Positions 1 to 10,966 of a DNA stretch of 10,966 nucleotides are shown in pieces. Location: positions 1 to 10,966 of the forward strand of contig JBBCAW010000047.1 of assembly GCA_051382295.1 (NCBI GenBank), read 5' to 3'. Under the pieces are notes generated by a model. That model was not told the origin of the DNA, made no database searches, and saw nothing but the letters and a program-made list of their open reading frames with translations. Made by a program: the position numbers and the translations under genes. This DNA comes from Bdellovibrionota bacterium FG-1. GTDB taxonomy: Bacteria > Bdellovibrionota > UBA1018. Position 1 is the first letter of the stretch. Each line of letters begins with the position of its first letter.

Positions 1-78
1 TCCGATCACCCGGAGGACAATCGAGATGAGTCCCGGCAACCAAGCAGGCGAAAGCAAAAAACCTATGTCCGTTTAGTC

Positions 79-107
79 AAAAAAAAGCCACCTAGAGGGG
101 TGGCTTT
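79..107 (-). terminator. Intrinsic terminator, probably the original (displaced) terminator of tRNA-Glu
   Basis: Stem AAAGCCACC (84..92) / GGTGGCTTT (99..107) with a 6-nt loop. The A8 run at 79..86 gives a U8 tail on the - strand. It starts about 10 nt beyond the left att core in tRNA orientation. Confidence 0.8.
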
Positions 108-116
108 GTAAAAAAT

Positions 117-127
117 AAATTGGCGTC
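117..127. repeat. att core, tRNA-distal copy (AAATTGGCGTC)
   Basis: Exact match to 10846..10856, extending to 13/14 (AAATTGGCGTCCCC vs AAATTGGCGTCTCC). On the - strand it reads GGGGACGCCAATTT, a tRNA-Glu-like 3' end. Confidence 0.85.
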
Positions 128-367
128 CCCTGGCGGCTGATCTCCGGACCGAGTGTATTGAATACGCTGCATAGGTAACGCCCAGTTCTGAAAGACGTTT
201 CCCACATGTTCCCGCAAATGGCAAGACGCTCCCGCAATTGATCCCGGGAGCGTTCCCGAACACATTGGACCACTTGGAACCGTCGCTAGTCCGAATAGAC
301 TGAGCATGATAAGGCTAAGTCGCAAGCACATAACTACCCGCATCACCCCCCGTGGAGGAAGATTTCA

Positions 368-601
368 ATGAGCCAAAATCCTTGTCAGCACGCCCACAAA
401 AAAGTAACGCATCTTCCCGAACTGGGAGGTCCAGGCGTTCAGCACGTCGAAACAATGTGCAGACTGAAAATGAGAAGCCAGGCCGACCAACTCCAAGTGT
501 ACCAGGCCCTGTTCGCAAAACATCTTGAGGGCAGCATGCTCAATAACACGTGCCCAGTGGCGGCTAGCGGCAAGTGGGCAGCCTGTCCTTTCAATACCTA
601 A
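368..601 (+). CDS. Small hypothetical protein, 77 aa, Cys/His-containing
   Basis: ATG with a good Shine-Dalgarno GGAGGA at 354..359 (8-nt spacing). It fills the gap between the left end and the XRE gene. No family recognised. Confidence 0.6.
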   Translation: MSQNPCQHAHKKVTHLPELGGPGVQHVETMCRLKMRSQADQLQVYQALFAKHLEGSMLNNTCPVAASGKWAACPFNT

Positions 602-667
602 TATGGCTGAATTTGTTCCCGGCCATTCGGCGACCATGCGTTACTACGCTTGGCTGGGATAACCGGG

Positions 668-898
668 CTATTTCTTCCGTGAAACTAATTCGACCTGTCG
701 GATTAGGTCGCTGACCGGACACCCAAGGGCCTTTGCGAGGGCGAATAGAGTTGTGAGGGTCGGCTGCTTGACCCCTCGTTCGAGCATCGAAACAAATGTC
801 CGGTCCACGTTGGAGCGGAAAGCCAACTCTTCTTGGGACAGGTTTCGGGCATTGCGATATTGTCGAAGCACAGTGCCGAACCTCTTTTTTAAATCCAT
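668..898 (-). CDS. XRE/HTH_3 transcriptional regulator, R-M controller (C protein)-like
   Basis: FGTVLRQYRNARNLSQEELAFRSNVDRTFVSMLERGVKQPTL matches the C-protein HTH pattern (SQE.LA...DRT[YF]...ERG). A C-box lies upstream. Confidence 0.9.
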   Translation of the reverse strand: MDLKKRFGTVLRQYRNARNLSQEELAFRSNVDRTFVSMLERGVKQPTLTTLFALAKALGCPVSDLIRQVELVSRKK

Positions 899-918
899 CC
901 GCTTCAGGTTCGGCTGAG

Positions 919-950
919 TGTGACTAGCGGTCCACGGACTATAGTCTACA
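919..950 (-). promoter_or_regulatory. C-box-type double operator
   Basis: The - strand reads TGTA-GACTATAGTC-CGTG-GACCGCTAGTC-ACA: a perfect palindrome at 937..946, a central CGTG and a degenerate second site, ending 20 nt before the ATG at 898. Confidence 0.8.
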
Positions 951-996
951 AACGAGATTGCCTATTGCTCCGAAAACAGGTACGACACTGCACTTT

Positions 997-1377
997 ATGA
1001 CGAAGGCCACCGAACACCGTAAGTCAGTTTTAATAGTCGAGGACAACCCGCATATCGGGGATGCGACGCTCCAGTTTCTCACTATTGAGGGGTTCACTGC
1101 GGTCTTGGTCGCTAATGGCCAAGAGGCTCTTGAAGCCATCCCAAATCTCAATGACCTTGGACTGATCCTTTTGGATTTGATGATGCCAGTGCTTAGTGGT
1201 CGGGAGTTCTTACAAGAGAGAATGAAGTCCTCGGCAATGATGGCTATTCCCGTTTACATCGTTTCTACGATGGCTCAGGAGAGCGACCTAACGACGTTAA
1301 ACGCTACCGGGGTGCTACCGAAGCCGACCGATTTGATGGACTTGCTCGCTACAGTTCGTCGGTACTGCGAAGGTTAA
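997..1377 (+). CDS. Stand-alone response regulator receiver (CheY-like) protein
   Basis: VLIVED acidic pocket, LILLDLMMP phosphoacceptor Asp, conserved S/T (IVST) and KP motif, with no output domain. ATG at 997 is preferred over the 958 start in the ORF track. Confidence 0.9.
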   Translation: MTKATEHRKSVLIVEDNPHIGDATLQFLTIEGFTAVLVANGQEALEAIPNLNDLGLILLDLMMPVLSGREFLQERMKSSAMMAIPVYIVSTMAQESDLTTLNATGVLPKPTDLMDLLATVRRYCEG

Positions 1378-1595
1378 TTGTGCCCGGGCACATGATGACC
1401 TGAAGGTTGGCCCTTTGACTGGTACGGGCAAGAACGGCATAGCCTTGATGTGCTCTGGGTGTTTAACGGGCCTGTCCTTGCGACCAAGCCTCCCTGAATC
1501 CAGTTCGAGTCGCCCAGTGAAATTCGCCAAAACCGTTTTCCTCCTGAAGGGGAAAGAGACTTCGCAAAGTGTGTCCCGTGCCGCGAGTTGAACGC

Positions 1596-2006
1596 TTAAG
1601 CCCACCCCAGATGCTGAAACACCGCCACAAATCCGAAGTAGATAGCCGAGCCAAGGAGCAGCATCCCAATGTTGGCCATTGGATTCGCAGAGGGGGTCCG
1701 GCCACTCGCGTGGTAGCGGCGAACCATCTCCCCGGACAATGCACCGACCATGAAAATGAGGAGCCCATAGGTTTGAAGCATTCGATGCTTTGACAGCGCA
1801 CTCGCCAGGACCGCCAGACCAAGCACTTGAAATCCGATGACGTAGTAGCCCTTCGCAAAATAGTACCAAAACCAGAATATCGCGGCCCAGATGTTGAATC
1901 TCTTCGAGGCCAGCGGGCTCGTCGCTCCGTCCTGGGTAGTATTCAGCGATTGGCCTTCAGTCTTCCCCTCCCGAGGGGAATCGGTCGTGTCAGACATAGG
2001 CTTCAC
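1596..2006 (-). CDS. Small multi-pass membrane protein, DUF2628-like
   Basis: FNIWAAIFWFWYYFAKG motif followed by several hydrophobic segments. The GTG start overlaps the stop of the upstream gene (GTGA); an alternative ATG is at 1997. Confidence 0.7.
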   Translation of the reverse strand: MKPMSDTTDSPREGKTEGQSLNTTQDGATSPLASKRFNIWAAIFWFWYYFAKGYYVIGFQVLGLAVLASALSKHRMLQTYGLLIFMVGALSGEMVRRYHASGRTPSANPMANIGMLLLGSAIYFGFVAVFQHLGWA

Positions 2007-3463
2007 TTCTTTCTGTACTCGCCTTGGTGGGTACCCCCACTACTGCATAACACTCTGCAGTCTCCGCTTTCATCTACGTTCATCCAGTTGTTGGCAAATC
2101 TGAAATTCAGAGTGCACTTGCCATCCTTGATAACGACCGTGCCCTGTCCTTTGTAAGCTTCTGACATCACCAGATTCAAACCATCGCGCTTAAAGCTACA
2201 TCCGTGTTCCTTGTGAGAGTACTCAATATTCACCAACGTCGGACTAGACATACTGAGGTCAAAACCATGCCCGTTGTGATCCCTATACGGGCCAGGGGCG
2301 TCCCGAAGGAATGCATCGCGCTCCTTGTTCGCCTCGGCTTCGACTTGAGAAAGGGCCTTCACATCCTCGGTGGATAGTTTGTGCCCGCCTAGCTGCAGGA
2401 GTCCCGCACAGCAGCCGGGTGAGGCACCCGCCACCTCCCAAGAGATGGGTTCATCCTCACCCCGATCTTGGCTAAACTTCATCGTCATGGCGCAACCCCC
2501 GGTGTTCTTCAAATCTGAAACGAACCCTCTATCAGGCTCGGAATAATTTAGGGCGACACTCTGTTCTGAGAACGATAGGACCGTACGGTCGGATGAGCTA
2601 TTAGCGAGACATGTGCCCCGAGCACTAACTCGATATTGTGTGTCAGAAACCTTCTCGATTTTTAGGTGCTGATCTTTTGCACCATCAACTGTTGCGCCGT
2701 ATTCGCCTGGTATGTTTGCAAGAAGGCTTTGCCGTTTTTTCGTTTTTGATATTGCGTTGCAGTCGAGTTCAGTACGCTCGGTACTCTGTGGGATTTTCTC
2801 GGCAACCTTGTGTGTAAGCTGAGCAAGTATCTCGAAAGCAACCTTTTCGCTCTCGCCGATATTTTTGGTTTTTTGTTTCCGACCATTCATTTCAACCGAT
2901 TTCAGAACGAATGATTTGGACTCGTCGGCGATAGAATCATGCTCCAGGTCAAAATCCAGTGTGGAAGTCTTCAAGGTCAGTGTCGCGCCACGGGGCGTTT
3001 TGCTATATTTCTTGAATGCTCCGGCCTTAGATGCATAGCAGATAAACTCCTTTAGCGTGTGTACGACCTGAGGAAGCGTCGTTGCCACCCTCGTTTCCCA
3101 GTCTGAGTCGGCCACACCGGCTTGGGTTTTGTATTTTGCGCAGTCGGCGGTCTGACCTGTAGCCGCTATTTCGCCTCTCTTTTCGTCGATAGCGTCCTCT
3201 ATTTCAGTGGTGAGCTTAACAGCTTCATTGCTGTCGCCATTTATCTCGCGAACCTCGCAACGAATCTCTTCAAGGCGGCGTAGGTTTGGTTTATCGGCCT
3301 TCATCGCTCCGAGTTCGTCCCTGAGTTTGCGCAAGGGAATAGTTTCCTGATCGGATTGGGCGTTCTGTTTCTCCGCCAGAATCTGTTTTGTTGATTTGGC
3401 CTCGACTGACGAGGAGACCATAAAGGCAGTGAGAACAGCCAAAACTATGTGTCTTGAGATCAT
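2003..3463 (-). CDS. Secreted/periplasmic Cys-rich hypothetical protein, 486 aa
   Basis: SD AAGGAGG, Sec signal peptide (MISRHIVLAVLTAFMVSSSVEA|K), 12 Cys, long open frame. Confidence 0.85.
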   Translation of the reverse strand: MISRHIVLAVLTAFMVSSSVEAKSTKQILAEKQNAQSDQETIPLRKLRDELGAMKADKPNLRRLEEIRCEVREINGDSNEAVKLTTEIEDAIDEKRGEIAATGQTADCAKYKTQAGVADSDWETRVATTLPQVVHTLKEFICYASKAGAFKKYSKTPRGATLTLKTSTLDFDLEHDSIADESKSFVLKSVEMNGRKQKTKNIGESEKVAFEILAQLTHKVAEKIPQSTERTELDCNAISKTKKRQSLLANIPGEYGATVDGAKDQHLKIEKVSDTQYRVSARGTCLANSSSDRTVLSFSEQSVALNYSEPDRGFVSDLKNTGGCAMTMKFSQDRGEDEPISWEVAGASPGCCAGLLQLGGHKLSTEDVKALSQVEAEANKERDAFLRDAPGPYRDHNGHGFDLSMSSPTLVNIEYSHKEHGCSFKRDGLNLVMSEAYKGQGTVVIKDGKCTLNFRFANNWMNVDESGDCRVLCSSGGTHQGEYRKK

Positions 3464-3481
3464 ATATTATCCTCCTTGAAA

Positions 3482-4156
3482 CTATTCACTGGCTGGCTTC
3501 CGACCAGACTTGTCTTCATCTCGAATCGCAAAGGCGTCATCCAGCGAGTGCTCGTGCCGTCGGATGACTTTGCCCACGTTTCCCTCGGAAGTGACCGTCG
3601 ATTGCCCCTGGTATCGCTTGGCTGGTAGTCCCGCCTTTAGTCTTGCTTGGCCCATCTTGCGTTCGCAGTCTTCGCTCTGCGTTCGGACGGTCTTGACCAT
3701 CTTCATCAGCGTGGTCTGGTAGTTTCGTTCGATTTGAATACGCTTGAGGAAGTCTTCCTCGGATTTGAAGGCGAGATTGCCATTTTCAGTTAAGCCAAAC
3801 TCCTCCTTTACCGCAGCAGTCTGCTTCATATTATCGACTTCGGGTAAGGGGGTTACCTCGCCGGTGCCGCCCAGCCTGGGGTCGGCCACATCCTCGCGGC
3901 ACCACTTGAGCATGTGATACTCGTGGGCTAGCTCATCCTCATACCGGGAGTTCGACCACTGGGTTCCGCGCAGTTCATCGGCGGCGTTAGTCTGCTTCTG
4001 GATGGTGACCTCACCGTTCTTTAGGCCGATGTTGCCCTGGGCCGACTCTCCCTTGGCATCTATCTCGGTATCGAGCTTCCGGGGTCCGGTTGAGCAAGCC
4101 ATGACGAACACCAAGCAAAAAGCCGAGGCAATCGTACCGGCAATATATTGTTTCAT
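3482..4156 (-). CDS. Putative lipoprotein, 224 aa
   Basis: SD AGGAG, and a signal peptide ending in lipobox-like VMAC (Cys21) followed by ST. The predicted helical body has two further Cys. Confidence 0.85.
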   Translation of the reverse strand: MKQYIAGTIASAFCLVFVMACSTGPRKLDTEIDAKGESAQGNIGLKNGEVTIQKQTNAADELRGTQWSNSRYEDELAHEYHMLKWCREDVADPRLGGTGEVTPLPEVDNMKQTAAVKEEFGLTENGNLAFKSEEDFLKRIQIERNYQTTLMKMVKTVRTQSEDCERKMGQARLKAGLPAKRYQGQSTVTSEGNVGKVIRRHEHSLDDAFAIRDEDKSGRKPASE

Positions 4157-4310
4157 AATGACGCTCCTATCTCAGACTTCGTTAAGACAGCACACAAATA
4201 CACGAGCAGCATGTACGGGTATCGGAAGACACCTTCCTAAACTTGACCTTCTTTAACAATTCCTTCCCATAGGAAGAGAATGACAGACCAAAGCTCCGAC
4301 CATTGGAGCT

Positions 4311-4544
4311 ATGAGCAAAGCAAAGACCAAAGAAGAGCTGTTTTTGGAACGCCTTGGAAAGCATATCGCCCAGGTGAGGAAGGCGAAGGGATACTCCCAG
4401 GACCGGATATACCTGGAAGGCGGCTTCTCTCGCGGTACCATGAGCAAGATCGAAAACGGTTTGGTGAACCCGGGCATTTGGACGCTGAAGAGAATCGCTG
4501 AAACCATCGGCGTTCCGCTGAAGAGGCTTGTGGACTTCGAGTAG
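4311..4544 (+). CDS. XRE/HTH_3 transcriptional regulator
   Basis: LGKHIAQVRKAKGYSQDRI...SRGTMSKIENGLVNPGIWTLKRIAETIGV is a typical XRE HTH. It is divergent from the lipoprotein operon. Confidence 0.9.
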   Translation: MSKAKTKEELFLERLGKHIAQVRKAKGYSQDRIYLEGGFSRGTMSKIENGLVNPGIWTLKRIAETIGVPLKRLVDFE

Positions 4545-4555
4545 TCGATTGAGAC

Positions 4556-4828
4556 TCACGATTTCCGCCTTCCCTGACGCCGTGATGCCTCCTCGTCCAG
4601 TTGGAGCGCGTGTTCGGCGATTTTGGTGCTAATCTCGTTGATGATGGCGGCAAGCCCTCGGTTGACCTCCTCGGCATCGAGTTCGGAGTACTCGGGGTCG
4701 CGTTGGTGCTCGATGAGAAACCCTAGCCCCCGGAGTTTCGCGGCTTCGAGGCCGAGGCTGTACCAGACGGGGTTGGCATCCGCACCCACCCCGGAATCGT
4801 TCGTTTTCGGAGTGCGTTTTCTAGGCAT
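4556..4828 (-). CDS. Hypothetical protein, ~90 aa, predicted helical
   Basis: ATG at 4828 has SD AGGAGG (4834..4839) inside the end of the resolvase gene, with an 8-nt overlap suggesting coupling. No family recognised. Confidence 0.7.
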   Translation of the reverse strand: MPRKRTPKTNDSGVGADANPVWYSLGLEAAKLRGLGFLIEHQRDPEYSELDAEEVNRGLAAIINEISTKIAEHALQLDEEASRRQGRRKS

Positions 4829-5468
4829 CGTAACCTCCTGAATTCCCATCCCCGGCGGATGGGCTTTCTGTACACAATTTCGGAGTGGCCAAAGCCCGGC
4901 CTACCGCCCCCGCCGACACCCCCAAGCGTTTCTGAATCTGAGACCAACTGAGTCCCTGGGCTCGAAGGCCTTTGATAGCGGCGTCGTTGATTCGCTTGGG
5001 TCTACCAAGTGTCTTGCCAATCTTTCTAGCGTGGGCCAGCCCCATCAGGGTCCGTTCGCGAATAATGTCGCGCTCGAACTCCGCGAACGATGAGATTAGA
5101 TTTCCGAGAAGACGCCCTGCGCTTGTAGTGAGATCCACCTGCTCCTTGATGCTGACAAATTGAACCCCAAGCTCGGCTAGTTCTTGAAGGAGCACGACCA
5201 TGCCACGCATGCTCCGAAACATTCTGTCGAGCTTGAGCACGACGATAACGTCGATTCGACGTGACCTTGCCAGCGCGAGCAGCTGCTTGAGCCCCGGGCG
5301 CGCATCGGAGCCGCCCGAGTAACCCTCGTCCACCAGCTCTGAAGTAATCTCCCAACCGCGAGCAGCGGAATACCGCCGCAACTCCTCGACCTGGATTTGC
5401 GCGTTTTGATCGGTAGTTGAGACCCTTGAGTAGCAACAGGCCCGAAGTTTTCGATCTGATGGAGCCAT
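4821..5468 (-). CDS. Small serine recombinase (resolvase/invertase family) with C-terminal HTH
   Basis: YSRVST with the catalytic Ser, VLKLDRMFRS, FAEFERDIIRERT..GL, LGRP, then an HTH (GLSWSQIQKRLGVSAGAVGRAL). SD AAGGAGG. Confidence 0.95.
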   Translation of the reverse strand: MAPSDRKLRACCYSRVSTTDQNAQIQVEELRRYSAARGWEITSELVDEGYSGGSDARPGLKQLLALARSRRIDVIVVLKLDRMFRSMRGMVVLLQELAELGVQFVSIKEQVDLTTSAGRLLGNLISSFAEFERDIIRERTLMGLAHARKIGKTLGRPKRINDAAIKGLRAQGLSWSQIQKRLGVSAGAVGRALATPKLCTESPSAGDGNSGGYDA

Positions 5469-5650
5469 AATAGCCTCCTTTCCGTCGGCAATCGAAGCCG
5501 CACATACCCGATAATTATCCTCGGGAATGTTTATGAAGTCCTCTTAAATCCTTGAATTGACTTAACAACCAGAAAGGCTTGAAAAAATCCTCCAAAGTCG
5601 CGGGTGACTTGCCCAGGTTCGTACGTTCTATAGTGTAGGGGGATACGTTA

Positions 5651-6451
5651 ATGACCGAATTCAAGAATGCGCGCGAAATCGTCGCCGCAATGTGGGGTCG
5701 CATCTGGGAGCTGCATAAGATCGGCGAGGGTCTTGGACCGGCGACCGCCCGCGTGACAAAAGACCTCGGACCATCCGCCATAAGCAGCTATCTGACAATC
5801 CTTGCCGATTTGACTGACCAGATTCCCCATCGCAAGGAACTTGAAGAGCTGGAGCGGATTTCTGGGAAGCCGATTTTGCGGGACGTTGTCGATGCCCTCG
5901 ATCTGCGGAAGGCATTAGAATTCCGAGACACTGAGTTGGATGATGGCACCCCAATACGATGTACAATATGGATGCGCGCTGATTCTCACCTTGGCCCAGA
6001 TGAAAAAAGAAATGCGTTCGTGGCCGTTGGTGTCCGGCCTTTCGACAAGCGCGCAAATATCCGGGACCAGTCCAAAGCGCCTCTCCTCTGGGCGAGGAAA
6101 GAGCACCGTAATATTTGGCAGCGTGATATTAAGCAAAACAAGCTACGGGCTAACAAGCAAGGCGGTGTACATCTTGCCACTAAAAGAATTGCTGAAGCGG
6201 CACAAACTATCTCTGAGCAGTGGGACATAGCTAAGAAGCACGCAAGCAAGTTGATCGAAAAACGCCTGACGAAAGAGATCGAATCTGATTTCGAGAAACG
6301 ATGTCATGACCTCCTGTCTCGGCCCCATGTTTGCCTTGCTGATATCCTAAATTGGCGAATTGCACTTGATGCCGAAATCTGGGGGCTTGCTGACTACAGT
6401 CCTAAGTTCTCCGCACACCAAGCCAAAATGATGACACAGAAAACGAAATAG
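5651..6451 (+). CDS. Hypothetical protein, 266 aa
   Basis: Long ORF with SD-like GGGGGA upstream. It is the first gene of the + strand core and has a basic helical C-terminal half. No family recognised. Confidence 0.75.
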   Translation: MTEFKNAREIVAAMWGRIWELHKIGEGLGPATARVTKDLGPSAISSYLTILADLTDQIPHRKELEELERISGKPILRDVVDALDLRKALEFRDTELDDGTPIRCTIWMRADSHLGPDEKRNAFVAVGVRPFDKRANIRDQSKAPLLWARKEHRNIWQRDIKQNKLRANKQGGVHLATKRIAEAAQTISEQWDIAKKHASKLIEKRLTKEIESDFEKRCHDLLSRPHVCLADILNWRIALDAEIWGLADYSPKFSAHQAKMMTQKTK

Positions 6452-6467
6452 CGCTTCGGCTGACCAA

Positions 6468-6494
6468 CGTCGTTCCCGTCGTTTCCGTCGATTC
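6468..6494. repeat. Three tandem imperfect 9-mers (CGTCGTTCC CGTCGTTTC CGTCGATTC)
   Basis: Read directly in the intergenic region upstream of the putative replication genes. Confidence 0.7.
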
Positions 6495-6755
6495 CACGAC
6501 CATCTTCTACCCCACCACCGCACATCCAGTCCTTGGATTTGCAGAATTTTGCCACCTTAACTACCTCAACCACATTTTGAATATATCTCCGCGAGTCGTG
6601 ACTTTGTCCCGACGCCGCAGCGGCGGCTATTTGATTCGATGGTCAAACCCGTACTTGCGGAATTTTGCCAGCACCAGAATCGGCGTCGCAACTGTGGCCA
6701 GTATAGCGAAATCGCCGGGTACAATTCCAGGCATAAAACAAAAGGAAGAGAAAAA

Positions 6756-7172
6756 ATGAAAGTAGAAATGATCAACCGTCCGTCAAAAACGATGAACAAC
6801 AATGAATGTTCCAGTGCTGAGGACCGAAGATATCAACCCAGCTTTGCCGAGGCCCCTAGTTGGAACCGTCGCAGGTATCGCGCACCATTTGGACTGGTAA
6901 GTGTACTGCCGCACTACTCTGAAAAAGGTACCGAGTGCGTTCGTTTGTCTATGCGGGCTCACGATGGGCCGCATGCAGGGGAAGTCCTGGATCAATTTTT
7001 GCCGGTGGCGGGATATGGGGCTGACCGTCTGAAGCAATTCCTGGATATCTTAATTCCCGGATACAAGGGTGAGCCTTTCAATGGCGGCCAGCTCATTGGA
7101 AAGAAATTTTTCGCCAAGGTTGAGGCCCAAGGAAACTTCCTGGTCATTACGCCCCTCGGCCTCCTTGCCTAA
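6756..7172 (+). CDS. Putative DUF669-like single-stranded DNA-binding protein
   Basis: The pattern SEKGTECVRLSMRAHDGPHAGEVLDQFL...RLKQFLDIL...QLIGKKFFAKV resembles phage DUF669/OB-fold proteins. ATG at 6756 follows AAAGGAAG, and the gene lies immediately upstream of the helicase-like gene. Confidence 0.55.
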   Translation: MKVEMINRPSKTMNNNECSSAEDRRYQPSFAEAPSWNRRRYRAPFGLVSVLPHYSEKGTECVRLSMRAHDGPHAGEVLDQFLPVAGYGADRLKQFLDILIPGYKGEPFNGGQLIGKKFFAKVEAQGNFLVITPLGLLA

Positions 7173-7263
7173 CAAATAATAAAAGTGATTTCCGGTGGAG
7201 GCAGCATGTCGCCCTAACAGGCAGATGCCTCCACCGACTCCCACAGCTACGAACGAAAGATTT

Positions 7264-8763
7264 ATGGAAAATAATATTCAGAGCCCCGTTACGAGTAAGA
7301 AAGAAAAGAGAAAAGAGAAGCCACAACTCACGTTGGTGGAAACAGAGCATGCCATCGAGGTCGCTGGCGTCCCATTTCTGCGTCTTTTCGTAGACCAGTT
7401 TTCGGAAAGCCACGCGGCATACCTCAGCCGGGATGGCCACCCAGGAGTAGCTCCAATCCGCAGCCAGCTTTGCCGGTCCTACATTCGGCAATACCTCTAC
7501 GAGCAGGCTGGCCTCCTGTTGACCAAAAAGCATCTTGAAGAAATCGTAGAAATAGTTGAGGGATTTGCGCTAGTCCGCAACGACAAAATAGACCTTTGCA
7601 TCCGAGTGGCGCGGGACAATGCCGACATCCTCGTAAACGGGATGCCCTTGATCTACCGAATTTCCCCTGGCGTCTGGACAGAAGACAGTTCTGGAATTCT
7701 AAAATTTCGGACACCTTCGACAGCGAAGGCTTTGGCTCGCCCCATTGAAGGGGGGGACCCAAAAAAGGTATTCAATTTTGTGAACATCGAGGATGAGGAC
7801 GAGAAACTGCTCCTTCTTGTCTACCTCGTTGCATCGTTCGTTCCTGATATTCCGCATCCCATATTAGCGATCCACGGCCCACAGGGTTCCGGAAAAAGTT
7901 CGCTGCTCCGATTTCTAACTCGCATCATCGACCCCAATACCGCCGAAGAGGTCCATCTGCATGGAGAGGTGGAGTTTGTCCAATCCGCTTCCGAAAGGTG
8001 GGTTGTTGGCATCGACAACGTAACGAATATCTCTGATCGAATCTCCGACCTGCTTTGTAAATTCGTCACGGGAGTATCATTCACCAAACGGAAGCTCTAC
8101 ACCGACAACGACCAATTTGTCCGAAGCTTTAAGCGGGTGGTGATCCTGAACGGTATCGGCCTCCCGATGAGGAAGCCCGACATTCTTGATCGAACCATCA
8201 TCATTGGTCTCAGCCGTATTAAGAGCGACATGCGAAAATCGGAGTCCTCTCTTGAAGAACAGTTTGAGAATGTCCGGGGCGAAGTTGTGGGTGGACTATT
8301 TGACTTGCTGGCCAAGGCTCTTGCCATACTGCCAACTCTGGGTAAGACGCCGCTTCCTCGTCTGGCCGATTTTGGAAACTGGGGACGCGCCATTGCCGTA
8401 GCAGCAGGATATAGCGAAAAGGATTTTGTTCGGGCCTATAGCAAGAATATCCAGCGGCAGGTCGAAGAAGCTCTCGAAGCCTCCCCTCTGGCAACTGTGA
8501 TCCAATACTACCTTGACCCCGAGAGGGAACGATACGGCAAGGACAACCGCCTTGAAGGGACGCCAACCCATGTGCTCCGGGAACTCAAAAATATTGCGCC
8601 CCAGGCAGGAATTGAGGAAAGGGTGCTGCCGAAATCTGCGCGAGGTTTAGGCCGTGGACTGATGGAGGTAAAAGCTACTCTGGAAGAGTACGGCTATGTC
8701 GTTGAAAGGAGCCGGGGCAAAGACCGCAGAATCCAAATCCTCCCCCCAAAACCTACAACATGA
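7264..8763 (+). CDS. P-loop ATPase, probable replicative helicase of a mobile element, with a C-terminal winged-helix-like region
   Basis: Walker A GPQGSGKS, Walker B VVGIDN, RKLYTD, sensor-like VILNG and Arg-finger-like PDILDR. No primase domain is evident. ATG at 7264 is preferred because the 7195 GTG lies inside a hairpin. Confidence 0.75.
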   Translation: MENNIQSPVTSKKEKRKEKPQLTLVETEHAIEVAGVPFLRLFVDQFSESHAAYLSRDGHPGVAPIRSQLCRSYIRQYLYEQAGLLLTKKHLEEIVEIVEGFALVRNDKIDLCIRVARDNADILVNGMPLIYRISPGVWTEDSSGILKFRTPSTAKALARPIEGGDPKKVFNFVNIEDEDEKLLLLVYLVASFVPDIPHPILAIHGPQGSGKSSLLRFLTRIIDPNTAEEVHLHGEVEFVQSASERWVVGIDNVTNISDRISDLLCKFVTGVSFTKRKLYTDNDQFVRSFKRVVILNGIGLPMRKPDILDRTIIIGLSRIKSDMRKSESSLEEQFENVRGEVVGGLFDLLAKALAILPTLGKTPLPRLADFGNWGRAIAVAAGYSEKDFVRAYSKNIQRQVEEALEASPLATVIQYYLDPERERYGKDNRLEGTPTHVLRELKNIAPQAGIEERVLPKSARGLGRGLMEVKATLEEYGYVVERSRGKDRRIQILPPKPTT

Positions 8764-8846
8764 AAACGAGGTGAAAAGAAAACAAGAGCAACGGAGAGCG
8801 GCCCCGGCCACGTCCTCGCAAATTGGCGGGGTCGCTAACCAACGCG

Positions 8847-9290
8847 ATGGATACACAGAAACCCCCAATACATCCGCTTCCGATGGGCGAGCAAAAAGTT
8901 TGCGTGGCTTGCGCCCAGTCGCTCCTGCTCTCTGAATTCTATCGGAAGGAAGCGAGGGACGCGACCCGACCACGTTGGGAGCGTGTTTGTAAACATTGTA
9001 AGAGGAGCCAACGGCGGAAAGCTGCCCATAGGAAAAAAGAAACGTCCCATGCCAATGCTGCCGACACAGCAAAAACGCCCAGCCTCGAAAATGGCGAGGT
9101 ACCGATGCTACGTGTGGACAGTATTTTAAAAGCAAATTTGGAGACAGAGGAGTTCCGGCGAGTCTTGTCAGTGTTCCAAACACTTCTCGGAATTGAAACA
9201 AGAACTACAAGACTCCAAGGGGGCGACACTCGGACCCGATTAAACTCGCGGAAAGCTATAAAATCGGATTTAAGGGAGCCCGAAGTATGA
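8847..9290 (+). CDS. Zinc-finger (CxxC...CxxC) basic protein
   Basis: KVCVAC...SEFY...VCKHCKR followed by a K/R-rich stretch. Its stop overlaps the integrase start (ATGA, 9287..9290). The start is uncertain (8847 or 8883). Confidence 0.7.
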   Translation: MDTQKPPIHPLPMGEQKVCVACAQSLLLSEFYRKEARDATRPRWERVCKHCKRSQRRKAAHRKKETSHANAADTAKTPSLENGEVPMLRVDSILKANLETEEFRRVLSVFQTLLGIETRTTRLQGGDTRTRLNSRKAIKSDLREPEV

Positions 9291-10906
9291 GCCATACATG
9301 GGAGCTAGATAGAAACAAAAAAGCCATCGGCATCGTTAGGGTAAGCAGCCATCGACAAAAGGATGGTGGCTCTCCAGACTTGCAAAAAGAAAAACTTCAA
9401 CTGTACGCCGCCGAAAATGACCTGAACCTTGTCCGCGTTGGGAGCATCGTCGAATCGGCAAAAACGACCGATGGCCGAAAAAAGTATTCCGCTGAAATAT
9501 TGCATGCGCTCGACAATGATATTCGGCACGTCCTCTTTTACATGACGGACCGCGAGGCGCGGAACCTCAGCGATACTGAGTCCAACGAGCTTTTGGTATT
9601 GCAGGGTCGGATTATTATCCATTACGTTAACGACCGCAAAGTTCTCCACCAGACCAGTCCGACCTCTGATTTTTTCTCGCGGGACGTAAATGCGCTCGTC
9701 AATAAACATTTCTCGCGGGTCTTAGCGGAGAAGATGAAAGATGTGATGTTGAGGAAGGCGGAGGATGGCTGGTATCCTGGCAACCATCCCCCTCTTGGGT
9801 ACGTCCACCAAAAGCCAAAGGGCGAGAACGGACGCATCGCTAAACGTGGCTCGATAATCGTACCCAATCCGAACCCTCGTATTGTGAAGCTCGTACAAAG
9901 AGAGTTCGACCTCCGGGCAGAAGGCCTCTCGTTTGGCGAGATTCGAAAAATACTTCTTGAAGAGGGATGGGTCGAACCCAACAAGATTGGTAGCTACTCG
10001 AAGCATGGCATTGAAGCGCGGCTGAAAAACAAATTCTACTCCGGCGTCTTTGATTGGCCACAAGGGGTCGAGCACACCGGGAAGCACGAGCTAATAATCG
10101 ACCAGCGGATTCTCGGGCGTGTTAAGGCCAGCTTCGGTAAGCGTGGGGTACGCCGCCTGAGTCCGGGGGAGCAGGGTATTTTCTCGGGTGGGTGGCTCCG
10201 TTGCGCCGACCCCGCCTGCGGCCTCCAAGTAATCTACGACCCGAAGGTAAAAAAGATTAAGGCCACAGGGGAGACAAAATCCTTCCCATACTACCACTGC
10301 TCCAACTCCCGTAACATTCACCCCACGCTCGTTGGCAGGTATGTGACCGAAGAGCAGCTCTGGGCAGACTTCGCCCCCGTCGTACAAGAAATCGCTATTA
10401 GCGAGAACTTTGCGCAAGAGATTGCTGACGCTCTGAATGAGATACATGAAAAGGCAAAACAGGCGGTCAAGCGTGACATCCAGAACTACCGAGAGGGGTT
10501 AGCCAATCTCGAAAAGCGAGAGGACAAACTCTACGATGATTTGCATTCCGGAGTCCTCGACAAGACGGGGTACAAACGGCAACTCGACCGCGTCCGGGAT
10601 GAACGCCGCCGATACACCAACCTGCTCGAACAGTCCCAGCTTGCAATTAGTGACGCCTGCATGGTTACCGCCCGTAAGATACTCGGACTCGCTACCAACG
10701 CGAAATCACTCTGGAATCTGGGTACCCAAGAGGAGCGGATGGAGTATCTCAAGAATGTCTGCTCGGACCCAGTCCTAGATGGCGTAACTGTCCGATACGA
10801 AATGAAAAAACCCTTCCATACGATTGCTCGTATGAAGGGTTTTTCAAATTGGCGTCTCCACGGGGATTCGAACCCCGGTTACTCCCGTGAAAGGGGAGTG
10901 TCCTAG
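9287..10906 (+). CDS. Large serine recombinase (integrase)
   Basis: N-terminal IVRVSS catalytic motif and DREARN, recombinase domain (G.YPG..PPLGY; LKNKFYSG; GKHELII), zinc ribbon (LRCADPACG...YYHC) and a coiled coil. The last 18 codons and the stop overlap the tRNA in antisense. Confidence 0.95.
   Translation: MSHTWELDRNKKAIGIVRVSSHRQKDGGSPDLQKEKLQLYAAENDLNLVRVGSIVESAKTTDGRKKYSAEILHALDNDIRHVLFYMTDREARNLSDTESNELLVLQGRIIIHYVNDRKVLHQTSPTSDFFSRDVNALVNKHFSRVLAEKMKDVMLRKAEDGWYPGNHPPLGYVHQKPKGENGRIAKRGSIIVPNPNPRIVKLVQREFDLRAEGLSFGEIRKILLEEGWVEPNKIGSYSKHGIEARLKNKFYSGVFDWPQGVEHTGKHELIIDQRILGRVKASFGKRGVRRLSPGEQGIFSGGWLRCADPACGLQVIYDPKVKKIKATGETKSFPYYHCSNSRNIHPTLVGRYVTEEQLWADFAPVVQEIAISENFAQEIADALNEIHEKAKQAVKRDIQNYREGLANLEKREDKLYDDLHSGVLDKTGYKRQLDRVRDERRRYTNLLEQSQLAISDACMVTARKILGLATNAKSLWNLGTQEERMEYLKNVCSDPVLDGVTVRYEMKKPFHTIARMKGFSNWRLHGDSNPGYSRERGVS
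10805..10844 (-). terminator. Element-supplied intrinsic terminator for tRNA-Glu, inside the integrase CDS, possibly bidirectional
   Basis: The - strand reads AAAAACCCTTCATACGA-GCAA-TCGTATGGAAGGGTTTTTT: a 17-bp stem with one bulge, a GNRA loop and U6. It starts 5 nt after the tRNA CCA. Confidence 0.8.
10846..10856. repeat. att core, tRNA-proximal copy (AAATTGGCGTC)
   Basis: Exact match to 117..127. It spans the last 7 nt of the tRNA plus 4 nt of flank. Confidence 0.85.
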
Positions 10907-10925
10907 GCCTCTAGACGATGGAGAC
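10850..10925 (-). tRNA. tRNA-Glu (anticodon TTC)
   Basis: 76 nt: acceptor stem GTCTCCA/TGGAGAC, D arm GTCTAGAGGCCTAGGAC, anticodon arm CTCCC-CTTTCAC-GGGAG, T loop GGTTCGAATCC and encoded CCA. Confidence 0.98.
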
Positions 10926-10966
10926 GCAAACACTCATTCATATCTATTTGAACGAAACAGACGTTT

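Follow-up and report, generated by a model that had tools for sequence, protein, structure and literature searches.

Integration of the element described here exchanges the extreme C-terminus of the element's own integrase, a large serine recombinase whose gene spans the attachment site. In the excised form the gene encodes a 538-aa enzyme with the 17-residue tail WRPLAADLRTECIEYAA, and in the integrated form one of 539 aa, with the last 16 residues translated from antisense tRNA. The window, that is the whole stretch of 10,966 nucleotides that was analysed, is an entire contig (C47) of its assembly and carries the element in the integrated state. We consider it very probable that the exchange takes place and that it is conserved throughout a family of related integrases, and we infer, tentatively, that the tail regulates the enzyme according to the state of the element.

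The integrase gene, its attachment site and the empty locus

The features on which the argument depends are as follows, in window coordinates.

1..116, no strand: left host flank, matching a second contig (C59) of the same assembly
84-107, minus strand: stem-loop of the native intrinsic terminator of tRNA-Glu (terminator scan), cut off from the tRNA by the inserted element
117..127, no strand: left att core AAATTGGCGTC, 11 nt, an attL-type junction of host B arm and element P' arm (repeat search; one copy at the empty site in C59)
121..174, plus strand: orphan 3' integrase fragment, the free-form tail WRPLAADLRTECIEYAA and TAG in frame with the core, doubling as the P' half-site (translation; PSSM score 22.9)
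128..10845, no strand: interior of the 10.7-kb integrative element (scans with Pfam, PHROGs and NCBIfam)
958-1377: response-regulator receiver gene in the element (same three scans)
4821..5468, minus strand: small serine recombinase of 215 aa, resolvase/invertase type, within the element (Pfam Resolvase, E=5.6e-41; PHROG DNA invertase)
7195-8763: VapE/AAA-like gene in the element (same three scans)
9287..10906, plus strand: large serine integrase, integrated-state gene, 539 aa (Pfam Resolvase and Recombinase; AlphaFold2 model)
10815..10836, no strand: terminator-like hairpin within the integrase ORF, with T-runs after it on both strands (RNA fold -24.6 kcal/mol, z = -4.6, 0/200 shuffles as stable)
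10846..10856, no strand: right att core AAATTGGCGTC, an attR-type junction of element P arm and tRNA B' arm (repeat search)
10850..10925, minus strand: tRNA-Glu(UUC), into which the element integrates and which it regenerates (ARAGORN, ttc; uninterrupted beside its terminator in C59)
10857..10906, plus strand: substitute tail acquired on integration, LHGDSNPGYSRERGVS and TAG, translated antisense tRNA-Glu (ARAGORN and ORF translation)

The core AAATTGGCGTC is present in exactly two copies in the window, against an expectation of 0.01, and two copies arose in 0 of 200 shuffles. As the first-pass annotation had placed it, the right copy lies inside the integrase ORF, where the repeated core holds the codons of Asn521, Trp522 and Arg523 (10847-10855); the TGG of Trp522 (10850-10852) is the antisense of the CCA end of the tRNA, and the attP crossover falls at or adjoining this codon. 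Because tRNA-Glu occupies 10850-10925 on the minus strand, the last 19 codons of the ORF are antisense tRNA, and the 539-aa product terminates in ...FSNWRLHGDSNPGYSRERGVS*. On the far side of the element, reading from 121 gives WRPLAADLRTECIEYAA and then TAG at 172-174, so that joining the two cores yields the 538-aa form (521 + 17) that had been predicted, and integration necessarily exchanges this end for one read from the tRNA. The free-form tail of the window ends in EYAA and the integrated form in GVS; a nonpolar Ala-Ala C-terminus, of the kind seen in BPs-type tags, is in the window confined to the free form.

The ends of the element are fixed at 10.7 kb because, in addition to the core repeat, the empty site is present in the same assembly. 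In C59, positions 1-130 of the window (99%) are fused directly to positions 10846-10966 (100%), giving an intact tRNA-Glu followed by its own terminator, that is, an empty attB. The junction of left flank and tRNA side that the first-pass annotation had named as a check on its element ends is therefore found, and the ends are those that it had drawn. Occupied and empty sites thus coexist within one assembly, an indirect indication that the window integrase may catalyse attP x attB recombination; the attP junction of a circular form was also searched for in the assembly, and none was seen. On the minus strand the hairpin at 10815..10836 lies 14 nt past the 3' end of tRNA-Glu and can stand in for the displaced native terminator.

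The element body also contains several unknown ORFs. No phage structural or lysis family was recognised in the element by the Pfam, PHROGs and NCBIfam scans, and its identification as a prophage was rejected on that ground. Counting the window, 5 of the 16 related elements that were reconstructed carry a homologue of the small serine recombinase.

Sequence profiles and predicted structure confirm the product of 9287-10906 as a large serine integrase. It carries a resolvase-type catalytic domain (Pfam PF00239, residues 13-161, E=3.6e-10) and a recombinase domain (PF07508) at residues 200-281; in an alignment of 50 sequences the catalytic residues R18 and S20 are nearly invariant and the zinc-ribbon residues C306, C311, C338 and H345 invariant. 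The AlphaFold2 model of the window integrase places an embedded coiled coil in long helices at 373-421 and 426-453, and the top Foldseek matches, obtained with the model of a homologue (P0018) as query, are the SPbeta, Bxb1, phiC31 and LI integrases. The LI integrase profile match covers chain residues 78-318, and its alignment ends at position 501, the window-type family being about 35 residues longer at the C-terminus.

Free-form and integrated tails across the family

Placement of the att site inside the integrase gene is the rule in a Bdellovibrionota integrase family that targets several tRNAs, integrated copies in relatives adjoining tRNA-Arg, Ser, Ala and Glu, and in these relatives, as in the window, the crossover lies within the ORF and the C-termini of the attP form and the integrated form differ. 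The relatives were found by an alignment-based metagenome scan and by whole-genome searches; single-protein scans of viral and genome contig collections returned no close relatives. Homologue tails were classified after local alignment with the anchor sequence of the window. Among 120 homologues, 53 have antisense-tRNA tails and 32 the conserved tail, and 35 are unclassified (10 short, 8 without the Trp, 8 without a C-terminal domain and 9 other). Free-form copies show the conserved tail, and so do orphan fragments distal to the integrase in integrated elements, where it is kept even though unexpressed. Some of the 32 annotated free-form proteins lie on contigs of 40-117 kb.

To locate the orphans, a PSSM with the 32 annotated tails as its training set was applied to all 9,634 peptides that start at a TGG and lie upstream of the integrase, in 56 loci. 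It selects 27 peptides in 26 loci (score of at least 8; next best 4.7), and 19 of these 27 share a core of at least 7 nt with the integrase, as against 2.4% of all TGG sites. The PSSM, with its training set of independent annotated proteins, superseded a permissive regular expression that proved too loose, giving 21 matches where 5.4 would be expected by chance, in a set of 232 sites whose core is at least 7 nt long. Two matches to the regular expression, at loci L107 and L111, look spurious.

The first-pass annotation had proposed to test whether the circular-form tail is conserved in homologues down to a terminal Ala-Ala. The outcome is positive for the most part: the free-form tails of homologues share the pattern W..h[DE].[FL]RT, and many close with Ala or Ala-Ala. 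The last residue is Ala in 25 of the 57 distinct tails, and the last two are Ala-Ala in 11, an end that is absent from the long-tailed clades. Exactly 17 residues is the length of 22 of the 57. The background in the ORFs of this genome is 7.4% for terminal Ala and 1.7% for Ala-Ala, an enrichment whose statistics ignore shared ancestry, and all four codons GCA, GCT, GCC and GCG are used for the terminal Ala. Tails of at most 19 aa end in Ala in 20 of 32 cases; an Ala-Ala end is seen in none of the 25 longer ones, and a terminal Ala in 5. The Ala-Ala enders are scattered across several clades, with cores 41-75% identical (median 46%). Antisense-tRNA tails end in Ala in 1 of 53 cases, as counted by eye, and the integrated tails as a group vary in length between 2 and more than 60 residues, following no pattern. 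The length of the window's own tail was rejected as a sign of selection, some 16 codons to the next stop being the chance expectation.

Relation to known recombinases

The canonical large serine integrases (LI/A118, SPbeta SprA, Bxb1 and phiC31) have attP outside the integrase ORF. The window integrase resembles them in domain order, fold and adherence to the 5-bp att rule, and its family differs from them in the additional C-terminal residues (about 35 relative to LI), in its tRNA 3'-end targets and in its apparent use of the T-loop as recognition motif. In archaeal integrases of the SSV1 type attP lies inside the integrase gene and integration alters that gene; these are tyrosine recombinases whose gene is split into two large parts, whereas only the last 15-16 codons are exchanged in the window.

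Integration of the Myxococcus phage Mx8 replaces a much longer C-terminal part of its integrase than is replaced here, and we know of no degron proposed for that enzyme. Mx8 IntP/IntX is like the window integrase in having attP inside the integrase gene and in acquiring a new 3' end on integration, but it is a tyrosine recombinase, of another superfamily and mechanism. As summarised in the review text available, attP lies within the Mx8 integrase coding sequence, and the recombinant gene that arises on integration has a different 3' end; its product is modified rather than inactivated (PMC6070905). The mycobacteriophages of clusters G, I, N and P, exemplified by BPs, have an integration-dependent immunity and share with the window an attP inside a coding sequence and a C-terminus altered by integration. 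The gene cut is that of the repressor in BPs and that of the integrase in the window. Excerpts of the work on BPs describe the loss of an ssrA-like tag from the repressor at integration and a C-terminal proteolysis signal on the integrase as well (PMC4557955). The BPs integrase is a tyrosine recombinase whose own tag, unlike the window tail, is not removed by integration, and proteolysis has been shown experimentally for BPs, whereas the degron of the window is a candidate from sequence.

There is a likeness by description, as distinct from sequence homology, to DsiB of the Dehalococcoides ssrA genomic islands, a large serine recombinase of about 540 aa (McMurdie et al. 2011, PMC3146451). In the portion of that paper available, the 3' end of the DsiB gene always overlaps attL, the stop codon is set by sequence past the junction, and the overlapping part is divergent in length and sequence; the authors suggest that DsiB is possibly fully functional only on the circular element (PMC3146451). 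DsiB thus matches the window integrase in size and in a 3' end that spans the att junction, and it is accompanied by a small serine recombinase of about 200 aa, as is the window integrase (4821-5468). CcrB is the closest curated model for both, the window protein lying far below the cut-off. The targets differ, tmRNA for DsiB and tRNA-Glu for the window element, and nothing like the conserved free-form tail, the Ala-Ala end or the T-loop mimic of the window family is described in the same portion of the paper (PMC3146451). The ParB, Mom and RecF families of the Dehalococcoides module were not detected in the 15 window ORFs that were scanned with Pfam, PHROGs and NCBIfam. Although large and small recombinases are both present, the element was rejected as a Dehalococcoides-type ssrA island on account of its tRNA-Glu target and the missing module genes. 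An integrase gene that spans attP had been published already, for a tyrosine integrase (Mx8) and for a large serine recombinase (DsiB), and the arrangement is less unprecedented than the first-pass annotation implied.

What the exchangeable tail may do

It is fairly probable that the 538-aa and 539-aa isoforms differ functionally in some way, and a difference in stability or directionality, as proposed at the outset, is conceivable. The explanation that we prefer overall, tentatively and at somewhat less than an even chance, is that the exchange makes the tail a state-dependent regulator, with a degron as the favoured mechanism. Under this explanation the exposed nonpolar Ala(-Ala) end would tag the free-form integrase for ClpXP-type turnover, in the manner of the ssrA-like tags of BPs; the integrase would then be active only briefly after entry or excision, and integration would strip both the tag and the helix predicted to precede it, the loss of which may additionally alter activity or direction. 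The host encodes clpP-clpX and its tmRNA tag ends in ...DYAMAA, which would be compatible with ClpXP- or other protease-dependent instability of the tagged form. That the tail is specifically a proteolysis tag is on the doubtful side of possible: Ala-Ala closes only 11 of 57 tails, and none longer than 19 aa, which excludes a degron as the role shared by the whole family.

For the free-form tail the prediction is a helix whose Ala-Ala end is free. In the AlphaFold2 model of P0018 it forms a helix at 518-532 with pLDDT 92-93 (77 for the last residues), and the integrated tail of the window is modelled at low confidence (pLDDT 56 and 49), figures that come from different alignments and could mirror column conservation. 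The P0018 helix follows straight after the last strands of the zinc-ribbon domain in the model. A rather unlikely alternative to the degron is that this helix is an element of directionality or activity, packing close to both the zinc-ribbon domain and the coiled-coil base and being required for, or favouring, attP x attB synapsis, so that the tail-less prophage form would be locked, weakened, changed in specificity (cf. Mx8 IntX) or biased towards excision. The helix motif is family-wide and Ala-Ala is not, as this alternative would have it, and the modelled position of the helix suits it. Published excerpts point the same way, in that F532 of the SPbeta integrase, near the C-terminus between RDF residues, is reported to be important for directionality (PMC11722253), and Mx8 integration modifies its integrase without inactivating it (PMC6070905). 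Conservation of the motif is confounded by the DNA site, however, and no RDF was identified in the element.

The F-R-T codons, which encode the best-conserved residues of the free-form tail, spell a T-loop-like TTCGAAC. Its best match is at index 22 in P' arms (25 of 25) and at index 17 in most tRNA (B') arms (21 of 25), so that the motif stands 5 bp further out in the P' arm than in the tRNA/attB arm. This is the spacing of the rule, as given in part of the literature on serine integrases, that the zinc-ribbon-domain motif of attB stands 5 bp closer to the centre than that of attP (PMC3783163), and is the spacing to be expected of an attP half-site. The TTCGAAC-like motif is a putative zinc-ribbon-domain recognition motif, with a P' half-site that would mimic the T-loop. 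The window's version (143-149, TCCGGAC) matches TTCGAAC at 5 of 7 positions. Within the motif the information by codon position is 1.25/1.24/0.88, third positions being nearly as conserved as the others, and outside it the pattern is coding-like (0.73/1.08/0.41 proximal, 0.38/0.58/0.14 distal); in some members the Arg of F-R-T is replaced by Ile (ATA). Conservation of the D-F-R-T core is at least partly at the level of DNA, which makes it a weaker argument for a role of the protein than it seems.

Another account, which we judge unlikely, is that of an architectural by-product: that the element has to keep a tRNA 3'-end copy and a P' half-site beside its integrase gene, that in a compact element the gene just runs over them, that the tail has no role in the protein, that its conservation is that of the attP half-site and that the isoforms behave alike. 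The shifted T-loop motif, with its high third-position conservation, would explain the best-conserved tail codons; the enzyme tolerates arbitrary ends, because integrated tails of 2 to more than 60 residues follow no pattern; the LI/A118 integrase stops about 35 residues before the window-type family; and a trivial explanation was also considered by the DsiB authors in the text available (PMC3146451). Such a by-product leaves unexplained, however, the peak at 17 aa (22 of 57), the enrichment of terminal Ala and Ala-Ala, for which each of the four Ala codons is used, the periodicity of coding type outside the motif and the confident helix prediction for P0018.

To return to the tail as a state-dependent regulator, its most ambitious form, which we think quite improbable, is that the exchangeable C-terminus would be a self-contained state sensor across a family of tRNA-targeting serine integrases. 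The free-form helix would set the coiled coil for integration and Ala-Ala would shorten the life of the enzyme, and the prophage form would be stable and biased to excision or inactivity. Direction and timing would then be encoded by the position of attP, instead of or besides a separate directionality factor, and the same 30 bp would serve as codons, half-site and T-loop mimic.

Serine integrases are prized tools for genome engineering, being simple and unidirectional, and the natural control of their direction and timing is still being worked out. An enzyme that rewrites its own extreme C-terminus is a natural experiment on the role of that region, and the family supplies compact integrases of about 540 aa aimed at universal tRNA T-loop sequences. 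Use of one 30-bp stretch as both coding and recognition sequence illustrates how close the co-evolution of attP and integrase gene can be. Should the tail prove to be a degron or a switch of direction, the integration-dependent regulation of mycobacteriophage repressors and of Mx8 would be extended to the serine integrases.

Integrase gene, tRNA target and element ends

The window is one whole contig (C47) of a 158-contig assembly, and three of its features are listed here:

9287-10906, plus strand: integrase ORF, 539 aa; Pfam domains are Resolvase (residues 13-161) and Recombinase (residues 200-281)
10850-10925, minus strand: tRNA-Glu(UUC), called by ARAGORN
4821-5468, minus strand: small serine recombinase of the invertase/resolvase type, 215 aa, inside the element

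The Pfam domains, the zinc-ribbon and coiled-coil architecture of the AlphaFold2 model, the Foldseek matches of a homologue's model (P0018) to the solved SPbeta, Bxb1, phiC31 and LI integrases, and the alignment of LI integrase to the family profile together identify the ORF as a large serine integrase. The tRNA gene lies on the opposite strand, so that the final 19 integrase codons are antisense tRNA, with the encoded CCA end read in antisense as Trp522 (TGG). The att core, AAATTGGCGTC, occurs exactly twice in the window, at 117-127 and 10846-10856 (two copies in 0 of 200 shuffles), and the element measures about 10.73 kb from one copy to the other. The frame past the left copy encodes WRPLAADLRTECIEYAA, followed by TAG at 172-174; excision therefore gives a protein of 538 aa, against 539 aa in the integrated state, and the two diverge over their final 15 and 16 residues, respectively. 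The first-pass annotation had described this exchange, with the core inside the ORF and the alternative tail supplied from the left end, and its account is correct when the frames are re-read. The tail length of a single element is uninformative, since by chance alone a stop would be expected after about 16 codons.

The proposed ends of the element, and the empty attB expected from them, are borne out by another contig of the same assembly (C59), in which window positions 1-130 and 10846-10966 are joined back to back and the core and an intrinsic terminator come immediately after an intact tRNA-Glu. This site is an empty attB, and with an occupied and an empty allele in one assembly, both must coexist in the sampled population. 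The first mismatch beyond the core is C at 128 in the left copy versus T at 10857 in the tRNA copy, so the sequence is GGGGACGCCA in the displaced copy and GGAGACGCCA in the functional tRNA; the acceptor stem is intact on the tRNA side only. Scans with Pfam, PHROGs and NCBIfam found a receiver-domain protein, the small serine recombinase, a VapE/AAA-like protein and unknowns in the element, and no phage structural genes. The combination of large and small serine recombinases recalls the DsiA/DsiB and CcrA/CcrB pairs, and 5 of the 16 related elements reconstructed, the window's among them, encode a homologue of the small enzyme.

Immediately upstream of the integrase, a 155-aa ORF (8823-9290, plus strand) with weak HNH/endonuclease VII-like PHROG matches overlaps the integrase start via ATGA and is translationally coupled to it; its product may serve as a helper or directionality factor. 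The last integrase codons before the Trp (KKPFHTIARMKGFS; 10805-10845) contain a strong hairpin at 10815-10836, with A-runs and T-runs beside it, which is predicted to work as an intrinsic terminator in either direction. Read on the minus strand, it would stand in for the tRNA-Glu terminator (84-107) displaced 10.7 kb by integration, and on the plus strand it would terminate integrase transcripts ahead of any stop codon, which raises the possibility of non-stop mRNA and tmRNA tagging. Similar hairpins, judged by eye, are present in the P arms (element half-sites) of four related loci (L050, L063, L067, L068).

Occurrence across the family

The integrase has 120 homologues at 38-83% identity in a protein search, of which the few with names belong to Bdellovibrio and relatives; among the genomes of the phylum that were sampled, 37 of 401 contain it (E<=1e-60). 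With tails classed after anchoring on the window's own ...KKPF...W segment, 53 homologues carry antisense-tRNA tails (...DSNP... and the like) and 32 a conserved tail, W..h[DE].[FL]RT...; the 35 unclassed tails comprise 10 that are very short, 8 without the Trp, 8 without the C-terminal domain and 9 others. At the loci examined the integrase gene enters the 3' end of tRNA-Arg, Ser, Ala or Glu, and most of the 50 metagenome loci (of 70) in which the C-terminus is covered are integrated forms. Judged from these sequences, the tail swap is a family trait. Five free-form integrases with the conserved tail intact (P0066, P0092, P0090, P0096, P0110) lie on contigs of 40-117 kb, which exceed the small elements found here and may be plasmids, phages, or tandem arrays in which a neighbour supplies the tail.

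A position-specific matrix trained on the 32 annotated tails was applied to 9,634 TGG-started peptides on the integrase strand upstream of the gene, in 56 loci with at least 3 kb of upstream sequence. Scores of at least 8 were reached by 27 peptides in 26 loci, the next best being 4.7, and a core of at least 7 nt is common to the orphan and the integrase Trp region in 19 of the 27, versus 2.4% of all TGG sites. As recognised by the matrix, the free-form tail survives as an orphan upstream of integrated integrase genes, at distances of 3.7-19 kb that imply element sizes of that order. A looser regular expression was dropped (21 hits versus 5.4 expected by chance). At one locus (L059; genome G386, contig C8) a single integrase is preceded by two distinct orphan tails of high score, at positions 2914 and 4010, suggesting tandem or decayed elements at one tRNA. 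The ends of a 7,627-nt metagenome contig (L088) overlap by 94 nt with one 3-nt (TGG) indel, WW versus WWW at the crossover, and its integrase reads across an intact attP, as would be expected if a circular element of about 7.5 kb had been caught in the attP form.

Constraints on the free-form tail

C-terminal residues of 57 distinct free-form tails (32 annotated and 25 more from loci)
All tails: n=57; Ala end 25; Ala-Ala end 11
Tails <=19 aa: n=32; Ala end 20; Ala-Ala end 11
Tails >19 aa: n=25; Ala end 5; Ala-Ala end 0
Tails from loci, outside the training set: n=25; Ala end 9; Ala-Ala end 4

Tail lengths peak sharply at 17 aa (22 of 57). The background, from a crude collection of 3,608 ORFs in the window's genome, is 7.4% for Ala and 1.7% for Ala-Ala ends; binomial P values for the Ala enrichment are small but ignore relatedness and are not to be taken at face value. 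In a tree of 55 tail-less cores, Ala and Ala-Ala enders are scattered over several clades and long tails fall mostly in two; core identity among the 11 Ala-Ala enders is 41-75% (median 46%), and all four codons are in use for the terminal Ala. The conservation that had been anticipated for homologous tails holds for W..h[DE].[FL]RT; the end is Ala in fewer than half and Ala-Ala in a minority.

Part of this conservation belongs to the DNA. The F-R-T codons are TTT/CTT CGA/AGA/ATA ACY, and the best match to TTCGAAC lies at index 22 from the TGG in 25 of 25 P' arms. For 21 of 25 antisense-tRNA arms its index is 17, and there it corresponds to the T-loop. This offset between P' and B' (host) arms equals the 5-bp outward shift of LI integrase sites, whose zinc-ribbon-domain motif is placed 5 bp further out in attP than in attB according to Rutherford et al. 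(PMC3783163). Information by codon position inside the motif is 1.25/1.24/0.88, and third positions nearly as conserved as the others point to selection on DNA; outside it the pattern is coding-like (0.73/1.08/0.41 proximal, 0.38/0.58/0.14 distal), so that two simultaneous constraints seem to act on the tail. The crossover position, the swap, its conservation across the family and the dual use of the P' arm are shown. One rival reading is that the tail swap is a pure by-product without functional consequence; the D-F-R-T motif alone is no evidence for protein function.

For P0018 the tail, counted from the Trp (residues 518-532), is predicted to be helical (AlphaFold2, alignment of 34 free-form homologues), with mean pLDDT of 93 (511-520), 92 (521-530) and 77 (last four residues). 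The integrated form in the window gives 56 and 49 over its last two blocks with a mixed alignment of 50 sequences, a comparison that is suggestive only because the alignments differ. The family profile stops aligning to LI integrase at profile position 501, just past the last beta-hairpin, and the C-terminal 35 or so residues (short helix, Trp, tail helix) are therefore the family's own addition.

Possible consequences for the enzyme

The host genome has clpP-clpX and a tmRNA whose tag peptide reads GTADYAMAA; the window's free-form tail ends EYAA. In ssrA tags, ClpX recognises the C-terminal Ala-Ala. We infer that the tail makes the two enzyme states functionally different, and favour a reading in which it would act as a putative proteolysis tag in the free form, integration removing a regulatory helix along with the tag. 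What speaks against a degron above all is that Ala-Ala is the minority state among the distinct tails (11 of 57). Alternatively, the tail may be purely an element of directionality or activity; F532 of SPbeta integrase, near its C-terminus, is cited as important for directionality (PMC11722253). The proteolysis-tag, by-product and directionality or activity readings are not all mutually exclusive.

An integrase gene spanning its own attP is known already. The closest published precedent is DsiB, the large serine recombinase of Dehalococcoides ssrA islands (McMurdie et al., PMC3146451), whose gene invariably runs over attL with its 3' end. The authors speculate that only the circular element may provide the fully functional enzyme, and the module also has a small second serine recombinase. 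In two other systems, Mx8 carries attP within int, so that integration makes a new 3' end and the enzyme is modified, not inactivated (PMC6070905), and in BPs-type phages integration strips an ssrA-like tag from the repressor and the integrase has a proteolysis signal (PMC4557955). Full-text searches of literature outside subscription journals turned up one serine integrase whose gene contains its attP, in the DsiB paper, the other papers being judged by title and the opening of the abstract. They yielded no account of a tail conserved in the free form, of Ala-Ala at its end or of a P' arm that mimics a T-loop.

Overall, the observation is confirmed and its interpretation partly supported: the swap proposed at first pass is real and family-wide, and the role then suggested for it, as degron and switch, is putative. 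What is new and testable in this family is a conserved, predicted helical tail, often Ala-ended, and a dual-coded half-site.

Follow-up and report, generated by a model that had tools for sequence, protein, structure and literature searches.

The analysed window is a stretch of 10,966 nucleotides that makes up the whole contig JBBCAW010000047.1 of Bdellovibrionota bacterium FG-1. Its right part is occupied by a gene encoding a large serine integrase, which is oriented head-on to a tRNA-Glu gene (Table 1). The last 18 codons of the integrase gene and its stop codon lie antisense within the tRNA-Glu gene, and the invariant tryptophan W522 of the integrase is the CCA of the tRNA read on the opposite strand. 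The product of the gene matches PF00239 and PF07508 above the cut-off and phrog_95 with an E-value of 2.7e-41. It contains a catalytic resolvase domain with the Arg-x-Ser motif, a recombinase domain and a Zn-ribbon, as is characteristic of large serine integrases. The residues R18, S20, C306, C311, C338 and H345 are invariant in 47 integrase sequences, and K508 and P509 are conserved at 90% or more among the integrase relatives. Resolvase, recombinase and Zn-ribbon/coiled-coil parts are shared with the A118 integrase and the SPbeta recombinase YokA/SprA (E-values 8.5e-10 and 6.3e-05). These proteins are distant, however, and the match stops at profile position 497-504, short of the KKPF...W stretch in which the hairpin described below is located. 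After integration, 57 nt of the integrase mRNA (10850..10906, plus strand) would be complementary to tRNA-Glu, and a state-specific RNA interaction is possible.

Table 1. Features of the integrated element and its target gene in the window
Feature	Position	Strand	Basis
Native tRNA-Glu intrinsic terminator, 9-bp stem, U8	79..107	-	fold, empty-site contig C59, L132
Left 11-bp attachment core	117..127		sequence, empty site
Other tail of the integrase, read in frame once the element is excised: WRPLAADLRTECIEYAA and a stop codon	121..174	+	translation, other left ends
Body of the element as integrated (10,729 bp counting one core)	128..10845		ORFs, profile searches
Small serine recombinase (resolvase/invertase)	4821..5468	-	Pfam, PHROG
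155-aa ORF, stop overlaps integrase start (ATGA, 9287..9290)	8823..9290	+	ORF list, PHROG
Large serine integrase (539 aa when integrated)	9287..10906	+	PF00239, PF07508, phrog_95
Dual-coding hairpin, predicted replacement intrinsic terminator of tRNA-Glu	10805..10844	-	sequence, fold, covariation in relatives
Right 11-bp attachment core, identical with the last 7 nt of the tRNA and 4 nt downstream	10846..10856		sequence, empty site
tRNA-Glu(TTC), target gene, intact after integration	10850..10925	-	tRNA call, Rfam

The body of the element encodes two XRE-type HTH proteins, a response regulator, a small resolvase, a P-loop ATPase, a Zn-finger-like ORF and several ORFs with no assigned function. 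No capsid or conjugation families were matched when 14 ORFs were searched against Pfam and 10 ORFs against PHROG. The 155-aa ORF preceding the integrase gene has a cysteine-rich part, for which PHROG gives weak endonuclease/Lar-like matches, and is a candidate for translational coupling to the integrase or for a directionality factor. Two cargo ORFs on the minus strand (2003..4156), 486 and 224 aa long, have starts that resemble signal peptides; neither has a Pfam or PHROG match. The genome also encodes a tmRNA with the tag GTADYAMAA and Rho, and its contigs C24 and C28 carry two more large serine recombinases, which are distant (23-28% identity). Six candidate stretches for relatives of the element were found in viral contigs, and none of them was confirmed.

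The boundaries of the element are evident from the direct repeats at both ends and from an empty site that rejoins the flanks. The empty site is present in the same assembly on contig C59 (L161:337-573), which shares 99.2% identity with the left flank of the window over 130 nt and 100% with the tRNA side over 121 nt. On C59 the tRNA-Glu gene is directly followed by the hairpin that stands at the left end of the window, outside the left core (-13.9 kcal/mol, z -3.74). The same native hairpin is located behind tRNA-Glu in the relative G002 (locus L132), which does not carry the element. This confirms the earlier proposal that the hairpin at the left end is the native terminator of the tRNA gene: the integration pushed it 10.7 kb away. 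The window begins and ends about 120 nt outside the cores, which resembles an assembly bubble. Since the contig is bubble-like and the empty site occurs in the same assembly, the element is probably carried by only a part of the population, and the sample probably holds both the integrated and the empty state. Read antisense, the native terminators of L131, L132, L133 and C59 encode Lys-Lys-Pro-like peptides with weak matches to the integrase C-terminus. The region beside the left core was also searched for displaced terminators in other elements. A hairpin with a U-run was found in one of three elements that have a hairpin in the integrase gene, namely that of the window, and no terminator-like hairpin with a U-run was found there in any of six elements that have none.

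The codons K507 to F519 of the integrase gene form the hairpin in question, which begins 5 nt after the CCA of the tRNA-Glu. The 5′ arm on the plus strand consists of positions 10806..10816, the bulged C10817 and positions 10818..10823, and it pairs with positions 10828..10844. Eleven outer and six inner Watson-Crick pairs are formed, and the loop (10824..10827) reads GCAA on the tRNA strand. The A6 tract at 10805..10810 of the plus strand is a U6 run on the tRNA strand (10810..10805), where it is followed by CAUUU. The preliminary description, which was made from the DNA letters of the window, reported this 17-bp bulged inverted repeat with its loop and U-run near the CCA. The sequence agrees, with the refinement that the U-run itself takes part in five of the 17 pairs, all of them A-U, leaving a terminator stem proper of 12 bp. 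The TTTTT reported at the plus-strand end of the hairpin (10840..10844) is likewise there, separated by a single C from the attachment core. The proposed folding of the RNA was also borne out, as both strands of the hairpin are stable. The 56 nt that follow the CCA have a minimum free energy of -22.4 kcal/mol (z -6.22) on the tRNA strand, and the corresponding 56 nt of the integrase strand reach -21.2 kcal/mol (z -7.00); 0 of 200 dinucleotide shuffles were as good on either strand. A consensus terminator scan calls the site on both strands, which is weak evidence since the scan found 16 sites where 13.5 were expected. In an Rfam search of the window only the tRNA was matched.

Homologous loci, most of them labelled Bdellovibrionota, were used to assess the conservation of the hairpin. 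The head-on overlap of the integrase gene with an RNA gene recurs in relatives at tRNA-Glu, Arg, Ser, Leu, Val, Ala, Asn, Met, Gln and Lys genes and at the tmRNA gene. The stretch after the CCA, or after the Trp codon, was folded, and a hairpin was regarded as strong at z <= -3.5. By this measure a strong hairpin is present in 12 of 91 integrase-bearing loci (7 of 48, 4 of 11 new rows, 0 of 15, and 1 of 17 distant loci) and in 0 of 20 control windows located 210 nt upstream. The remaining 79 loci, which include 15 of the 16 first tRNA-Glu loci, have no strong hairpin. Hairpin-less loci may be as similar to the query as hairpin-bearing ones, as is seen for L001, L002, L004 and L075 in comparison with L135. 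In the last 780 nt of three hairpin-less tRNA-Glu loci, at most weak sites at chance level were found. The hairpin is a recurrent yet optional feature of the family.

The number of 91 loci excludes L136, L140, L146 and L147, which are identical to counted rows, the plain native terminators L131-L133 with no integrase, the remnant L129, the extended L135 row and the tRNA-side insert of L018. It still contains the redundant rows L002/L003, L039/L097 and L093/L095, and the windows of L046 and L057 may be off register. Loci L152 and L156 stand outside the count as they were found by a pattern search for the hairpin arms. Two further loci were set aside: L157, which comes from the genome of the window, matches by chance within other sequence, and L153 has no tRNA. 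At L018, tRNA-Glu and the integrase gene are separated by 185 nt of inserted sequence (L018:1235-1420), which forms a strong hairpin as well (-26.8 kcal/mol). The L018 integrase ends in a second core, which is tandem use of the site. Locus L142 (2155-2220) combines an intact integrase and a strong hairpin with non-tRNA sequence behind the core, a junction that may be excised or tandem.

On the tRNA strand, the stable stem-loop stands directly before a U-rich run, as expected of an intrinsic terminator. At least five U follow the stem on this strand in 11 of the 12 strong hairpins, the exception being L149, and the tRNA strand gives the more stable fold in 10 of 12 (all except L060 and L138). 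Both the pairing and the U-run persist under sequence change within these 12 of the 91 loci, which were chosen for folding. In the register of the window the Pro-Phe codons pair with Met-Lys-Gly codons, an arrangement shared by L135, L142 and the remnant L129. In the four rows 94.1% of the cells are paired, whereas slid controls give 31-54%, and double changes are seen in 7 of the 17 pairs (0 of 500 shuffles). The loop is GNRA on the tRNA strand in all four rows, while the five residues between Phe and Lys vary. In a second register the Pro-Phe codons pair with Met-Ala codons. Its seven loci are 95.2% paired with a covariation of 0.349 (0 of 500 shuffles), whereas the pair-count and pair-type measures do not rise above the shuffles (404 and 425 of 500). 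These values come from rows picked for folding (four and seven) and are uncorrected for kinship, and L142 alone supplies five of the seven double changes. The first alignment left out L081 (z -2.93) and the misaligned L087; the second left out the window, L060 with its 3-codon insertion and L149 with a third register. Outside the count, a strong hairpin in the register of the window (-20.3 kcal/mol, z -5.4) is found at L156:1490-1545, where the serine integrase at tRNA-Asn is distant and seems to be frameshifted. The conservation of pairing that had been proposed as a check is found with compensatory changes and in at least two registers, whose independence is judged from alignments, but a strong hairpin occurs in only 12 of the 91 loci.

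The remnant L129 (1554-1790) consists of an integrase fragment of about 200 nt, located behind tRNA-Glu. It has accumulated six indels in about 165 nt upstream of the hairpin, which is intact; by a hand estimate, the chance of no indel over 40 nt at this local rate is about 0.2. Compared with the window, two synonymous sites of its hairpin have changed together, so that an A-U pair is replaced by G-C. The end of the L129 peptide matches that of P0002, the closest protein relative (83% identical). No full integrase was found with the window query in the L129 genome, which is 89% complete. The remnant is only suggestive of an element terminator that might have been adopted by the host.

It has to be considered whether the hairpin is a functionless by-product of the conserved KKPF...MKG peptide. 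By a hand count the amino acids fix 9 of the 17 pairs, which would favor this explanation, and the intact relative L152, which targets the tmRNA gene, has the outer arms and yet folds at only -11.4 kcal/mol (z -0.83). The other eight pairs depend on the synonymous choice, and all eight are Watson-Crick pairs, for which the hand count gives about 1 in 12,000 under uniform codon use. Furthermore, relatives with the same peptide differ by 14-16 kcal/mol: for KPFRILSEM, L053 folds at -16.7 and L049 at -0.5 kcal/mol, and for PFARLASW, L142 folds at -24.0 and L068 at -10.2 kcal/mol. Such pairs with and without the hairpin are a clean natural test of the origin of an overlapping code, and judged from sequence they appear more telling than the covariation statistics. 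Together with the compensatory changes, the synonymous pairs seem to largely refute the by-product explanation, which we consider scarcely probable. A hairpin in the trailer RNA could alternatively serve processing or stability, as a barrier or cleavage guide, or provide a pause that aids Rho, with no intrinsic termination. The distance of merely 5 nt from the CCA, the ability of most relatives to do without the hairpin and the presence of Rho in the host are in line with such a role. The U-run right behind the stem in 11 of 12 cases is, however, the signature of intrinsic termination and makes this role very unlikely. Large serine integrases contact about 25 bp on each side of the core. The 3′ arm of the inverted repeat lies 2-18 bp from the core, inside this contact zone, and the element has two HTH genes, so the repeat might work as DNA, either as an attachment arm or as an operator for the integrase, a directionality factor or a repressor, with the RNA fold being incidental. 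A role as a DNA site would leave the GNRA loops, the G-U wobbles and the confinement of U-runs to one strand without explanation, and likewise the several registers with free compensatory changes; we ascribe little probability to it.

The preliminary description had further suggested that the hairpin acts on both strands. A bidirectional terminator would cut the integrase mRNA at about position 10844, before either stop codon, and the resulting non-stop mRNA would be subject to tmRNA tagging, with less integrase as the consequence. Several observations are compatible with this: the integrase strand folds nearly as well as the tRNA strand, the consensus scan calls it and it ends in T5; T4 is present in L129 and L156, two broken relatives in the register of the window; and the host has tmRNA. 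This part of the earlier description did not hold up among the relatives, since four consecutive U after the integrase-strand stem occur in none of the 12 intact hairpin-bearing homologues (L135 has four of five). On the integrase strand, moreover, the loops are not GNRA and G-U pairs turn into A-C mismatches. The T5 of the window is at the same time the counterpart of an A-tract, which is found ahead of many terminators of this kind (L133, L018). As the cut would come before the core, its effect would be the same whether the element is integrated or excised. A coupled ribosome is also reported to block terminator hairpins: in E. coli, the ribosome trailing the polymerase prevents their formation according to the accessible text of PMC5021804, although this may not hold for the host. 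The accessible text of PMC13323073 does not mention Bdellovibrio. Taken together, termination of the integrase mRNA at the hairpin is unlikely.

We propose instead that the hairpin is probably an element-borne intrinsic terminator for tRNA-Glu, optional in the family, as indicated by its anatomy and by the comparative data. As the sequence shows, the element is inserted by serine-type recombination within the 11-bp core at the 3′ end of tRNA-Glu, and its attachment site lies in the last codons of its own integrase gene. RNA polymerase leaving the tRNA gene would then enter the untranslated antisense strand of the element and, after 5 nt, meet the GNRA-capped 12-bp stem and the U6 run, where intrinsic termination is predicted. 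The expected outcome is a short 3′ trailer on the tRNA precursor, as well as less antisense transcription and fewer head-on collisions in the integrase gene. The block of antisense read-through would follow from the geometry of the two genes. The earlier proposal that the hairpin restores termination of the tRNA agrees with the terminator anatomy and the comparative signature; within the family the hairpin is optional, with a strong one in only 12 of 91 loci. The conserved Lys-Lys-Pro-Phe codons already provide the U-run and the stem base, and therefore a terminator may arise when only a few codons further downstream are adjusted. In lineages with no hairpin, Rho or other signals presumably terminate transcription. 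Rho suppresses antisense transcription, as stated in the accessible text of PMC12360218, and is a plausible substitute in a host that encodes it. A mobile element with such a replacement terminator would pay little for inserting at the final bases of an essential RNA gene, as it returns both the gene end and the terminator, and it would use coding DNA that it carries anyway.

An integrase gene that spans its own attachment site is already known. According to the accessible text of PMC3146451 (McMurdie et al. 2011), the Dehalococcoides ssrA-specific islands encode DsiB, a serine integrase of about 540 aa, whose gene is opposite to the target and always overlaps the att site with its 3′ end, the stop codon being located outside the island or within the target RNA gene. 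These islands contain a second small serine recombinase and are described there as probably mobilisable, with no transfer genes. The element in the window shares the opposite-strand integrase gene overlapping the att site at its 3′ end, a likeness of layout and not of compared sequence, and it also has a small serine recombinase, as in the pairing of DsiA and DsiB. The target is tmRNA there, whereas it is tRNA-Glu here. Where the ssrA module has dsiA, recF, parB and mom, the scanned ORFs of the window gave a small resolvase and no match to RecF, ParB or Mom. The word "terminator" has no matches in the main text of PMC3146451 as far as it is available. The displacement of a tRNA terminator is described for ICEKp1, ICEclc and ICEEc1, where integration leaves the Rho-independent terminator at the distant end of the element and element-borne stem-loops behind the tRNA are regarded as a potential terminator (PMC13023037, accessible text). 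In these elements the integrase gene has the same orientation as the tRNA gene, lies about 160-200 bp downstream and is driven by the tRNA promoter, and the stem-loops lie in the integrase 5′ untranslated region. Here the genes are head-on and the hairpin lies within the coding sequence. The tycheposon preprint (10.1101/2020.12.28.424599) mentions a few serine-recombinase elements and no terminator in its accessible part. No report of a tRNA terminator located in integrase codons was found in our literature search, which covered few subscription papers. Such terminators may be discussed in the surveys that Williams and colleagues made of tRNA integration sites.

After excision, the integrase gene would end in another tail, which is encoded at the left end of the element (Table 1). 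The motif W-x5-[DE]-[LF]-R-[TN] of this tail is common to the left ends of other elements. Seven of the accepted tails came from a pattern requiring the motif, so that four tails (window, L163, L169 and L064) are independent evidence for it. From the shared motif we infer that integration swaps a conserved tail for an anti-tRNA peptide. For annotators and integrase prospectors this means that the C-terminus deduced from an integrated copy is an anti-tRNA peptide, with the conserved tail at the other end of the element. The candidate left ends L005:439, L172:10977 and L169:2195 were dropped as they had no motif or no core.

The tail of the window ends in Ala-Ala and in this resembles the host tmRNA tag. 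A C-terminal Ala-Ala is a signal for ClpXP. By analogy, the tail may be guessed to be a degron that is removed by integration; if real, it would be a degradation layer written in DNA and independent of tmRNA. A model for such a tail is provided by the mycobacteriophage BPs, in which attP lies in the repressor gene and integration strips an ssrA-like tag from the C-terminus (PMC4557955, accessible text); the protein affected is a repressor there and an integrase here. As a tentative and rather doubtful extension, the last 20 codons of the integrase gene may combine protein, attachment arm and tRNA terminator, the last of which would have been tuned repeatedly and independently and could outlive the element as a tRNA terminator of the host, as in L129. 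They would lie next to a switch of the tail, by which excision would give the conserved tail, with its Ala-Ala degron in the tRNA-Glu elements, and integration the anti-tRNA peptide. A single recombination might in this way reset both termination and the activity or stability of the integrase. Ala-Ala ends occur in two of the ten complete excised-form tails, both from tRNA-Glu elements (window and L169:735), and the other complete tails end in GF, VY, AI, YG, CA, AV, FN and GE. The L169:735 tail ends in Ala-Ala despite a two-residue difference in length from the tail of the window.
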